DNA of 64,000 nucleotides from the NCBI RefSeq assembly GCF_056746865.1, contig NZ_CM163382.1, one strand, 5' to 3'. A program made the translations under genes and the position numbers. Shown here one piece after another: positions 1 through 64,000 of the stretch (its first letter is position 1; each line of letters opens with the position of its first letter). The notes beneath the pieces are model-generated. The model did no database searches and was not told the DNA's origin. It saw only the letters and a list, made by a program, of their open reading frames with translations.

Positions 1-31
1 GCCCTGAAAGGCATGGTCATTCCGCATTGCA
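1..31 (-). other. Fragment homologous to an internal region of the beta-propeller paralogs; possible truncated fourth copy continuing left of the window
   Basis: 18-nt exact match (gaaaggcatggtcattcc, positions 7-24) to paralog B at about 3118-3135; minus-strand translation gives GMTMPF, a motif shared with paralogs B and C; the adjacent 32-119 is AT-rich non-coding. Confidence 0.3.
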
Positions 32-767
32 TTTTTAAAGTTTTTTATCCATTATTTATTCTGATTAATAATCAAAATTGAAATCCTGTCTTTGAAATGT
101 AATGGCAGTGCAACAATCACTATTCAGAACAGAAATCACCTTTCTCTGCCTGAACACAATTAATCAATATATCCCAGTGACCGTTCTCTAAGCGAGCTAC
201 ACCATAATACCCAGCCAGAACCAGGGTTTTTTCTGTACAACTGATATAACCAGTGCACATTTTTACCTCGCTGGGTAAATCTGGCTGAACAACATCATCC
301 CCGATTATTTGCCACACACCATAATCAGACGTTGCCCAGACACAATTTTCATACCATACCATTTGCCTGAACGGTAAGGTTAACTCCCCCCGATGAATCA
401 TCTTCCATTGATCTTTTCGACCTTTAAATACAGTACCGCTTTGCGCACCGATATAAACATAGCCATCCTGACCACAACAGATAGATTCAATGAGCATGTT
501 GCTGGGAAAATGAATTTGCCTCCATTCATCACCATCGAAATTCCAGACATCTCCTTTACCGCCTGCGGCATAGATATCATTTTCAGAGAAGCCATCCACA
601 CAACTAAAACCAGCAGCATCCAGGAATAGCATCTGTTCACGGATTGTTTTAATTTCATCTTGCGCAGGGAGATGGATACCTTTATTTAGTTTCTCCCAAT
701 TATTTCTATCTATCCTGCGAACAACACTACGTGCGGATCCTACAACATACAATCGATGGATTTGCCC

Positions 768-1673
768 CTATATTTCCAGACACCTGTTATCACTTAACCC
801 ATTACTGGCCCGCTGCCGTAGATATTCCCGTGGCGAGCGATAACCCAGTGCACTATGCGGATGCCATTCGTTATAATGCTCGAACGCCTCTGCAAGGTTC
901 TTTGCTGCCGTTAACCCGTCTGGTTTAGGCATGATACTGATGTAGTCACGCTTTATCGTTTTCACGAAGCTCTCTGCTATGCCGTTACTCTCCGGACTCC
1001 GCACCGCCGTGTTCTTCGGTTCAAGCCCCAACATCCGGGCAAACTGCCGTGTTTCATTAGCCCGGTAGCATGAACCATTATCCGTCAGCCACTCTACTGG
1101 AGACGCCGGAAGCTCGTTGCCGAAGCGGCGTTCCACCGCTCCCAGCATTACGTCCTGTACTGTTTCACTGTCGAAGCCGCCCGTAGTGACTGCCCAGTGC
1201 AGTGCCTCACGGTCACAGCAGTCCAGCGCGAACGTGACTCGCAGTTTTTCTCCGTTATCACAGCGGAACTCGAACCCGTCAGAGCACCATCGTTGATTGC
1301 TTTCTTTCACGGCCACTTTGCCAGTATGTGCCCGTTTCGATGGCGGTACAGCGGTTTTTCGCTCAAGCAACAGCGCATTCTGGCGCATGATCCGGTAAAC
1401 ACGTTTGGCATTGATCGCAGGCATACCATCAAGTTCGGCCTGTCTGCGAAGCAGCGCCCATACCCGACGATAACCATACGTGGGCAGCTCTCCGATAACA
1501 TGGTGTATACGGAGAAGCACATCCGTATCATCTGAGTGACGGCTGCGGCGACCATCTTTCCAGTCATCGGTTCGTCTGAGAATGACGTGCAACTGCGCAC
1601 GCGACACCCGGAGACAACGGCTGACTAAGCTTACTCCCCATCCCCGGGCAATAAGGGCGCGTGCGCTATCCAC
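768..1673 (-). CDS. insD: IS2 transposase OrfB (InsD)
   Basis: 301-aa ORF recognised as IS2 InsD (ends ...[31 protein letters not shown]); integrase catalytic core. Confidence 0.9.
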
Positions 1674-1996
1674 TTTTTTGCACGCCCGTATTCAACGGCT
1701 TCTTTAAGGAGTTCATTTTCCATCGTTTTTTTGCCGAGCAGGCGCTGGAGTTCTTTAATCTGCTTCATGGCAGCAGCAAGTTCAGAGGCAGGAACGACCT
1801 GCTCTCCTGCGGCCACAGCAGTAAGACTTCCCTCCTGGTATTGCTTGCGCCAGAGAAATAACTGGCTGGCTGCCACACCGTGTTGCCGGGCAACAAGGGA
1901 GACCGTCATTCCCGGTTCAAAACTCTGCTGAACAATAGCGATCTTTTCCTGTGTAGTACGCCGTCTGCGTTTCTCCGGTCCTAAGACATCAATCAT
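1631..1996 (-). CDS. insC: IS2 OrfA (InsC), helix-turn-helix protein
   Basis: ORF contains [56 protein letters not shown]; start placed at the internal Met matching the 121-aa InsC; overlaps insD as expected for a frameshift-fused transposase. Confidence 0.85.
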
Positions 1997-2497
1997 CTGC
2001 TCTCCAATGACTAGTCTAAAAACTAGTATTAAGACTATCACTTATTTAAGTGATATTGGTTGTCTGGAGATTCAGGGGGCCAGTCTAATCGACCACCAAT
2101 AGTCCGGGTATTGCTAATGGCAAATTCATATGGGATCGGTTCTTCAAGCCCTTCAAAACCACTACCTATAGCAAAAACCTCATTTTCCATTGTAACGCCC
2201 ACGTACTGACTGAATGGAATACTGGTTGTAGCCGAAAATATCTTGTCCATTCCTTCATAACCGCTGTATCCCCATTGCTCTCCTAATGGTTCATCAAAAA
2301 AAAAGGAAACAAAATTTTTTCTTGCCAGATGTTCTTCCATTACAGGGTCTATATCATCTCGCTTTTCTCGTGTAGTTATATAAATATAACCAGTGTCTCT
2401 TACTGCAACACCATTAATATAAAACCCTTTGAATATTTCATTGTACTCATCTTGAGTAATAATCATGTTTTTAATCTCATATTATTTTCATTTGTTT

Positions 2498-2812
2498 TTA
2501 CTGGAGTAAGAGTATGGACGGGATTGTTTTCCACCCATGCCCTTTCTGGAATCCCGGTGTCGCCGGAACATTCCCTTCACTGGTAGAGAAATACGAGCGA
2601 TCTTTCTGTGCCACCATCGACTTACAGATAAATACGGTAGCTGTTCCGTTCTGCAAATCCCGGGCATACGCCGTGTTGGAATAAGGCACAACGACCGGGC
2701 CTGTGGGCGGAGGAGGAGGGGACCAGCAGGGATCGGGAAATGCGCCAGCAGATTTCCCGTCAGACGCTCTGGAGCAGGCTTCCCGCCCGTTGATATAAAC
2801 GTTAGTTTCCAT
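2498..2812 (-). CDS. Hypothetical small ORF (104 aa, proline-rich) between paralog B and paralog A
   Basis: ORF ends 31 bp upstream of the paralog A start; its first codons (METNVY) lie in the conserved repeat downstream of B and C; the remainder is a GC-rich segment absent from the C-to-B spacer; coding status uncertain. Confidence 0.25.
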   Translation of the reverse strand: METNVYINGREACSRASDGKSAGAFPDPCWSPPPPPTGPVVVPYSNTAYARDLQNGTATVFICKSMVAQKDRSYFSTSEGNVPATPGFQKGHGWKTIPSILLLQ

Positions 2813-3365
2813 AATGTGCTATCCGTGTACCCACTTTCCTTTAAATTAACTGCTGGCCCGGGAGGCTATTCAAACGCCATTGAATCAAAGAGGACATTCC
2901 AGGCATTACCATCATAAATAGCAGCTCCTCTGGAGCCACAAACCATCATCACTGTCCCATCGGGGGAAACATCAATTCTTTTACTTAAAACGGCCACTTC
3001 AGGAGGGACGGGTTTATGTTTTGCATGCATGGCGAGCACCAGTTTGTCATCTTCCAGTACCCAGATGCCATAATCACTGGCACACCAGAGACGTCCATCA
3101 AACCATCCCATGTCGAGGAAAGGCATGGTCATTCCACCATGCGTAATTTGTGTCCATTGCTCATTGCGACCCTTCCATATAGCACCGTCAAAATCAGCAA
3201 TATAAACAAATCCGTCACCGGCACAGCAAACTGTGTACAGAAGTTTATTTGTCGGAAAAGGGAGTTTTTTCCATTGCTCACCATTAAAGTGATAAACGGT
3301 TCCCGTTCCACCCACTGCATACATATCTGACTCGGAAAAACCAGATAAATCCTGAAATAAGCTTC
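2796..3365. repeat. Direct repeat copy 1, about 570 bp: 3' half of paralog B plus about 70 bp of its 3' flank
   Basis: Near-identical to 3943..4512 (a handful of mismatches); repeat spacing 1147 bp. Confidence 0.85.
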
Positions 3366-3906
3366 TGGACATCGACTCAGCCTTCCGTTCCAGGAATCCA
3401 TCGGGAACAGGAATAGTTTGTGAAGCATCCAGCCAAACCTGATGATTAATTCGTTTATATATTCTTAACCCTCCCCCAATTGCATAGACACTTGTTCCTA
3501 CTCTGACTACCTTAATTATAGCTGTTCTCATGTCTGAGGATTTAGAAATAGGAATATCCAGATTATTTTCTCGTCCCTTGTATTCTCTGGTTTTGTAGCT
3601 TATGACTTCACAGTCGATATCAACTATAACTAATTCAGTTTGGGAAGGTGACCATCCAGCCGATATCGTTGGATAGCTCAAATTACCGAAAGACATCCCA
3701 AACACCCTGTTTTCAGGAGGGTTGTCAATAACTATTGATACCAGCTTGTGTTTAGGCATGTAATAGTCGTTGCCATATTCGATATGATTTTCATCAATTT
3801 TTTCAATTAATAATAAGCCAACGCGGCCATGTTCAAAGCCATATGTACAATCATATACTTCAAAATTTTTAAAGGTTTTATCCCAACGTTCTTGACTAAT
3901 AATCAT
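2866..3906 (-). CDS. Hypothetical protein, paralog B (346 aa) with beta-propeller-like repeats resembling BNR/Ycf48 or Kelch blades
   Basis: Intact 346-aa ORF; the C-terminal ~155-160 aa (from DLSGFSESDMYAVGG) are identical to paralog C, the N-terminal half about 60 percent identical; repeated blade-like motifs (YAIGGG...W, YAVGGTGTVYHFNGEQW, FDGAIWKGRNEQW, YDGNAW). Confidence 0.75.
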   Translation of the reverse strand: MIISQERWDKTFKNFEVYDCTYGFEHGRVGLLLIEKIDENHIEYGNDYYMPKHKLVSIVIDNPPENRVFGMSFGNLSYPTISAGWSPSQTELVIVDIDCEVISYKTREYKGRENNLDIPISKSSDMRTAIIKVVRVGTSVYAIGGGLRIYKRINHQVWLDASQTIPVPDGFLERKAESMSRSLFQDLSGFSESDMYAVGGTGTVYHFNGEQWKKLPFPTNKLLYTVCCAGDGFVYIADFDGAIWKGRNEQWTQITHGGMTMPFLDMGWFDGRLWCASDYGIWVLEDDKLVLAMHAKHKPVPPEVAVLSKRIDVSPDGTVMMVCGSRGAAIYDGNAWNVLFDSMAFE

Positions 3907-3942
3907 TTCATTTCCTTAGTTATCACAATTATCATCATAGCT

Positions 3943-4512
3943 ATCTATAAACGTTAGTTTCCATAATATGCTATCCGTGTGCCCACTTTCCTTTAAATTA
4001 ACTGCTGGCCCGGGAGGCTATTCAAACGCCATTGAATCAAAGAGGACATTCCAGGCATTACCATCATAAATAGCAGCTCCTCTGGAACCACAAACCATCA
4101 TCACGGTCCCATCGGGTGAAACATCAATTCTTTTACTTAAAACGGCCACTTCAGGAGGGACGGGTTTATGTTTTGCATGCATGGCAAGCACCAGTTTGTC
4201 ATCTTCCAGCACCCAGATGCCATAATCACTGGCACACCAGAGACGTCCATCAAACCATCCCATGTCGAGGAATGGCATGGTCATTCCACCATGCGTAATT
4301 TGTGTCCATTGTTCATTGCGACCCTTCCATATAGCACCGTCAAAATCAGCAATATAAACAAATCCGTCACCGGCACAGCAAACTGTGTACAGAAGTTTAT
4401 TTGTCGGAAAAGGGAGTTGTTTCCATTGCTCACCATTAAAGTGATAAACCGTTCCCGTTCCGCCCACTGCATACATATCCGATTCGGAAAAACCAGATAA
4501 ATCTCGGAATCG
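3943..4512. repeat. Direct repeat copy 2, about 570 bp: 3' half of paralog C plus its 3' flank
   Basis: Near-identical to 2796..3365. Confidence 0.85.
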
Positions 4513-5058
4513 ACTTCTGGTTATTGCTTCTACCTTCCTATCTAACAATCCATCGGGGACAGGCAGGTATGTAGAATGTTCCCGCCAAATTTGGTGATCA
4601 ACACGTTTGTATATTCTGAAACCACTACCGATAGCGTAAACACTGTTTTCAATTCGTACTACTTTTATTATAACGGAAAACATATCGATAGAACCTGGTA
4701 TGAGTATATTTATACTTTCTTCTACTCCTTTGTATACATCTTCTTTATAACTCATAACATCACGGTCCTGACTGACCATAACATATTCGGTCTGAGATGG
4801 GGGCCAACCAGAAGATATAGTCATCAGAGATATCCCTGTTGCGCGACGACCATATATGCGATATTTTTTGGAGAGGGTAAACGTAATGGAAATTAATCTC
4901 TTTTCAGGTGGGTAAAAAGGGTTTTCATATTCGGCATGCTCCTCATCTACCACTTCAATCAATGAAAGACCTACTTTTCCATGCTCGTAACCATAGGTGC
5001 AGTCATATATATAAAAGCCTTTGAGATATTTCTGATACGATTCTATATCTATGATCAT
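4018..5058 (-). CDS. Hypothetical protein, paralog C (346 aa) with beta-propeller-like repeats
   Basis: Intact 346-aa ORF; C-terminal half identical to paralog B, N-terminal half diverged; low GC. Confidence 0.75.
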   Translation of the reverse strand: MIIDIESYQKYLKGFYIYDCTYGYEHGKVGLSLIEVVDEEHAEYENPFYPPEKRLISITFTLSKKYRIYGRRATGISLMTISSGWPPSQTEYVMVSQDRDVMSYKEDVYKGVEESINILIPGSIDMFSVIIKVVRIENSVYAIGSGFRIYKRVDHQIWREHSTYLPVPDGLLDRKVEAITRSRFRDLSGFSESDMYAVGGTGTVYHFNGEQWKQLPFPTNKLLYTVCCAGDGFVYIADFDGAIWKGRNEQWTQITHGGMTMPFLDMGWFDGRLWCASDYGIWVLEDDKLVLAMHAKHKPVPPEVAVLSKRIDVSPDGTVMMVCGSRGAAIYDGNAWNVLFDSMAFE

Positions 5059-5083
5059 TTATCACCTCAAATATCTTCATCGT

Positions 5084-5383
5084 TTATAACACCCCCATCA
5101 CCTGCATTGATTTTTGCAGAGTTAAATCACCACAGGTATAAGCGTCTTGGTAAGCTTTATCCAGTTGCGCTTTCAAACAAGATTTATCACAACCGTACAT
5201 TAATGCAACCTCATCAATTACCATACATCTGGCATCTTTATAACTCATTTCTTTTCCAAAATGCTTTTCTTCTATTAGAGTGCCTGTAGCTGAGTGTAAT
5301 GCACCATGTGAACCAGTACGATTGTCTTTTCCTTCCAGACAAATTGTAGGCGCTTTGCCTTCGGTATATTCCCCCCCCAGCAC
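5084..5383 (-). CDS. Hypothetical small protein (99 aa), tightly coupled upstream of paralog C
   Basis: ORF ends 26 bp before the paralog C start; GTG start codon inferred; a run of 8 G on the coding strand sits at codons 3-5; no recognisable homology. Confidence 0.35.
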   Translation of the reverse strand: MLGGEYTEGKAPTICLEGKDNRTGSHGALHSATGTLIEEKHFGKEMSYKDARCMVIDEVALMYGCDKSCLKAQLDKAYQDAYTCGDLTLQKSMQVMGVL

Positions 5384-5751
5384 TTTCTTGTTGGATATTT
5401 GCTACGGGGCATTCTTTATATTAATTTTTCTTCCTTATGGAGTATCTCTGTTTGACACTTTAAAGTCTCTATGAGAATTATAAGATTTTTTTTAAAATAA
5501 TACGTTTTCAGATTTAGCAACAGGATTTTCACTCATACGATTAATATACGATATTTTAATCTCAAAAATATATTTGGCTGGTGAAGCTATCTGGGGTGTA
5601 TATTCACACCACATATATTATCAAAAGGCAGTTACGCTACCGCCATACCCTGATAAAACTCACCATCTGCACGAAACGGATTTTACGCTTTTTCTTCCGG
5701 CGAAATATCAAATTCTCAATTCAAATAATATCTATTGCGTTATATGACCTA

Positions 5752-7200
5752 TCACTCCCTCTCCGGCAGCACAATCACAAACCTTGTTCCTCGCGCATCT
5801 GACGTTACCGCAACTGTGCCTTTATGCGCGACAACAATCGATTTCACTATCGCCAGCCCAATGCCGCTACCTTCGCCTTTTCGCTGGCGGGAAGGATCAA
5901 CGCGGTAGAAACGGTCAAACAATCGCGGTAAGTGTTCGGGCGCAATGGGCGTACCGGGGTTTTCGACGGTAACTTGCACCTGATGATCGACCGCCTGGCA
6001 GCGTACTACAATAGCCTCTCCGGGTGGCGTATAACGCAGGGCATTAGAAAGCAGGTTGTTTAACGCCCGACGCAGCATCAGCGGATCGCCCGCAACCTGA
6101 CACTCGTCACCAACAAACCGCAACTCCACGCCGCGATCTTCCGCTAACGCCTCGAAAAAATCGAACACTTTGCCGACTTCATCCGCCAGGTTGAGCATTT
6201 TCTTTTCGGGGATTAACTGGTTGTTATCGGCCTGGGCGAGAAACAACATATCGCTGACCATTTTCGCCATTCGCGTCAGCTCTTCGAGATTAGAGTAGAG
6301 CACATCTTCCAGCTCCTTCTGGCTGCGTGACTGGCTGAGGGCGATTTCGGTTTGCGTTATGAGATTCGTAATTGGTGTACGAATTTCGTGAGCGATATCC
6401 GCTGAGAAATTGGACTGGCGAGTAAAGACATCCTCAATACGCTCGATCATATGGTTGAACGACAGTACCAGCTGTTCCAGCTCAATCGGCACGGTCTGCG
6501 GGTCAAGGCGAACGTCGAGATCTTTCGAGGTGATATTCTGGATTTGACGGCTGACGCTGCGGATCGGCGCGTGACCTTTATGTACCGCCAATAGCACGAT
6601 AAAGACGATCAGGATGCTGATGATCGATGCGGTCATAATAAGTTTATTCATCAAATCATTTATGTAATGAAGATGAAAATCGATCGAAAGCGCGATGTAG
6701 AGCGTATAAATCGGTTTGCCGTCCACCAACGGGCCAACCGGCAAGTTAATCATCCGCCAGTTGCTGTGTTCCATATGCCCGTGACCGTGGCCCGGCATCA
6801 TCATTGTCGGGCCGGAAAGGAGATACACCTCGCCGCCCCGCGCGTCTTTATCGGGTATGGCATCACGTGCAAACTCGCGGATATCGGGCGCACCGGGGGA
6901 GTGATATACCGTTTTACCGTGGCTATCTGCCAGGGAGATCAACACATTGGAATAACCACTGACAATATCTTCCAGCGTCATTAAGCGTCGGGCTTGCGTT
7001 TCGTCAGGGTGATTAAGTACCCGTTCAAGTGTGGCGCTAATTTCTTTTAAATCATTAATATCCTGCTCGGCAAAATGCACTTTTACCGAGTGGATCATTA
7101 TCCATGCAAAGGCGAAAAACGCCGCGATGGTGGCGAGGCTGATAAAAAAGGTCAGGCGGGTTGCCAGCGAAAACGGGCGCTGAAATGGCTTACTGACCAT
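5752..7200 (-). CDS. cusS: Copper/silver-sensing histidine kinase CusS
   Basis: Translation matches CusS ([16 protein letters not shown]...; periplasmic sensor, HAMP, HisKA and ATPase regions); start set at the internal Met of the 486-aa ORF. Confidence 0.92.
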
Positions 7201-7873
7201 CCGGCACCTCAAGCATGTAACCCACGCCGCGCACGGTTTGAATCAGCTTCGGCTCAAAGTCGTTGTCGATTTTGCCACGCAGCCGCTTCACCGCCACATC
7301 AATGGCGTTAGTGTCGCTGTCGAAATTCATGTCCCACACCTGCGAGGCGATAAGCGAGCGGGGCAGCACTTCGCCCTGATGGCGAAGGAAAAACTCCAGC
7401 AGAGTAAACTCTTTACTGGTCAGAGTGATGCGCGTACCGCTGCGGGTGACTTTGCGGCTGACGAGATCGACCATCAAATCGGCAACCTGAAACTGACTTT
7501 CGATAATCACCGCCGCCCCGCGCCGCAGTAATGTGCGCACCCGCGCCAGCAGTTCAGCAAAAGCGAATGGCTTCACCAGGTAGTCATCTGCCCCCAACTC
7601 CAGCCCCTTGACGCGATGTTCAATGGTGCCAAGCGCGGTAAGCAACAGAATCGGCATCCCTTTATTGGCGGAACGCAACATACGCACGATATCCCAGCCG
7701 TTCACGTCTGGCAGCATAATATCGAGGATTATCAGGTCATAATCACCGGTCATCGCCAGATGGTAGCCATTCAGCCCGTTGTCGGCCAAATCGACCACAA
7801 AACCGGCTTCGGTTAACCCTTTGGTCAAGTATTCTCCGGTTTTCTTTTCATCTTCGACAATCAACAGTTTCAT
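7190..7873 (-). CDS. cusR: Copper-responsive response regulator CusR (OmpR family)
   Basis: 227-aa [23 protein letters not shown]...; receiver plus winged-helix domains; overlaps the cusS start by 11 bp. Confidence 0.95.
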
Positions 7874-7938
7874 ATTTCCTCCGCATGTTGCCCGGGCAAT
7901 TCTAGAGTAGCGGGATCAGATGGCAATCGCTTATTGGC

Positions 7939-7960
7939 AAAATGACAATTTTGTCATTTT
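7939..7960. promoter_or_regulatory. CusR box palindrome in the cusR-cusC divergent promoter region
   Basis: Perfect inverted repeat aaaatgacaa-tt-ttgtcatttt between divergent cusR and cusC. Confidence 0.7.
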
Positions 7961-8029
7961 CCTGTCACCGGAAAATCAGAGCCTGGCGGGTAAAGTTGGC
8001 GACATAAAATCACCAGAAATTATGTGCCT

Positions 8030-9412
8030 ATGTCTCCTTGTAAACTTCTGCCATTTTGTGTGGCCCTTGCGCTAACCGGTTGTTCACTGGCACCGGATTA
8101 TCAGCGCCCGGCAATGCCCGTGCCGCAGCAGTTCTCACTCAACCAGAACGGCCTGGTTAACGCAGCAGATAACTACCAGAACGCGGGCTGGCGCACCTTT
8201 TTTGTTGATAATCAGGTGAAGACGCTGATTAGCGAGGCGCTGGTGAATAACCGGGATTTGCGCATGGCGACGCTGAAAGTGCAGGAAGCGCGGGCGCAAT
8301 ATCGTCTGACCGATGCCGACCGCTACCCACAGCTCAATGGCGAGGGCAGCGGCAGCTGGAGCGGCAATCTTAAAGGCGATTCAGCCACGACGCGGGAGTT
8401 CTCGACTGGCCTTAACGCCAGCTTTGATCTCGATTTTTTCGGTCGCTTAAAGAACATGAGCGAAGCCGAGCGACAAAATTATTTAGCCACTGAGGAAGCC
8501 CAGCGCGCGGTGCATATTCTGCTGGTTTCTAATGTCGCGCAAAGCTATTTCAATCAGCAGCTGGCGTATGCGCAATTGCAAATCGCCGAAGAAACGCTGC
8601 GTAATTATCAGCAGTCATATGCGTTTGTCGAAAAACAACTGTTGACCGGTAGCAGCAATGTTCTGGCGCTGGAACAGGCTCGCGGGGTGATTGAAAGTAC
8701 CCGCAGCGACATCGCTAAACGTCAGGGGGAACTGGCGCAGGCGAATAATGCATTGCAACTGTTATTGGGAAGCTACGGCAAGCTGCCGCAAGCGCAGACA
8801 GTAAACAGCCACAGCCTGCAAAGCGTTAAATTACCGGCGGGCTTGTCGTCGCAAATTTTATTGCAGCGCCCGGATATTATGGAAGCTGAACACGCGTTAA
8901 TGGCGGCTAATGCCAATATTGGTGCTGCACGTGCAGCATTTTTCCCGTCTATCAGCCTGACCAGCGGAATATCGACCACCAGCAGCGATCTGTCGTCATT
9001 ATTTAACGCCAGCAGCGGGATGTGGAATTTTATTCCCAAAATTGAGATCCCCATTTTTAATGCCGGACGCAACCAGGCCAATCTGGATATCGCCGAAATT
9101 CGCCAGCAGCAGTCGGTGGTGAATTATGAACAGAAAATCCAGAACGCCTTTAAAGAAGTGGCAGATGCGCTGGCATTACGTCAAAGCCTGAACGATCAAA
9201 TTAGCGCCCAGCAGCGTTATCTGGCGTCGCTGCAAATTACTTTGCAACGGGCGCGGGCATTATATCAGCACGGCGCGGTAAGTTATCTGGAAGTGCTGGA
9301 TGCTGAGCGTTCTTTATTTGCAACCCGACAAACTTTACTTGACCTGAATTATGCCCGTCAGGTTAATGAAATTTCTTTATATACCGCCTTAGGCGGCGGT
9401 TGGCAGCAATAA
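8030..9412 (+). CDS. cusC: Outer-membrane efflux lipoprotein CusC
   Basis: Translation MSPCKLLPFCVALALTGCSLAPDYQRP... with a lipobox; TolC-like channel. Confidence 0.93.
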   Translation: MSPCKLLPFCVALALTGCSLAPDYQRPAMPVPQQFSLNQNGLVNAADNYQNAGWRTFFVDNQVKTLISEALVNNRDLRMATLKVQEARAQYRLTDADRYPQLNGEGSGSWSGNLKGDSATTREFSTGLNASFDLDFFGRLKNMSEAERQNYLATEEAQRAVHILLVSNVAQSYFNQQLAYAQLQIAEETLRNYQQSYAFVEKQLLTGSSNVLALEQARGVIESTRSDIAKRQGELAQANNALQLLLGSYGKLPQAQTVNSHSLQSVKLPAGLSSQILLQRPDIMEAEHALMAANANIGAARAAFFPSISLTSGISTTSSDLSSLFNASSGMWNFIPKIEIPIFNAGRNQANLDIAEIRQQQSVVNYEQKIQNAFKEVADALALRQSLNDQISAQQRYLASLQITLQRARALYQHGAVSYLEVLDAERSLFATRQTLLDLNYARQVNEISLYTALGGGWQQ

Positions 9413-9435
9413 TTTTTAACTCCAGGAGAGAATAA

Positions 9436-9768
9436 ATGAAAAAAGCACTGCAAGTCGCAATGTTCAGTCTGTTTACCGTTATTGGCTTTAATGCCCAGGC
9501 TAACGAACATCATCATGAAACCATGAGCGAGGCACAACCACAGGTCATTAGCGCCACCGGTGTGGTAAAAACCATTGATCTGGAAAGCAAAAAAATCACC
9601 ATCCACCACGATCCAATTACCGCGGTGAACTGGCCGGAGATGACCATGCGCTTTACCATCACCCCGCAGACGAAAATGAGTGAAATTAAAACCGGCGACA
9701 AAGTGGCGTTTAATTTTGTCCAGCAGGGCAACCTTTCTTTATTACAGGATATTAAAGTCAGCCAGTAA
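9436..9768 (+). CDS. cusF: Periplasmic copper chaperone CusF
   Basis: 110-aa ORF MKKALQVAMFSLFTVIGFNAQANEHHHETMSEAQPQ... Confidence 0.95.
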   Translation: MKKALQVAMFSLFTVIGFNAQANEHHHETMSEAQPQVISATGVVKTIDLESKKITIHHDPITAVNWPEMTMRFTITPQTKMSEIKTGDKVAFNFVQQGNLSLLQDIKVSQ

Positions 9769-9783
9769 CCCAGGTTTAATGAG

Positions 9784-11007
9784 ATGAAAAAAATCGCGCT
9801 TATTATCGGCAGCATGATCGCGGGCGGTATTATTTCTGCGGCAGGTTTTACCTGGTTTGCAAAGGCGGAACCGCCCGCAGAAAAAACGTCGACCGCAGAA
9901 CGTAAAATTTTATTCTGGTACGACCCGATGTATCCCAATACGCGGTTCGATAAACCAGGTAAATCGCCGTTTATGGATATGGATCTGGTGCCGAAATATG
10001 CCGATGAAGAGAGTTCTGCGTCTGGTGTGCGCATTGACCCGACTCAGACGCAGAATCTGGGGGTGAAAACGGCTACCGTCACGCGCGGGCCGCTGACTTT
10101 TGCCCAGAGTTTCCCGGCGAATGTCAGTTACAACGAGTATCAGTATGCCATTGTGCAGGCTCGCGCTGCCGGGTTTATCGACAAGGTGTATCCGCTTACC
10201 GTGGGCGATAAAGTGCAAAAGGGCACACCGCTTCTCGACCTGACCATTCCCGACTGGGTGGAAGCGCAGAGTGAGTATTTACTGCTGCGCGAAACCGGCG
10301 GTACGGCGACCCAGACTGAAGGCATTCTTGAGCGGCTGCGACTGGCGGGAATGCCGGAGGCGGATATTCGCCGCCTGATCGCCACGCAAAAAATCCAGAC
10401 TCGCTTTACGCTCAAAGCGCCCATTGATGGCGTGATCACCGCGTTTGATCTGCGCGCGGGAATGAATATCGCCAAAGATAATGTGGTAGCGAAAATTCAG
10501 GGTATGGACCCGGTGTGGATCACTGCCGCGATCCCGGAGTCCATCGCCTGGCTGGTGAAAGATGCCTCGCAGTTTACGCTCACCGTTCCGGCGCGACCTG
10601 ATAAAACACTCACCATTCGCAAATGGACCCTGCTACCCGGCGTGGATGCCGCGACCCGCACGCTGCAGCTGCGTCTGGAAGTCGACAACGCCGACGAGGC
10701 GCTAAAACCGGGAATGAACGCCTGGTTGCAACTCAACACCGCCAGCGAACCGATGCTGCTCATTCCGTCACAGGCGCTGATTGATACCGGCAACGAACAG
10801 CGGGTGATTACCGTTGATGCCGACGGACGCTTTGTACCGAAACGCGTTGCCGTTTTCCAGGCATCGCAAGGCGTCACCGCGTTACGCTCTGGTCTGGCGG
10901 AAGGTGAAAAGGTGGTTTCCAGCGGCCTGTTCCTGATTGATTCCGAAGCCAATATTTCTGGCGCACTGGAGCGGATGCGCTCTGAAAGTGCTACCCATGC
11001 GCATTGA
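9784..11007 (+). CDS. cusB: Membrane fusion protein CusB
   Basis: 407-aa ORF matches CusB. Confidence 0.95.
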   Translation: MKKIALIIGSMIAGGIISAAGFTWFAKAEPPAEKTSTAERKILFWYDPMYPNTRFDKPGKSPFMDMDLVPKYADEESSASGVRIDPTQTQNLGVKTATVTRGPLTFAQSFPANVSYNEYQYAIVQARAAGFIDKVYPLTVGDKVQKGTPLLDLTIPDWVEAQSEYLLLRETGGTATQTEGILERLRLAGMPEADIRRLIATQKIQTRFTLKAPIDGVITAFDLRAGMNIAKDNVVAKIQGMDPVWITAAIPESIAWLVKDASQFTLTVPARPDKTLTIRKWTLLPGVDAATRTLQLRLEVDNADEALKPGMNAWLQLNTASEPMLLIPSQALIDTGNEQRVITVDADGRFVPKRVAVFQASQGVTALRSGLAEGEKVVSSGLFLIDSEANISGALERMRSESATHAH

Positions 11008-11018
11008 GGGAATAGCCA

Positions 11019-14000
11019 ATGATTGAATGGATTATTCGTCGCTCGGTGGCGAACCGTTTTCTGGTGCTGATGGGCGCGTTGTGTCTGAGTATCTGGGGCA
11101 CCTGGACCATCATTAACACGCCAGTGGATGCACTGCCGGATCTCTCTGATGTACAGGTGATTATTAAAACCAGCTATCCCGGTCAGGCACCGCAAATCGT
11201 TGAAAATCAGGTGACTTATCCGCTAACCACCACTATGTTGTCGGTGCCTGGCGCGAAGACTGTGCGCGGTTTCTCGCAGTTTGGCGACTCTTATGTGTAT
11301 GTCATTTTCGAAGATGGCACCGATCCATACTGGGCGCGCTCGCGGGTGCTGGAGTACCTCAACCAGGTACAGGGTAAGCTGCCTGCGGGAGTCAGCGCCG
11401 AGCTGGGGCCAGATGCCACGGGTGTTGGCTGGATCTATGAATATGCACTGGTGGATCGCAGCGGTAAGCACGATCTTGCCGATTTACGCTCATTGCAGGA
11501 CTGGTTTCTCAAATATGAGCTGAAAACCATTCCTGACGTTGCGGAAGTGGCGTCGGTAGGCGGTGTGGTGAAAGAGTATCAGGTGGTTATCGATCCTCAG
11601 CGCCTGGCGCAATATGGCATCAGTCTCGCCGAAGTAAAAAGCGCGCTGGATGCTTCAAACCAGGAAGCGGGCGGTTCGTCGATCGAACTGGCGGAAGCGG
11701 AATATATGGTGCGCGCCAGCGGCTATCTGCAAACGCTCGACGACTTTAATCACATCGTTTTAAAAGCCAGTGAAAATGGCGTGCCCGTTTATCTGCGCGA
11801 TGTTGCGAAGGTCCAGATTGGCCCGGAGATGCGCCGGGGCATTGCCGAACTGAGCGGCGAAGGCGAAGTGGCGGGCGGGGTGGTGATCCTGCGCTCCGGC
11901 AAAAACGCCCGAGAAGTGATCGCCGCCGTGAAAGACAAACTGGAAACGCTGAAAAGTAGTCTGCCGGAAGGCGTGGAGATAGTTACAACATACGATCGCA
12001 GCCAGCTCATTGACCGCGCCATCGACAACCTCAGCGGCAAGTTGCTGGAAGAGTTTATTGTGGTGGCGGTAGTCTGTGCGCTGTTTCTCTGGCATGTGCG
12101 CTCGGCGCTGGTGGCGATTATTTCGTTGCCGCTGGGGTTGTGTATTGCTTTTATTGTCATGCACTTTCAGGGACTGAACGCCAATATTATGTCGCTGGGC
12201 GGCATTGCGATTGCCGTCGGGGCGATGGTCGATGCCGCTATCGTCATGATCGAGAATGCGCATAAACGGCTGGAAGAGTGGCAGCACCAGCATCCTGACG
12301 CCACGCTGGATAATAAAACGCGCTGGCAGGTGATCACCGATGCGTCTGTTGAAGTGGGTCCGGCGTTGTTTATCAGTCTGCTGATTATCACGTTGTCGTT
12401 TATCCCGATCTTCACCCTGGAAGGGCAGGAAGGGCGTCTGTTTGGCCCGCTGGCGTTCACCAAAACGTATGCGATGGCGGGTGCGGCGCTGCTGGCGATC
12501 ATAGTGATCCCTATCCTGATGGGTTACTGGATCCGTGGCAAAATTCCGCCAGAAAGCAGTAACCCGCTCAATCGCTTTTTGATTCGTGCTTATCATCCGC
12601 TGTTGCTGAAAGTACTGCACTGGCCAAAAACCACGCTGCTGGTGGCAGCGCTTTCGGTGCTGACGGTTCTCTGGCCGCTCAATAAAGTTGGCGGGGAATT
12701 TTTACCGCAGATCAATGAAGGCGACTTGTTGTATATGCCATCGACGCTGCCGGGGATTTCCGCAGCAGAGGCGGCGAGTATGCTGCAAAAAACCGACAAG
12801 CTGATTATGAGCGTACCTGAAGTGGCGCGGGTATTTGGCAAAACCGGGAAAGCGGAAACCGCCACCGATTCTGCTCCGCTGGAGATGGTAGAAACGACCA
12901 TCCAGCTTAAGCCACAAGATCAGTGGCGGCCAGGCATGACGATGGACAAAATCATTGAAGAACTGGATAACACCGTGCGTCTGCCGGGGCTGGCGAATCT
13001 GTGGGTGCCGCCAATTCGTAACCGTATCGATATGCTCTCAACCGGCATTAAAAGCCCTATCGGCATTAAAGTTTCCGGCACTGTGCTGGCGGATATCGAC
13101 GCGATGGCGGAGCAAATTGAAGAAGTGGCGCGAACGGTGCCAGGCGTAGCTTCTGCGCTTGCCGAGCGTCTGGAAGGTGGGCGCTATATTAACGTTGAGA
13201 TTAACCGTGAAAAAGCCGCGCGTTACGGTATGACGGTGGCGGATGTGCAATTGTTTGTGACATCTGCGGTGGGCGGGGCGATGGTTGGCGAAACGGTGGA
13301 AGGGATTGCCCGTTATCCAATTAATCTGCGTTATCCGCAAAGCTGGCGCGATAGTCCGCAGGCGCTGCGCCAGTTGCCGATTCTGACGCCGATGAAGCAG
13401 CAAATCACCCTGGCAGACGTGGCTGACGTTAAAGTCTCTACCGGACCGTCGATGCTGAAAACCGAGAATGCGCGCCCGACGAGCTGGATTTATATCGATG
13501 CCCGCGATCGTGACATGGTGTCGGTGGTTCACGATCTGCAAAAAGCGATAGCTGAAAAAGTGCAGTTAAAACCGGGCACCAGCGTGGCATTCTCCGGGCA
13601 GTTCGAGCTACTGGAGCGCGCCAACCATAAGCTGAAACTGATGGTGCCGATGACGTTGATGATCATCTTCGTGCTGTTGTATCTGGCGTTCCGTCGGGTG
13701 GGCGAAGCGTTGCTGATTATCAGCAGCGTACCGTTTGCGCTGGTGGGCGGCATCTGGTTGCTGTGGTGGATGGGCTTTCATCTTTCCGTGGCGACGGGCA
13801 CCGGTTTTATTGCCCTTGCCGGGGTTGCCGCCGAATTTGGCGTGGTGATGCTGATGTATTTACGTCATGCCATAGAGGCCGAGCCGTCGTTGAATAATCC
13901 GCAAACATTCAGCGAGCAGAAGCTGGATGAGGCGTTGTATCACGGCGCTGTCCTGCGCGTGCGCCCGAAAGCGATGACGGTGGCGGTGATTATCGCTGGT

Positions 14001-14162
14001 CTGCTGCCGATTCTGTGGGGAACGGGAGCAGGTTCAGAGGTGATGAGCCGGATTGCCGCGCCGATGATTGGCGGCATGATCACCGCGCCTTTGCTATCGC
14101 TGTTTATTATCCCGGCGGCGTATAAGCTGATGTGGCTGCACCGACATCGGGTACGGAAATAA
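11019..14162 (+). CDS. cusA: RND copper/silver efflux pump CusA
   Basis: 1047-aa [30 protein letters not shown]...; heavy-metal-efflux RND family. Confidence 0.97.
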
Positions 14163-14263
14163 AAGCAGGATACCCGGTTTAACCGTGTGGATTGTGTCTT
14201 GCGACGATGGGCACTAAATGTTAAAAGGTGCCCCTCAACAAAAAAGACACACAGGGGAAAGGC

Positions 14264-15640
14264 GTGAAAAACGCGTCAACCGTATCGGAAGATACTGCGT
14301 CGAATCAAGAGCCGACGCTTCATCGCGGATTACATAACCGTCATATTCAACTGATTGCGCTGGGTGGCGCAATTGGTACTGGTCTGTTTCTAGGCATTGG
14401 CCCGGCGATTCAGATGGCGGGTCCGGCTGTATTGCTGGGCTACGGCGTCGCCGGGATCATCGCTTTCCTGATTATGCGCCAGCTTGGCGAAATGGTGGTT
14501 GAGGAGCCGGTATCCGGTTCATTTGCCCACTTTGCCTATAAATACTGGGGACCGTTTGCGGGCTTCCTCTCTGGCTGGAACTACTGGGTAATGTTCGTGC
14601 TGGTGGGAATGGCAGAGCTGACCGCTGCGGGCATCTATATGCAGTACTGGTTCCCGGATGTTCCAACGTGGATTTGGGCTGCCGCCTTCTTTATTATCAT
14701 CAACGCCGTTAACCTGGTGAACGTGCGCTTATATGGCGAAACCGAGTTCTGGTTTGCGCTGATTAAAGTGCTGGCAATCATCGGTATGATCGGCTTTGGC
14801 CTGTGGCTGCTGTTTTCTGGTCACGGCGGCGAGAAAGCCAGTATCGACAACCTCTGGCGCTACGGTGGTTTCTTTGCCACCGGCTGGAATGGGCTGATTT
14901 TGTCGCTGGCGGTGATTATGTTCTCCTTCGGCGGTCTGGAGCTGATTGGGATTACTGCCGCTGAAGCGCGCGATCCGGAAAAAAGCATTCCGAAAGCGGT
15001 AAATCAGGTAGTGTATCGCATCCTGCTGTTTTATATCGGTTCACTGGTAGTTTTACTGGCACTCTATCCGTGGGTGGAAGTGAAATCCAACAGTAGCCCG
15101 TTTGTGATGATTTTCCATAATCTCGACAGCAACGTGGTAGCTTCTGCGCTGAACTTCGTCATTCTGGTAGCATCGCTGTCAGTGTATAACAGCGGGGTTT
15201 ACTCTAACAGCCGCATGCTGTTTGGCCTTTCTGTGCAGGGTAATGCGCCGAAGTTTTTGACTCGCGTCAGCCGTCGCGGCGTGCCGATTAACTCGCTGAT
15301 GCTTTCCGGAGCGATCACTTCGCTGGTGGTGTTAATCAACTATCTGCTGCCGCAAAAAGCGTTTGGTCTGCTGATGGCGCTGGTGGTAGCAACGCTGCTG
15401 TTGAACTGGATTATGATCTGCCTGGCGCATCTGCGTTTTCGCGCGGCGATGCGACGTCAGGGACGTGAAACACAGTTTAAGGCGCTGCTTTATCCGTTCG
15501 GCAACTATCTTTGTATTGCCTTCCTCGGCATGATTTTGCTGCTGATGTGCACGATGGATGATATGCGCTTGTCAGCGATCCTGCTGCCGGTGTGGATTGT
15601 ATTCCTGTTTGTGGCATTTAAAACGCTGCGTCGGAAATAA
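14264..15640 (+). CDS. pheP: Phenylalanine-specific permease PheP
   Basis: Translation from the GTG start (VKNASTVSEDTASNQEPTLHRGLHNRHIQLIALGGAIGTGLF...) matches PheP; amino-acid permease family. Confidence 0.93.
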   Translation: MKNASTVSEDTASNQEPTLHRGLHNRHIQLIALGGAIGTGLFLGIGPAIQMAGPAVLLGYGVAGIIAFLIMRQLGEMVVEEPVSGSFAHFAYKYWGPFAGFLSGWNYWVMFVLVGMAELTAAGIYMQYWFPDVPTWIWAAAFFIIINAVNLVNVRLYGETEFWFALIKVLAIIGMIGFGLWLLFSGHGGEKASIDNLWRYGGFFATGWNGLILSLAVIMFSFGGLELIGITAAEARDPEKSIPKAVNQVVYRILLFYIGSLVVLLALYPWVEVKSNSSPFVMIFHNLDSNVVASALNFVILVASLSVYNSGVYSNSRMLFGLSVQGNAPKFLTRVSRRGVPINSLMLSGAITSLVVLINYLLPQKAFGLLMALVVATLLLNWIMICLAHLRFRAAMRRQGRETQFKALLYPFGNYLCIAFLGMILLLMCTMDDMRLSAILLPVWIVFLFVAFKTLRRK

Positions 15641-15671
15641 GGCATTCACGCTACATCCGACAAAACGATGT

Positions 15672-15705
15672 CCGCTCTCATCCATTCGATGAGAGCGGTT
15701 TTTTT
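15672..15705. terminator. Rho-independent terminator between convergent pheP and ybdG
   Basis: Hairpin ccgctctcatc/gatgagagcgg followed by a T run (ggttttttt). Confidence 0.75.
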
Positions 15706-15707
15706 AA

Positions 15708-17003
<1,296 letters not shown>

Positions 17004-17062
17004 TTATGCAAATCAGGAGAATCTGAGGGGAAATAGCCGGGCAGATGCCCGGCAAGAGAGAA

Positions 17063-17716
17063 TTACACTTCGGTTAAGGTGATGTTTTGCGGCAGACGAG
17101 ATTTCGGCAGCGTAGCGTTAAAATCTTCAACGCTGTGATGACCCACCGGAACAACTACCAGACTGGTGTAGCCTTTCTCTTTCAGACCAAATTCTGCATC
17201 GAGGATTGCGGCGTCAAAACCTTCGATGGGTACCGCGTCCAGACCCAGCGCCGCCACGCCGAGCAGGAAGTTGCCGACGTTGAGATAAACCTGTTTTGCC
17301 ATCCACTCTGCATCATCATGCAGATCTTTACGGTGCATATCGGCGAAGAACTTGCGACCTTTATCGTTCGCGGCTTTCGCTTCCGGCGTGGCAAAGCGGC
17401 CATCGGCATCTTCCTGGTCAACAACCAGCTTCAGCCAGGCATCGTCCATCGCGGTTTTTGCACAGAACACCACAACGTGCGAGGCATCAAGCATTTTACG
17501 CTCGTTGAACACGTAATTACCGGCAGCGGATTTGGCAACACGCGCTTTACCTTCTTCCGTGCTGGCAACAATAAAATGCCACGGCTGGGAGTTGGTGCTG
17601 GATGGGCTGTATTGCAGGAGAGTTTTGATCTGCTCGGCCTGTTCCGGGGTTAGTTTTTTGCTGGCATCAAATGCCTTAGTGGAATGACGCTTTAAGGCGA
17701 CAGAAATGATATCCAT
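17063..17716 (-). CDS. nfsB: Oxygen-insensitive NAD(P)H nitroreductase NfsB
   Basis: 217-aa [53 protein letters not shown]... matches NfsB. Confidence 0.97.
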
Positions 17717-17794
17717 AAAGACTCCATGTGAAAGTAATTTTGCGTGCCAGCAGATTACAAGGATCGAGATGAAATGGTAAGCGAGAAAAATGCG

Positions 17795-18178
17795 CTATTG
17801 ATTTACGGTTGAGTAAGGACGCAGTCGTTTTTGATCGCGTTTAGCCAGACCATCAACCACCAGATTCCACGAATCGTTGATCAGATCGCGAAGTAACGCT
17901 TCGGAGATTTCCTCGCCGGGATACACCGAAATCCAGTGCTTTTTATTCATGTGATACCCTGGCTTGATGCTTGGGTATATTTGCTGATTTAGCAGGGATT
18001 TTTGTGGATCGGACTTCAGATTGATAAAGGGGACGCCGCGCAGCTCCGACGACAGCATAAAAATCTTGCCGCCAATTTTAAAAACATCGAACTCCGGGCC
18101 AAAAGGCCAGCAAAGCTCGACAAAGGGTAACTCAAGGGCCAGGCGTTTCGTCGTTTCGTGCGGTGATTGCTTATCCAT
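17795..18178 (-). CDS. ybdF: YbdF (DUF419-family protein)
   Basis: Translation from the internal Met ([44 protein letters not shown]...) matches YbdF; the longer upstream ORF extension overlaps ybdJ and is discounted. Confidence 0.85.
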
Positions 18179-18242
18179 AAACGTTCCTTTAGGCGAAGGA
18201 GAATAAGCAAAGTATGCCGCGAAGTTCGGCGATAATCGACGT

Positions 18243-18491
18243 TTAATCCGCCAGCGAGAACCAGCGTCGCCAGATAAAGCGCAGAACAAAATACTCAATA
18301 GCGCCCAGCACTAAAAACCACAGACAAAACAATAAAGTGTAAAGCTGGCTAAGATCCATCAGATGGAACGTGGTCACCAGTTTTTGTGCCAGCGTCAGCC
18401 CCAATGCGGGGGCGGGAAGCAGCAGGCAAGAGAGGAAAGCCATCAGCAAAATGCCTGCTGCGGTGGTCAAGGTTTCTAAAGGGTGTTTCAT
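18243..18491 (-). CDS. ybdJ: Small membrane protein YbdJ
   Basis: 82-aa [85 protein letters not shown]. Confidence 0.9.
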
Positions 18492-18556
18492 AACATTGTT
18501 AAATGTAAGTTAAAACACCATTGTCAGGGATATTCTTCTGTAAGGCAATTCCCGAC

Positions 18557-19684
<1,128 letters not shown>

Positions 19685-20019
19685 TTATGTTGGCGTTTTC
19701 TATTCAGTATAGAAGTCGGAGCGGCTGGGCGAGATGCGGAAGTTCTGGAATGCTTCTTTTTTTTGGTGATGGTGAACTGATTGTGACTGAAGAAGTTTGG
19801 CTACTTTTGCAATGTGACAAGTTATGGCAGAGCTGGCTGGTGGCGAAGAATTTTGACGATTGAGGCATGCAGAAAAATACGGGTTCAGCTTCAGTTGATC
19901 AAATGAGGAGTGAGAAGTCCGAAACAGGACTCACTGTATAAATAAACAGCTATTTTGCTGAAGAAGGGTAAGATAACGGCGGGTGCCTGAAGCTTTCCGG
20001 TTTCAGGTTTACTCTGAGG

Positions 20020-20085
20020 TCTGGAAAGATGAAGCCCCAGGACGATATTTCTATCAACCCTGGGGCTGCCACTCCAAACCCAAAC
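20020..20085 (-). ncRNA. sokE: Putative SokE antisense RNA region
   Basis: Placed by analogy with hok/sok loci, where Sok is antisense to the mok translation-initiation region; no promoter or terminator was resolved, so boundaries are approximate. Confidence 0.3.
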
Positions 20086-20217
20086 AATTTGGATGGTAGT
20101 CCCTTCTTCGCATGGAGGCAATATAAACATGCTGACGAAATATGCCCTTGTGGCTGTCATAGTGCTGTGTTTAACGGTGCTGGGATTTACGCTTCTGGTC
20201 GGAGACTCGCTGTGTGA
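20029..20217 (+). CDS. mokE: MokE, overlapping reading frame needed for hok translation
   Basis: 62-aa ORF starting ATGAAGCCCCAGG upstream of hokE and overlapping it in another frame, as is typical for mok. Confidence 0.55.
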
Positions 20218-20281
20218 GTTTACGGTGAAGGAACGTAATATTGAGTTTAAGGCTGTTCTCGCTTACGAACCGAAGAAGTAG
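20129..20281 (+). CDS. hokE: Hok-family toxin HokE (50 aa), copy 1
   Basis: [50 protein letters not shown], Hok/Gef family. Confidence 0.9.
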
Positions 20282-20302
20282 CCGTTGTGCGGGGAGTAAT
20301 CC

Positions 20303-21641
20303 CATAAGCGCTAACTTAAGGGTTGTGGTATTACGCCTGATATGATTTAACGTGCCGATGAATTACTCTCACGATAACTGGTCAGCAATTCTGGCCCATA
20401 TTGGTAAGCCCGAAGAACTGGATACTTCGGCACGTAATGCCGGGGCTCTAACCCGCCGCCGCGAAATTCGTGATGCTGCAACTCTGCTACGTCTGGGGCT
20501 GGCTTACGGCCCCGGGGGGATGTCATTACGTGAAGTCACTGCATGGGCTCAGCTCCATGACGTTGCAACATTATCTGACGTGGCTCTCCTGAAGCGGCTG
20601 CGGAATGCCGCCGACTGGTTTGGCATACTTGCCGCACAAACACTTGCTGTACGCGCCGCAGTTACGGGTTGTACAAGCGGAAAGAGATTGCGTCTTGTCG
20701 ATGGAACAGCAATCAGTGCGCCCGGGGGCGGCAGCGCTGAATGGCGACTACATATGGGATATGATCCTCATACCTGTCAGTTCACTGATTTTGAGCTAAC
20801 CGACAGCAGAGACGCTGAACGGCTGGACCGATTTGCGCAAACGGCAGACGAGATACGCATTGCTGACCGGGGATTCGGTTCGCGTCCCGAATGTATCCGC
20901 TCACTTGCTTTTGGAGAAGCTGATTATATCGTCCGGGTTCACTGGCGAGGATTGCGCTGGTTAACTGCAGAAGGAATGCGCTTTGACATGATGGGTTTTC
21001 TGCGCGGGCTGGATTGCGGTAAGAACGGTGAAACCACTGTAATGATAGGCAATTCAGGTAATAAAAAAGCCGGAGCTCCTTTTCCGGCACGTCTCATTGC
21101 CGTATCACTTCCTCCCGAAAAAGCATTAATCAGTAAAACCCGACTGCTCAGCGAGAATCGTCGAAAAGGACGAGTAGTTCAGGCGGAAACGCTGGAAGCA
21201 GCGGGCCATGTGCTATTGCTAACATCATTACCGGAAGATGAATATTCAGCAGAGCAAGTGGCTGATTGTTACCGTCTGCGATGGCAAATTGAACTGGCTT
21301 TTAAGCGGCTCAAAAGTTTGCTGCACCTGGATGCTTTGCGTGCAAAGGAACCTGAACTCGCGAAAGCGTGGATATTTGCTAATCTACTCGCCGCATTTTT
21401 AATTGACGACATAATCCAGCCATCGCTGGATTTCCCCCCCAGAAGTGCCGGATCCGAAAAGAAGAACTAACTCGTTGTGGAGAATAACAAAAATGGTCAT
21501 CTGGAGCTTACAGGTGGCCATTCGTGGGACAGTATCCCTGACAGCCTACAAAACGCAATTGAAGAACGCGAGGCATCGTCTTAACGAGGCACCGAGGCGT
21601 CGCATTCTTCAGATGGTTCAACCCTTAAGTTAGCGCTTATG
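20303..21641 (+). mobile_element. IS186 insertion sequence with a 10-bp target site duplication (ggagtaatcc)
   Basis: Terminal inverted repeats cataagcgctaacttaagggttg (20303-) and caacccttaagttagcgcttatg (-21641); flanked by ggagtaatcc at 20293-20302 and 21642-21651; target is the GC-rich palindrome gcggggagtaatccccgc. Confidence 0.9.
20352..21470 (+). CDS. insL: IS186 (IS4-family) transposase
   Basis: 372-aa ORF MPMNYSHDNWSAILAHIGKPEELDTSARNAGALTRRREIRDAATLLRLGLAYGPGGMSLREV... Confidence 0.93.
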   Translation: MPMNYSHDNWSAILAHIGKPEELDTSARNAGALTRRREIRDAATLLRLGLAYGPGGMSLREVTAWAQLHDVATLSDVALLKRLRNAADWFGILAAQTLAVRAAVTGCTSGKRLRLVDGTAISAPGGGSAEWRLHMGYDPHTCQFTDFELTDSRDAERLDRFAQTADEIRIADRGFGSRPECIRSLAFGEADYIVRVHWRGLRWLTAEGMRFDMMGFLRGLDCGKNGETTVMIGNSGNKKAGAPFPARLIAVSLPPEKALISKTRLLSENRRKGRVVQAETLEAAGHVLLLTSLPEDEYSAEQVADCYRLRWQIELAFKRLKSLLHLDALRAKEPELAKAWIFANLLAAFLIDDIIQPSLDFPPRSAGSEKKN

Positions 21642-21765
21642 GGAGTAATCCCCGCATATCCGGTTGTCAGGTCAGGGTGGTAAGGCACCTGCTTTACACT
21701 TTCGCCCGCGGTCAGCAATGGCTGCGGGCGATTTCGTTTTACGAACAATAACGAGCGTTGCCAAC

Positions 21766-22235
21766 AGAAGTCCGAAACAGGACTCGCTGTATAAATAAAC
21801 AGCTATTTTGATAAGGAAGGGTAAGATAACGGCGGGTGCCTGAAGCTTTCCGGTTTCAGGTTTACTCTGAGGTCTGGAAAGATGAAGCCCCAGGAGATAT
21901 TTCTATCAACCCTGGGGCTGCCACTCCAAACCAGACAATTTGGATGGTAGTCCCTTCTTCGCATGGAGGCAATATAAACATGCTGACGAAATATGCCCTT
22001 GTGGCAGTCATAGTGCTGTGTTTAACGGTGCTGGGATTTACGCTTCTGGTCGGAGACTCGCTGTGTGAGTTTACGGTGAAGGAACGTAATATTGAGTTTA
22101 AGGCTGTTCTCGCTTACGAACCGAAGAAGTAGCCGTTGTGCGGGGAGTAATCCCCGCATATCCGGTTGTCAGGTCAGGGTGGTAAGGCACCTGCTTTACA
22201 CTTTCGCCCGCGGTCAGTGATGGCTGCGGGCGAAT
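21766..22235. repeat. hokE locus repeat unit, copy 2 (complete unit between IS186 and entD)
   Basis: Matches copy 1 (19913..20302 plus 21642..21765) apart from a few substitutions and two 1-nt deletions in the mok region; contains an intact copy of the IS186 target palindrome at about 22139-22156. Confidence 0.85.
21980..22132 (+). CDS. hokE: Hok-family toxin HokE, copy 2 (50-aa frame intact; upstream mok frame altered)
   Basis: Identical Hok peptide; in this copy two 1-nt deletions truncate mok to about 22 codons and open an upstream-extended ORF (21836..22132) in the hok frame. Confidence 0.75.
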
Positions 22236-22253
22236 CGTACCAGAAGTTGTCAA

Positions 22254-22874
22254 TTAATCGTGTTGGCACAGCGTTATGACTATCTTTTCTTTTATCTGCC
22301 AGTGCACAGCAAACTGCTCATCCTCTAGTCGAATGATGATCCGCTGTTTATTCCAGCTAATTATCTGATAATCCAGAAAACCTTGAGCGGCCTGTATCTT
22401 GCTTGCCTTAAATGCGCTCTCTTTGGCGGAAAATGCCAGTGTCAGCGCCAGAGAAAAGGTTAAACCGCATTCTGCGAGTCGCTCGTGTTCTGCTGGTGTA
22501 ATAATGTTGTCTGTCAATTCTCTTGCGGTTTGTACAGAGAAAATCTCTTCGATATCAATGCCAATCGGTTGACGAGATACCACGGCTAATGCCGTAGTCC
22601 CGCAGTGGCTAATACTGCCGTATACCTCCGCAGGCCACACAGGTTGGCGTAGCTCGCCGATAGCGGGCACATATTTATAGCCATATTCCCGCAAGGCATA
22701 AACAGCAGCGATTCGTCCAGCTAAATGCTCTGTTTTACGTTTACGTCCAGCGTGTTGCAGTTGTGCGTAGTGTGGCAGCCAGAGTAAATCCTGCTCGCGA
22801 AAACTCGCCGGATCGAACTCAACAAAATGCAGCGTATGTCCGGCAAAGGGGAGGGCGGTATGCGTAGTTTTCAT
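22254..22874 (-). CDS. entD: Phosphopantetheinyl transferase EntD
   Basis: Translation from the internal Met (MKTTHTALPFAGHTLHFVEFDPASFREQDLLWLPHYAQLQHAGRKRKTEHLAGRIAAVYALREYG...) matches EntD; the exact start is ambiguous. Confidence 0.9.
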   Translation of the reverse strand: MKTTHTALPFAGHTLHFVEFDPASFREQDLLWLPHYAQLQHAGRKRKTEHLAGRIAAVYALREYGYKYVPAIGELRQPVWPAEVYGSISHCGTTALAVVSRQPIGIDIEEIFSVQTARELTDNIITPAEHERLAECGLTFSLALTLAFSAKESAFKASKIQAAQGFLDYQIISWNKQRIIIRLEDEQFAVHWQIKEKIVITLCQHD

Positions 22875-23048
22875 ATCGACTATATTCGAGACTGATGACA
22901 AACGCAAAACTGCCTGATGCGCTACGCTTATCAGGCCTACATGGTCCTGCAATATATTGAATTGGCAAGATTTTTGTAGGCCGGATAAGGCGTTCACGCC
23001 GCATCCGGCATGAACGACGCGCACTTTGTCAACAATCTGACGTTAGCA

Positions 23049-25289
23049 TCAGAAGTGAGTATTAATGCTCATATACCACGTACGTCCCGGCTCGTTATAG
23101 GTATACGCCCCGGCACCGGCGATATAGTTGGCTCCTGCCAGATCGCCCGTGGTCTGGGCATTACCCGCACGCCACAAACGTTTGTCGAACAGGTTGTCCA
23201 CGCCGCCGGTCAGACTGACATTCTTCGTTACATCCCAGGTCGCGCTCAGGCCAACAATGCTGTACGGGCTGATTTCTTTGGTTTCCGGTCCAACCGCTGG
23301 CTGACCTTTATAGTTGTACTTCTTCGGCTGCTGCTTGCCGTACCAGGTGAAGGTTGTTTGCATCGACAAATCTTCCCGTGCCTGCCAGCTCAGCGTTGAG
23401 TTCAACGTATACTCCGGGATGATCGACAAACGGTCGCCCGTGGTTTTGTTTTCACTCTTCAGCATATAAGTGATGTTATTGGTCCACATCACCGTTTCGC
23501 TAACCGGTACGTTTAACGATCCTTCCAGACCTTCAACCACCGCTTTCGGTACGTTATCCCACTGATAGAGATCGGTGCCGACTGCGTTTTGCCCTACAGC
23601 CACATAGCCCGCTTCAATCTTATTGCGATAATCGTTACGGAACCAGGTGACGCCCGCCAGCCAGCCGTCGCGTTTGAACTCCAGACCAATCTCCTTGTTG
23701 ATACTGGTTTCCGCTTTCAGGTCATCATTACCTTGCAGATAGCAGCCGCCCGCGCTGGCATAGCAGCCCTGACCTTTACTGTAGAGAATGTAGTTTGGGT
23801 TAGTCTGGTACAGACTCGGCGCTTTATAAGCACGGGCAATGCCCATTTTCAGCGTGAAGTCATCGCCTAAACCTTGCGAGATATTCAGCGCCGGACTCCA
23901 GTTATTGCCAACAATGCTGTGATGATCGAAACGCAGCCCCGGCGTTACGATGGTGCTGTCAGTCAGCTCCATATTGTTTTCGGCAAACAGCGAGAAAATT
24001 TCTGCTTTTGAATATGGGCTACGGTCGGTGGCACTCACGCCATCAATAGCGCCACCGGTATTCGTCCCGGTGAGCGCCTGGGTGTTGGAACTTAAGTCCT
24101 TCATCCGTTGCTGATTCCACTCCGTACCCAGCGTCAGCGTCTGGTTAACGAGGAAATCAATCGGCAGGTTAACTTCGCTATGCAGCATCACGTCATCGAG
24201 ATCGATATCGACGAAATCCTGTGTCGCTTTTTCGTTAAATTTCCCTTCTGTGCCGCCCGCCAGACCTTCCGGGATGCGCGAGTTACGGGTGTGTTCGTAC
24301 TGCACCCAGTTGCTGGTGGTCACGCCGTTATCCCAGCCGCCGTTCCAGGTCAGCGAGTAGTTCTGGCGATACAGACGGTTGGTTTCATCGCCATATTTCG
24401 AGCGGGTATAGGAGTCAGAGTTGGTGTTCTGGGTATCGCCCGCATACAGGTTACCCTGGCGGCTGTAACCCGCTTCCAGTTCCAGCGATTGCAATGGTGC
24501 GAAGTCCCAGCGCACCACGCCATTAATATCTTTGTTGATCACCCCTTCGCGCCCGGCTGGTAACGTCGTGGCATAGGTTCCGGCACGCGCGGACTGATGG
24601 CCCTGGTTGATATCCCACGCGTCAGCCTGGGTTTTGTCGAGGTTGCCATACAAGCGGAAGCTGAATTCGTCGCCCAGCGGACCGGTGAGGCTAAAGTTAG
24701 TGCGTTTGGTGGCACCTTCCTCTTTATGTTCTGGCGCATTGAAATATGCGTCCCAGGAGCCGTGCCACTCACCACTGCCTTTTTTGGTAATGATGTTAAC
24801 CACGCCGCCCGCCGCGCCGTTGCCATAACGCGCAGCTGCCGGACCACGCAGAACTTCAATACGTTCAATCATTTCAGGTGGCACCCAGGAGGTATCACCA
24901 CGGGTATCGCGCTCGCCACGCCAGCCCTGACGCACCGAGTTACGGCTGCTTACCGGCTTGCCGTCAATCAAAATCAGCGTGTTTTCCGGACCCATGCCGC
25001 GAATATCAATTTGTCGGTTATTCCCACGCTGACCACTGGTGGAGTTACCGGTCAGGTTAACGCCTGGCATGGTACGGATGATCTCCGACACATCGCGGGC
25101 AACGGGGTTTTTGCGGATTTCATCTGCGGTGATGGTCGAAACGCCAGGCGCTTGCAAGTTCTGCTCGGCGGCGGTAACGACAATGGTATCGTCGTGTGAA
25201 ACAGGAGTATCGGTTGGCTCTTGTGCCTGTGCTACCCCATAAATCCCCAGATTGACCAACAAGGCCAGGGAATGAATCTTCTTGTTCAT
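23049..25289 (-). CDS. fepA: Ferric enterobactin outer-membrane receptor FepA (TonB-dependent)
   Basis: Translation MNKKIHSLALLVNLGIYGVAQAQEPTDTPVSHDDTIVVTAAEQNLQAPGVSTITADEIRKNPVARDVSEIIRTMPGVNLTG... ending ...TWYMSINTHF. Confidence 0.95.
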   Translation of the reverse strand: MNKKIHSLALLVNLGIYGVAQAQEPTDTPVSHDDTIVVTAAEQNLQAPGVSTITADEIRKNPVARDVSEIIRTMPGVNLTGNSTSGQRGNNRQIDIRGMGPENTLILIDGKPVSSRNSVRQGWRGERDTRGDTSWVPPEMIERIEVLRGPAAARYGNGAAGGVVNIITKKGSGEWHGSWDAYFNAPEHKEEGATKRTNFSLTGPLGDEFSFRLYGNLDKTQADAWDINQGHQSARAGTYATTLPAGREGVINKDINGVVRWDFAPLQSLELEAGYSRQGNLYAGDTQNTNSDSYTRSKYGDETNRLYRQNYSLTWNGGWDNGVTTSNWVQYEHTRNSRIPEGLAGGTEGKFNEKATQDFVDIDLDDVMLHSEVNLPIDFLVNQTLTLGTEWNQQRMKDLSSNTQALTGTNTGGAIDGVSATDRSPYSKAEIFSLFAENNMELTDSTIVTPGLRFDHHSIVGNNWSPALNISQGLGDDFTLKMGIARAYKAPSLYQTNPNYILYSKGQGCYASAGGCYLQGNDDLKAETSINKEIGLEFKRDGWLAGVTWFRNDYRNKIEAGYVAVGQNAVGTDLYQWDNVPKAVVEGLEGSLNVPVSETVMWTNNITYMLKSENKTTGDRLSIIPEYTLNSTLSWQAREDLSMQTTFTWYGKQQPKKYNYKGQPAVGPETKEISPYSIVGLSATWDVTKNVSLTGGVDNLFDKRLWRAGNAQTTGDLAGANYIAGAGAYTYNEPGRTWYMSINTHF

Positions 25290-25454
25290 TGTTTTATTCC
25301 TGCATTTTTGCCACGAATTGCAACTGTCGGGCATGGTCGTCATCAATACGACGCACCCCGCTACCGCGAAAACCTTTGATCCTGAAAGACACGCAGTGCA
25401 GTTGGTTAATTAATGTCCGCGCTTCCCACGGCGCGCCATTACGCTATTGCAAAT

Positions 25455-25490
25455 GCAAATAGTTATCAATAATATTATCAATATATTTCT
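25455..25490. promoter_or_regulatory. Fur box in the divergent fepA / fes-ybdZ-entF promoter region
   Basis: Sequence aaatagttatcaataatattatcaatata resembles the Fur consensus gataatgataatcattatc; lies between divergent iron-regulated operons. Confidence 0.6.
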
Positions 25491-25531
25491 GCAATCAATG
25501 AAAAATTGCACAGTAAACATGGGGTTATGGT

Positions 25532-26734
25532 GTGACGGCGTTAAAAGTAGGAAGTGAGAGCTGGTGGCAGTCGAAACATGGCCCGGAATGGCAGCGTCTG
25601 AATGACGAAATGTTTGAGGTCACTTTCTGGTGGCGTGATCCCCAAGGTTCTGAAGAATACTCGACGATAAAGCGGGTATGGGTCTACGTCACTGGTGTGA
25701 CCGATCACCATCAGAACAGCCAGCCCCAGTCGATGCAGCGAATTGCAGGCACCAACGTCTGGCAGTGGACGACACAACTCAATGCCAACTGGCGCGGCAG
25801 CTACTGTTTTATTCCCACCGAACGCGATGACATTTTTTCTGCACCATCCCCCGATCGCCTCGAATTACGTGAAGGCTGGCGAAAACTATTACCCCAGGCG
25901 ATAGCCGATCCGCTGAATCCACAAAGCTGGAAAGGCGGGCGAGGGCACGCTGTTTCTGCACTCGAAATGCCGCAAGCGCCTCTGCAACCGGGATGGGATT
26001 GTCCGCAAGCGCCAGAAATACCTGTCAAAGAAATTATCTGGAAAAGTGAACAGTTGAAAAATTCACGCCGTGTATGGATTTTTACCACCGGCGATGCAAC
26101 AGCAGAAGAACGCCCGCTGGCAGTTTTGCTTGATGGCGAATTTTGGGCGCAGAGTATGCCCGTCTGGCCTGCGCTGACTTCGCTGACCCATCGTCGGCAA
26201 CTTCCTCCCGCCGTGTATGTGTTGATCGACGCTATCGACACCACGCACCGCGCTCACGAACTGCCGTGTAATGCGGATTTCTGGCTGGCAGTACAGCAAG
26301 AGTTATTACCCCTGGTGAAAGCTATTGCCCCTTTTAGCGATCGCGCCGATCGCACCGTGGTCGCCGGGCAGAGTTTTGGTGGGCTTTCCGCGCTGTATGC
26401 CGGACTGCACTGGCCTGAACGTTTTGGCTGTGTATTAAGCCAGTCAGGATCGTACTGGTGGCCGCATCGGGGCGGGCAGCAAGAAGGTGTTTTACTTGAG
26501 CAACTTAAAGCTGGTGAAGTTAGCGCCGAAGGTCTGCGCATTGTGCTGGAAGCGGGTATTCGCGAGCCGATGATCATGCGGGCCAATCAGGCGCTGTATG
26601 CGCAATTACACCCTATAAAAGAATCCATTTTCTGGCGTCAGGTTGACGGCGGACATGATGCGCTTTGTTGGCGCGGTGGCTTGATGCAGGGGCTAATCGA
26701 CCTCTGGCAACCACTTTTCCATGACAGGAGTTGA
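25532..26734 (+). CDS. fes: Enterochelin esterase Fes
   Basis: 400-aa ORF from a GTG start, MTALKVGSESWWQSKHGPEWQRLNDEMFEVTFWWRDPQGSEEYSTIKRVWVY... Confidence 0.93.
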   Translation: MTALKVGSESWWQSKHGPEWQRLNDEMFEVTFWWRDPQGSEEYSTIKRVWVYVTGVTDHHQNSQPQSMQRIAGTNVWQWTTQLNANWRGSYCFIPTERDDIFSAPSPDRLELREGWRKLLPQAIADPLNPQSWKGGRGHAVSALEMPQAPLQPGWDCPQAPEIPVKEIIWKSEQLKNSRRVWIFTTGDATAEERPLAVLLDGEFWAQSMPVWPALTSLTHRRQLPPAVYVLIDAIDTTHRAHELPCNADFWLAVQQELLPLVKAIAPFSDRADRTVVAGQSFGGLSALYAGLHWPERFGCVLSQSGSYWWPHRGGQQEGVLLEQLKAGEVSAEGLRIVLEAGIREPMIMRANQALYAQLHPIKESIFWRQVDGGHDALCWRGGLMQGLIDLWQPLFHDRS

Positions 26735-26736
26735 AT

Positions 26737-26955
26737 ATGGCATTCAGTAATCCCTTCGATGATCCGCAGGGAGCGTTTTACATTTTGCGCAATGCGCAGG
26801 GGCAATTCAGTCTGTGGCCGCAACAATGCGCCTTACCGGCAGGCTGGGACGTTGTGTGTCAGCCGCAGTCACAGGCGTCCTGCCAGCAGTGGCTGGAAGC
26901 CCACTGGCGTACTCTGACACCGTCGAATTTCACCCAGTTGCAGGAGGCGCAATGA
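26737..26955 (+). CDS. ybdZ: MbtH-like protein YbdZ
   Basis: MAFSNPFDDPQGAFYILRNAQGQFSLWPQQCALPAGWDVVCQPQSQASCQQWLEAHWRTLTPSNFTQLQEAQ; overlaps the fes stop and the entF start. Confidence 0.9.
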   Translation: MAFSNPFDDPQGAFYILRNAQGQFSLWPQQCALPAGWDVVCQPQSQASCQQWLEAHWRTLTPSNFTQLQEAQ

Positions 26956-29900
26956 GCCAGCATTTACCTTTGGTCGCCGCACAGCCCGGCATCTGGATGG
27001 CAGAAAAACTGTCAGATTTACCCTCCGCCTGGAGCGTGGCGCATTACGTTGAGTTAACCGGAGAGGTTGATGCGCCATTACTGGCCCGCGCGGTGGTTGC
27101 CGGATTAGCGCAAGCAGATACGCTGCGGATGCGTTTTACGGAAGATAACGGCGAAGTCTGGCAGTGGGTCGATGATGCGCTGACGTTCGAACTGCCAGAA
27201 ATTATCGACCTGCGAACCAACATTGATCCGCACGGTACTGCGCGGGCATTAATGCAGGCGGATTTGCAACAAGATCTGCGCGTCGATAGCGGTAAACCAC
27301 TGGTCTTTCATCAGTTGATACAGGTGGCGGATAACCGCTGGTACTGGTATCAGCGTTATCACCATTTGCTGGTCGATGGCTTCAGTTTCCCGGCCATTAC
27401 ACGCCAGATCGCCAATATTTACTGCGCATTGCTGCGTGGCGAACCAACGCCTGCTTCGCCGTTTACGTCTTTCGCTGATGTAGTGGAAGAGTATCAGCAG
27501 TACCGCGAAAGTGAAGCCTGGCAGCGTGATGCGGCATTCTGGGCGGAACAGCGTCGTCAACTGCCACCGCCCGCGTCACTTTCTCCGGCACCTTTACCGG
27601 GGCGCAGCGCTTCGGCAGATATTTTGCGCCTGAAACTGGAATTTACCGACGGGGAATTCCGCCAGCTGGCTATGCAACTTTCAGGTGTGCAGCGTACCGA
27701 TTTAGCCCTTGCGCTGGCGGCTTTGTGGCTGGGGCGATTGTGCAATCGCATGGACTACGCCGCCGGATTTATCTTTATGCGTCGACTGGGCTCGGCGGCG
27801 CTGACGGCTACCGGACCCGTGCTCAACGTTTTGCCGTTGGGGATTCACATTGCGGCACAAGAAACGCTGCCGGAACTGGCAACCCGACTGGCAGCACAAC
27901 TGAAAAAAATGCGTCGTCATCAACGTTACGATGCCGAACAAATTGTCCGTGACAGCGGGCGAGCGGCAGGAGAGGAACCGCTGTTCGGTCCGGTACTCAA
28001 TATCAAGGTATTTGATTACCAACTGGATATTCATGGTGTTCAGACGCAAACCCATACCCTGGCAACCGGTCCGGTTAATGACCTTGAACTGGCCCTGTTC
28101 CCAGATGAACACGGTGATTTGAGTATTGAGATCCTCGCCAATAAACAGCGTTACGATGAGCCAACGTTAATTCAACACGCTGAACGCCTGAAAATGCTGA
28201 TTGCCCAGTTCGCCGCGGATCCGGCGCTGTTGTGCGGCGATGTCGATATTATGCTGCCAGGTGAATATGCGCAGCTGGCGCAGATCAACGCCACTCAGGT
28301 TGAGATTCCAGAAACCACGCTGAGCGCGCTAGTGGCAGAACAAGCGGCAAAAACACCGGATGCTCCGGCGCTGGTTGATGCGCGTTACCAGTTTAGCTAT
28401 CGGGAAATGCGCGAACAGGTGGTGGCGCTGGCGAATCTGCTGCGTGAGCGCGGCGTTAAACCAGGCGACAGCGTGGCGGTGGCGCTACCGCGCTCGGTCT
28501 TTTTGACCCTGGCGCTGCATGCAATTGTTGAAGCAGGCGCGGCCTGGCTACCGCTGGATACCGGCTATCCGGACGATCGTCTGAAGATGATGCTGGAAGA
28601 TGCGCGCCCGTCGCTGTTAATCACCACCGACGATCAACTGCCGCGCTTTGCCGATGTTCCAGATTTAACCAGCCTTTGCTATAACGCCCCGCTTAAACCG
28701 CAGGGCAGTGCGCCGCTGCAACTTTCACAACCGCACCACACGGCTTATATCATCTTTACCTCCGGTTCCACCGGCAGACCGAAAGGGGTAATGGTCGGGC
28801 AGACGGCTATCGTCAACCGCCTGTTGTGGATGCAAAACCATTACCCGCTTACAGGCGAAGATGTCGTTGCCCAAAAAACGCCGTGCAGTTTTGATGTCTC
28901 GGTGTGGGAGTTTTTCTGGCCGTTTATTGCCGGGGCGAAACTGGTGATGGCTGAACCGGAAGCGCACCGCGACCCGCTCGCTATGCAGCAATTCTTTGCC
29001 GAATATGGCGTAACGACCACGCACTTTGTGCCCTCTATGCTGGCGGCATTTGTTGCTTCGCTGACGCCGGAAACTGCTCGCCAGAGTTGCGCGACCTTGA
29101 AACAGGTTTTTTGTAGCGGTGAAGCCTTACCGGCCGATTTATGCCGCGAATGGCAACAGTTAACCGGCGTGCCGTTGCATAATCTATATGGCCCGACGGA
29201 AGCGGCGGTAGATGTCAGCTGGTATCCGGCTTTTGGCGAGGAACTGGCACAGGTGCGCGGTAGCAGCGTGCCGATTGGTTATCCAGTGTGGAATACGGGC
29301 CTGCGTATTCTTGATGCGATGTTGCATCCGGTGCCGCCGGGTGTGGCAGGCGATCTCTATCTCACCGGCATCCAACTGGCGCAAGGGTATCTGGGACGAC
29401 CCGATCTGACCGCCAGCCGCTTTATTGCCGATCCTTTTACCCCAGGTGAACGCATGTACCGTACCGGAGATGTTGCCCGCTGGCTGGAAAACGGCGCGGT
29501 GGAGTATCTCGGGCGTAGTGACGATCAGCTAAAAATTCGTGGTCAGCGAATTGAACTGGGCGAAATCGATCGCGTGATGCAGGCGCTGCCGGATGTCGAG
29601 CAAGCTGTTACCCACGCTTGTGTGATTAATCAGGCGACAGCCACCGGGGGGGATGCGCGTCAGCTGGTGGGCTATCTGGTGTCGCAATCAGGTCTGCCGT
29701 TGGATACCAGCGCATTGCAGGCGCAACTGCGCGAAACATTGCCGCCGCATATGGTACCCGTCGTTCTGCTGCAACTTCCACAGTTACCTCTTAGCGCCAA
29801 CGGCAAGCTGGATCGCAAAGCCTTACCGTTGCCTGAACTGAAAGCACAAGCGCCGGGGCGTGCGCCGAAAGCGGGCAGTGAAACGATTATCGCCGCGGCA

Positions 29901-30833
29901 TTCTCGTCGTTGCTGGGTTGTGACGTGCAGGATGCCGATGCTGATTTCTTTGCGCTTGGCGGTCATTCGCTACTGGCAATGAAACTGGCTGCGCAGTTAA
30001 GTCGGCAGTTTGCCCGTCAGGTGACGCCGGGGCAGGTGATGGTCGCGTCAACTGTCGCCAAACTGGCAACGATTATTGATGGTGAAGAAGACAGCTCCCG
30101 GCGCATGGGATTCGAAACCATTCTGCCGTTGCGTGAAGGTAATGGCCCGACGCTGTTTTGTTTCCATCCTGCGTCCGGTTTTGCCTGGCAGTTCAGCGTG
30201 CTCTCGCGTTATCTCGATCCACAATGGTCGATTATCGGCATTCAGTCGCCGCGCCCTCATGGCCCCATGCAGACCGCGGCAAACCTGGATGAAGTCTGCG
30301 AAGCGCATCTGGCAACGTTACTTGAACAACAACCGCACGGCCCTTATTACCTGCTGGGGTATTCGCTGGGCGGTACGCTGGCGCAGGGCATAGCGGCGCG
30401 ACTGCGTACCCGTGGTGAACAGGTGGCATTTCTTGGCTTGCTGGATACCTGGCCGCCAGAAACGCAAAACTGGCAGAAAAAAGAGGCTAATGGTCTGGAC
30501 CCGGAAGTACTGGCGGAGATTAACCGCGAGCGCGAGGCCTTCCTGGCGGCACAGCAGGGAAGTACTTCAACGGAGTTGTTTACCACCATTGAAGGCAACT
30601 ACGCTGATGCTGTGCGCCTGCTGACGACTGCTCATAGTGTACCGTTTGACGGTAAAGCGACGCTGTTTGTTGCTGAACGCACGCTTCAGGAAGGTATGAA
30701 TCCCGAACGCGCCTGGTCGCCGTGGATTGCGGAGCTGGATATCTATCGTCAGGATTGTGCGCATGTGGATATTATCTCTCCGGTGGCGTTTGAAAAAATT
30801 GGGCCGATTATTCGTGCGACGCTAAATAAGTAA
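26952..30833 (+). CDS. entF: Enterobactin synthase component F (NRPS: C-A-PCP-TE, serine-activating)
   Basis: Translation from MSQHLPLVAAQPGIWMAEKLSDLPSAWSVAHYVELTGEVDAPLLARAV... matches EntF; contains the adenylation core FTSGSTGRPKGV, the PCP motif FFALGGHSL and the thioesterase GYSLGG. Confidence 0.95.
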   Translation: MSQHLPLVAAQPGIWMAEKLSDLPSAWSVAHYVELTGEVDAPLLARAVVAGLAQADTLRMRFTEDNGEVWQWVDDALTFELPEIIDLRTNIDPHGTARALMQADLQQDLRVDSGKPLVFHQLIQVADNRWYWYQRYHHLLVDGFSFPAITRQIANIYCALLRGEPTPASPFTSFADVVEEYQQYRESEAWQRDAAFWAEQRRQLPPPASLSPAPLPGRSASADILRLKLEFTDGEFRQLAMQLSGVQRTDLALALAALWLGRLCNRMDYAAGFIFMRRLGSAALTATGPVLNVLPLGIHIAAQETLPELATRLAAQLKKMRRHQRYDAEQIVRDSGRAAGEEPLFGPVLNIKVFDYQLDIHGVQTQTHTLATGPVNDLELALFPDEHGDLSIEILANKQRYDEPTLIQHAERLKMLIAQFAADPALLCGDVDIMLPGEYAQLAQINATQVEIPETTLSALVAEQAAKTPDAPALVDARYQFSYREMREQVVALANLLRERGVKPGDSVAVALPRSVFLTLALHAIVEAGAAWLPLDTGYPDDRLKMMLEDARPSLLITTDDQLPRFADVPDLTSLCYNAPLKPQGSAPLQLSQPHHTAYIIFTSGSTGRPKGVMVGQTAIVNRLLWMQNHYPLTGEDVVAQKTPCSFDVSVWEFFWPFIAGAKLVMAEPEAHRDPLAMQQFFAEYGVTTTHFVPSMLAAFVASLTPETARQSCATLKQVFCSGEALPADLCREWQQLTGVPLHNLYGPTEAAVDVSWYPAFGEELAQVRGSSVPIGYPVWNTGLRILDAMLHPVPPGVAGDLYLTGIQLAQGYLGRPDLTASRFIADPFTPGERMYRTGDVARWLENGAVEYLGRSDDQLKIRGQRIELGEIDRVMQALPDVEQAVTHACVINQATATGGDARQLVGYLVSQSGLPLDTSALQAQLRETLPPHMVPVVLLQLPQLPLSANGKLDRKALPLPELKAQAPGRAPKAGSETIIAAAFSSLLGCDVQDADADFFALGGHSLLAMKLAAQLSRQFARQVTPGQVMVASTVAKLATIIDGEEDSSRRMGFETILPLREGNGPTLFCFHPASGFAWQFSVLSRYLDPQWSIIGIQSPRPHGPMQTAANLDEVCEAHLATLLEQQPHGPYYLLGYSLGGTLAQGIAARLRTRGEQVAFLGLLDTWPPETQNWQKKEANGLDPEVLAEINREREAFLAAQQGSTSTELFTTIEGNYADAVRLLTTAHSVPFDGKATLFVAERTLQEGMNPERAWSPWIAELDIYRQDCAHVDIISPVAFEKIGPIIRATLNK

Positions 30834-30848
30834 ATTTATATTATCTAT

Positions 30849-30890
30849 AAACCCATAATTACAGAAAATAATTATGGGTTTATCATTTGT
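30849..30890 (+). terminator. Putative rho-independent terminator after entF
   Basis: Perfect 13-bp inverted repeat aaacccataatta / taattatgggttt with a 7-nt loop, followed by a T-rich stretch. Confidence 0.6.
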
Positions 30891-31048
30891 TTAATTTATA
30901 AATTTGGTGGGTGTTTCTCTGAAATAGAGTGAATGTTGCATTCAGTGGGAGTAATTTACAAACTTCAGCTTCGGATAAATCTCACCAACTGGTAGAGTGG
31001 GGGCCGTGGAGATTTACTCTTATTGGACTCATTTTCAGGTTATACCCC

Positions 31049-32167
31049 ATGTCATCACTGAATATTAAACAGGGAAGTGACACTCATTTTCCCGAGTATC
31101 CTCTGGCGTCGCCCAGTAATAATGAAATTGATTTACTTAATCTAATCGAAGTTTTATGGCGGGCCAAAAAAACGGTCATGGCGGTCGTTTTTGCGTTTGC
31201 CTGCACAGGATTGCTGATCTCTTTCATCCTGCCGCAAAAATGGACCAGCGCGGCGGTTGTCACGCCTCCAGAACCTGTTCAGTGGCAGGCGCTTGAGAAA
31301 ACATTCACTAAGCTTCGTGTGCTGGATCTGGATATCAAAATTGATCGTACAGAAGCATTTAACCTGTTTATCAAGAAGTTTCAGTCGGTTAGCTTGCTGG
31401 AAGAGTACCTGCGCTCAACACCTTATGTGATGGACCAATTAAAAGAGGCGAAAATCGACGAGCTGGATTTGCATCGCGCAATTGTCGCATTGAGCGAAAA
31501 AATGAAAGCGGTTGATGACAATGCCAGTAAGAAAAAAGATGAACCGTCACTGTATAACTCCTGGACGCTAAGTTTTACCGCGCCAACCAGTGAAGAGGCG
31601 CAGACCGTTTTGAGCGGGTATATCGATTATATCTCTGCGTTGGTGGTGAAAGAGTCGATAGAAAACGTCCGTAATAAACTGGAGATCAAAACCCAGTTTG
31701 AAAAAGAAAAACTGGCTCAGGACCGCATTAAAACGAAAAATCAACTTGATGCAAACATTCAGCGCCTCAATTATTCACTCGACATTGCTAACGCGGCAGG
31801 AATTAAAAAGCCCGTTTACAGTAATGGTCAGGCCGTTAAAGATGACCCCGATTTCTCTATTTCTCTCGGCGCAGACGGTATTGAACGCAAACTGGAAATT
31901 GAAAAAGCGGTTACTGACGTTGCGGAACTGAACGGTGAATTACGTAATCGTCAGTATCTTGTTGAGCAGTTAACAAAAGCAAATATCAACGATGTGAATT
32001 TTACGCCGTTTAAATATCAGTTAAGCCCGTCATTGCCAGTGAAAAAAGACGGTCCGGGTAAGGCGATTATTGTGATCCTTTCTGCGATGATCGGCGGGAT
32101 GGTGGCTTGTGGTGGCGTGCTGTTGCGCCATGCGATGGCATCCAGAAAACAGGATGCCGTGATGTAA
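31049..32167 (+). CDS. fepE: FepE, polysaccharide co-polymerase (Wzz-like chain-length regulator)
   Basis: Translation from the internal Met, MSSLNIKQGSDTHFPEYPLASPSNNEIDLLNLIEVLWRAKKTVMAVVFAFACTGLLISFILPQKW... Confidence 0.9.
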   Translation: MSSLNIKQGSDTHFPEYPLASPSNNEIDLLNLIEVLWRAKKTVMAVVFAFACTGLLISFILPQKWTSAAVVTPPEPVQWQALEKTFTKLRVLDLDIKIDRTEAFNLFIKKFQSVSLLEEYLRSTPYVMDQLKEAKIDELDLHRAIVALSEKMKAVDDNASKKKDEPSLYNSWTLSFTAPTSEEAQTVLSGYIDYISALVVKESIENVRNKLEIKTQFEKEKLAQDRIKTKNQLDANIQRLNYSLDIANAAGIKKPVYSNGQAVKDDPDFSISLGADGIERKLEIEKAVTDVAELNGELRNRQYLVEQLTKANINDVNFTPFKYQLSPSLPVKKDGPGKAIIVILSAMIGGMVACGGVLLRHAMASRKQDAVM

Positions 32168-32178
32168 GAGCACTTAGT

Positions 32179-32994
32179 TTAACTATTTGCGGTTGAAGGT
32201 GCCGTTCGTCCGAGCGGCACCACGAGCGGCGTTCCGGCAACCGGGTCGTCAATAATCATGCAGCGCAGACCATAAATGCGCTCGATCAATTCAGCAGTGA
32301 CAATCTCTTTCGGCGCTCCCTGAGCAACAATTTTCCCTTCCCGCAATGCAATCAAATGGCTGGCGTAACGACAGGCCTGATTAAGATCGTGCAGCACCGC
32401 CGCCAGGGTATAGCCTTTCTCGCGGTTCAGTTCGCTTAACAGTTCCAGGAGATCAATCTGATGACTGATATCCAGCCAGGTCGTGGGTTCATCGAGCAGC
32501 ATAATTGCCGTTTCCTGGGCCAGCACCATCGCGATCCACGCTCTCTGGCGTTGCCCACCGGAGAGGGTATCCACGCTTTGATCCGCCAGATGGGTGATTC
32601 CCGTGGCCTGCATCGCTTTTGTGACGGCCTCTTCATCTTCTTTGCGCCAGCGGGTAAACAGCGGTTGATGCGGGTAACGCCCACGCGCCACCAGCTCCTG
32701 CACGGTGATATCTCCCGGCGTGGTGGCGTTTTGCGCCAACAGGCCAATCCGGCGTGCAACCTCTTTACTGGCGTAATGTTGAATGTGCTCACCATCCAGC
32801 CAGACATGCCCGTGAGCAGGCGTCATCAGGCGGCTTAAGGTACGCAGTAACGTGGATTTACCGCAGCCATTTGGCCCGATAATTGCCGTGAAGTGACCAT
32901 CAGGTATTTCTACAGTCAGATTTTCCGCAACGGTATATTTGCCATATCCGAGGGTTAACTGTTCGCCACGCAAACGGGCTACTGATTCGGTCAT
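32179..32994 (-). CDS. fepC: Ferric enterobactin ABC transporter ATPase FepC
   Basis: Translation MTESVARLRGEQLTLGYGKYTVAENLTVEIPDGHFTAIIGPNGCGKSTLLRTL... (Walker A); start at the internal Met of the longer ORF. Confidence 0.93.
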   Translation of the reverse strand: MTESVARLRGEQLTLGYGKYTVAENLTVEIPDGHFTAIIGPNGCGKSTLLRTLSRLMTPAHGHVWLDGEHIQHYASKEVARRIGLLAQNATTPGDITVQELVARGRYPHQPLFTRWRKEDEEAVTKAMQATGITHLADQSVDTLSGGQRQRAWIAMVLAQETAIMLLDEPTTWLDISHQIDLLELLSELNREKGYTLAAVLHDLNQACRYASHLIALREGKIVAQGAPKEIVTAELIERIYGLRCMIIDDPVAGTPLVVPLGRTAPSTANS

Positions 32995-33983
32995 TTTTTG
33001 CGAGACTCCTGAATTAACAAGACGATAAGGTAAATACCGCCGAGGCTGACGGTAACGACGCCAACCGGAAGTTGATACGGCATAAACAGTTGTTGGGCGC
33101 AGAGATCGGCCGCCAGCAGTAACAACGCCCCGCACAGCGCCGCCTGGGTCAGCCCCCAGCGAGCGGTGCCGCTAATGCGTCGGGCAATGTGCGGCGCGAC
33201 TAAAGCAATAAAGGAAATCGGCCCGGCAAGCGCTGTTGCCGCAGCGGTAAGCACCACTGCAACCAGCATCATTAACAGACGCGAACGTTCGACGCTGACG
33301 CCCAGCGCACACGCGGTATCATCGCCCATTTCCAGCAAGCGCATCCGGCGTACCAGTAAGGCGGCGGCAATGAGCATCAATATAATGATGGGTGCGGAAG
33401 GCGAGGTTTTTGCCCACGTCAGGCCGTTGAGCGATCCGGCATTCCACAAACCCGCTGTTAGCGCCGTTTCTAAAGACGCTTTCAGCAACAGCCAGGTATT
33501 AAAGGCCACCAGCATGGCGCGAACGCCGATGCCGATAATAATCAACCGAAAGGTGTCGATGCCGTTACGCCAGGCAAGCAGCCAGACCAACAGCGAAGTG
33601 ATAATGCCCCCCGCCATTGCTGCCAGGGCAATAGCCGTCAGGTCCTGACCAAACAGCACCATCGCCACCAGCACGCCGCTCCACGCCCCGGTGTTAAAGC
33701 CCATTACGTCAGGGCTGCCGAGCGGGTTACGCATCAGCGACTGAAAAATCGCGCCGCTGACGCCCAGTGCCGCGCCAATCAACAGCGCCATCAGCACGCG
33801 TGGTAAACGCCATTCGGTGACCACCATCGTCATACTGCGCGGCGCATCGCCCATCAGCGCGGCGAATATCTGCGAGGTTTCCAGCGTGACGGTACCGCTG
33901 CGTAATCCCCAGATACCTGCAACCACACAGGCGGTAATTAGCAGCAAACAGGTGATGATTAATCGGCGAGAGACGTAAATCAT
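32991..33983 (-). CDS. fepG: Ferric enterobactin ABC transporter permease FepG
   Basis: 330-aa ORF MIYVSRRLIITCLLLITACVVAGIWGLRSGTVTLETSQIFAALMGDAPRSMTMVVTEWRLPRV... Confidence 0.95.
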   Translation of the reverse strand: MIYVSRRLIITCLLLITACVVAGIWGLRSGTVTLETSQIFAALMGDAPRSMTMVVTEWRLPRVLMALLIGAALGVSGAIFQSLMRNPLGSPDVMGFNTGAWSGVLVAMVLFGQDLTAIALAAMAGGIITSLLVWLLAWRNGIDTFRLIIIGIGVRAMLVAFNTWLLLKASLETALTAGLWNAGSLNGLTWAKTSPSAPIIILMLIAAALLVRRMRLLEMGDDTACALGVSVERSRLLMMLVAVVLTAAATALAGPISFIALVAPHIARRISGTARWGLTQAALCGALLLLAADLCAQQLFMPYQLPVGVVTVSLGGIYLIVLLIQESRKK

Positions 33984-34984
33984 GCGCCACCTCGCGTTTT
34001 ACGTCGCACGAGGAAGATCAGCACCGGTGCGCCAATAAAGGCACTGACTACAGAAACGCGCAGTTCGCCGGGCACAATCACCCGCCCGATGATATCGGCA
34101 AACAGCAGCAGGGCAGGGGTGGCAAGTAGTGTGACGGGCAGCGACCAGCGATGATCTGCTCCAACCAACCAACGTGCCATATGCGGCATCATCAGGCCAA
34201 TAAAGGCAATCGGGCCAACTACCGCCGTCGCACTACCACAAAGCACGGTAATCGCCAGCAGACCAATCAACTGTGTGCGCGCCACGCGACTACCCAGCGC
34301 CGTCGCGGTGTCACTGCCGAGGCTTAAACTGTTCAGCGCGCGGCTCAGTAATAGCGCGGTTGCTCCGGCGATCAGCACCGGGATCAGCACCACTTTTAAG
34401 GTATGTAGATTGCGAATATCCAGCGAACCGGCTTGCCAGAAACGCAACTGATCGTAGACGTCAGGATTAAGCAGGGCGATGCCGCTGGTCAGCCCTTCCA
34501 GCACCGCCGCCAGTGCCACGCCCGCCAGGGTTAAACGCACCGGACTTAACTGCCCGCCGCCCTGGCTGCCGGTAAAGGCAACAATCAATGAGGCCACCAG
34601 CGCCCCGGCGAAGGCCATCGCCAGTTGTTCCTGCGCGGATGAGTAACCAAACAGCGCCGCACCCAGCACAATGGCAAAGCTGGCTCCGGCGTTCACACCA
34701 AGCAAGCCGGGGTCGGCAAGTGGGTTTCGGGTGAGGGTTTGCATCAACGCCCCGGCAAGGCCAAGCGCACCGCCGGCCAGTAAACCGGCAAGGGTGCGCG
34801 GCAGTCGCGCGTCGAGCACGATGGTGCAGTCGGCGCTCTGGCAGGTGCCGGAGAAGGCCTCCAGCACTACGGAAGCGGGGAGTGATTTTGCCCCAATGAG
34901 CAGGCTTAATGCCGTCGCGATAATCAGTAATAACAGCAATCCGGGCACGGCAATGGCGCGTGTCACGGCAACAGAACCAGACAT
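33980..34984 (-). CDS. fepD: Ferric enterobactin ABC transporter permease FepD
   Basis: Translation MSGSVAVTRAIAVPGLLLLLIIATALSLLIGAKSLPASVVLEAF... Confidence 0.95.
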   Translation of the reverse strand: MSGSVAVTRAIAVPGLLLLLIIATALSLLIGAKSLPASVVLEAFSGTCQSADCTIVLDARLPRTLAGLLAGGALGLAGALMQTLTRNPLADPGLLGVNAGASFAIVLGAALFGYSSAQEQLAMAFAGALVASLIVAFTGSQGGGQLSPVRLTLAGVALAAVLEGLTSGIALLNPDVYDQLRFWQAGSLDIRNLHTLKVVLIPVLIAGATALLLSRALNSLSLGSDTATALGSRVARTQLIGLLAITVLCGSATAVVGPIAFIGLMMPHMARWLVGADHRWSLPVTLLATPALLLFADIIGRVIVPGELRVSVVSAFIGAPVLIFLVRRKTRGGA

Positions 34985-34995
34985 ACGAACTTCCA

Positions 34996-35024
34996 TGATA
35001 ATGAAATTAATTATCGTTATCGAT
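34996..35024. promoter_or_regulatory. Fur box in the divergent fepDGC / entS promoter region
   Basis: gataatgaaattaattatcgttatcgat resembles the Fur consensus. Confidence 0.6.
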
Positions 35025-35094
35025 CATATTTGGATATGTTAGCATGTGCAGCCTAAGAATAGGTATTTAAAATATTTGATGGCAAGGTATTGTA

Positions 35095-36345
35095 ATGAAT
35101 AAACAATCCTGGCTGCTTAACCTCAGCCTGTTGAAAACGCACCCGGCGTTTCGCGCAGTATTCCTCGCTCGTTTTATCTCAATTGTGTCTCTGGGTTTGC
35201 TCGGCGTCGCGGTACCGGTGCAGATCCAGATGATGACGCATTCTACCTGGCAGGTGGGGCTTTCGGTGACGCTGACCGGCGGCGCGATGTTTGTTGGCCT
35301 GATGGTCGGCGGTGTGCTGGCGGATCGCTATGAACGCAAAAAAGTGATTTTGCTGGCGCGCGGCACCTGTGGCATTGGCTTCATTGGACTGTGCCTTAAT
35401 GCACTGCTGCCGGAGCCATCTCTATTGGCAATCTATTTACTCGGTTTATGGGATGGTTTTTTCGCATCGCTTGGCGTTACGGCGCTACTGGCGGCGACAC
35501 CTGCACTGGTAGGGCGTGAAAACTTAATGCAGGCCGGGGCGATCACCATGTTGACCGTGCGTCTGGGGTCGGTGATTTCGCCTATGATTGGCGGTTTATT
35601 GCTGGCGACCGGCGGCGTAGCCTGGAACTACGGGCTGGCGGCGGCGGGCACGTTTATTACCTTGCTACCGTTGTTAAGCCTTCCGGCGTTGCCACCGCCA
35701 CCGCAGCCGCGTGAGCATCCGTTGAAATCATTACTGGCAGGATTTCGTTTTCTGCTCGCCAGCCCGCTGGTGGGAGGGATTGCGCTGCTGGGTGGTTTAT
35801 TGACGATGGCGAGCGCGGTGCGGGTACTGTATCCGGCGCTGGCTGACAACTGGCAGATGTCGGCGGCACAGATTGGTTTTCTCTATGCGGCGATCCCGCT
35901 CGGTGCGGCTATTGGCGCGTTAACCAGCGGGAAGCTGGCACATAGCGCGCGACCAGGGTTATTGATGCTGCTTTCCACGCTGGGATCGTTCCTCGCCATT
36001 GGTCTGTTTGGCCTGATGCCGATGTGGATTTTAGGCGTGGTTTGTCTGGCGCTGTTCGGCTGGCTGAGCGCGGTTAGTTCGTTGCTGCAATACACAATGC
36101 TGCAAACGCAAACCCCGGAAGCGATGTTAGGGCGGATTAACGGTTTGTGGACGGCGCAAAACGTGACGGGCGATGCCATAGGCGCGGCGCTGCTGGGCGG
36201 TTTGGGCGCGATGATGACACCGGTTGCTTCCGCAAGCGCGAGCGGTTTTGGTTTGTTGATTATCGGCGTGTTGTTATTGCTGGTGCTGGTGGAGTTGCGG
36301 CGTTTTCGCCAGACGCCGCCGCAGGTGACAGCGTCCGACAGTTAA
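35095..36345 (+). CDS. entS: Enterobactin exporter EntS (MFS)
   Basis: 416-aa [72 protein letters not shown]... Confidence 0.95.
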
Positions 36346-36348
36346 TGC

Positions 36349-37305
36349 TTAAAACAGCGCCTTAAGCCGTTCCAGCACTTGCATGGCGCTGTAGTAATCC
36401 AGACGGAACGTCTCGGTTCCCAGCGCATAAACCTGCTTGTTTTGTACTGCAGGCAGGTGCGCGAGCAGCGGATTAGCATAAATCGCATCGGCATCTTTCT
36501 GATCACCGGCGAACAGGAATAGTGACTCGCCATTTAACCCTGAAGCCAGATTTTCCCCACCAAGCTGAATGATGTCATGGCGTTTGCCCTGGCTTTGGCT
36601 GGCGTTTAACCCTGCTGGCAACTTCGCCAGCGTAAAGCCGAGTTGTTCCAGCATCTGCCCTTGTGCTGATTCAGGCGTCCAGAGATTAGCACTGTGTGCA
36701 GCGGCGGTATAGACAATGGCAGTGACCGGCTGCGGAGGTAATTTGATTTGCTCTTTCGCCGCCGCCAGTTGCTTATCAAACTGCGCAATCCGCTCTGCCG
36801 CTTGTTTCTCATGCCCGGTAATTTCGCCAAGCTGCGTTAACAGCGACTGCCAGCTTTTGTCGTCGTAATTGATGATTAATGTTGGGGCGATGGTGGAAAG
36901 CTGATCGTACAGCGCCAGCGCCGAATCGCCGCCGGTTGCGCTAATTAAAATCAGATCCGGCATTTGCGCGGCAACGGCTTCTGCACTTGGTTCGCCGATA
37001 TAGAGCCGTTGCAGTTTGCGTTCTTTCGCCACCTTGCTCCACTGGCGTAAAAAGCCCTGGTCATCCGCGACGCGGTTATTCGGCGTGGTCGCGCCGCTGG
37101 CAATCACCGGAGCATCAATCGCCAGCAGTGAGCCGGTCAGGGTGACGCTGGTGGAAACAATACGCTGCGGCTGGCTTTCCAGGGTATGAGTGCCCCGGCT
37201 GTCAGTAATCTGACGCGGCCAGTCGGCGGCCTGAACTGCGACTATTCCTGAAAGCAAAAGTCCTGTTAATAGAAGGGCGTTGCGGTAGAGCGGGGCGAGT
37301 CTCAC
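36349..37305 (-). CDS. fepB: Periplasmic ferric enterobactin-binding protein FepB
   Basis: 318-aa [70 protein letters not shown]... Confidence 0.95.
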
Positions 37306-37445
37306 AAGTCAGCTTCCTGTTATTAATGAAGTTAATGCTTCTCATTTTCATTGTAACCACAACCAGATGCAACCCCGAGTTGCAGATTGCGTTACCTCAA
37401 GAGTTGACATAGTGCGCGTTTGCTTTTAGGTTAGCGACCGAAAAT

Positions 37446-37464
37446 ATAAATGATAATCATTATT
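37446..37464. promoter_or_regulatory. Fur box in the divergent fepB / entCEBAH promoter region
   Basis: ataaatgataatcattatt is a near-consensus Fur box. Confidence 0.75.
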
Positions 37465-37493
37465 AAAGCCTTTATCATTTTGTGGAGGATGAT

Positions 37494-38669
<1,176 letters not shown>

Positions 38670-38678
38670 GGAGTGAGG

Positions 38679-40289
38679 ATGAGCATTCCATTCACCCGCT
38701 GGCCGGAAGAGTTTTCCCGTCGCTATCGGGAAAAAGGCTACTGGCAGGATTTGCCGCTGACCGACATTCTGACCCGTCATGCCGCAAGCGACAGCATCGC
38801 GGTCATCGACGGCGAGCGGCAGTTGAGTTACCGGGAGCTGAATCAGGCGGCGGATAACCTCGCGTGTAGTTTGCGCCGTCAGGGCATTAAACCTGGTGAA
38901 ACCGCGCTGGTACAACTGGGTAACGTCGCTGAACTTTACATTACCTTTTTCGCGCTGCTGAAACTGGGCGTTGCGCCGGTGCTGGCGCTGTTCAGCCATC
39001 AGCGTAGTGAACTGAACGCCTATGCCAGCCAGATTGAACCGGCGTTACTGATTGCCGATCGCCAGCATGCGCTGTTTAGCGGAGATGATTTCCTCAATAC
39101 ATTTGTTGCAGAGCATTCCTCCATTCGCGTGGTGCAACTGCACAACGACAGCGGTGAGCATAACTTGCAGGATGCGATTAACCATCCGGCTGAGGATTTT
39201 ACTGCCACGCCGTCACCTGCTGATGAAGTGGCCTATTTCCAGCTTTCCGGCGGCACCACCGGCACACCGAAGCTGATCCCGCGCACTCATAACGACTACT
39301 ACTACAGCGTGCGTCGTAGCGTCGAGATTTGTCAGTTCACACAACAGACACGCTACCTGTGCGCGATCCCGGCGGCTCATAACTACGCCATGAGTTCGCC
39401 AGGATCGCTGGGCGTATTTCTCGCTGGCGGCACTGTCGTTCTGGCTGCCGACCCCAGCGCCACGCTCTGCTTCCCATTGATTGAAAAACATCAGGTGAAC
39501 GTCACCGCGCTGGTGCCACCCGCAGTCAGCCTGTGGTTACAGGCGCTGACCGAAGGCGAAAGCCGGGCGCAGCTTGCCTCGCTGAAACTGTTACAGGTCG
39601 GTGGTGCACGTCTTTCTGCCACGCTTGCGGCGCGTATTCCCGCAGAGATTGGCTGCCAGTTACAGCAGGTATTCGGCATGGCGGAAGGGCTGGTGAACTA
39701 CACCCGTCTTGATGATAGCGCGGAGAAAATTATCCATACCCAGGGCTATCCAATGTGTCCGGACGATGAAGTGTGGGTTGCCGATGCTGAAGGAAATCCA
39801 CTACCGCAAGGAGAAGTTGGACGCCTGATGACGCGCGGTCCGTACACCTTCCGTGGCTATTACAAAAGCCCGCAGCACAATGCCAGCGCCTTTGATGCCA
39901 ACGGTTTTTACTGTTCTGGCGATCTGATCTCTATTGATCCAGAGGGGTACATCACCGTGCAGGGGCGCGAGAAAGATCAGATCAACCGTGGCGGCGAGAA
40001 GATCGCTGCCGAAGAGATCGAAAACCTGCTGCTGCGCCATCCGGCGGTGATCTACGCCGCACTGGTGAGCATGGAAGATGAGCTGATGGGCGAAAAAAGC
40101 TGTGCTTATCTGGTGGTAAAAGAGCCTCTACGCGCGGTGCAGGTGCGTCGTTTCCTGCGTGAACAGGGTATTGCCGAATTTAAATTACCGGATCGCGTGG
40201 AGTGTGTGGATTCACTTCCGCTGACGGCGGTCGGGAAAGTCGATAAAAAACAATTACGTCAGTGGCTGGCGTCACGCGCATCAGCCTGA
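38679..40289 (+). CDS. entE: 2,3-dihydroxybenzoate-AMP ligase EntE
   Basis: Translation [74 protein letters not shown]... Confidence 0.95.
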
Positions 40290-40302
40290 AGGAGAGAACA
40301 CG

Positions 40303-41159
40303 ATGGCTATTCCAAAATTACAGGCTTACGCACTGCCGGAGTCTCACGATATTCCGCAGAATAAAGTCGACTGGGCCTTTGAACCGCAACGTGCCGCGTT
40401 GTTAATCCATGATATGCAGGACTATTTTGTCAGCTTCTGGGGCGAGAACTGCCCGATGATGGAGCAGGTGATCGCGAATATTGCGGCACTACGCGACTAC
40501 TGCAAACAGCACAATATCCCGGTTTATTACACCGCCCAGCCGAAAGAGCAGAGCGATGAAGATCGGGCGCTGTTGAATGATATGTGGGGGCCTGGCCTGA
40601 CCCGTTCGCCGGAACAGCAAAAGGTGGTGGATAGCCTGACGCCAGATGCCGACGACACGGTGCTGGTGAAGTGGCGCTACAGCGCGTTTCATCGTTCCCC
40701 GCTGGAGCAAATGCTGAAAGAGAGTGGACGTAACCAGCTGATTATTACCGGGGTATATGCCCACATTGGCTGTATGACCACCGCAACCGACGCATTTATG
40801 CGCGATATTAAACCGTTTATGGTGGCAGATGCGCTGGCCGATTTCAGCCGTGACGAGCATTTGATGTCGCTGAAATATGTGGCCGGACGTTCTGGCCGGG
40901 TGGTGATGACCGAAGAATTACTGCCAGCACCTATCCCCGCCAGCAAAGCGGCGCTGCGTGAGGTGATCCTGCCGTTGCTGGACGAGTCCGATGAACCGTT
41001 CGATGACGACAACCTGAACGACTACGGTCTGGATTCGGTGCGGATGATGGCGCTGGCGGCGCGCTGGCGCAAAGTGCATGGCGATATCGACTTTGTCATG
41101 CTGGCGAAAAACCCGACCATCGACGCCTGGTGGAAGCTACTTTCCCGCGAGGTGAAATA

Positions 41160-41160
<1 letters not shown>
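40303..41160 (+). CDS. entB: Isochorismatase / aryl carrier protein EntB
   Basis: 285-aa ORF MAIPKLQAYALPESHDIPQNKVDWAFEPQRAALLIHDMQDYFVSFWGENCPMMEQVIANIAALRDYC... Confidence 0.95.
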
Positions 41161-42322
<1,162 letters not shown>

Positions 42323-42502
42323 GCCCGACAGAATTAAATGAGATTGCAGGAAAACTCGGTTAACGGAGTGATCGAGTTAACATTGTTAAGTTAAATATTG
42401 GTTTCAACTCCGATTTACATGGTTGCCGTGTTGTTAAATTGTACAAAGATGTTATAGAAACAAAATGTAACATCTCTATGGACACGCACACGGATAACAA
42501 CT

Positions 42503-44608
42503 ATGAACAAATCAGGGAAATACCTCGTCTGGACAGTGCTCTCTGTAATGGGAGCATTTGCTCTGGGATACATTGCTTTAAATCGTGGGGAACAGATCAA
42601 CGCGCTGTGGATTGTGGTGGCGTCGGTCTGTATCTATCTGATCGCTTACCGTTTTTATGGGCTGTATATCGCCAAAAATGTGCTGGCGGTTGACCCGACG
42701 CGTATGACGCCAGCGGTGCGCCATAACGACGGGCTGGACTATGTGCCGACGGACAAAAAAGTGCTGTTCGGTCACCATTTTGCGGCCATTGCCGGAGCAG
42801 GTCCGTTGGTTGGGCCGGTACTGGCGGCGCAAATGGGTTACCTGCCAGGGATGATCTGGCTGCTCGCTGGGGTGGTTCTCGCCGGTGCGGTGCAGGATTT
42901 CATGGTGCTGTTTGTTTCTACGCGCCGCGATGGTCGCTCGCTGGGTGAGCTGGTCAAAGAAGAGATGGGGCCAACCGCCGGGGTGATTGCGCTGGTGGCC
43001 TGCTTTATGATCATGGTCATTATCCTTGCAGTACTGGCGATGATCGTGGTGAAAGCCCTGACCCATAGTCCGTGGGGAACGTATACCGTTGCGTTCACCA
43101 TTCCGCTGGCGCTGTTTATGGGGATCTACCTGCGTTATCTGCGTCCGGGGCGTATTGGCGAAGTGTCGGTGATTGGCCTGGTATTCCTGATTTTCGCCAT
43201 TATCTCTGGCGGCTGGGTGGCAGAAAGTCCGACCTGGGCACCGTACTTTGATTTTACGGGTGTGCAGCTGACCTGGATGCTGGTGGGTTACGGCTTCGTG
43301 GCGGCGGTGCTGCCAGTGTGGTTGCTGCTGGCTCCGCGCGACTACCTCTCAACCTTCCTGAAAATCGGGACTATCGTCGGTCTGGCGGTAGGCATTTTGA
43401 TTATGCGCCCGACGCTGACCATGCCTGCGCTAACTAAATTTGTCGATGGCACAGGCCCGGTATGGACCGGTAACCTGTTCCCGTTCCTGTTTATCACCAT
43501 CGCTTGTGGCGCGGTGTCTGGCTTCCATGCGCTGATCTCTTCCGGTACCACGCCGAAGATGCTGGCGAACGAAGGGCAGGCGTGTTTTATCGGCTACGGC
43601 GGGATGTTAATGGAATCCTTCGTAGCGATTATGGCGCTGGTTTCCGCCTGTATCATCGATCCGGGTGTGTACTTCGCCATGAACAGCCCGATGGCGGTGC
43701 TGGCTCCGGCAGGGACGGCGGATGTGGTTGCTTCTGCCGCGCAGGTGGTGAGTAGCTGGGGCTTTGCGATTACCCCGGATACGCTAAACCAGATTGCCAG
43801 CGAAGTGGGTGAACAGTCGATCATTTCCCGTGCGGGCGGTGCGCCGACCCTGGCGGTGGGGATGGCCTACATTCTGCACGGTGCGCTGGGCGGCATGATG
43901 GATGTGGCGTTCTGGTATCACTTCGCCATTCTGTTTGAAGCACTGTTTATTCTGACGGCGGTGGATGCAGGTACGCGTGCCGCGCGCTTTATGTTGCAGG
44001 ATCTGCTGGGCGTGGTGTCTCCGGGCCTGAAACGGACCGATTCACTGCCTGCTAACCTGCTGGCAACGGCGCTGTGCGTACTGGCGTGGGGCTACTTCCT
44101 CCATCAGGGTGTGGTCGATCCGCTGGGCGGTATTAACACCTTGTGGCCGCTGTTTGGTATTGCCAACCAGATGCTGGCAGGGATGGCGCTGATGCTCTGT
44201 GCTGTGGTGCTGTTCAAAATGAAACGTCAACGTTACGCCTGGGTGGCGCTGGTACCAACGGCCTGGCTGCTGATTTGTACCCTGACCGCAGGCTGGCAGA
44301 AAGCGTTTAGCCCGGATGCGAAAGTCGGCTTCCTGGCGATTGCTAACAAGTTCCAGGCAATGATCGACAGCGGCAATATTCCATCGCAGTATACTGAGTC
44401 ACAACTGGCGCAACTGGTGTTCAACAACCGTCTTGATGCCGGGTTAACCATCTTCTTTATGGTGGTCGTGGTGGTTCTGGCACTGTTCTCGATTAAGACG
44501 GCACTGGCGGCATTGAAAGAGCCGAAGCCAACGGCGAAAGAAACGCCGTATGAGCCAATGCCGGAAAATGTCGAGGAGATCGTGGCGCAGGCGAAAGGCG
44601 CGCACTAA
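42503..44608 (+). CDS. cstA: Carbon starvation protein CstA (peptide/pyruvate transporter family)
   Basis: 701-aa ORF MNKSGKYLVWTVLSVMGAFALGYIALNRGEQINALWIVVASVCIYLIAYRFYGLYIAKNVLAVDPTRMTPAV... Confidence 0.97.
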   Translation: MNKSGKYLVWTVLSVMGAFALGYIALNRGEQINALWIVVASVCIYLIAYRFYGLYIAKNVLAVDPTRMTPAVRHNDGLDYVPTDKKVLFGHHFAAIAGAGPLVGPVLAAQMGYLPGMIWLLAGVVLAGAVQDFMVLFVSTRRDGRSLGELVKEEMGPTAGVIALVACFMIMVIILAVLAMIVVKALTHSPWGTYTVAFTIPLALFMGIYLRYLRPGRIGEVSVIGLVFLIFAIISGGWVAESPTWAPYFDFTGVQLTWMLVGYGFVAAVLPVWLLLAPRDYLSTFLKIGTIVGLAVGILIMRPTLTMPALTKFVDGTGPVWTGNLFPFLFITIACGAVSGFHALISSGTTPKMLANEGQACFIGYGGMLMESFVAIMALVSACIIDPGVYFAMNSPMAVLAPAGTADVVASAAQVVSSWGFAITPDTLNQIASEVGEQSIISRAGGAPTLAVGMAYILHGALGGMMDVAFWYHFAILFEALFILTAVDAGTRAARFMLQDLLGVVSPGLKRTDSLPANLLATALCVLAWGYFLHQGVVDPLGGINTLWPLFGIANQMLAGMALMLCAVVLFKMKRQRYAWVALVPTAWLLICTLTAGWQKAFSPDAKVGFLAIANKFQAMIDSGNIPSQYTESQLAQLVFNNRLDAGLTIFFMVVVVVLALFSIKTALAALKEPKPTAKETPYEPMPENVEEIVAQAKGAH

Positions 44609-44611
44609 AGT

Positions 44612-44700
44612 CAGAGTGAGGGGGGAATGTTGGCGAAAGTTGGCATGGTGCCGAGTGTTCCCCCTCACCCTAACCCTCTCCCCGTTGGGGCGAGGGGACT
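44612..44700. repeat. REP-like palindromic element or terminator between cstA and ybdD
   Basis: Two GC-rich hairpins: gagtgaggggggaa ... ttccccctcac, and ccctctcccc-gttg-gggcgagggg. Confidence 0.5.
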
Positions 44701-44758
44701 GACCGAGCGCGTTGATAGCTATTAATGCACTCTATCAGCAACCTGTTTACCGGAGGTA

Positions 44759-44959
44759 TTGATGTTTGATTCACTGGCAAAAGCCGGAAAATATTTAGGT
44801 CAGGCGGCGAAACTGATGATTGGTATGCCTGATTACGACAACTATGTCGAACATATGCGGGTTAACCATCCCGATCAAACGCCGATGACCTACGAGGAGT
44901 TTTTCCGTGAGCGGCAGGACGCGCGCTACGGTGGAAAAGGCGGCGCGCGCTGCTGCTAA
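44759..44959 (+). CDS. ybdD: Small protein YbdD (DUF466)
   Basis: [65 protein letters not shown]; immediately downstream of cstA. Confidence 0.9.
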
Positions 44960-44968
44960 ATATGTACG

Positions 44969-46057
44969 TCAGGCTTTAAACGATTCCACTTTTTCGAACG
45001 CTGCACGCAACGTATCCGGTGTCAGCGTGACCGGCAGGTAATGAATGGATTCCACCGGACGCAAGGTGTGGGCAATCACTTTGTCGATCTCCGCCTGATT
45101 ATTGATATCCACTTCCAGCTCCGCCAGCGTAGTCGGCAGATGAAAACGCTGATACGCTCCAGTTAATTGCGCCAGCACATCATCCTGACCCAGCAAGGCG
45201 CTTTGCACCAGAATTCCGTAGGCGACTTTGGTGCCGTGGAGAAACTTCTCGGTTTGCGGCAGCACGGTCAGACCGTTATGCACGGCATGAGCTGCTGCCA
45301 CACGCGTAAAACGATCGCCCAGACCACCGACCATTCCACCTCCGGCAATAATCGCATCCACCACATCGCAAAATGATTGCGTTAACTGGTGATTTTGCTG
45401 ATCGGCAAGCGCCTGTTCGCTACTGTTTAACAAGACGTCGCGAATGGCCTGCGCATTATTGATCCCCAGTCGCACGGTTAGCGGCAACGTTTCTGGTTGC
45501 GGGGCCAGCACCACCGCTTCATACCATTTCGCCAGCGTGTCACCGATCCCCGCCAGCAGATATTCTTGCGGCGCATTGAGGATAATCTCTGGCTCCACCA
45601 GCACCATAAAATTGGCGTCGTCGAAAATCTCATAATGCAGCGCCTGTCCGGCATCGTTATACCAGACGGAGAGCGGTGTCCAGGCGGCGCAGGTGGCGGC
45701 GATCGTCGGAACGGCAACAAACGGCAGACCGAGACGGCGGGCGAGGGCTTTCGCGGTGTCGAGCAGTGCGCCGCCGCCGACGCCAATCACCACGCTGCGA
45801 TCGTCACCGGACTCAGCCGCCAGTTGTTGTACATCGCTTTCGCTGCAATGGCCGCGAAACAAAATATGCTTTGCCCCTGGCAGTTCAAACGCTGGCGGAA
45901 GTTTTGTTTGCGCCGCAGCAATGGCGCGTTCGCCGTAGATCCACACCGCGCGAGAAAGTTGTTCATCAGTGAAAAAATCGTGCAGGTGATTGAGACTGCC
46001 GGGATGTGAAAAGTAGTTAGCCGGGCCGACGACCACGCGGATAGGATTGTGAGGCAT
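44969..46057 (-). CDS. ybdH: YbdH, iron-containing alcohol dehydrogenase / glycerol dehydrogenase family oxidoreductase
   Basis: 362-aa ORF MPHNPIRVVVGPANYFSHPGSLNHLHDFFTDEQLSRAVWIYGERAIAAAQTKLPPAFELPGAKHILFRGHC... Confidence 0.93.
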   Translation of the reverse strand: MPHNPIRVVVGPANYFSHPGSLNHLHDFFTDEQLSRAVWIYGERAIAAAQTKLPPAFELPGAKHILFRGHCSESDVQQLAAESGDDRSVVIGVGGGALLDTAKALARRLGLPFVAVPTIAATCAAWTPLSVWYNDAGQALHYEIFDDANFMVLVEPEIILNAPQEYLLAGIGDTLAKWYEAVVLAPQPETLPLTVRLGINNAQAIRDVLLNSSEQALADQQNHQLTQSFCDVVDAIIAGGGMVGGLGDRFTRVAAAHAVHNGLTVLPQTEKFLHGTKVAYGILVQSALLGQDDVLAQLTGAYQRFHLPTTLAELEVDINNQAEIDKVIAHTLRPVESIHYLPVTLTPDTLRAAFEKVESFKA

Positions 46058-46164
46058 GTTGTGTTGTCCTTATTGTTTTATTTAGACATCTAAACGTCTT
46101 GATTGCCAAATACTAGCATCGTGTTATAGTGCCTTCAACACAACTTCGTCAGGCACAATAAAAA

Positions 46165-47325
46165 ATGACAAATAACCCTCTGATTCCACAAAGCAAACTT
46201 CCACAACTTGGCACCACTATTTTCACCCAGATGAGCGCGCTGGCGCAGCAACACCAGGCGATTAACCTTTCGCAAGGCTTTCCTGATTTTGATGGTCCGC
46301 GCTATTTGCAGGAGCGGCTGGCGTACCATGTTGACCAGGGGGCAAACCAATACGCGCCTATGACTGGCGTGCAGGCCTTGCGCGAGGCGATTGCTCAGAA
46401 AACGGAACGTCTGTATGGCTATCAACCGGATGCCGATAGTGATATCACCGTAACGGCAGGGGCGACGGAAGCGTTATATGCAGCGATTACCGCATTGGTG
46501 CGCAATGGTGATGAAGTGATCTGCTTTGATCCCAGCTATGACAGTTACGCGCCCGCCATCGCGCTTTCGGGGGGAATAGTGAAACGTATTGCACTGCAAC
46601 CACCGCATTTTCGCGTGGACTGGCAGGAATTTGCCGCATTGTTAAGCGAGCGCACCCGACTGGTGATCCTCAACACCCCGCATAACCCCAGTGCAACTGT
46701 CTGGCAGCAGGCTGATTTCGCCGCTTTGTGGCAGGCAATTGCCGGGCACGAGATTTTTGTCATTAGCGATGAAGTTTACGAGCACATCAACTTTTCACAA
46801 CAGGGCCATGCCAGCGTGCAGGCGCATCCGCAGCTGCGTGAGCGGGCGGTGGCAGTTTCTTCATTTGGCAAGACCTATCATATGACCGGCTGGAAAGTGG
46901 GTTATTGCGTTGCGCCAGCGCCCATCAGTGCCGAAATTCGCAAGGTACATCAGTATCTGACCTTTTCGGTGAATACCCCGGCACAGCTGGCGCTTGCCGA
47001 TATGCTACGTGCAGAACCTGAGCATTATCTTGCGTTACCGGACTTTTATCGCCAGAAGCGCGATATTCTGGTGAATGCCTTAAATGAAAGCCGGCTGGAG
47101 ATTTTACCGTGCGAAGGTACATACTTTTTGCTGGTGGATTACAGCGCCGTATCTACCCTGGATGACGTTGAGTTTTGCCAGTGGCTGACGCAGGAGCACG
47201 GCGTAGCGGCGATTCCGCTATCGGTGTTTTGCGCCGATCCCTTCCCACATAAACTGATTCGTCTCTGTTTTGCCAAGAAGGAATCGACGTTGCTGGCAGC
47301 AGCTGAACGCCTGCGCCAGCTTTAG
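46165..47325 (+). CDS. ybdL: Methionine aminotransferase YbdL (PLP-dependent)
   Basis: 386-aa ORF MTNNPLIPQSKLPQLGTTIFTQMSALAQQHQAINLSQGFPDFDGPRYLQERLAYHVDQGANQYAPMTGVQALREAIA... Confidence 0.95.
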   Translation: MTNNPLIPQSKLPQLGTTIFTQMSALAQQHQAINLSQGFPDFDGPRYLQERLAYHVDQGANQYAPMTGVQALREAIAQKTERLYGYQPDADSDITVTAGATEALYAAITALVRNGDEVICFDPSYDSYAPAIALSGGIVKRIALQPPHFRVDWQEFAALLSERTRLVILNTPHNPSATVWQQADFAALWQAIAGHEIFVISDEVYEHINFSQQGHASVQAHPQLRERAVAVSSFGKTYHMTGWKVGYCVAPAPISAEIRKVHQYLTFSVNTPAQLALADMLRAEPEHYLALPDFYRQKRDILVNALNESRLEILPCEGTYFLLVDYSAVSTLDDVEFCQWLTQEHGVAAIPLSVFCADPFPHKLIRLCFAKKESTLLAAAERLRQL

Positions 47326-47955
47326 CTATTTAACCGTCCAGGCGCGGGAATATTGACGGTCGGCAAACAACTCTTGCAGGCCGTTAATTTGCTTCAGGCG
47401 TAGCACTTCGTCGCTGTCCATTCCCAGCTCTTTGCCAATTTTATTATCGTCCCATCCCAACTGGCTGAGTTCACGGACGATTTCTGACATGGCAGTGATT
47501 TGGTGACGTCCACGAGCGCGGTTATGACGAATAGTCGCGGCGATGCGTTGATTACGCGTACCTTCCAGACAGGTCACCGGCAAATAACCTTTTAAGCGTA
47601 ATTTTAACGATGATGAGCCTTTACCAATTTCATGGCGGTGAAAACCATCCACGATTTCCAGGGCATTTTTATCCGTATGCGTGACCACAATGGGTTGGGT
47701 AAAACCATCTATTTCAATGGATTTTTTCAGCAGTTTTTTTTCGGGTGGTGCCACGTTGTTTGGGTTGTAATCATTAGGCATAAGTTGGCTGTTTTTAACC
47801 CACAGAACGCAATCCACTGGCTCTTCTCGAAAGGGGCTAACCTGATGGATCGCCATGCGGATTTCATTAATCGCTTTGATGCGATCGTCTTCCGGCAAGC
47901 TGGCGAGAAATTGGGTTAAATCCTGCGTTAATCGTTGTTGCATAGTATCCCCCAT
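47326..47955 (-). CDS. ybdM: YbdM, ParB/Srx-like nuclease-domain protein
   Basis: 209-aa ORF MGDTMQQRLTQDLTQFLASLPEDDRIKAINEIRMAIHQVSPFREEPVDCVLWVKNSQLMPNDYNPNNVAPPEKKLLKKSIEIDGFTQPIVV... Confidence 0.9.
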   Translation of the reverse strand: MGDTMQQRLTQDLTQFLASLPEDDRIKAINEIRMAIHQVSPFREEPVDCVLWVKNSQLMPNDYNPNNVAPPEKKLLKKSIEIDGFTQPIVVTHTDKNALEIVDGFHRHEIGKGSSSLKLRLKGYLPVTCLEGTRNQRIAATIRHNRARGRHQITAMSEIVRELSQLGWDDNKIGKELGMDSDEVLRLKQINGLQELFADRQYSRAWTVK

Positions 47956-49148
47956 TCCTGACGTTTTCCTTTTATTCGTTCGTTATAACGCTGATAGTTC
48001 TTCGCTTTGGTCGGGCTAAATGATAATGCCCGACACCAGTAATCGTTATTGAGTAAAACTTTGCATATTCGCCGCCAGGAGGGGATATCTTTCGCGCCAA
48101 TGTCCCCTTGCTGGGTTTGTGGAACCTCGATGCCTTTTTTCTGATACCAGTGCAAATAAATGGCGATTTTATTGCGATAATGCTCAGCTGTTTTCTCCGG
48201 CATGCTGTTGAGTAGCAATAATGCATACTCCTGCCAGTCTAAATGTTCGGGCTTGAGGATTTTCCGATGACCATAAAAATGGTTGTCATGTCCGGCGTAA
48301 ATGCCGCCACTTTTTACCCCGCTGACTCGTGCGCACATAGCAGCCCAGCGATCCGGTTCGATAACGTGATAGAGCCATAATCCTTGCCGTTGTTCCGGAC
48401 CAAAAGGTTCGCAAATTCGCATATGACGTAGAGGAACGCCTGCCTGATACATTATATTATACAGTGGGTTACAGAGGCGTTGATGGCTAGCATACCAGGT
48501 CCAGATATCAGCGACTTTCCAGTCGTAGATGGGGTAAATGTACCAGCTATGACCGCCTGGTGCGGCAGTAGTCCAGGGCTTATCATCGGCAAAACGTTGT
48601 TTATTTAAACTGGCGATGGCGACAAAACGGTTGTAGGACTCATCCGCACGGATGCCGATCATCATCGCCGCCGGACGTTTTTGCGAAAACCATTCGGCAA
48701 ACTCACGCACAAATTGTTCGAAGGTCATGCCAGGCTGGTAAAAGGAGAAAAAGTCAGGATCGGTTATCGCATCTTGCGGGGGCTGACGTACCCATTCGAC
48801 ATCAGGTTCCCAGCACTGCCATTCGGGTTGGTATTGTGATAGGGAATTTTGCGTTGTAAGCGGGAGCGCAATCCAGTAAAACTCTTCGATGACATCGGTG
48901 TACAACTCGCGCAGAGACTGAACATAGTTAATGGTGCAAGAGAACTGAGCTTCCCAGTCGATAAATAAAACACAAATTTTTTTGCCCATTTGTCGGGCAA
49001 GTTCGGCGGTCAGATGCAGCATTAATCCGGAATCTTTACCACCCGAAAAAGAAACGCAGACGCGGGGTAGGGTGTTAAGTGTCCAGGTAATACGTTCTTT
49101 TGCAGCTTCCAGAATATTCAGTGGAAGCGGGATTTTATAAATAGACAT
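47928..49148 (-). CDS. ybdN: YbdN, PAPS reductase-like (adenine nucleotide alpha hydrolase) domain protein
   Basis: 406-aa ORF MSIYKIPLPLNILEAAKERITWTLNTLPRVCVSFSGGKDSGLMLHLTAELARQMGKKICVLFIDWEAQF... with the PP-loop motif SFSGGKDS; 3' end overlaps the ybdM start by 28 bp. Confidence 0.9.
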   Translation of the reverse strand: MSIYKIPLPLNILEAAKERITWTLNTLPRVCVSFSGGKDSGLMLHLTAELARQMGKKICVLFIDWEAQFSCTINYVQSLRELYTDVIEEFYWIALPLTTQNSLSQYQPEWQCWEPDVEWVRQPPQDAITDPDFFSFYQPGMTFEQFVREFAEWFSQKRPAAMMIGIRADESYNRFVAIASLNKQRFADDKPWTTAAPGGHSWYIYPIYDWKVADIWTWYASHQRLCNPLYNIMYQAGVPLRHMRICEPFGPEQRQGLWLYHVIEPDRWAAMCARVSGVKSGGIYAGHDNHFYGHRKILKPEHLDWQEYALLLLNSMPEKTAEHYRNKIAIYLHWYQKKGIEVPQTQQGDIGAKDIPSWRRICKVLLNNDYWCRALSFSPTKAKNYQRYNERIKGKRQEWGILCNND

Positions 49149-49294
49149 CTGAAAACGCTCTCTGAACGTTACGGGGTGACTCGTGAGATGAATCCGTTAA
49201 TTATAGGGTAAACGAAGCAAGATAGAGCACATTATTTTATATTCACACAATGAATTAATTGATGCGTAATATAACATTTATCCGTGGTAATAAA

Positions 49295-50197
49295 TCAGAA
49301 GCTATCATTTAAACGATCTATGAATCGTGAGAAGACAAGGTTGTTCAACGAAGCCTTGTTATAGGAAATATAAAGTTTAACCGCAGGAAGTGGTCGTTCC
49401 AGTTTTATCTCTTGTAACTTCAAAAAATCACGATGTAAATCGTACAGTTCGGTGGGCACAATGCCCAATAAGTCAGTAACAGAAATACTATTAATTATCG
49501 TCAACAAAGAAGAACTGCGAAATGAAACTTTACGGTTCATAAAACGTTCATCTATGTCCATTTGAATTTCGTCAATCCCTGCTGATTTAGATATCAACAA
49601 GGTGAATTCTTCGGCGATAATTTGTTCATAGTTACTGGTATCGGTAATACGAGGATGTTTGTTGCTACATATAAGAGAATTGCGAATAGTATGTAACGGC
49701 ATGCAGATGACAGAGCGGCTAATTACTGGTTGTAGTGTAATTGCCAGGTCAGTTTTGCGTTGAACCAACAGTTCTTCGGCATTTTCAGCTGAAAGCAGTA
49801 TGTCATGGCATTCTATATCGATTGAAGTATCTTGTCTAAGACAGCGGATTAGCATGTTGTTATTAGTACAAGAAATAAGCTGAGGACCGTAGATAATAAA
49901 ATTTTTCTTTAGCTCAGACTTATTAACAATATTGATCGTTTGTTCAATGCCTCTGAGATTTTTCTCAAGATGATGATGCAGATTTAACCCTGTCGTAGTC
50001 GGCGCGATACCTTTCCCTGAGCGAATGAATAACGGGTCATTAAATTGCGCACGTAAACGTTGTAACGACTGACTAACAGCAGAGGGCGTTATATATAATG
50101 ATTCTGCCGCTTTACTAATGCTGAGATGTTGATAAATACACTCAAATATGACCAGTAAATTCAGATCAAATTTTTTTAGGTCATAAAGATTCGCCAT
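49295..50197 (-). CDS. ybdO: LysR-family transcriptional regulator YbdO
   Basis: Translation MANLYDLKKFDLNLLVIFECIYQHLSISKAAESLYITPSAVSQSLQRLRAQFNDPLFIRSGKGIAPTTTG... (HTH plus LysR substrate-binding domain); AT-rich gene. Confidence 0.9.
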   Translation of the reverse strand: MANLYDLKKFDLNLLVIFECIYQHLSISKAAESLYITPSAVSQSLQRLRAQFNDPLFIRSGKGIAPTTTGLNLHHHLEKNLRGIEQTINIVNKSELKKNFIIYGPQLISCTNNNMLIRCLRQDTSIDIECHDILLSAENAEELLVQRKTDLAITLQPVISRSVICMPLHTIRNSLICSNKHPRITDTSNYEQIIAEEFTLLISKSAGIDEIQMDIDERFMNRKVSFRSSSLLTIINSISVTDLLGIVPTELYDLHRDFLKLQEIKLERPLPAVKLYISYNKASLNNLVFSRFIDRLNDSF

Positions 50198-50404
50198 AAC
50201 ATACTCCGTTATATTATCTCTTCTATAAATCATTCATTTGTTCAATAATGTTGCTGTTGTATTTATTTGTATTATGTTTTTTTGCTTAACTCAGAATTAA
50301 GTTTTTCTAAAATAGCACAGCCACTTAGGGCAGAGCGAGCAATTCATGCTTTTTTAGGATGGTTGAAAAATAGGGATATATTTCAACCATCCATGAATTA
50401 TCTT

Positions 50405-51151
50405 TTATTTATTCCCCATAATGATATTAAGCGTTTTCTGATCGGGCAACCCCACGGCCTGTTGCAGTGTATTTTCCTTACTCATGTAGTAGATAGCTGG
50501 TGTGACATTTGCCCCCAGATCGTCCATCAGTTTCTCGTTGTCGCTTAACACTTTCATTTGCTCTGTACTTACGTTTGCAGGCACGTTTAGCTTAAGCTTG
50601 CCACCAGAGGCTTCATATTCTTGCCAGGTTTTTGCGGGATCTTTGGAGGCAAGAATTGCCGCTGCTGTCGCCGGGCTTTCTGGCTTGATAACGCCAACCA
50701 ACAATGTTCTTAATTGCACTTTGCCAGAATCAACCCACGGGCGAGCCTGCTGCCAGAACTGTTTACAATATGGGCAGAACGGATCGGCGAAGACGTAGAC
50801 AATGACCGGCGCGTCTTTTTTACCGTCGAGGAGCCAGTGGGATTGTTCCATCCGTTGCCACATTTCGCGCCCGGCTGGTGCGTAAATTTCTTTTTCGATA
50901 AGTGTGTTACTCAGGTTTTCACCTTTCTCGTTGTACATGTAACCGGAGATAGCGTGCTTACCATCTGGAGTCAGGTAGATGGTGACGCCCATATCCTGAT
51001 ACTTGCCGAGATAACCTTTCATTCCTCCGGGAGCATCGAACGTTTTGATGATTGTAATGCCCTGTTTTTCAATCGCTTTTACTGGATCAGGAAGTTCCTC
51101 TGCGAAGGCGATTGCAGGAAGCAGAGCCAGTAAAAGTATCTTTTTTAACAT
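50405..51151 (-). CDS. dsbG: Periplasmic thiol:disulfide interchange protein DsbG
   Basis: Translation [75 protein letters not shown]... with the CPYC active site. Confidence 0.95.
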
Positions 51152-51522
51152 TAATTTGTCCTTTTCAGTCAGTGCAAAAGTCGGGTAAAAGGCATAACCT
51201 ATCACTGTCATAGGTAAGAGCTTAGATCAGGTGATTGCCCTTTGTTTATGAGGGTGTTGTAATCCATGTCGTTGTTGCATTTGTAAGGGCAACACCTCAG
51301 CCTGCAGGCAGGCGCTGAAGATACCAAAGGGTAGTTCAGATTACACGGTCACCTGGAAAGGGGGCCATTTTACTTTTTATCGCCGCTGGCGGTGCAAAGT
51401 TCACAAAGTTGTCTTACGAAGGTTGTAAGGTAAAACTTATCGATTTGATAATGGAAACGCATTAGCCGAATCGGCAAAAATTGGTTACCTTACATCTCAT
51501 CGAAAACACGGAGGAAGTATAG

Positions 51523-52086
51523 ATGTCCTTGATTAACACCAAAATTAAACCTTTTAAAAACCAGGCATTCAAAAACGGCGAATTCATCGAAATCACCGAA
51601 AAAGATACCGAAGGCCGCTGGAGCGTCTTCTTCTTCTACCCGGCTGACTTTACTTTCGTATGCCCGACCGAACTGGGTGACGTTGCTGACCACTACGAAG
51701 AACTGCAGAAACTGGGCGTAGACGTATACGCAGTATCTACCGATACTCACTTCACCCACAAAGCATGGCACAGCAGCTCTGAAACCATCGCTAAAATCAA
51801 ATATGCGATGATCGGCGACCCGACTGGCGCCCTGACCCGTAACTTCGACAACATGCGTGAAGATGAAGGTCTGGCTGACCGTGCGACCTTCGTTGTTGAC
51901 CCGCAGGGTATCATCCAGGCAATCGAAGTTACCGCTGAAGGCATTGGCCGTGACGCGTCTGACCTGCTGCGTAAAATCAAAGCAGCACAGTACGTAGCTT
52001 CTCACCCAGGTGAAGTTTGCCCGGCTAAATGGAAAGAAGGTGAAGCAACTCTGGCTCCGTCTCTGGACCTGGTTGGTAAAATCTAA
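51523..52086 (+). CDS. ahpC: Alkyl hydroperoxide reductase peroxiredoxin AhpC
   Basis: 187-aa [86 protein letters not shown]... Confidence 0.98.
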
Positions 52087-52150
52087 ATTTCCTTCGTCTT
52101 TCGCGCTACCAACTCCGGCGCGAAATACTTCGGAAATTCACCTAATTCTT

Positions 52151-52177
52151 CGGGTGCTGCGGCACCCGATTTTCTTC
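52151..52177 (+). terminator. Putative partial terminator or attenuator hairpin between ahpC and ahpF
   Basis: Stem cgggtgc / gcacccg with a 4-nt loop, followed by a T-rich stretch (attttcttcc). Confidence 0.5.
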
Positions 52178-52256
52178 CCCGCACCATGATGCAAGCTGCA
52201 TCCAGGTAGCCGCAGAGGCCGCTTGCATGATGATGTTTAAAGCCCAGGAGATAAAC

Positions 52257-53822
52257 ATGCTCGACACAAATATGAAAACTCAACTCAAGGCTTACCTTGA
52301 GAAATTGACCAAGCCTGTTGAGTTAATTGCCACGCTGGATGACAGCGCTAAATCGGCAGAAATCAAGGAACTGTTGGCTGAAATCGCAGAACTGTCAGAC
52401 AAAGTCACCTTTAAAGAAGATAACAGCTTGCCGGTGCGTAAGCCGTCTTTCCTGATCACTAACCCAGGTTCCAACCAGGGGCCACGTTTTGCAGGTTCCC
52501 CGCTGGGCCACGAGTTTACCTCGCTGGTACTGGCGTTGTTGTGGACCGGTGGTCATCCGTCGAAAGAAGCGCAGTCTCTGCTGGAGCAGATTCGCCATAT
52601 TGACGGTGATTTTGAATTCGAAACCTATTACTCGCTCTCTTGCCACAACTGCCCGGATGTGGTGCAGGCGCTGAATCTGATGAGCGTACTGAACCCGCGC
52701 ATCAAGCACACTGCAATTGACGGCGGCACCTTCCAGAACGAAATCACCGATCGCAACGTGATGGGCGTTCCGGCAGTGTTCGTAAACGGGAAAGAGTTTG
52801 GTCAGGGTCGCATGACGTTGACTGAAATCGTCGCCAAAATTGATACTGGCGCGGAAAAACGTGCGGCAGAAGAGCTGAACAAGCGTGATGCTTATGACGT
52901 ATTAATCGTCGGTTCCGGCCCGGCGGGTGCAGCGGCAGCAATTTACTCCGCACGTAAAGGCATCCGTACCGGTCTGATGGGCGAACGTTTTGGTGGTCAG
53001 ATCCTCGATACCGTTGATATCGAAAACTACATTTCTGTACCGAAGACCGAAGGCCAGAAACTGGCAGGTGCGCTGAAAGTTCACGTTGATGAATACGACG
53101 TTGATGTGATCGACAGCCAGAGCGCCAGCAAACTGATCCCGGCAGCGGTTGAAGGTGGCCTGCATCAGATTGAAACAGCTTCTGGCGCGGTACTGAAAGC
53201 ACGCAGCATTATCGTGGCGACCGGTGCAAAATGGCGCAACATGAACGTTCCGGGCGAAGATCAGTATCGCACCAAAGGCGTGACCTACTGCCCGCACTGC
53301 GACGGCCCGCTGTTTAAAGGTAAACGCGTAGCGGTTATCGGCGGCGGTAACTCCGGCGTGGAAGCGGCAATTGACCTGGCGGGTATCGTTGAGCACGTAA
53401 CGCTGCTGGAATTTGCGCCAGAAATGAAAGCCGACCAGGTTCTGCAGGACAAACTGCGCAGCCTGAAAAACGTCGAAATTATTCTGAATGCGCAAACCAC
53501 GGAAGTGAAAGGCGACGGCAGCAAAGTCGTTGGTCTGGAATATCGCGATCGTGTCAGCGGCGATATTCACAACATCGAACTGGCCGGTATTTTCGTGCAG
53601 ATTGGTCTGCTGCCGAACACCAACTGGCTCGAAGGCGCAGTCGAACGTAACCGCATGGGCGAGATTATCATTGATGCGAAATGCGAAACCAACGTGAAAG
53701 GCGTGTTCGCAGCGGGTGACTGTACAACGGTTCCGTACAAGCAGATCATCATCGCCACTGGCGAAGGTGCCAAAGCCTCTCTGAGTGCTTTTGACTACCT
53801 GATTCGCACCAAAACAGCATAA
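52257..53822 (+). CDS. ahpF: Alkyl hydroperoxide reductase flavoprotein AhpF
   Basis: Translation [71 protein letters not shown]...; redox-active CHNC and CPHC motifs. Confidence 0.97.
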
Positions 53823-53851
53823 GAAGAAGTAAGATTCACCTGCAATTGCTT

Positions 53852-53882
53852 AGCCGCCGGGGTCAAACCTGGCGGCTTTTTT
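53852..53882 (+). terminator. Rho-independent terminator of ahpF
   Basis: Hairpin agccgccgg...ccggcggct followed by tttttt. Confidence 0.75.
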
Positions 53883-53887
53883 ATGGC

Positions 53888-53933
53888 AATAAAAAGCCCC
53901 GCCGGGATGGCTCCGGGCAGGGCGGGATATTTA
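53888..53933 (-). terminator. Putative rho-independent terminator of uspG
   Basis: GC-rich hairpin (gccccgccgggatggctccgggcagggcggg) with an A run on the plus strand, giving a U run on the minus-strand transcript, just downstream of the uspG stop. Confidence 0.55.
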
Positions 53934-53942
53934 TTCTGGCAA

Positions 53943-54371
53943 TTAACGCACAACCAGCACCGGCAGATTGGCGTGGCGGATCACGCTCGAGGCGTTAGAA
54001 CCTAACAGATGGGTCGAAATCGATGGGTTGCGAGAACCGATAACTACAACATCAGCCCCCAGTTCTTCTGCCAACTCATTGACTTCATCCCGCACGCTAC
54101 CAAAACGGACATGTTGCTTAATGCGGGAAGGATCGATGGTGAAGTGGCTGACCATCGTTTGCAGACGTTCTTCTGCTTCATGTTGCAGATGCTCTTCAAA
54201 ACGACGCACATCAGCGGCAAAACGGTGCAGGCTCAGGCTGGCTGACCCGGGTAGTACGTGAAGTAGATGAATAACTCCGTCATCCTGGGCGAGGAATTCA
54301 GCGTGGCGAACAGCTTTGTCGCTCAATTCCATTTCGAAAACATCCACTGGCATGATGATTGTCTTGTACAT
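53943..54371 (-). CDS. uspG: Universal stress protein UspG (YbdQ)
   Basis: Translation [81 protein letters not shown]... ; start at the internal Met. Confidence 0.93.
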
Positions 54372-54494
54372 AAGCATTCTCTCCTTGTTTTTGCATGTAT
54401 ACATAACAGCACATTATTGGTTATGAATCTATGATTTGCGAGGCTGATTTGATCTGAATTTGCTATTGAGCTGGAAAATAAATAAAACCAGGCG

Positions 54495-54584
54495 CTACCA
54501 GCGTTGTTCAAGGTATAGCACTGCAGCAACAATAATCGCGGCTATGAATATATAAAATGCAGTGATACCGAGAGCTTCGCTCAT
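54495..54584 (-). CDS. Candidate small hydrophobic protein (29 aa), not in the supplied ORF track
   Basis: ATG-initiated minus-strand ORF MSEALGITAFYIFIAAIIVAAVLYLEQRW: one predicted transmembrane helix and a charged C-terminal tail; weak Shine-Dalgarno sequence; sits in the uspG-rnk intergenic region. Confidence 0.25.
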   Translation of the reverse strand: MSEALGITAFYIFIAAIIVAAVLYLEQRW

Positions 54585-54726
54585 ATGAGGTTCCGCAGAT
54601 GAATAACCAGTTCAGATTAGAATGCTGCGCTTAAGAGCAAAATGATAAATCTGGTTGATATTTGAGCGAAAAGAGGATGCGAGTGCATCCTCTGGGCAAA
54701 GCGAGTTATCGCTTGTGCAGATGGGA

Positions 54727-55137
54727 TTAAAGCAGGTAGTCGCCAGCAGCTTCTGGCTGGTATTCGAGTTCCAGCACTTCAAGGTGGGTTGCAACGCCGC
54801 CCGGAAGTTCCCAGTGAATGGAATCGCCAACGCGCAGCCCCAGCAGTGCGGCACCTACCGGAGCCATAACGGAAAGCTGAGTATTGCTGTCGGTCATTTT
54901 TGCCGGATACACCAGCGTGCGCACACGCACTTCGCCATCGCTAAGATTGCGGAATTTAACCCGGCTGTTCATTGTCACCACGTCGTGTGGCATCTCTTCT
55001 GGCGAACACATTTGGGCGCGATCCAACTCTGCGTTTAACGCGTCGGCGATTGGCAAACCAGCATAGGCGGGTTGCTCCAGCAGAATATCGATGCGTTCGG
55101 CATCCAGGTCGTTAATGATGATAGTTGGTCTGGACAT
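54727..55137 (-). CDS. rnk: Regulator of nucleoside diphosphate kinase Rnk (GreA/GreB-like)
   Basis: 136-aa [83 protein letters not shown]... Confidence 0.95.
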
Positions 55138-55366
55138 TTTTACTCCATGTCGTCGGTACTGCGAGTGTCGCAGATAAACATACCCAAAAGAAAACCCTCA
55201 CCGTCAGGCGGCGAGGGTTTAACTCACATGATGATACTGACTGTTGCTCACTCTTTGAAGTGATTTGCGTCACATTCAGGGAATTCCTCAATGTAGCGCA
55301 TTATGTATAAATCTTAATCGTCATGGTTTATGGAAGACGAATTAGCGTGTTTTGTAAATCAGAGGA

Positions 55367-56173
55367 TTAATAACCTGCTTTATCAATCACAAAGGTTTTG
55401 CCACAGTTGCCTGGGTGTGGTTGTGGCAAGAATGAGTTGGCAGAAAGCGGAGCGTTGATGGCGTCAGCTTTGATCGAGATCTGAATTTCAGTCAAATACG
55501 CAGGGTTACCCTGGCACGTTAGCTTAACTGCTTTCACGTTCTCTTTTCCCCAGCTTTTGGCAAAGGCGGCATCAAAGTCACGGCGGCTCACTGTGTTACC
55601 GTAGTTATCCGCAAGGAATTTTCCGGCTTCGCTCTCTTTAATTTCTTGATTCAGGCGTACCATCGTGCCGAAGTATGCGTCTGGATCAAAACCAAAGCAG
55701 GCACCGTGTTTGGCATATTCGTAGCGTTCCAGGCAGGAACGTCCGCCAGCTCCTGGCATGACTTCACTTAGTTTAGCGGCCGTTTCCAGCGATAACCCGG
55801 TTTCCGGCGATGAACACATTCGGCTGGCGCGCGCTTCTGGTAGATTCGGGATTGGGCGAGTAGCGCAACCGAAGCGCATCCAGCGGCGTTCATCAACACC
55901 ACGGGCAGCAACCGATTTAGGCAATCCTGGCCATAGACCATGTACGGTCAGAAAATCAGCTTTGTTGGTCGTTTCGGTTTGCAGGCGACATTCATCTCGT
56001 TCGTTACGATTTCGATCGTGTTGACTCTGGCAAAATCCGGTTTGCCAGGAGAGGGCCAGGACATAGCGATCAAAATCGCCATACTGTTTTGCCTGCAACG
56101 CCACGGCGTTGGCAGAAGAGAAGGGAAGCAGAGAAACCGCGAGCAACGCGGCGTTACGCCAGAATGCTTTCAT
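55367..56173 (-). CDS. rna: Periplasmic ribonuclease I (RNase T2 family)
   Basis: Translation MKAFWRNAALLAVSLLPFSSANAVALQAKQYGDFDRYVLALSWQTGFCQSQHDRNRNERDECRLQTE... Confidence 0.95.
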   Translation of the reverse strand: MKAFWRNAALLAVSLLPFSSANAVALQAKQYGDFDRYVLALSWQTGFCQSQHDRNRNERDECRLQTETTNKADFLTVHGLWPGLPKSVAARGVDERRWMRFGCATRPIPNLPEARASRMCSSPETGLSLETAAKLSEVMPGAGGRSCLERYEYAKHGACFGFDPDAYFGTMVRLNQEIKESEAGKFLADNYGNTVSRRDFDAAFAKSWGKENVKAVKLTCQGNPAYLTEIQISIKADAINAPLSANSFLPQPHPGNCGKTFVIDKAGY

Positions 56174-56221
56174 AATGGGTGTGGAACTCATACATACACT
56201 GAATACTATCTATTAAATCAT

Positions 56222-56255
56222 AAAAAAGCCCGCCAGGTGGGCTTACCTGGCGGGC
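56222..56255 (-). terminator. Rho-independent terminator of citT
   Basis: Hairpin gcccgccaggt / acctggcgggc preceded on the plus strand by aaaaaa (a U run on the minus-strand transcript), 30 bp downstream of the citT stop. Confidence 0.7.
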
Positions 56256-56286
56256 GTGATGATTTATTCAGCGTTTGGCGAACGTA

Positions 56287-57750
56287 TTAGTTCCACATGG
56301 CGAGAATCGGCCAGCCAACCAACAGCAGCATAGAGATGTAAATCACCCCGAAGATTGCACCAAGTCGCCAGTAATCTTTTGATTTCACATAGCCACAGCC
56401 GTAAATAATCACCCCAGGACCGGTTGCATACGGCGTCAGACAGCCCATGATACCGATAGACAGCACCAGCAGGATACACAGTTGTTCCATTGGTACGCCC
56501 GGAATACCTTTACCGACGGCCAGAATAACCGGCAGCATGGTTGCGGTGTGCGCAGACAGGCTGGCAAACAGGTAGTGCGCAAAGTAGAACACCAGAACCA
56601 GTACAATCACCGTTGCGTTTGGTGAGAATCCTTCCAGGTGCGTACTCATGGTACCGGCGAACCAGTCAATAAAACCAGAACGAGTCAGGCCATTAGCCAT
56701 CACAACCAGAGTTGCCAGGTTGACCAGTGTGTTCCATGCGCTGTTATAGCGGGTAATGTCTTTCCACGGCACAACGTGCAGGGCCAGCATTAGCGAAACT
56801 GCCAGCAGACCTACCGCAGTAGCATTAATGACTTCACTGCCAAATACCCACAAACCTAAGCTGAGCAATACAAGACCAATCAGCGTCCACTCTCTGCGTG
56901 TCAGCGCACCCATGGTTTTTAGTTCATCACCCGCCCAGGTTGCCACTTCTTCACTGTGTGTGATTTCCGGTTTGTACAGCACGTAGGAAAGCCACGGCGC
57001 AATGATAAGCAAGATAACCCCAACCGGCAGGAAGCAGAGGAACCACTGCAACCAGCTAATCTGGATACCGGCAATTTTGCTGACGAACTCCAGACCCAGT
57101 ACGTTTGGTGCCGCACCGGTGACAAACATGGACGAACTCAGACTGGTACTAATGACCATCATCCACATCAAATAGCCGCCAATACGACGCGCGGACGGAT
57201 CGTTCGGGAATGATTTAAACAGCGGCGGCAGGTTTTTAATGACCGGAAAAACCGTACCCCCGGTACGCGCGGTGTTGGACGGTGTAAACGGTGCCAGCAG
57301 AATGTCGATAATGACAATCGCATAACCCAACGTCAGCGTGCGTTTGCCCATGAATTTCACCAGGAAAAGGGCAATGCGACGACCTAACCCGGAAACTTCA
57401 TACCCTAATGCAAAAATAAATGCGCCAAATACCAGCCATACCGTGGTGCTGGAAAAACCAGCCAGACCCCATTTCAGCGCCTGTTTTTGCGCATTAAACG
57501 CTGGGTCAGCTAATTCTTTGGCATCAAAGAGCAGGTAATTACTGCCAATAACGCAAATAGTAACCGCAATAAAACTGATCGCCGTTGCCGGAATTGGCTC
57601 GAGGATCATGCCGACAATCATTGCCACAAACACTGCAAAGTAATGCCACGCCTGCGGCGGCATACCGTCAGGTACAGGGATAAGAAACATGACACCCATC
57701 ACCACCAGGGGCGCCAATAATTTCCATATATTATCTTTTGCTAAAGACAT
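56287..57750 (-). CDS. citT: Citrate:succinate antiporter CitT
   Basis: 487-aa ORF MSLAKDNIWKLLAPLVVMGVMFLIPVPDGMPPQAWHYFAVFVAMIVGMILEPIPATAISFIAVTICVIG... Confidence 0.95.
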   Translation of the reverse strand: MSLAKDNIWKLLAPLVVMGVMFLIPVPDGMPPQAWHYFAVFVAMIVGMILEPIPATAISFIAVTICVIGSNYLLFDAKELADPAFNAQKQALKWGLAGFSSTTVWLVFGAFIFALGYEVSGLGRRIALFLVKFMGKRTLTLGYAIVIIDILLAPFTPSNTARTGGTVFPVIKNLPPLFKSFPNDPSARRIGGYLMWMMVISTSLSSSMFVTGAAPNVLGLEFVSKIAGIQISWLQWFLCFLPVGVILLIIAPWLSYVLYKPEITHSEEVATWAGDELKTMGALTRREWTLIGLVLLSLGLWVFGSEVINATAVGLLAVSLMLALHVVPWKDITRYNSAWNTLVNLATLVVMANGLTRSGFIDWFAGTMSTHLEGFSPNATVIVLVLVFYFAHYLFASLSAHTATMLPVILAVGKGIPGVPMEQLCILLVLSIGIMGCLTPYATGPGVIIYGCGYVKSKDYWRLGAIFGVIYISMLLLVGWPILAMWN

Positions 57751-57799
57751 ACGGGTTCTCCGACAATTAATATTCCAATTTTATCAAGTGCTTAAATAA

Positions 57800-59204
<1,405 letters not shown>

Positions 59205-59207
59205 GGC

Positions 59208-60740
59208 TTATTCCTTCACCTGATGCACAACATCGATCACCGAGCCATCGCGGTAACGCACAACGGCAACGACGCGGTCGGTGAATTCAATCGGCTGTGG
59301 TTCACCGGTCAGCAGACGCGCACGTTCACGCAGCCACTCAATAGAAACCACTTTGATCCCCGCTTCCTGCAGACGTTCTGCCAGTTCCGGACGTGCCGGG
59401 TTAACTGCGATACCGTGGTCTGTGACCAGAATATCGACACTGGAGCCCGGGGTGATGCAGGTCAGCACGTTATCCACCAGAGTCGGAATACGACCGCGTA
59501 CCAGCGGTGCGACGATGATGGAAAGTGCAGAGGCAATCGCGGTATCGCAGTGACCACCGGAAGCGCCACGCAGTACGCCGTCAGAGCCGGTCAGCACGTT
59601 AACGTTGAACTGGGTGTCAATTTCCAGCGCGCTCAGTACCACCACGTCGAGACGATCAACCGATGCACCTTTTGAACCCCAGTTAGCGTACTGGTTGGCG
59701 CTGATTTCGATGTGATTGGGGTTACGGGCCAGCGATTGTGCAGCGTGGCTGTCAAAGCTCTGTACATCCAGCAGTTTGCGGATCAGACCTTTTTCGTGCA
59801 GATCAACCATCGTTGCGGTAATACCGCCAAGGGCGAAGTCGGCGCGAATATCGCGGCTACGCATTTTGTCTTCCAGGAAACGGGTTACCGCCAGCGATGC
59901 GCCGCCGGTGCCGGTTTGCATGGAGAAACCTTCTTTAAAGTAGCCTGAGTTGAAAATCACATCCGCAGCGCTACGGGCAATAAGCAGTTCGCGCGGGTTA
60001 GTGGTCATACGGGTCGCGCCAGCGCCGATTTTCGCGGCATCGCCAACGCGATCAACTTTGACGATCAGATCAACCTGATCTTGCTCAATGCTTGCCGGAT
60101 TATGAGGATAAGGCAGCAGTTCTTCAGTGAGCATCACAACCTGTTTCGCGTTGTCTGCATCAACCATTGCATAGCCGAGGGAGCCGCAGCAGGCTTTACC
60201 GGTGTAGCCGTTGGCATTACCGAATTCATCACAGGACGGGACGCCGAGGAAAGCCACGTCTATATTCAGTTCGCCGCTCTGTACCAGATGCACACGTCCG
60301 CCGTGAGAGTGGATTTGCACCGGTTCCGCCAGCAGACCACGGGAGATTTCTTCCGCCAGTGGACCGCGCAGGCCAGAGGTATAAATGCGGGTAACCACGC
60401 CCTGGCGAATGTGTTCTACCAGCGGCGCATGGCAATCACTCAGGGAGCTGGAGGCCAGAGTCAGGTTTTTAAAGCCCATCTTCGCGATGACGTCCATCAC
60501 CATATTGACGGTCAGGTCACCGCCACGGAAAGCGTGATGGAAGGAAACCGTCATACCGTCCTGTAAACCCGAGCGACGAATCGCTTCTTCCAGGTTGGCG
60601 CACAGTTTGCGATCGCGCGCTTTTTCAGCCTGGTAGGTTTGCTTTGGCGAGTTCTGGAAAGCGGCAAGATCGCATTCAGCGCGACGATTCCAGGCCGCTA
60701 CCCGTTCTTGTCGTTGAGATTGTTCAATTTTCTGCGTCAT
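59208..60740 (-). CDS. citF: Citrate lyase alpha subunit CitF
   Basis: Translation from the internal Met, MTQKIEQSQRQERVAAWNRRAECDLAAFQNSPKQTYQAEKARDRKLCANLEEAIRRSGLQDGMTVSFHHAF... Confidence 0.93.
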   Translation of the reverse strand: MTQKIEQSQRQERVAAWNRRAECDLAAFQNSPKQTYQAEKARDRKLCANLEEAIRRSGLQDGMTVSFHHAFRGGDLTVNMVMDVIAKMGFKNLTLASSSLSDCHAPLVEHIRQGVVTRIYTSGLRGPLAEEISRGLLAEPVQIHSHGGRVHLVQSGELNIDVAFLGVPSCDEFGNANGYTGKACCGSLGYAMVDADNAKQVVMLTEELLPYPHNPASIEQDQVDLIVKVDRVGDAAKIGAGATRMTTNPRELLIARSAADVIFNSGYFKEGFSMQTGTGGASLAVTRFLEDKMRSRDIRADFALGGITATMVDLHEKGLIRKLLDVQSFDSHAAQSLARNPNHIEISANQYANWGSKGASVDRLDVVVLSALEIDTQFNVNVLTGSDGVLRGASGGHCDTAIASALSIIVAPLVRGRIPTLVDNVLTCITPGSSVDILVTDHGIAVNPARPELAERLQEAGIKVVSIEWLRERARLLTGEPQPIEFTDRVVAVVRYRDGSVIDVVHQVKE

Positions 60741-60750
60741 TTTGATTGCC

Positions 60751-61659
60751 TTATTCTTCGCGGATGCCGGAAAGTTCTGCGCGGGAGAGCACCAGACGGG
60801 CGCGATCGATAACCGGACCGTCCACCATCTTGCCATTCAGGGAAACCACGCCGAGGCCTTCGCGAGCGGCGGCTTCAGCGGCTTCTACGACGCGGCGGGC
60901 GTGATCCACTTCTTTCTGGGTCGGTGCGTAGAGGTTGTGCAGCAGATCAATCTGACGCGGGTTAATCAGCGATTTGCCGTCAAAGCCCAGCTGTTTGATG
61001 TGGGCGGCTTCTTGCAGGAATCCGGCTTCGTTGTTAGCGTCGGAATAGACGGTATCGAACGCCTGAATACCCGCAGAGCGCGCGGCCTGCAAAATGGAGC
61101 AGCGAGCGAACAGCAGTTCAATTCCTTCCGGGGAGCGTTCTGTACGCAGGTTGCGCACATAGTCTTCTGCACCGAGGGCGATACCGATCAAACGCTCGGA
61201 AGCGTGAGCGATTTCCACTGCGCGGGTAATGCCCAGCGGAGATTCAATCGCCGCCAGCAAGCCGGTACTGCCGGGTTCACGACCACAGGCTTTTTCGATA
61301 CGCAGGATCTCTTTTTCGATATCCAGAACATCCTGAGCGGTATCGGTTTTCGGCAGACGCACAACGTCCGCACCACCGCGAACGACGGCTTCCAGGTCGT
61401 TAACACCCCATTCGGAATCCAGCGCGTTTACACGCACAATGGTTTCAATATCGCGATACAGCGGATGTTGCAGCGCGTGGTAAACCATGCGGCGGGCGGT
61501 GTCTTTTTCACGTAATGCCACGGAGTCTTCGAGGTCAAACATCAGGGCATCAGCCGGGTAGATGAAGGAGTTGCTGACCATCGCGGCATTGGCACCAGGC
61601 ACAAACAACATGCTGCGGCGGGTGCGAGTTTTACGTTGTTGCAGCGAAGCGGAAATCAT
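60751..61659 (-). CDS. citE: Citrate lyase beta subunit CitE
   Basis: Translation [79 protein letters not shown]... Confidence 0.93.
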
Positions 61660-61952
61660 TGGCAATCCTCCCATGGCAGAGCCGGGATACCGCTGGCGCG
61701 TGCCAGCAGGGCTTCCAGTCGTGCACGTAAAATGCAGTCCAGTGCGCCTTTGTCATCGACATTCAGCTGTACGCCGCGCACGTTGTAGCGGGCGAGAACG
61801 TCCAGAATGGTGGTGCGAATTGCATCGCCAAACTGTTTCTCAACGCTGCTGTTGATTTGCAGGTCGATATCCTGCGTATCGAGTGGGGCGATGCGTATCA
61901 TCACATCCCCAGACTCAAGGGTGCCTGCAACGGCGGGCTGGTTTATTTTCAT
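61656..61952 (-). CDS. citD: Citrate lyase acyl carrier protein CitD (gamma subunit)
   Basis: 98-aa [85 protein letters not shown]... Confidence 0.95.
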
Positions 61953-61966
61953 TTTTCACCTGTTTC

Positions 61967-63025
61967 TCATGCGGGGGTCTTTTGACGAGCTGCCGCGTCC
62001 TGGCGGGAGTGCTCAAGCAGGTTCTGCAAATAATGCAGCGTGACTGCAGGGACCAGCGGCGCGATAGCCGTGAGATCGTTTTTCGCCAGCAGTTGACGTA
62101 CCCGGGAAGCGGATATCGGCATCTCCTGGTAACGCAGCCGCTCAATTTCAACCAGTTCGATGGGCGGTGCGGAGATAGTCGGCGTTTCCAGCCAGTAGCG
62201 CATATCCTGGTTGTACTGGGCGGTAACGCGACAAAAGGGTTCAGTACCGACAAAGCGGTGAGTTACACCCAGCGCGGGAGCGAGGTACTGACGGAAAATC
62301 TTCAGATCAATTTCGGTGTAACAATGGTTAATGACGCTCTGTTCTTTAATGAAGTAGCAAGGGAACGTAGCGCGGGAGATGATGTATTCGGAGCCGCGAT
62401 GCACAGTCAGGCGTGGAATATCGGCGGTGCCTTTTAACACCAGATCCAGCCGGTCTTCATAGGGAAAGCGTGAAGAATCTTCTTTAACTAAAAACAGATG
62501 CAACCAGTCGCACTGTGCTGCAGCCTGTTGAATCAGATAACGGTGACCATTCGTAAAGGGATTGGCGTTCATCACAATGCAGCCAATCTTGTTCCCTGGA
62601 TGACGAAATTTTTTCAGCGATTCGGCATAGCGTTTCAGTCGCGTGGCGCTGTTTTCCATCAGCACCATCACGCCGGGTACACTGGTCAGCGTGGAAAAAC
62701 CGCACTGGCGGAACAGCGCCTCGTATTCGGTTTTGGTATAAATAAACAGATGCGTGCTGTGCCGCTCATAGGCGAGGTTAATTAGCTCGGTGGCTAATGT
62801 CAGCGCCAGTCCTTCACCGCGAACGGATTCACTGATAGCAACGCATTTAATAATATTTCCGGCAATTCCACCGCACGCGATAAGCTTTTCATCGCGGGTT
62901 ACGGTAATAAATACTTCGACTGTGGTGTCAACGCTCAAATCATTTTCATGCAGGAATTGGGCGATTTCCGCCATTTTTTTATTTTCTGAACGTTTTACAC
63001 GGGTGCAAATATCATTGCCGAACAT
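61967..63025 (-). CDS. citC: [Citrate (pro-3S)-lyase] ligase CitC
   Basis: Translation from the internal Met, MFGNDICTRVKRSENKKMAEIAQFLHENDLSVDTTVEVFITVTRDEKLIACGGIAGNIIKCVAISESVRGEGLALTLATEL... Confidence 0.92.
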   Translation of the reverse strand: MFGNDICTRVKRSENKKMAEIAQFLHENDLSVDTTVEVFITVTRDEKLIACGGIAGNIIKCVAISESVRGEGLALTLATELINLAYERHSTHLFIYTKTEYEALFRQCGFSTLTSVPGVMVLMENSATRLKRYAESLKKFRHPGNKIGCIVMNANPFTNGHRYLIQQAAAQCDWLHLFLVKEDSSRFPYEDRLDLVLKGTADIPRLTVHRGSEYIISRATFPCYFIKEQSVINHCYTEIDLKIFRQYLAPALGVTHRFVGTEPFCRVTAQYNQDMRYWLETPTISAPPIELVEIERLRYQEMPISASRVRQLLAKNDLTAIAPLVPAVTLHYLQNLLEHSRQDAAARQKTPA

Positions 63026-63404
63026 AATAAATAGTATCCTGAAGGTGCATGTTGTTATCGATTTGCAACGAATGTTGTTCGATGTTGCAAACTGATAACC
63101 TTTTATTTTCACTTGGGAGAAAGGGGGGCGATCGAGGTATATCTTTTTCTCCTTTCGCTATACATCCTAAGGAGTATTGCAGCGTGAAATTTTGATTTAT
63201 TTCACATAGAGTTAGTGGTTTTTTATTTATTTAATGGTTTTAAGTTTTTTAATTAATGTAATTACGAAATGACCCGCAGGTTTAAGTGATTTAATTGATT
63301 TAATGAATAAAATTTGCCACGATTATATTTAATATCTATGTATTTTGATTCAACATTTTAATTACATCCGTCAAAGAGGCTCGGGACAACCCGCAAGGAA
63401 AACA

Positions 63405-64000
63405 ATGTTGCAGCTTAACGAGAATAAACAGTTTGCATTTTTCCAAAGACTGGCATTTCCGCTGCGTATCTTTTTGCTGATTCTGGTGTTCTCAATATTT
63501 GTCATTGCAGCCCTGGCGCAATATTTTACGGCCAGTTTTGAGGACTATTTAACGCTTCATGTGCGCGACATGGCAATGAATCAGGCAAAAATTATTGCTT
63601 CTAATGACAGTATCATCAGCGCAGTGAAAACGCGTGACTACAAGAGGCTGGCGACCATCGCTGACAAATTACAAAGAGATACTGATTTCGATTATGTGGT
63701 GATTGGCGATCGGCACTCGATTCGTCTTTACCATCCTAATCCGGAGAAAATTGGTTATCCTATGCAGTTCACCAAACCGGGCGCGCTGGAGAAAGGGGAG
63801 AGCTACTTCATCACCGGGAAAGGGTCAATTGGCATGGCGATGCGTGCCAAAACGCCAATCTTTGATGACGATGGAAAAGTCATCGGCGTGGTGTCGATTG
63901 GCTACCTGGTGAGTAAAATCGATAGCTGGCGTGCTGAGTTTTTATTACCGATGGCAGGTGTGTTTGTCGTGCTGTTAGGGATTCTGATGTTGCTATCGTG
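63405..64000 (+). CDS. citA: Sensor histidine kinase CitA (DpiB), 5' part; truncated by the window end
   Basis: ATG at 63405 gives MLQLNENKQFAFFQRLAFPLRIFLLILVFSIFVIAALAQYFTASFEDYLTLHVRDMAMNQAKIIASNDSIISAVKTRDYKRLATIADKLQRDTDFDYVVIGDRHSIRLYHPNPEKIGYPMQFTKPGALEKGESYFITGKGSIGMAMRAKTPIFDDDGKVIGVVSIGYLVSKIDSWRAEF...; divergent from citC. Confidence 0.9.
   Translation, partial: MLQLNENKQFAFFQRLAFPLRIFLLILVFSIFVIAALAQYFTASFEDYLTLHVRDMAMNQAKIIASNDSIISAVKTRDYKRLATIADKLQRDTDFDYVVIGDRHSIRLYHPNPEKIGYPMQFTKPGALEKGESYFITGKGSIGMAMRAKTPIFDDDGKVIGVVSIGYLVSKIDSWRAEFLLPMAGVFVVLLGILMLLS

Follow-up and report, generated by a model that had tools for sequence, protein, structure and literature searches.

A ybdR-less form of the rnk-uspG interval of Escherichia coli, a common natural variant with its own allele of the small membrane protein gene yldA

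We analyzed the spacer between uspG and rnk in a 64,000-nucleotide stretch of DNA (NCBI RefSeq assembly GCF_056746865.1, contig NZ_CM163382.1; the window, hereafter) and found that it very probably represents the ybdR-less form of an old and common two-state polymorphism of the rnk-uspG interval, and that the 29-codon open reading frame (ORF) in it is the known gene yldA. The window has the gene order ahpF (plus strand), uspG (minus strand), spacer, rnk (minus strand), rna and citT. The initial annotation had placed uspG and rnk 355 bp apart, and its coordinates for the spacer (54372-54726) are exact. It had also placed a zinc-dependent dehydrogenase gene, ybdR, between the two genes in K-12, and the K-12 order is indeed uspG (minus), ybdR (plus; 1,239 bp, zinc-dependent alcohol dehydrogenase), yldA (minus) and rnk (minus). 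The features of the region are as follows, in window coordinates:

53943-54371, minus strand: uspG, universal stress protein UspG, 142 aa (ORF, RefSeq annotation of the identical sequence of strain 118UI, tblastn)
54372-54494, minus strand: yldA-uspG spacer, 123 nt, holding the window-type uspG upstream region
54380-54386, minus strand: uspG Shine-Dalgarno sequence AAGGAGA, its GGAGA core kept in all species aligned
54390-54665, no strand: haplotype-specific block, 276 bp (blastn boundaries, SNP positions)
54495-54584, minus strand: yldA, small membrane protein YldA, 29 aa, window-type allele, WP_001287361.1
54591-54594, minus strand: weak Shine-Dalgarno-like GGAA, 6 nt upstream of the yldA ATG
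54641-54663, minus strand: conserved 23-nt element AAATATCAACCAGATTTATCATT, between the rnk terminator and yldA
54672-54693, minus strand: rnk intrinsic-terminator hairpin, 9-bp stem AGAGGAUGC/GCAUCCUCU, then UUUCGCU
54727-55137, minus strand: rnk, nucleoside diphosphate kinase regulator, 136 aa

For uspG, we used the annotated start at 54371, which is preceded by the conserved AAGGAGA and is common to all species; the mechanically called ORF (53943-54404, minus strand, 153 aa) is 11 codons longer and starts at an ATG at 54404. Just upstream of rnk, a full-length match to the Rfam family rnk_leader (RF01771) covers 55183-55291 on the minus strand (124.9 bits, gathering score 50), and a terminator-like hairpin (55220-55192, minus strand) lies inside this match.

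Coding status and identity of the 29-codon ORF

The ORF at 54495-54584 on the minus strand starts with ATG and encodes MSEALGITAFYIFIAAIIVAAVLYLEQRW, exactly as the initial annotation had claimed. Around 10 ORFs of at least 20 aa overlap the 355-bp spacer, and the mere presence of an ORF is therefore not significant; the evidence lies in its conservation. Using Rnk as the anchor, we fetched 80 species-representative loci and found a YldA-like ORF in 35 of them, which with the K-12 locus and the window copy gave 37 yldA copies. All 37 have 29 codons and an ATG start, are read from the same strand as rnk and follow it at a distance of about 140 bp. The yldA frame is open in every copy, while the remaining five frames are open in 0 to 22 of the 37. 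Column entropies at the three codon positions were 0.68, 0.50 and 1.22, and the mean pN/pS was 0.39. Against Escherichia albertii, all six substitutions in yldA are at third positions and silent, as are at third positions all four against Escherichia sp. MOD1-EC7003; the divergence from E. albertii is 6.7% in yldA and 15-17% in the flanking spacers. Six residues (M1, E3, A21, V22, L25 and E26) are invariant in the YldA family, and the window allele has all of them. A purine-rich GGGG or GGAA is found at the Shine-Dalgarno position of yldA in the orthologues, too. Judged by these substitution patterns, yldA is under purifying selection.

An ORF this short, with many chance ORFs of similar size overlapping the same spacer and with only a weak Shine-Dalgarno sequence (GGAA), could in principle be a chance ORF or a noncoding regulatory element of uspG or rnk instead of a protein gene. 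The retention of length, start codon and frame in all 37 orthologues, the concentration of substitutions at third positions and the low pN/pS argue against this, as does the translation of the K-12 orthologue. Neither did the spacer behave as a structured RNA: an Rfam search at permissive thresholds returned chance-level matches only (the best being the snoRNA snoZ223 with 23 bits and E=0.16), and folding found no significant RNA structure. We consider the noncoding reading hardly credible and conclude that yldA is a conserved 29-codon coding gene that many Enterobacteriaceae carry, both with and without ybdR. The fetched stretch includes uspG in 77 of the species representatives; of these, 21 have yldA without ybdR, 12 have both genes, 10 have ybdR without yldA and 34 have neither.

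The gene is already named. Strain 118UI matches the window at 100% identity here, and its RefSeq record gives this very ORF the name yldA and the product "small membrane protein YldA"; RefSeq also annotates yldA at this place in every window-type genome inspected. The closest known system is YldA of E. coli K-12 (b4734 region), which is represented by the NCBIfam model NF041476 and the Pfam model PF23689. The window protein matches the equivalog NF041476 over residues 1-29 of 29 with 59 bits (E=3.2e-16), above the cut-off of 45, and all 34 distinct YldA orthologue proteins match the same model. With PF23689 (YldA-like), the window protein scores 22.9 bits, and 27 are needed to reach the gathering score. 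The same model gives 73.6 bits for the K-12 allele and 30.9 for an Enterobacter-type allele, and it appears to be tuned to K-12-type sequence. Hydropathy places the best 19-residue stretch of the window protein at residues 5-23 (mean Kyte-Doolittle 2.67; GRAVY 1.39) and points to a single transmembrane helix. The one hydrophobic stretch and the YldA family match bear out the earlier impression of a single-pass small membrane protein.

The K-12 gene encodes MAEAFYILIGFLIMAAIIVMAVLYLENHS and lies on the strand opposite to ybdR, 3 bp past the ybdR stop codon. Its product has been detected with a chromosomal SPA tag and immunoblotting in LB cultures (VanOrsdel 2018; PMC6001520, Table 1). A literature search for the window-allele sequence found no paper, and the published work found concerns the K-12 allele only. 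The two proteins are alike in having 29 aa, an ATG start, the same position and strand relative to rnk (about 140 bp downstream) and one hydrophobic helix, and they share M1, E3, A21, V22, L25, E26 and the motif AVLYLE. They differ, however, in that only 15 of the 29 residues (52%) and 50 of the 90 nucleotides are identical, and in that the neighbor of yldA is the same-strand uspG in the window and the convergent ybdR, 3 bp away, in K-12. As the named and annotated gene is also found beside ybdR in K-12, the ORF was not exposed by the loss of ybdR. The initial annotation had allowed that ybdR might normally be absent at this position, or that the ORF might be neither conserved nor translated; neither turned out to be the case.

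One of the 5,426 complete E. coli genomes, HS-02 (NZ_CP172818.1; L085, 2461-2738), has a decayed window-type block in which an 80-bp deletion takes the yldA stop codon and the spacer towards uspG. The block also contains several insertions of 1-5 bp, and yldA is not annotated there. This state may reflect either real decay or an assembly error.

Structure, distribution and age of the two interval types

The absence of ybdR relative to K-12, which had been proposed from gene spacing, was confirmed: the gene is missing from the spacer, and a tblastn search of the spacer and the whole 64-kb window found no ybdR fragments, the best match (E=0.015) falling in an unrelated gene near 18003. The alignment to K-12 that had been suggested for delimiting an indel did not produce a simple one. 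The flanks align by blastn, with 97.5% identity towards uspG and 99.4% towards rnk. Between them, the 276 bp of window 54390-54665 are swapped for 1,611 bp of K-12 sequence, holding ybdR and the K-12 yldA allele, and the two do not align even with a blastn word size of 7. The right edge of the variable block is sharp and falls immediately past the conserved rnk terminator hairpin, while the left edge is a cluster of 14 differences at 54336-54389, reaching codons 1-12 of uspG. Beyond the ribosome-binding site, the uspG upstream region differs throughout between the window and K-12. The difference from K-12 is a block replacement and no clean deletion.

A recent, simple deletion of ybdR in the lineage of this strain, with the spacer otherwise K-12-like, would account for ybdR being present in K-12 and missing here, and a clean ybdR-sized difference does occur among Citrobacter haplotypes (C. 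sedlakii L023 versus Citrobacter HRGM L019). For the window, though, no single pair of breakpoints can be drawn, as the leftover 276 bp cannot be aligned with K-12; the limited identity of the two yldA alleles and the different type of the uspG upstream region are equally at odds with such an event. The ybdR-less haplotype is, moreover, present in 1,816 genomes with an internal diversity of up to 2.7% and extends to E. albertii and Escherichia sp. We rejected the simple deletion, already contradicted by the K-12 alignment, as very improbable.

Counted over the 5,426 complete E. coli genomes, the window arrangement occurs in 1,816 and the K-12 arrangement in 3,600, in all cases on the chromosome. 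The two states are nearly exhaustive in E. coli, and the ybdR-less form, found in about one-third of the genomes, is a common natural variant. Searches for ybdR elsewhere in window-type genomes did not find the gene. With haplotype and phylogroup linked through recognizable strain names only, window-type strains include the B2 isolates ABU 83972 and ZH193, and K-12-type strains include K-12, ETEC H10407, O145 and O157:H7. The YldA protein accession is constant within each type among genomes differing by 1.6-2.7% of their DNA. The locus resembles other presence/absence polymorphisms of E. coli accessory genes in that ybdR is carried by about two-thirds of the genomes and missing from about one-third at a fixed site between core genes. 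It differs in that neither state is an empty site: the two are homologous blocks that have diverged deeply, and each brings its own allele of the small core gene yldA and its own uspG promoter region.

The uspG gene itself shows a separate pattern. Across the gene, K-12 and the window differ at eight sites overall. In the 3' third of uspG (53966-54096), the ybdR-less strains SFAD3, 20Y000092 and SWHEFF_58 differ from the window by 15-19 SNPs per 130 bp (~12-15%), including the changes E102K and G105D. These differences make uspG a recombination mosaic, with alleles unlinked to the ybdR/yldA haplotype.

Outside E. coli, the window-type block, recognized by its yldA allele, the 23-nt element and the uspG upstream region, is found in E. 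albertii, in Escherichia sp. MOD1-EC7003 and in a record labelled E. coli SCPM-O-B-8794 and, at greater distance, in Citrobacter sp. R56, NCU1 and Awk4 and in C. amalonaticus S646. Its divergences between lineages track those of uspG and rnk. Over the uspG-proximal 40 nt of the yldA-uspG spacer, identity to the window is 97-100% for E. albertii and other Escherichia and 82% for the Citrobacter R56 group, while K-12 cannot be aligned there. The K-12-type sequence upstream of uspG and yldA, for its part, aligns with Salmonella, C. sedlakii, Citrobacter HRGM_0066, C. amalonaticus AUH and Enterobacter. Between K-12 and Salmonella, DNA identity is 79.4-79.7% for ybdR, 79.3% for uspG and 82% for rnk, and the GC content of ybdR equals that of its flanks; on account of this match with the flanking genes, ybdR looks native and not recently imported. 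With E. albertii and another Escherichia carrying the window type, the split between the two types looks old, as do both blocks.

Two records of C. amalonaticus differ in type, S646 having a window-like yldA (L014, 4644-4889) and AUH_CA_2023_1 a K-12-like yldA (L018, 4406-4721). In both, one of the two spacers (rnk-yldA or yldA-uspG) is enlarged by an additional insertion of 120-170 bp, and the length of the interval thus varies in other genera, too.

In the reading that we prefer, the ybdR-less block would have arisen by an ancient loss of ybdR from a Salmonella-like ancestral arrangement, and the two blocks would since have coexisted and been moved between lineages by homologous recombination in the conserved flanks. 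The direction of the change could also be the opposite, with the ybdR-less form as the ancestral state in Escherichia and the K-12 block acquired by some E. coli through homologous replacement with DNA of another enterobacterium. E. albertii, MOD1-EC7003 and the SCPM-O-B-8794 record are of the window type with an identical or near-identical YldA, so that all three non-coli Escherichia sampled are without ybdR, and the B2 strains ABU 83972 and ZH193 are window-type as well. The first 45 nt of K-12 uspG are 96% identical to Salmonella and Citrobacter and 89% identical to the window, and the SNP cluster at 54336-54389 resembles a recombination edge. On the other hand, none of the sampled species comes closer to K-12 in ybdR than in the flanking genes, and ybdR has the GC content of its flanks, giving no sign of a recent foreign origin; K-12 yldA has at most 69% DNA identity to any sampled orthologue, so that no donor of an import emerges from the sample. 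K-12-type genomes, including O157:H7, also show up to 1.6% diversity across the block, and any import would itself be old. We regard an import as possible but doubtful.

A bolder reading would make the interval an ancient multispecies polymorphism kept by selection, coupling the YldA alleles (52% identical), the uspG promoter regions and the presence or absence of ybdR. YldA would then be a truncated paralogue of the small membrane protein YoaI, its two alleles giving a sensor kinase or the UspG stress pathway a different tuning in lineages rich in extraintestinal pathogenic E. coli (ExPEC) and in K-12-like lineages. We think this rather unlikely.

Transcriptional context of yldA

The rnk terminator hairpin has a fold energy of -24.2 kcal/mol (z=-6.1), and its stem is invariant in 17 species; the terminator scan passed over it because of its short T tail. 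Between yldA and uspG, scan and folding found no terminator. Folding of the yldA-uspG spacer gave nothing stable (z=+1.7), and the 5' region of yldA was likewise no better than shuffled controls. Given the lack of a terminator or significant structure between them, yldA and uspG, which are 123 nt apart on the same strand, may be cotranscribed in the window haplotype. A scan of the spacer for the sigma-70 consensus found no site for yldA or uspG, the sole promoter-like site (55259-55231) being upstream of rnk, and for this reason the transcription units are guesses. The hand-picked -10-like hexamers TCTAAT and TATCAT were dropped, as neither has a credible -35.

The 23-nt element AAATATCAACCAGATTTATCATT is near-invariant in Escherichia, Citrobacter R56, NCU1 and C. 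amalonaticus S646, and K-12-type haplotypes lack it. The rest of the spacer is far less conserved, and the element may be a promoter or operator of yldA. In K-12, ybdR and yldA have been listed as a convergent excludon, that is, convergent genes with overlapping transcripts (PMC12288877), and the uspG promoter region is probably shared divergently with ybdR.

Such a context could suit a type I toxin-like hydrophobic peptide or a leader peptide that controls uspG by its translation. YldA is small and hydrophobic, as are Ibs, Ldr and TisB, and in the window its gene lies directly upstream of uspG with no terminator between. Type I toxins, however, have a patchy distribution and are multicopy, and yldA is single-copy with a position fixed across genera. 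An Rfam search of the spacer found no antisense RNA family. The overlap of the K-12 yldA transcript with that of the convergent ybdR (PMC12288877) would fit a toxin, yet the tagged K-12 protein accumulates in ordinary rich-medium cultures (PMC6001520). A leader role could not be general, as ybdR splits yldA from uspG in 12 species and uspG occurs without yldA in 44. The conserved residues of YldA, furthermore, match those of YoaI. We find it quite improbable that yldA encodes a toxin or leader peptide in place of a YoaI-like modulator.

Relationship of YldA to YoaI and its implications

A whole-word literature search for YldA found the name in tables only and no published function. YoaI is a 34-aa inner-membrane protein that is regulated by PhoB and binds and activates EnvZ; its Glu31 is located in the cytoplasmic tail, and the substitutions E31A and E31Q abolish both the binding and the activation of EnvZ (PMC11429745). 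We took YoaI from the K-12 record and gathered 22 YoaI-family representatives for a profile. The comparison of the YldA and YoaI profiles by hhalign gave a probability of 96.7%, E=3.8e-10 and 37% identity over 27 columns. Of the 18,950 NCBIfam families, the YoaI model NF041475 is the second-best for all 34 YldA proteins (best E=1.2e-8), and the relation is reciprocal, the YldA model being the second-best family for YoaI (E=0.035). Similarity between transmembrane peptides can be inflated by composition. A shuffle control speaks against this in the case of YldA and YoaI: the YldA HMM scores 18.9 bits on YoaI, and the maximum among 5,000 composition-matched shuffles was 12.6. YldA thus appears to be a distant relative of YoaI, which is a modest new point drawn from profile comparisons.

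Both proteins have one helix, preceded by an acidic residue and followed by a Glu-Arg/Gln tail. The invariant E3, V22 and E26 of YldA line up with the invariant E8, V27 and E31 of YoaI, while the position of the invariant Ser26 of YoaI is the invariant Ala21 in YldA. The N-terminal MNDQM of YoaI is absent from YldA, and the loci differ, yeaK-yeaL for YoaI and rnk-uspG for YldA. We did not accept YldA as a member of the YoaI family itself: the window protein scores 30 bits (E=4e-7) against NF041475, under the cut-off of 45 bits, which as reported is reached by none of the 34 YldA proteins, and YldA has five N-terminal residues fewer, Ala in place of Ser26 and another locus. In K-12, yoaI (L084, 3736-3840) directly adjoins the 3' end of yeaK and yldA (L001, 2835-2924) is 3 bp from ybdR, both neighbors being convergent.

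The alignment of Glu26 with Glu31 of YoaI suggests, by analogy, a similar role for YldA. YldA would cross the inner membrane once, as a helix whose N terminus is outside and whose C terminus is inside. Like YoaI, it would bind and tune a larger membrane protein, for which a sensor histidine kinase is the most plausible candidate, making contact through the helix and the invariant juxtamembrane Glu26. We put forward only tentatively that YldA is anchored in the membrane and uses Glu26 to modulate a sensor kinase or another membrane protein.

Much of the above is ordinary or already known: yldA is a named and annotated gene whose product has been detected in K-12, and the ybdR difference is common. 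The additions are incremental and consist of the block replacement in place of a deletion, the two deeply diverged YldA alleles of E. coli and the homology of YldA to YoaI. As the other allele has half of the same residues and a different transcriptional context, results on K-12 YldA are not safely transferable to about one-third of E. coli, including B2 uropathogens. For YldA, the profile link to YoaI offers a concrete hypothesis that would be cheap to pursue, namely, that it may bind a sensor kinase via Glu26.
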